Assembly: GCA_963817645.1 (NCBI GenBank)
Contig: CAWFQC010000014.1
Coordinates: 77,228 to 141,227 of the forward strand
Direction: 5' to 3'
From: an uncultured Gammaproteobacteria bacterium
Lineage (GTDB): Bacteria; Pseudomonadota; Gammaproteobacteria; UBA6002
Length of the DNA stretch: 64,000 nt
The translations under genes were made by a program, and so were the position numbers. Below are positions 1 to 64,000 of this stretch, in pieces. Position 1 is the first letter of the stretch. Each line of letters opens with the position of its first letter. The notes under the pieces were generated by a model, which saw only the letters and a list, made by a program, of their open reading frames with translations, had not been told where the DNA came from and did no database searches.

Positions 1-1810
1 TCATTAAATAGGCGGTCTCAGGGGTAATAGCACGTTCCAACAACGGCTGATCAGCTTTATAGAGCTCATTGTCATTATCATCTGTAATATGATCAATAAA
101 ATAGGGCTTGATACGATATCCACCATTGGCAAATGTGGCATAACCAGAAGCAACTTGCATAGGTGTTACCGAGTTAGTTCCAAGAGCTAAGGTAAGATTG
201 CGAGGCATATCGGTTGCATCAAATCCAAAGCGACTAGCGTAATTTATTGCATAGGGTAATCCAATGGCTTGTAGTATTCGAATAGAAACCGTGTTGCGTG
301 AATGCACTAAGCCAAAACGAAGCCGAATGGGTCCATAAAATTTTAAATTTGAATTTTGCGGTCGCCAAACGGTATCAGAGCCTGGGATATATTGTTCAAA
401 AGGCGCATCATCTATAATGCTGGCCAAGGTAAAATCTTTATCAAGCGCAGCTGAATAAATGAAGGGCTTGAAGCTTGATCCAGGCTGGCGTTTGGCTTGA
501 GTTGCTCTATTATAGGGGCTACTACTAAAGCAAAAACCACCTGTGAGGGCAACAATTTGACCCGTATTTGGGTCTAGCGATACAATTGCAGCCTCTGCTT
601 TGGGGATTTGCACCAGCAGCCAGCCATTTGATTTTTTTAAGGCATAAATAACATCCCCTTTGCGCAAATGGGGTTTTCTCCAGGAGGAAGTATCTACTGT
701 GATTTTTTGGCGATTAGCCAACATGACAACAATACTATTTCCTTCAACAGATTTGACAACCACACCTGGAACCATTGAATTAATGGTAGGGAGTTGCCTT
801 AATTTCACTAACCATTGTGAAGGTTTGTTGATATGCTTTTCAGGCCCTCGAAAGCCATGTCGTTTATCATAGTCTATTAATCCATTTTTAATCGCATCGT
901 TTGCAGCAATTTGAAAGTGAGAATCGATAGTGGTATACACTTTTAAGCCGTTAGTATAGGCAGCGCTGCCGTAGGCTTCTACCATGGCGGCTCTTACCAT
1001 TTCGCCGACATAGGGCGCTTCTACAATAGTTGTTCGGCTATGGAAGTGTACATTAAGTGGCATGGCAATCGCTTTGTTATATTCTTGTTGAGTAATATAG
1101 CCACTTGAATGCATGCGCTCTAAAACATGATTTCGGCGATCGAGTGCGGCATTGGGATTATCTATAGGATTATCGCGAGAAGGGGCTTGAGGTAACCCCG
1201 CAAGCAGTGCCATTTCAGCCAAGTTTAATTCTCCTAAGGGCTTGCCGAAATAAACGTCTGCCGCTGCCGCAACTCCGTAAGCACGTTGCCCTAAGTAAAT
1301 TTTATTTAAGTAAAGCTCAAGGACTTTCTCTTTACTAAGGCTGGCATCAATTTTCAAGGCTAATAAGATTTCATTCAACTTACGTCCAAACGTCTTTTGC
1401 CTAGAAAGAAAAAAATTTCTTGCAACTTGCATAGTGATGGTGCTGGCACCTTGAGATTTGCGACCAGTAATCACAAGCTCTCTTCCTGCACGTAATAACC
1501 CAATCAAATCAACACCAGGATGCTCATAATAACGTTGGTCTTCTGTTGCCAGTATTCCTTGAATTAGTTTTTTGGGCACCTCATTGAGATTGACAGGTAT
1601 TCGATGGCTTCCACCATACTCTGCAATTAGCTTGCCATCTTTGGTAAAAACCCGCAGGGGAACTTCTAGCTGCATATTTTTTAAGGAGGAAACATCCGGA
1701 AGCTCAAGGTAAATAAAAAAAATCAAACATCCAAGTAACAAAAGGCCAGTGATAAGGAGACTGAAAATAGCTAAAAAGGAATTCTTTAACATTTTTTGTA
1801 TAAAATTCAT
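1..1810 (-). CDS. mrcA: Penicillin-binding protein 1A (glycosyltransferase/transpeptidase); N-terminal ~603 codons, C-terminus runs off the window start
   Basis: Own translation of the minus strand from ATG at 1810-1808 gives MNFIQKMLKNSFLAIFSLLITGLLLLGCLIFFIYLELPDV (membrane anchor). GT51 motifs follow: ATEDQRYYEHPGVD, GASTITMQVARN, RKLNEILLALKID. Transpeptidase SxxK (PGSSFKPF) and SxN (HSRNT) are present. It is absent from the ORF track because the frame stays open to the window edge. Confidence 0.9.
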   Translation of the reverse strand, partial: MNFIQKMLKNSFLAIFSLLITGLLLLGCLIFFIYLELPDVSSLKNMQLEVPLRVFTKDGKLIAEYGGSHRIPVNLNEVPKKLIQGILATEDQRYYEHPGVDLIGLLRAGRELVITGRKSQGASTITMQVARNFFLSRQKTFGRKLNEILLALKIDASLSKEKVLELYLNKIYLGQRAYGVAAAADVYFGKPLGELNLAEMALLAGLPQAPSRDNPIDNPNAALDRRNHVLERMHSSGYITQQEYNKAIAMPLNVHFHSRTTIVEAPYVGEMVRAAMVEAYGSAAYTNGLKVYTTIDSHFQIAANDAIKNGLIDYDKRHGFRGPEKHINKPSQWLVKLRQLPTINSMVPGVVVKSVEGNSIVVMLANRQKITVDTSSWRKPHLRKGDVIYALKKSNGWLLVQIPKAEAAIVSLDPNTGQIVALTGGFCFSSSPYNRATQAKRQPGSSFKPFIYSAALDKDFTLASIIDDAPFEQYIPGSDTVWRPQNSNLKFYGPIRLRFGLVHSRNTVSIRILQAIGLPYAINYASRFGFDATDMPRNLTLALGTNSVTPMQVASGYATFANGGYRIKPYFIDHITDDNDNELYKADQPLLERAITPETAYLM

Positions 1811-1905
1811 CGGAAAATTACTGTCGTTATTTTTAAAATGAGAGGTAGTCTATCATAAATACTTAACCTGATATAAGAACTAACCAAAAAACTCGCCTTT
1901 AGATT

Positions 1906-2086
1906 AGGAACATGTTTGAAATAACTCTTGCAACTAGCATCCCATTTGGCAAGCATCTTTAAACGAACTTTCTTCGAAAAAACATTTACATAGAACAACT
2001 ATGCGCGCATTTTTTCGAAAAAAAGTTCGTTTAAATCTGCATGCCAACTGGGCGCTAGTTGTAAGAGTTATTTCAAACATGTTCCT
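1906..2086. repeat. Long imperfect palindrome (arms ~77 bp, 1906-1982 and 2010-2086) in the mrcA<>pilM divergent intergenic region
   Basis: Left arm is aggaacatgtttgaaataactcttgcaactagc...aaacgaactttcttcgaaaaaa. The reverse complement of the right arm is aggaacatgtttgaaataactcttacaactagc...aaacgaactttttttcgaaaaaa. Track ORFs 1807..1998 and 1934..2128 lie inside it. Confidence 0.85.
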
Positions 2087-2183
2087 AATATTCCCGTTTA
2101 TTACGGTAGATTTTACGCAATTGTGCAAAAAGTAAGCTTAATGGAAAATTAAATTCTTTAAATAAAGTCATAGCTTAAAATTA

Positions 2184-3032
2184 ATGAGAAAAATACAACT
2201 ATTCAATAAAGAGTCATCTAAACAATTGGGTCTTGCAGTTTCATCCAATAAGATTCGTTTCGTTATTAGTACTTGTGTGAGGAATAGACAGGCTTTACTT
2301 GAGTATGGAGAATTTCCTCGTAAGGACCTAATAAACGTCTTACAAGAAATTAAGAAGTCAATTAATAATAATGTTTGTTGCCATCTTGCTCTGCCTCATC
2401 GCTTTATGATTTTAAAAAATTTGCAATTTACTGATTGCTTTGCGCAACAGGAAATAGAGGAATTATTATCCTTGAATTCTGAAAAATATTTTGCACATCC
2501 TTTTGACAAGATTTTGTTTGATTATGAACTGGTTGGTAATGAGAAAAATCAAATAAGAGCTTTAGCAAGTAAAAGGGAGGAGGTATGCAGTTGGATAGAT
2601 TTGTTTAATAGTGTTGACTTAAAATTAAAAACACTGACAGCTGATGTGCTAGCTCTTGAAAGAATTTTACAATATCAAGATATACTAGAAAAAGATAAAG
2701 TTTACGGCATTTTTTACCTGGATGGTACGGAATTATTGCAAGTCATTATACAAAATACATTCATATGTTTCTTAAATACAACCTCTCTAGCAGAAATTTC
2801 CACCTTCAATCTAAATGAGGAGATCCAAAAATTTTTACGTCTCTATGAAATAAACAATCCTATTTTTCATCCCTTGACGGACATAATCTTTTTTTCTGAT
2901 CAATCAGACATTCAATTTATAAAAATGGATGTGTATCAGATAAATTATCTTTCTAAACAAACATTGCTGTTACAGAATAAACCAATACCCGTATCATATC
3001 TCCTACCACTTGGTGTTACCTTACCATGTTAA
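2184..3032 (+). CDS. pilM: Type IV pilus assembly protein PilM-like (divergent, short at 282 aa)
   Basis: First gene of a five-gene, translationally coupled block with recognisable PilN, PilP and PilQ, divergent from mrcA. The N-terminus QLGLAVSSNKIRFVIS resembles the PilM LGLDISS...V start. Assignment rests mainly on synteny. Confidence 0.6.
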   Translation: MRKIQLFNKESSKQLGLAVSSNKIRFVISTCVRNRQALLEYGEFPRKDLINVLQEIKKSINNNVCCHLALPHRFMILKNLQFTDCFAQQEIEELLSLNSEKYFAHPFDKILFDYELVGNEKNQIRALASKREEVCSWIDLFNSVDLKLKTLTADVLALERILQYQDILEKDKVYGIFYLDGTELLQVIIQNTFICFLNTTSLAEISTFNLNEEIQKFLRLYEINNPIFHPLTDIIFFSDQSDIQFIKMDVYQINYLSKQTLLLQNKPIPVSYLLPLGVTLPC

Positions 3033-3568
3033 ATGTTATACCTTGGCGTGCGGAACAATTAATTCGGCGAAAGCAAATGATATTCTTCATGACTATATTC
3101 ATTTGTTGTTTAACGATAGCTTGTTTTGCCTTATTACGATGTTATTTCAAATATAAAACTACTCAGTTGCTAGCGACAAATGAACTGCTTCGTGATGAAT
3201 TCAGAAAGAAAGAAAACTTAAAGGAGACCAAATCACGCATACTTCAAAAGCAAATTCACTTGTTACAAACACAAGTTATTCTCGACAGGCAACAAAAACT
3301 GATCTCACTTCTGCAAAATATTACGCGAGATTTACCAGGTAACAGCTATTTAAATCAAATGATTTATGATCAAGACGGATTATCACTAGAAGGGGTCTTG
3401 CTTAGTTCGAATCAAACATCCTTAGACAAATTCTATTCAAAGATTGCAAAGGAAAATAATGCAGTAATAAAAAACCGTCATATCCAATTGAACACTGATA
3501 AGAAATTTACCTTTGGATTATATATAAAATTAGGAACAAATAATGAACCTGGTAAAATACTACCTTAA
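3026..3568 (+). CDS. pilN: Type IV pilus assembly protein PilN
   Basis: N-terminal LNVIPWRAEQLIRRKQ followed by a single TM helix matches the PilN hallmark (NLLPWRE..RR plus TM). It overlaps the pilM stop by 7 nt. Confidence 0.75.
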   Translation: MLNVIPWRAEQLIRRKQMIFFMTIFICCLTIACFALLRCYFKYKTTQLLATNELLRDEFRKKENLKETKSRILQKQIHLLQTQVILDRQQKLISLLQNITRDLPGNSYLNQMIYDQDGLSLEGVLLSSNQTSLDKFYSKIAKENNAVIKNRHIQLNTDKKFTFGLYIKLGTNNEPGKILP

Positions 3569-4037
3569 TCAATCAACCTATAAAAAAATTCTGATAGGGT
3601 TGATTTTTATTGGTTTGCAAATGCAAGCAATATATTTTGTCTTAGTTTACTGCGTTAAAAAAGAATATCAAAATGTCTCTAAGCTACACAAACAACAGAT
3701 GTTTTCCAATCAACAGCTACGAGCAGAACTTAGCAAGATAGATAGCGAATTATTTAAGCTTAAGGAGAAGAAATCAGGCTGCAAAATGATAATGGCCAAT
3801 GGTCTGTGTCTGTCTCACCTTACGACTATCATCACACAGTCTGCTTTTGCTGTCGATAAAATGACAACTCAAAAAAAACCGCGTGCTGCAATTTCTCTGA
3901 CAGCGCGCGGTGATTTTTTGCAATTTTATGATTTCCTAAAACAATGTCATAAACACAATATATTAATTAACAATTTTTATTTACACAAAGAAGAGTTGCA
4001 TAATTTATTGATTATTTTAAAAATGATTCAGCCATGA
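3543..4037 (+). CDS. pilO: Type IV pilus assembly protein PilO-like
   Basis: Position between pilN and pilP. N-terminal TM helix (ILIGLIFIGLQMQAIYFVLVY) followed by a coiled-coil segment. Assignment by synteny. Confidence 0.55.
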   Translation: MNLVKYYLNQSTYKKILIGLIFIGLQMQAIYFVLVYCVKKEYQNVSKLHKQQMFSNQQLRAELSKIDSELFKLKEKKSGCKMIMANGLCLSHLTTIITQSAFAVDKMTTQKKPRAAISLTARGDFLQFYDFLKQCHKHNILINNFYLHKEELHNLLIILKMIQP

Positions 4038-4357
4038 ATATTATTTTTACAATTATCATCATATTATTAAATTTTATTACTCCAACATGTTGGAGTATGC
4101 GTGATCCGTTTCACATTGATGACATGATGTTAAATGAGTCAGTACTAAAAAAAATAATACTAACTGATTTGAATTATGTTGGGGCAATTATCCTTAAACA
4201 GGATGCTATTGGTTTTGTGGAAGATCCTTATGGAAATTTCTATGGTTTAAGAGTTGGTCAGAAGCTAGGGTCCAACAATGAAGAGATAACAACTATCTTG
4301 CCGGACAAAATAGTTTTAACAAACGGGCTTCACTTTATCGTAATTAAGGGGCGGTAG
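4034..4357 (+). CDS. pilP: Type IV pilus assembly protein PilP-like
   Basis: Signal-like N-terminus, an RDPF motif right after it (CWSMRDPFHI), and a small beta-rich C-terminus. It overlaps the pilO stop (ATGA) and sits immediately upstream of the secretin. Confidence 0.65.
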   Translation: MNIIFTIIIILLNFITPTCWSMRDPFHIDDMMLNESVLKKIILTDLNYVGAIILKQDAIGFVEDPYGNFYGLRVGQKLGSNNEEITTILPDKIVLTNGLHFIVIKGR

Positions 4358-4366
4358 AATACTATA

Positions 4367-5623
4367 ATGAATAAAAAATATTTCATTCTTTGTTTAATGA
4401 TATTTATCCTTCTAATATCGGTTTCCGTTAAACTCTTGGCTGATAAAGAAAAAATAAGTGGACATAAAAATCAAGAGATTAAAATTATCTCCCTTGATTT
4501 TAAAAAAATTCCAGTGAGAGAACTATTGCAATTTATAGCCGAGGCAATGGGCTGTAATATTATCATGAGTGAAAGCGTTACTGGTAATTTGGCGTTACAT
4601 TTTAAAAATGTGACTTGGCAACAGGCTTTTCATATTATTCTAGAGATGACTGGATTTGTAAGTAAGCAGATAGATAATGTGCTTTTAATAGCAAGCCCAT
4701 TAGAATTTGCTAATCGGCAAAAAAGTGTCACTGAGGCTGCTTTAGTAAAAACATTTAAAATAAAACTGTATCATGCACAAGTTAGCCAGGTAATGGCACA
4801 ATTAAAAAATGAAGACAATATCTTATCACCGATTGCTAAAGTAAGTGCTAATGTAGAAGATAATAGCCTTTGGATTAAAGAGAACGTTGAAAACATTCCT
4901 TTGGTGACAAGTTTCATCCATCAAAGAGATAAAGTTGAAAAACAAATTTTAATTTTAGCCAAGATCATTAATCTAGATGACAAAAAAGTGCATGAATTAG
5001 GAATTAAATTTAGACCTATTTCAAGAGAAAAATCTGATCAAGGATTGACCTTAAGTTTTCCTGAAGGGAATTCGCCTGGTTTAAATTTGGCGATAGCATC
5101 TATTGCGCAGTGGCAATTATTAAATTTAGAGTTAGCTGCTTTAGAGGCATCTGGGTATAGTAAAATAATGGCTGACCCCAAGATAGTTACCCTTAATCAC
5201 CAACCTGCTATTATTGAAGCGGGAGAAGAGATCCCCTATCAAGAGAAGACCGCGAGTGGTGCAACCAATGTTTCCTTTAAAAAAGCTGCCTTGAGTTTGA
5301 AGGTTACCCCTACAGTGCTTCCTGATCGTAGCATAATTTTAGAGTTAGAAATTAAACAAAATAAAATATCTTCGCTTTCAGTAAACGGCACACCGGCTAT
5401 ACAAACACAAGAGTTAAAAACCCAAGTCATTATAGGGAATCGTCAAACTATTATTTTAGGAGGGATATATGAGACGACGAACTGTCAGGTGGTTGAAAAA
5501 ATTCCAGTTCTATCGCATTTGCCTCTGGTTGGCCAGCTATTGAGTCATTGCGATACCCAGCAGTTAAAAAAGCAGTTGTTAATTTTTGTTACTCCGGAGA
5601 TTATAGGGAACGTGCATGGGTAA
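4367..5623 (+). CDS. pilQ: Type IV pilus secretin PilQ (short form, 418 aa)
   Basis: Signal peptide present. The secretin C-domain reads IIEAGEEIPYQE...ILGGIYETTN...VEKIPVLSHLPLVGQLL...LLIFVTPEII. It is shorter than typical PilQ, and no N-terminal AMIN-like region is apparent. Confidence 0.85.
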   Translation: MNKKYFILCLMIFILLISVSVKLLADKEKISGHKNQEIKIISLDFKKIPVRELLQFIAEAMGCNIIMSESVTGNLALHFKNVTWQQAFHIILEMTGFVSKQIDNVLLIASPLEFANRQKSVTEAALVKTFKIKLYHAQVSQVMAQLKNEDNILSPIAKVSANVEDNSLWIKENVENIPLVTSFIHQRDKVEKQILILAKIINLDDKKVHELGIKFRPISREKSDQGLTLSFPEGNSPGLNLAIASIAQWQLLNLELAALEASGYSKIMADPKIVTLNHQPAIIEAGEEIPYQEKTASGATNVSFKKAALSLKVTPTVLPDRSIILELEIKQNKISSLSVNGTPAIQTQELKTQVIIGNRQTIILGGIYETTNCQVVEKIPVLSHLPLVGQLLSHCDTQQLKKQLLIFVTPEIIGNVHG

Positions 5624-5647
5624 TTAACTAGAAATTTAAGCCTCCTG

Positions 5648-6560
5648 ACTAGGGTTTGTCGTCAATTAATCCCGACTTTGCACTGCCATTAAGTTAAGGG
5701 TACCCCCGCGACTTACCCATATCTTATGCACAAGTCTGGAAACCGTTGTCTTCGCCCGTACAGACGTATAAAAAATATTTCAACTAATATAGGGCGAGGA
5801 TTTTCCCCTGAAGACTGATCTGATTCTCCCCCAAAGAAAAAATGAGCATTCTTCATGAGATTGGCGCTGGATTCCTCGCATGAAAGGTTTGAGCATTCTA
5901 CAAGTATCATGCGGCGAGGAACGACGAGCGGAAAGCGCCAGCAGCTTAACTCCCATGGCGAGGAACGATGGGCGGAAAGCGCCAGCAGCTTAACTCCCAT
6001 GGCGAGGAACGACGGGCGGAAAGCGCCAGCAGCTTAACTCCCATGGCGAGGAACGACAGGCGGAAAGCGCCAGCAGCTTAACTCCCATGGCGAGGAACGA
6101 CGGGCGGAAAGCGCCAGCAGCTTAACTCCCATGGCGAGGAACGACGGGCGGAAAGCGCCAGCAGCTTAACTCCCATGGTGAGGAACGACGAGCGGGAAGC
6201 GTCAGCAGCTTAACTCCCATGGCGAGGAACGACGACGAGGGCACTGCCATTAAGTTAAGGGCATTTCCTCCTCCTCGCCGTCGTTCCTCGCCGCGTGATG
6301 CCTGTAGAATGCTCAAACCTTTCATGCGAGGAATCCAGCGCCAATCTTATGAAGAAGGCTGATTTTTTTCTTTGAAGGTGAATCAGATCAGACTTCAGCT
6401 CTGGGTCTTCGTCCTATTGGTTAGAGTATTTTTCATACGTCTGTGCGGACGAGGATGAGGCTTCCAGACTTGTGCATAAGATATGGGTAAGTCGCGGGAG
6501 CGCCCTTAACTTAATGGCAGTGCGACGACGAGGAGGAAATGCCCTTATGACAGAGGTGCG
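5648..6560. mobile_element. Composite palindromic MITE-like element: left arm, 44-bp tandem array, right arm
   Basis: The left arm (about 5700-5912) is the reverse complement of the right arm (about 6285-6500). For example, catgagattggcgctggattcctcgcatgaaaggtttgagcattctacaag pairs with ctgtagaatgctcaaacctttcatgcgaggaatccagcgccaatcttatg. The terminal motif cactgccattaagttaaggg occurs at 5681-5700 and inverted at 6503-6522. No transposase ORF is present. Confidence 0.85.
5913..6234 (+). repeat. Tandem repeat, 44-bp unit, about 7.3 copies
   Basis: The unit ggcgaggaacgacgggcggaaagcgccagcagcttaactcccat starts at 5913, 5957, 6001, 6045, 6089, 6133, 6177 and 6221, with a few substitutions per copy. 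Confidence 0.95.
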
Positions 6561-6614
6561 ACGTCACGAACTCACTAATGAATAATTTAAGCGGGAGTTT
6601 TTGAAGGAGATATT

Positions 6615-6906
6615 ATGGAAGAATGTTTTGTATATATCTTAGCAAGCCGTCGCAATGGAGCCTTATACGTTGGTTCAACAACGAATTTAGTAAAAAGAAT
6701 ATGGGAACATAAAAATAATGTTATTCCGGGATTTACTGCAAAATATAATGTTCATCTGTCTGGTTTATTATGAAGTGCATCAAAATATCATGGAAGCTGC
6801 ACGACGCGAAAGACGATTAAAGAATTGGTGCAGAAAATGGAAGTTAAACATCATTGAACAATGTAATCCGACATGGCGCGATTTATACGAAGAAATCAGC
6901 ACTTAA
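6615..6906 (+). pseudogene. GIY-YIG nuclease family protein (small URI-domain type), disrupted by a +1 frameshift
   Basis: An SD (aggaga, 6605-6610) precedes the ATG at 6615. Frame 1 reads MEECFVYILASRRNGALYVGSTTNLVKRIWEHKNNVIPGFTAKYNVH and stops at 6771-6773. The family-typical continuation LVYYEVHQNIMEAARRERRLKNWCRKWKLNIIEQCNPTWRDLYEEI is in the +1 frame (track ORF 6718..6906). The junction is at about 6755-6765. Confidence 0.85.
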
Positions 6907-6934
6907 CTGGATCTTGTGGACAGGCCATATCTTT

Positions 6935-7045
6935 ATACACAAGTGACCCAGTCCCTTAGGGTCAAACATTCAGAGAATAACTTTGGCTCTTCCGGAATTC
7001 CCATGGTTGACAAGAATTTCCCCCCTTTGAAAATAAAGGGATTAT
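6935..7045 (-). repeat. Partial copy of a second MITE family (cacaagtgaccc...ggctcttccggaattccc...)
   Basis: 6941-7040 matches the reverse complement of 10500-10600 almost end to end: ...gtcaaacattcagagaataactttggctcttccggaattcc. Confidence 0.8.
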
Positions 7046-7480
7046 ATGCTTGTTATTAGAAGTGTGAAGTCTCCATCCTCGCCATAGGAGTTAAGCTGCT
7101 GGGCGCTTTCCACTTGTCGTACCTCGCCATGGGAGTTAAGCTGTTGGGCGCTTTCCACTTGTCGTACCTCGCCATGGGAGTTAAGCTGTTGGGCGCTTTC
7201 CACTTGTCGTTCCTCGCCATGAGAGTTAAGCTGCTGGCTCTTTCCGCTCGTCGTTCCTCGCCGCATGATGCTTGTAGAATGCTCAAACCTTTCATGCGAG
7301 GAATCCAGCGCCAATCCCATGAAGAATGCTGATTTTTCTTTGGAGGTGAATCAGATCAGACCTCAAGCTCTGGATCTTCGTCCTATTAGTTAGAGTATTT
7401 TTAGTATTTTTCATATGTCTGCTCGGGCGAGGATGGTACCCATATGTATAAAGATATGCGGAATATGCGGCCACGGGACG
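7046..7480. mobile_element. Half-copy of the composite MITE (inverted tandem array plus one arm)
   Basis: 7256-7475 (cctcgccgcatgatgcttgtagaatgctcaaacctttcatgcgaggaatccagcgccaatcccatgaag...) is a direct repeat of 6285-6500. The array at 7077-7262 is the reverse complement of the array type at 5913-6234. Confidence 0.85.
7077..7262 (-). repeat. Tandem repeat, 45-bp unit, about 4 copies, inverted relative to the 5913-6234 array
   Basis: The unit cctcgccatgggagttaagctgttgggcgctttccacttgtcgta starts at 7077, 7122, 7167 and 7212, with a partial copy at 7256. Confidence 0.9.
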
Positions 7481-7642
7481 ACGGAGTCGAGGTTAATCTA
7501 AGACAGGCTCTAGCCATCCTTCATTCCGAATAACCTAGACCCTTCGAGTCAAACGCCGGAAAGGTCTTGCTAGGAAGAATGAAGCTGGAATCTTCTAGTG
7601 AAATCCACTAAAATTGAAAATTCTTTTGTAAAAAGTAGAAAA

Positions 7643-8164
7643 ATGTCATTTAAAAAAAATATTTTCTTAGTTGGACCATGGGGGGGTAAGACTTCTGTGG
7701 GCAGGCTTTTGGCCAAGACTTTAAATTTTAAATTTTTTGACTCCGATCAAGTAGTAGAATCACAAACAGGTGCAGATATTCCTTGGATTTTTGATATTGA
7801 AGGTGAGCTAGGTTTCAGGCAAAGAGAATCTAAGATTATTGACTCTCTAACTAAGAAAAATAACATAGTATTAGCAACTGGCGGAGGAGTAGTTCTTGAT
7901 GCTGAAAACCGTAAAAACTTGTCATCTAGGGGAACAGTTTTTTATTTGAAAGTAAGTGTTGACGAACAAGTTAGGCGTACCTGTCGAAGTCGTAATAGGC
8001 CGTTGATCTTAGATAAGGATCCTCATGAGATTTTTGAGAAATTAAAGGATGAGAGAGAATCACTTTATTTACAAGTCGCTGATCACGCAATAGATACTGA
8101 TCACGGTTCAGTGCGAGCTATAGTTGATTCCATTTTAGAGAAAACAAATTTGTCAGATTCCTAG
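7643..8164 (+). CDS. aroK: Shikimate kinase (non-canonical P-loop)
   Basis: The sequence MSFKKNIFLVGPWGGKTSVGRLLAKTLNFKFFDSDQVVE...LATGGGVV carries shikimate kinase motifs (P-loop, DSD, GGG). The ATG at 7643 is preferred over the upstream GTG at 7598. Position is between pilQ and aroB. Confidence 0.85.
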   Translation: MSFKKNIFLVGPWGGKTSVGRLLAKTLNFKFFDSDQVVESQTGADIPWIFDIEGELGFRQRESKIIDSLTKKNNIVLATGGGVVLDAENRKNLSSRGTVFYLKVSVDEQVRRTCRSRNRPLILDKDPHEIFEKLKDERESLYLQVADHAIDTDHGSVRAIVDSILEKTNLSDS

Positions 8165-8187
8165 TGTTCCTTGCATAAGGCTTCTTT

Positions 8188-9293
8188 TTGAGGGATAGTT
8201 ATTCTGTGGATGATAAATTGACAAAAATTATTGTAAATTTGAATGAGAGATCCTATCCAATCTTTATTGGAGAAGACCTCTTAAAACAAAATTTATTAAT
8301 TCCTCATATCATTGGGCAACAAGTTTTCATTGTGACCAATGAGACAGTAGCTCCTTTGTATCTTGCTGTCTTAAAGTCACAATTTAAAGATTACCAATGT
8401 GATGACCTTATTCTGCCTGATGGGGAAGTTTATAAAACCATTGATTCAGTCCAAGCGATATTGACGCACTTATTGAACGAGGGCATCGTCGCAATACCAC
8501 CTTGATTGCCTTAGGGGGAGGGGTGATTGGAGACATGACGGGTTTTGCTGCTGCCTGTTATCAAAGAGGAGCTAATTTTATTCAAGTTCCCACTTCTCTT
8601 CTTGGGCAGGTGGATGCTTCGGTAGGTGGTAAAACAGGGGTAAACCATCCACGTGCTAAAAACTTAATTGGCGCTTTTTACCAACCTAAAGCAGTCCTTA
8701 TTGATACCAGTACTTTGCAAACCTTACCTCAGAGAGAATTCTGCTCAGGGATGTCTGAAATTATTAAGGCCGCTTTAATCTGCGATGAAGAATTTTTCTG
8801 TTGGCTTGAAGAACGTGTCATCAGCCTTCTTGAAAAAGAGGGGAACATGATAACTCACGCTATTAAAGAGGCTTGTCATATTAAAGCAAAAATTGTTATG
8901 CAAGATGAACGAGAGGCAAATATCAGAGCGCTTCTTAATCTTGGGCATACATTTGGGCATGCGCTAGAACAATATTTAAATTATAGCGACTGGCTACATG
9001 GCGAGGCTGTTGCGGTGGGATTGGTGCTTGCAGCAGAATATTCAAAACGGATTGGATGGTTGGATGAAAAAAGCGTGTTACGTATCAAGAACATTTTGAC
9101 AATGGCCAATTTACCTACAAAGTTGCCTTCTTCTATCTCTGTTTCAAAATTGATTGAAAGTATGAGTTCTGATAAGAAAAAAGACACATCAAAATTAAAA
9201 CTAGTATTATTAAAAGGAATTGGTCAGGCTGTTTTGAGTACTCAAGTAGACTTAAAGATCCTTGAAGCAACGATTTCTGAAAATCTTAGGTGA
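8188..9293 (+). CDS. aroB: 3-dehydroquinate synthase, interrupted by a -1 frame change in this assembly
   Basis: The N-terminal part is in the 8188 frame (stop at 8503-8505). The conserved core HRRNTTLIALGGGVIGDMTGFAAACYQRGANFIQVPTSLLGQVDASVGGKTGVNHP...NLGHTFGHALE is in the 8502 frame, which is open from about 8450. Confidence 0.85.
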
Positions 9294-9300
9294 AGTTTAA

Positions 9301-64000: not shown

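What the first reader, a model, noticed from the sequence alone, without database searches (positions are those of the whole stretch)
5648..7480. Inverted 'arm + tandem-array' modules bracket a GIY-YIG nuclease gene
5700-6234 (arm then 44-bp array) and 7077-7480 (45-bp array then arm) are inverted copies of each other. Between them lies a small GIY-YIG nuclease gene (6615-6906), now frameshifted. The layout resembles a composite mobile unit whose cargo is a nuclease. It raises the hypothesis that this GIY-YIG family mobilises or maintains the palindromic MITEs scattered through the region, by analogy to REP elements and their RAYT transposases.
Basis: inference. Interest (0 to 1): 0.6.

Follow-up and report, generated by a model that had tools for sequence, protein, structure and literature searches.

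The report
Dead Ssn nuclease gene amid hairpin repeats
The small broken nuclease gene belongs to the recently described Ssn family, whose members cut single-stranded DNA next to a dispersed hairpin repeat, and the "arms" around it are ordinary miniature transposons that insert next to such hairpins, not a transposon that carries the nuclease.

Summary
5700-6234 and 7077-7480 are inverted arm-plus-array modules around a frameshifted GIY-YIG gene (6615-6906).

The gene is a dead paralogue of Ssn, a single-domain GIY-YIG ssDNA nuclease that binds and cuts beside hairpin repeats called SRM/NTS (Chenal 2025, PMC11893778). The REP/RAYT-like idea is therefore right in spirit, but already published.

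The cognate repeat is not the arm. It is CGTCGTCCCGCGRCTTGTYCGCGGGATCCAG, with about 200 copies. It follows the preserved 3' end of every ssn copy, including half of one at 6907-6926.

The arms are MITEs with terminal inverted repeats (CACTGCCATTAAGTTAAGG) and 11-bp target duplications. Each carries a long-loop SRM-like hairpin. 62% of the family's duplications are the SRM's 5' flank.

Arms lie more than 4.7 kb from the other eight ssn copies, and the arrays occur only here. The composite-transposon reading fails.

The whole 1.9-kb insert (5649-7513) is missing from four congeners. It looks like a decayed TIR-SRM-ssn-SRM-TIR unit swollen by nested insertions.

Possibly new: transposons in this genome target SRMs, half-SRM minisatellites are common, and dead ssn copies have spread.

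The parts
4367..5623 (+). pilQ secretin gene, the left host flank
   Evidence: Pfam Secretin, 3.8e-42.
5649..5673 (+). Left terminal module of the insert, CTAGGGTTTGTCGTCAATTAATCCC. It is homologous to the outer part of the 65-bp TIR of an IS5-family element that carries ssn.
   Evidence: Pattern match with 0 mismatches; 0.01 matches expected by chance. Compared with C24:542596 and L007:1927-1991.
5681..6555 (-). Old MITE copy ('arm 1'). It has the TIR CACTGCCATTAAGTTAAGG at 5681-5699 and a degraded right TIR near 6540-6555. It contains array 1 and the nested arm 2.
   Evidence: The right end is read from the sequence after removing arm 2.
5867..5926 (-). Long-loop SRM-like hairpin of arm 1: CTGGAT-TCCTCGC-34 nt-GCGAGGA-ACGACG
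5913..6234 (+). 44-bp minisatellite, 7.3 copies. Each unit starts with the hairpin's terminal 14 nt, GGCGAGGAACGACG.
   Evidence: The tandem form occurs only at this locus.
6230..6240 (.). Left copy of the 11-bp target-site duplication CGACGACGAGG of arm 2
   Evidence: Read from the sequence. Family-wide 11-bp duplications.
6242..6522 (+).
   Evidence: 97.6% identical to C24:496496-496744. TIR pair.
6279..6338 (+). Long-loop SRM-like hairpin of arm 2: CGTCGT-TCCTCGC-34 nt-GCGAGGA-ATCCAG
   Evidence: Stem covariation with a congener.
6523..6533 (.). Right copy of the target-site duplication CGACGACGAGG of arm 2
   Evidence: Read from the sequence.
6615..6906 (+). ssn pseudogene (single-domain GIY-YIG, Ssn family) with one +1 frameshift near 6757-6765
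   Evidence: 86% nt identity to the intact copy at C40:84181-84471.
6907..6926 (-). First half of the gene's own 3' SRM hairpin, mutated to CTGGATCTTGTGGACAGGCC and broken in the loop
   Evidence: Aligned with the 3' flanks of all other ssn copies.
6926..6946 (+). End of an ISX-like element (CATATCTTTATACACAAGT) inserted in the SRM loop. The break point is the same as in ssn copies C1, C24b and C35.
6975..7040 (.). Unrelated dispersed repeat, about 25-33 copies
7077..7262 (-). 45-bp minisatellite, 4.2 copies, the reverse complement of array 1 (87-90% identical)
7249..7437 (+). Old arm copy ('arm 3') without recognisable TIRs. Its hairpin is at 7249-7308.
7470..7513 (-). Right end of the insert: an SRM flank remnant, GCCACGGGACGACGGAG, followed by an inverted terminal module, TCGAGGTTAATCTAAGACAGGCTCTAG
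   Evidence: Aligned with the 3' end of the C10 ssn unit.
7643..8164 (+). aroK shikimate kinase gene, the right host flank
   Evidence: Pfam SKI, 1.4e-49.

Best explanation
The 1.9 kb between pilQ and aroK (5649-7513) is a decayed insertion of an Ssn unit: terminal module, SRM hairpin, ssn gene, inverted SRM hairpin, terminal module. Nested insertions have since enlarged it.

Ssn is a roughly 95-aa single-domain GIY-YIG nuclease. Its characterised homologues bind a specific hairpin (NTS/SRM) in single-stranded DNA and cut about 3 nt 5' of its CGTC end.

In this genome the hairpin is CGTCGTCCCGCGRCTTGTYCGCGGGATCCAG, with about 200 copies. One ssn copy is intact (C40:84181-84471). About nine are broken, and the window copy is one of them, so it does nothing now.

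The 'arms' are copies of a MITE with CACTGCCATTAAGTTAAGG ends and 11-bp target duplications. Each carries a long-loop variant of the hairpin. This MITE family inserts preferentially at the CGTC flank of SRMs, and a second element (ISX) inserts only in SRM loops.

Because ssn is natively flanked by two inverted SRMs, insertions drawn to them end up as inverted modules around the gene. The array-bearing copy was then probably copied from one side to the other.

Shown here:
- the identity of the gene;
- the SRM census and its association with ssn;
- the TIRs, target duplications and target preference of the MITEs;
- the absence of the insert in congeners.

Inferred:
- that the intact Ssn cuts like its Neisseria and Wolbachia homologues;
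- that the long-loop hairpins are substrates;
- the order of events.
For: Gene identity:
- PF01541 covers residues 5-78 of the 96-aa intact paralogue.
- The paralogue is 61% identical to a Nitrosospira homologue whose flanks match the N. meningitidis NTS consensus at 27 of 28 positions.

SRM census:
- 206 matches against about 4 in dinucleotide shuffles, with one pattern position relaxed from W to R.
- 226 elements have the form GTCRT-stem-loop-stem-ATCYAG; three control motifs give 0.

Association with ssn:
- The SRM starts 3 nt after the stop codon at the four ssn copies with a full hairpin (C40i, C24a, C10, C24c). Its first half is there at C24b, C1, C35 and the window copy. The fragments C62 and C24:487186 keep no 3' end.
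- Across 70 homologue loci the density near the gene is 45-60 times background, and orientation is + upstream, - downstream.
- Only the ssn-bearing genomes G000 and G004 have SRMs among the 21 sampled.

Arms are MITEs:
- 247 TIR hits form 72 pairs; 38 pairs have perfect 11-bp duplications.
- 26 of 42 duplications contain CGTCG, against 0.35% of random 11-mers. Fifteen are exactly CTACGTCGTCC.
- Arm 2 is flanked by CGACGACGAGG on both sides.

ISX: 37 of 37 ends lie in SRM loops.

The insert:
- It is absent in four congeners.
- Its terminal modules and split 3' SRM align with other ssn units.
- An intact IS5-family element carrying ssn exists in a related genome.

Published biochemistry: PMC11893778.
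Against: - The strict published SRM pattern is only weakly enriched here (16 matches against 6.3 in shuffles). This genome's hairpin has G where the pattern demands A or T.
- CDD cd10448 membership and similarity to N. meningitidis SsnA could not be tested.
- The upstream half of the reconstruction (SRM(+) split by arm 1) rests on short, decayed matches.
- The 44/45-bp arrays exist only at this locus. Arms 1 and 3 therefore cannot be independent insertions of ordinary copies. A local inverted duplication or gene conversion has to be assumed.
- No autonomous partner with the exact MITE ends was found. Only related IS4-family ends turned up.
Confidence: 0.8

Rival explanations
1. The two inverted arm-plus-array modules are the ends of a composite mobile unit whose cargo is the GIY-YIG nuclease, and this nuclease mobilises or maintains the palindromic MITEs, as RAYT does for REPs.
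For: - The inverted symmetry is real. Once arm 2 and the F25 repeat are subtracted, the gene sits nearly central, about 90-100 bp from each array.
- The arm ends share the CGTCGT and ATCCAG flanks of the Ssn recognition hairpin.
- The Ssn paper itself notes that NTS-ssnA-NTS looks like an insertion sequence.
Against: - No second copy of the unit exists. The arrays and the spacer 6531-6614 are unique.
- 8 of 10 ssn copies have no arm within 4.7 kb.
- The hairpins face the gene with their CGTC ends, the reverse of the usual orientation. This divergent arrangement occurs once among long-loop pairs, against 8 convergent ones.
- The arms carry TIRs and 11-bp target duplications typical of DDE transposases.
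- Congener G003 has the hairpin in many copies with no ssn detected, though it is only 77% complete.
Confidence: 0.07
2. The divergent window lineage of ssn (86% nt identity to the other copies) was once the dedicated nuclease of the long-loop hairpin family. On this view the arms around it are the remains of its own cognate flanking repeats, not secondary insertions.
For: - It is the only ssn copy of that lineage and the only full-length one flanked by long-loop hairpins.
- Ssn homologues have distinct specificities matched to their own flanking repeats.
- The long-loop stem differs from the canonical one by compensatory changes while keeping both flanks.
Against: - The gene's immediate 3' flank is a canonical short-loop SRM half, shared with all other copies.
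- Arm 2 is a recent insertion with a target duplication.
- The hairpin orientation is reversed.
- Protein identity to the intact copy is 81-89%, which is little divergence for a change of specificity.
Confidence: 0.08
3. The symmetry comes from a local inverted duplication (palindrome formation by template switching at hairpins). It would then have nothing to do with target preference or with the nuclease. The ssn pseudogene would merely lie in a repeat junkyard.
For: - The arrays are unique to the locus yet present on both sides, so the two modules are copies of each other.
- Dense hairpins favour template switching (established knowledge).
Against: - It does not explain why half an SRM abuts the stop codon here and in every other ssn copy whose 3' end is preserved.
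- It does not explain why the insert has matched terminal modules.
- It does not explain why the MITE family and ISX show nucleotide-precise preference for SRMs genome-wide.
- It is compatible with the main explanation as its last step.
Confidence: 0.05

Closest known systems
Ssn nucleases and their SRM/NTS hairpin repeats (Chenal et al., Nat Commun 2025, PMC11893778). SsnA of Neisseria meningitidis (NMB0047) belongs to CDD family cd10448.
   Same: - A single-domain GIY-YIG protein of about 95 aa.
- The gene is flanked by inverted hairpins of the form CGTC(A/G)T-GC-rich stem-short loop-stem-ATCYAG.
- The same hairpin is dispersed in about 200 copies.
- Gene and hairpin co-occur across genomes.
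   Different: - Position 5 of the hairpin is G, so the strict published pattern mostly misses it.
- The gene has multiplied to about 10 loci, of which 9 are dead.
- A long-loop (34-nt) variant is carried on MITEs.
- Half-hairpin minisatellites are present.
- Activity is untested in this organism.
REP/REPIN sequences and their RAYT (IS200/IS605-type Y1) transposases (Nunvar 2010, PMC2817692; Bertels and Rainey 2011, PMC3116915)
   Same: - A single-copy or few-copy nuclease gene flanked by inverted copies of a hairpin that is dispersed through the genome.
- Hairpins often occur as inverted doublets; here there are 25 (+,-) pairs spaced 57-64 nt.
   Different: - The enzyme is a GIY-YIG nuclease, not an HUH/Y1 transposase.
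- No transposition activity has been shown for Ssn.
- Y1 transposase genes occur in this genome only as broken relics elsewhere.
REP sequences as specific targets of insertion sequences (Tobes and Pareja 2006, PMC1525189). IS1397, ISPpu9/10 and the integration of Nf phages into Neisseria dRS3 are cited from memory or via the Ssn paper's references.
   Same: Mobile elements insert at a fixed nucleotide of a dispersed hairpin. ISX does so in the SRM loop (37 of 37 ends). The CACTGCC-ended MITE does so at NNN+CGTCGTCC.
   Different: - The target is the recognition site of a GIY-YIG ssDNA nuclease.
- The elements have DDE-type ends and 9- or 11-bp duplications, unlike IS110-type recombination.
- One boundary coincides with the published Ssn cut position.
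MITEs of Coxiella burnetii (QMITE1/2; Wachter et al. 2018, PMC5896051)
   Same: Small non-autonomous TIR elements that fill the intergenic regions of a Legionellales-type genome rich in pseudogenes.
   Different: I did not read that paper beyond its abstract, and no sequence comparison was made. No link to a nuclease is reported in the abstract.

Membership tests
Ssn nuclease family (GIY-YIG, cd10448) | Single-domain GIY-YIG protein of about 90-100 aa with no extra DNA-binding domain | tested here: met
   The intact paralogue is 96 aa, and PF01541 covers residues 5-78. The window copy encodes the same protein in two frames.
Ssn nuclease family (GIY-YIG, cd10448) | Catalytic residues equivalent to N. 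meningitidis Y6, Y17 and E64 | tested here: inconclusive
   FVY(7)IL, TLY(18)VG and RRE(65)RR are present in the intact copy and in both halves of the window copy. The offset of one residue fits, but no alignment with the N. meningitidis protein was possible.
Ssn nuclease family (GIY-YIG, cd10448) | Best CDD hit is cd10448, or tblastn E < 1e-10 to N. meningitidis SsnA | not testable with these tools
   No CDD library is available, the SsnA sequence is not held, and the paper's supplements are not held. Indirect evidence only: 61% identity to a Nitrosospira homologue flanked by near-consensus NTS.
Ssn nuclease family (GIY-YIG, cd10448) | Gene flanked by SRM hairpins | tested here: met
   The SRM begins 3 nt after the stop in the copies that keep a 3' end. 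Inverted copies lie upstream in C24a, C10 and C40. The window copy keeps only a mutated half (6907-6926) and a terminal remnant (7470-7486).
Ssn nuclease family (GIY-YIG, cd10448) | Site-specific cleavage of single-stranded DNA only | not testable with these tools
   This needs purified protein and oligonucleotide substrates.
SRM (Ssn-related motif) - canonical hairpin of this genome | Match to the published pattern HGTCWYN(0-2)YYVSBRHN(0-5)WNVSBRGN(0-2)RNCYNB, enriched over shuffled genomes | tested here: inconclusive
   The strict pattern gives 16 matches against 6.3 in shuffles. With W relaxed to R it gives 206 against 4.1.
SRM - arm (long-loop) hairpin | Match to the published SRM pattern (loop of 0-5 nt) | tested here: not met
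   The loop is 33-35 nt and position 5 is G.
SRM - arm (long-loop) hairpin | Oriented non-palindromic flanks (CGTC.. 5', ..ATCYAG 3') around a conserved stem | tested here: met
   42 copies have perfect stems of 6 bp or more and both flanks; controls give 0. Seven stem pairs are paired in 24 of 24 sequences, with one T-A to C-G exchange between genomes.
SRM - arm (long-loop) hairpin | Found next to ssn genes | tested here: not met
   Found only at the window copy and at a 10-aa fragment (C24:132214). The other copies are more than 4.7 kb away.
MITE (non-autonomous TIR transposon) - the arms | Terminal inverted repeats, target-site duplication, no coding capacity, many copies | tested here: met
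   - 19-bp TIR: 247 hits forming 72 pairs.
- 38 pairs have perfect 11-bp duplications of differing sequence.
- Arm 2 has both TIRs and an 11-bp direct repeat.
- ORFs inside the arms are short repeat-derived frames, listed mechanically and not searched for homologues.
Composite transposon with nuclease cargo | The whole unit (two end modules plus cargo) recurs at other sites or has its own target duplication | tested here: not met
   The arrays and the spacer 6531-6614 are single-locus. No second copy of the block was found.
REP/RAYT system | A Y1 (HUH) transposase gene flanked by the repeats | tested here: not met
   PF01797 matches only three broken relics on other contigs.

The most novel reading that the evidence does not exclude
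In this genome the Ssn recognition hairpins serve as dedicated landing pads for at least two transposon families. One insertion boundary of the CACTGCC-ended MITE (duplication = NNN + CGTCGTCC) falls exactly where Ssn homologues nick single-stranded DNA, 3 nt 5' of CGTC. Ssn nicking, or Ssn bound to the extruded hairpin, may therefore guide or license transposon integration. The many half-SRM minisatellites, including the 44/45-bp arrays of this locus, would then be scars of repeated cutting and repair. That would give the Ssn/SRM system a role in structuring mobile DNA beyond the reported effect on transformation.
Probability: 0.15. Interest if true: 0.75.

Novelty: new variant of a known kind. 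Interest (0 to 1): 0.42.

Why it matters
The core idea, a small GIY-YIG nuclease paired with a dispersed hairpin, was published in 2025. To that extent the finding confirms known biology in an uncultured Legionellales-like bacterium.

This genome adds material for the question the paper left open: is SRM-ssn-SRM a mobile element, and what spreads the hairpins?
- ssn has multiplied to about ten loci. Dead copies share rearrangement junctions.
- In a related genome ssn rides inside an active IS5-family element whose 65-bp ends contain the hairpin.
- Two transposon families hit the hairpin with single-nucleotide precision.
- Half-hairpins repeatedly grow into minisatellites.

These observations are cheap to test on other Ssn-bearing genomes and at the bench.

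Tried and rejected
- **Rfam:** a scan of 5000-8500 at E <= 1 found nothing.
- **Solved structures:** only a distant UPF0213 protein (1ywl, E 7.7e-4) matched, so no Ssn structure is available.
- **SRMs spread as ends of the IS5-type element:** rejected. Only 6 of 184 short SRMs have that terminal module within 45 nt.
- **A fixed minisatellite breakpoint at the predicted cut site:** not supported. The 19-bp units could start 3-6 nt 5' of CGTC, but the 22-, 44- and 53-bp units start 13-36 nt away.
- **Autonomous partner of the CACTGCC-ended MITE:**
  - Only IS4-family elements with related ends turned up.
  - One is a 2.5-kb IS with a 756-aa transposase, in at least 10 copies.
  - Its flanking repeats look shorter than 11 bp, so no partner is assigned.
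- **Empty-site comparison for dead ssn copies:** the genome of L001 is too divergent and not syntenic.
- **The second GIY-YIG gene (C37:28797-29024):** it is a YhbQ/UPF0213-type protein without SRM flanks, not an Ssn.
- **The paper's supplementary tables:** not held.
- **Stem pairing count:** my first count was misregistered by one column and was redone.
Full report
**1. The observation**

The region lies between pilQ (4367-5623) and aroK (7643-8164).
- Tandem Repeats Finder reports a 44-bp array at 5913-6234 (7.3 copies, 96% matches). It also reports a 45-bp array at 7077-7262 (4.2 copies, 93%), which is the reverse complement of the first.
- The repeat finder gives an inverted pair 5829-5983 / 7192-7346 (155 nt, 92%).
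- The ORF 6615-6906 reads as a GIY-YIG protein in two frames joined by a +1 shift near 6757-6765.

It missed a third arm copy (6242-6522), which pairs with the first arm (pairs I2 and I4).

A coverage profile against the whole 3.55-Mb assembly shows that almost all of 5646-7440 is dispersed repeat of several families. Only 6541-6600 and 7045-7215 are single-copy. In four genomes of the same genus the pilQ-aroK spacer is about 20-350 bp, against 2016 bp here (coordinates). Everything in between is therefore inserted DNA.

**2. Census of the nuclease gene**

- BLAST and a Pfam search of the genome find one intact copy (C40:84181-84471, 96 aa) and about nine broken copies or fragments.
- The non-window copies are 96-98% identical to each other in DNA. 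The window copy is 86% identical to them.
- Dead copies share rearrangement junctions in a mosaic pattern:
  - the same 5' junction in C24a, C10 and C24b;
  - the same internal junction in C24b and C62;
  - the same 3' junction in C24b, C1, C35 and the window copy.

  They were therefore copied after they had been damaged.

**3.

- The terminal 110 bp of the arm occurs about 80 times in the genome.
- Only the window copy and a 10-aa fragment (C24:132214) have an arm within 500 bp. The other eight ssn loci are more than 4.7 kb from any arm.
- The tandem form of the 44-bp unit exists only here.

**4. What is associated**

- Every ssn copy that keeps its 3' end is followed, 3 nt after the stop, by CTGGATCCCGCGGACAAGCCGCGGGACGACGTAG or by its first half.
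- The same arrangement appears in distant bacteria (Desulfosarcina, Nitrosospira, Luteimonas, Coxiellaceae and others). There is one hairpin upstream and an inverted one downstream. The hairpin differs between genomes but matches between the two flanks of each gene.
- A literature search led to Chenal et al. 2025 (PMC11893778):
  - SsnA of N. meningitidis, a 94-aa single-domain GIY-YIG protein (cd10448), binds the hairpin NTS (CGTCATTCCCGCGMAVGCGGGAATCYRG) only as single-stranded DNA.
  - It cuts just upstream of the hairpin. From the oligonucleotide lengths given in the paper, I infer 3 nt 5' of the motif.
  - Homologues from other Neisseria and from Wolbachia cut their own variants.
  - 42% of homologues are flanked on both sides by such motifs (SRM).
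  - The authors themselves draw the analogy with IS elements and with REP/RAYT.

**5. Checks of that system on this material**

- With the published degenerate pattern, 29 and 30 of 70 homologue loci have an SRM within 200 bp upstream and downstream, and 22 have both. With position W relaxed the counts are 32, 35 and 25.
- The density near the gene is 45-60 times that more than 700 bp away. Orientation is strongly biased, + upstream and - downstream.
- In this genome the strict pattern is only weakly enriched (16 against 6.3 in shuffles), because position 5 is G. With W relaxed to R there are 206 matches against about 4.
- Among 21 sampled relatives, ssn was found with strong matches only in this genome and in G004, and only those two have the hairpin. 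In G004 all four copies lie within 900 bp of the gene.

I conclude that the gene is an Ssn paralogue and that CGTCGTCCCGCGRCTTGTYCGCGGGATCCAG is its cognate repeat. CDD membership and enzymatic activity could not be tested.

**6. What the arms are**

- The arm's outer 60 nt reads CGTCGT-TCCTCGC-(34 nt)-GCGAGGA-ATCCAG. It has the same two oriented flanks as the SRM, a different stem with compensatory changes, and a long loop.
- A search for GTCRT-stem-loop-stem-ATCYAG finds 226 elements in three classes: CCCGCGA 107, CCCGCGG 74, and TCCTCGC-type long-loop 42. Three control motif pairs give none.
- Congener G003 has the same long-loop hairpin with the first stem pair changed from T-A to C-G. The seven core stem pairs are intact in 24 of 24 sequences.
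- No ssn was detected in G003, which is 77% complete.
- The arm fails the published SRM definition because of its loop length. Whether Ssn acts on it is open.

**7. The arms are transposons of the ordinary kind**

- The 19-mer CACTGCCATTAAGTTAAGG occurs 247 times and forms 72 inward-facing pairs, mostly 137-160 bp apart.
- 38 pairs are flanked by perfect 11-bp direct repeats of varied sequence, so these are true target-site duplications.
- Arm 2 (6242-6522) has both ends and is flanked by CGACGACGAGG (6230-6240 and 6523-6533; one extra G precedes the left end).
- Removing it restores the normal inner end of arm 1. Arm 1 is thus an older copy spanning 5681 to about 6555, with the array inside it.
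- Of 42 duplications with at most one mismatch, 26 contain CGTCG (0.35% of random 11-mers) and 15 are exactly CTACGTCGTCC. That is 3 nt plus the first 8 nt of an SRM.

The family therefore inserts preferentially at the CGTC flank of SRMs.

**8. A second element, ISX**

- ISX has the end CATAGGTATCTACACAAGTAAGG. It sits inside an SRM loop at 37 of 37 ends, with a 9-bp duplication.
- A 1.95-kb copy carries a DDE_Tnp_1 transposase.
- The window's ssn copy has an ISX-like end at that same loop position (6926-6946), as do copies C1, C24b and C35.

**9. The locus as a whole**

- At 5649-5673 there is a terminal module, CTAGGGTTTGTCGTCAATTAATCCC.
- At 7470-7513 lie an SRM flank remnant and the inverted module. 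These align with the 3' end of the C10 ssn unit.
- The same architecture, without the insertions, is seen in the transposase-less unit at C24:542596-543150.
- In intact form it appears in a related genome. There a 1445-bp IS5-family element with perfect 65-bp ends containing the SRM carries a transposase and ssn, and it occurs in at least six copies.
- This genome keeps only fragments of that transposase. One lies 170 bp upstream of the intact ssn.

The simplest history has four steps:
1. A TIR-SRM-ssn-SRM-TIR unit landed between pilQ and aroK.
2. SRM-seeking elements inserted at or in its two inverted hairpins.
3. An array grew at the CGTC end of one long-loop hairpin. Because the arrays are unique to this locus, the array-bearing module was then copied to the other side by local transposition, inverted duplication or conversion.
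4. Arm 2 arrived last.

The downstream half of this reconstruction is well supported. The upstream half is weak.

**10. Arrays in context**

- Of 119 non-overlapping arrays with period of at least 15 in the genome, most are coding repeats (periods 72-432).
- Among the short-period non-coding arrays, at least 15 (19-25 bp) consist of a half-SRM. Four (44-54 bp) abut the CGTC end of long-loop hairpins.
- The window's arrays are thus one instance of a recurrent phenomenon. Their breakpoints are not uniform, so I offer no firm mechanism.

**11. Verdict**

- The hypothesis is right that this nuclease family is paired with palindromic repeats. It is wrong about which repeat and about the composite transposon. 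It is unsupported on mobilisation.
- The system is known (2025).
- The variants seen here appear new in the searched literature: the long-loop hairpin on MITEs, precise transposon targeting of SRMs, half-SRM minisatellites, and the proliferation and decay of ssn copies. The closest analogue is REPs as IS targets (PMC1525189).

Noticed in passing
G000 C24:569041-570993, plus 36 other ends genome-wide; window 6926-6946 is a diverged example: An IS with ends CATAGGTATCTACACAAGTAAGG and a DDE_Tnp_1 transposase sits inside an SRM hairpin loop at 37 of 37 ends, with a 9-bp duplication (GGACAAGCC). This is absolute target specificity for the Ssn recognition hairpin.
   Followed up: partly
G000 genome-wide; window 6242-6522: A MITE family with ends CACTGCCATTAAGTTAAGG (about 120 elements, 137-160 bp) makes 11-bp target duplications. 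62% of them are NNN+CGTCGTCC, so one boundary lies 3 nt 5' of the SRM. That is the published cut position of Ssn homologues.
   Followed up: partly
G000, e.g. C40:58227-58457 (19 bp x 12.2), C24:542974-543127 (22 bp x 7), C40:75582-75856 (53 bp x 5.2), C24:454915-455254 (54 bp x 6.3): At least 15 short-period minisatellites are built from a half-SRM, and 4 longer-period arrays sit at the CGTC end of long-loop hairpins. Nearly all non-coding minisatellites of this genome are of this kind.
   Followed up: partly
L007:1927-3371 (CAVYYU010000008.1) and five further copies (L006, L008-L010, L014): In a related uncultured gammaproteobacterium, ssn is a passenger gene in a 1445-bp IS5-family element. 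Its perfect 65-bp terminal inverted repeats include the SRM hairpin, and it occurs in at least six near-identical copies.
   Followed up: partly
window 1907-2085; G000 C11:23857-25235: The 179-bp hairpin element between mrcA and pilM shares its ends (GGAACATGTCTGAAATAACTCTTACAACTAG) with 54 sites in the genome and with a 1379-bp ISAzo13-family IS whose transposase is split. It is therefore a MITE of that IS. The same ends enclose the dead ssn unit at C24:542574-543172.
   Followed up: partly
G000 genome-wide, e.g. C1:36806-36874: Canonical SRMs often occur as convergent (+,-) doublets; 25 pairs have start-to-start spacing of 57-64 nt. This is the SRM-ssn-SRM architecture without the gene, reminiscent of REPINs.
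   Followed up: no
L087 (G003:C30:1-700): A congener has tandem 175-bp units. Each is made of two inverted long-loop hairpins with different stems (CCCTCGCC and CCTTGGC) but the same CGTCGT/ATCCAG flanks. No ssn was detected in that 77%-complete genome.
   Followed up: no
window 8188-8505 and 8502-9293: aroB is split into two overlapping ORFs in different frames. The aroK P-loop reads GPWGGKTS, one residue short of the usual GPMGAGKT, at a run of seven G (7680-7686).
   Followed up: no
G000 C10:9664-12191 and at least 9 other sites: A 2.5-kb IS4-family element with a 756-aa transposase is present in at least 10 copies; the three copies compared are 99.8% identical. Its ends (GGCAATGGCATTTATTTA) resemble those of the CACTGCC MITE family.
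   Followed up: partly
G000 C37:28797-29024: A second, intact GIY-YIG gene (106 aa) is of the YhbQ/UPF0213 type. It has no SRM flanks and is not part of the Ssn family.
   Followed up: partly
G000 C10:99036-99407: One dead ssn copy is interrupted by a roughly 100-bp AT-rich palindromic insertion with its own inverted ends. This is yet another small MITE type.
   Followed up: no
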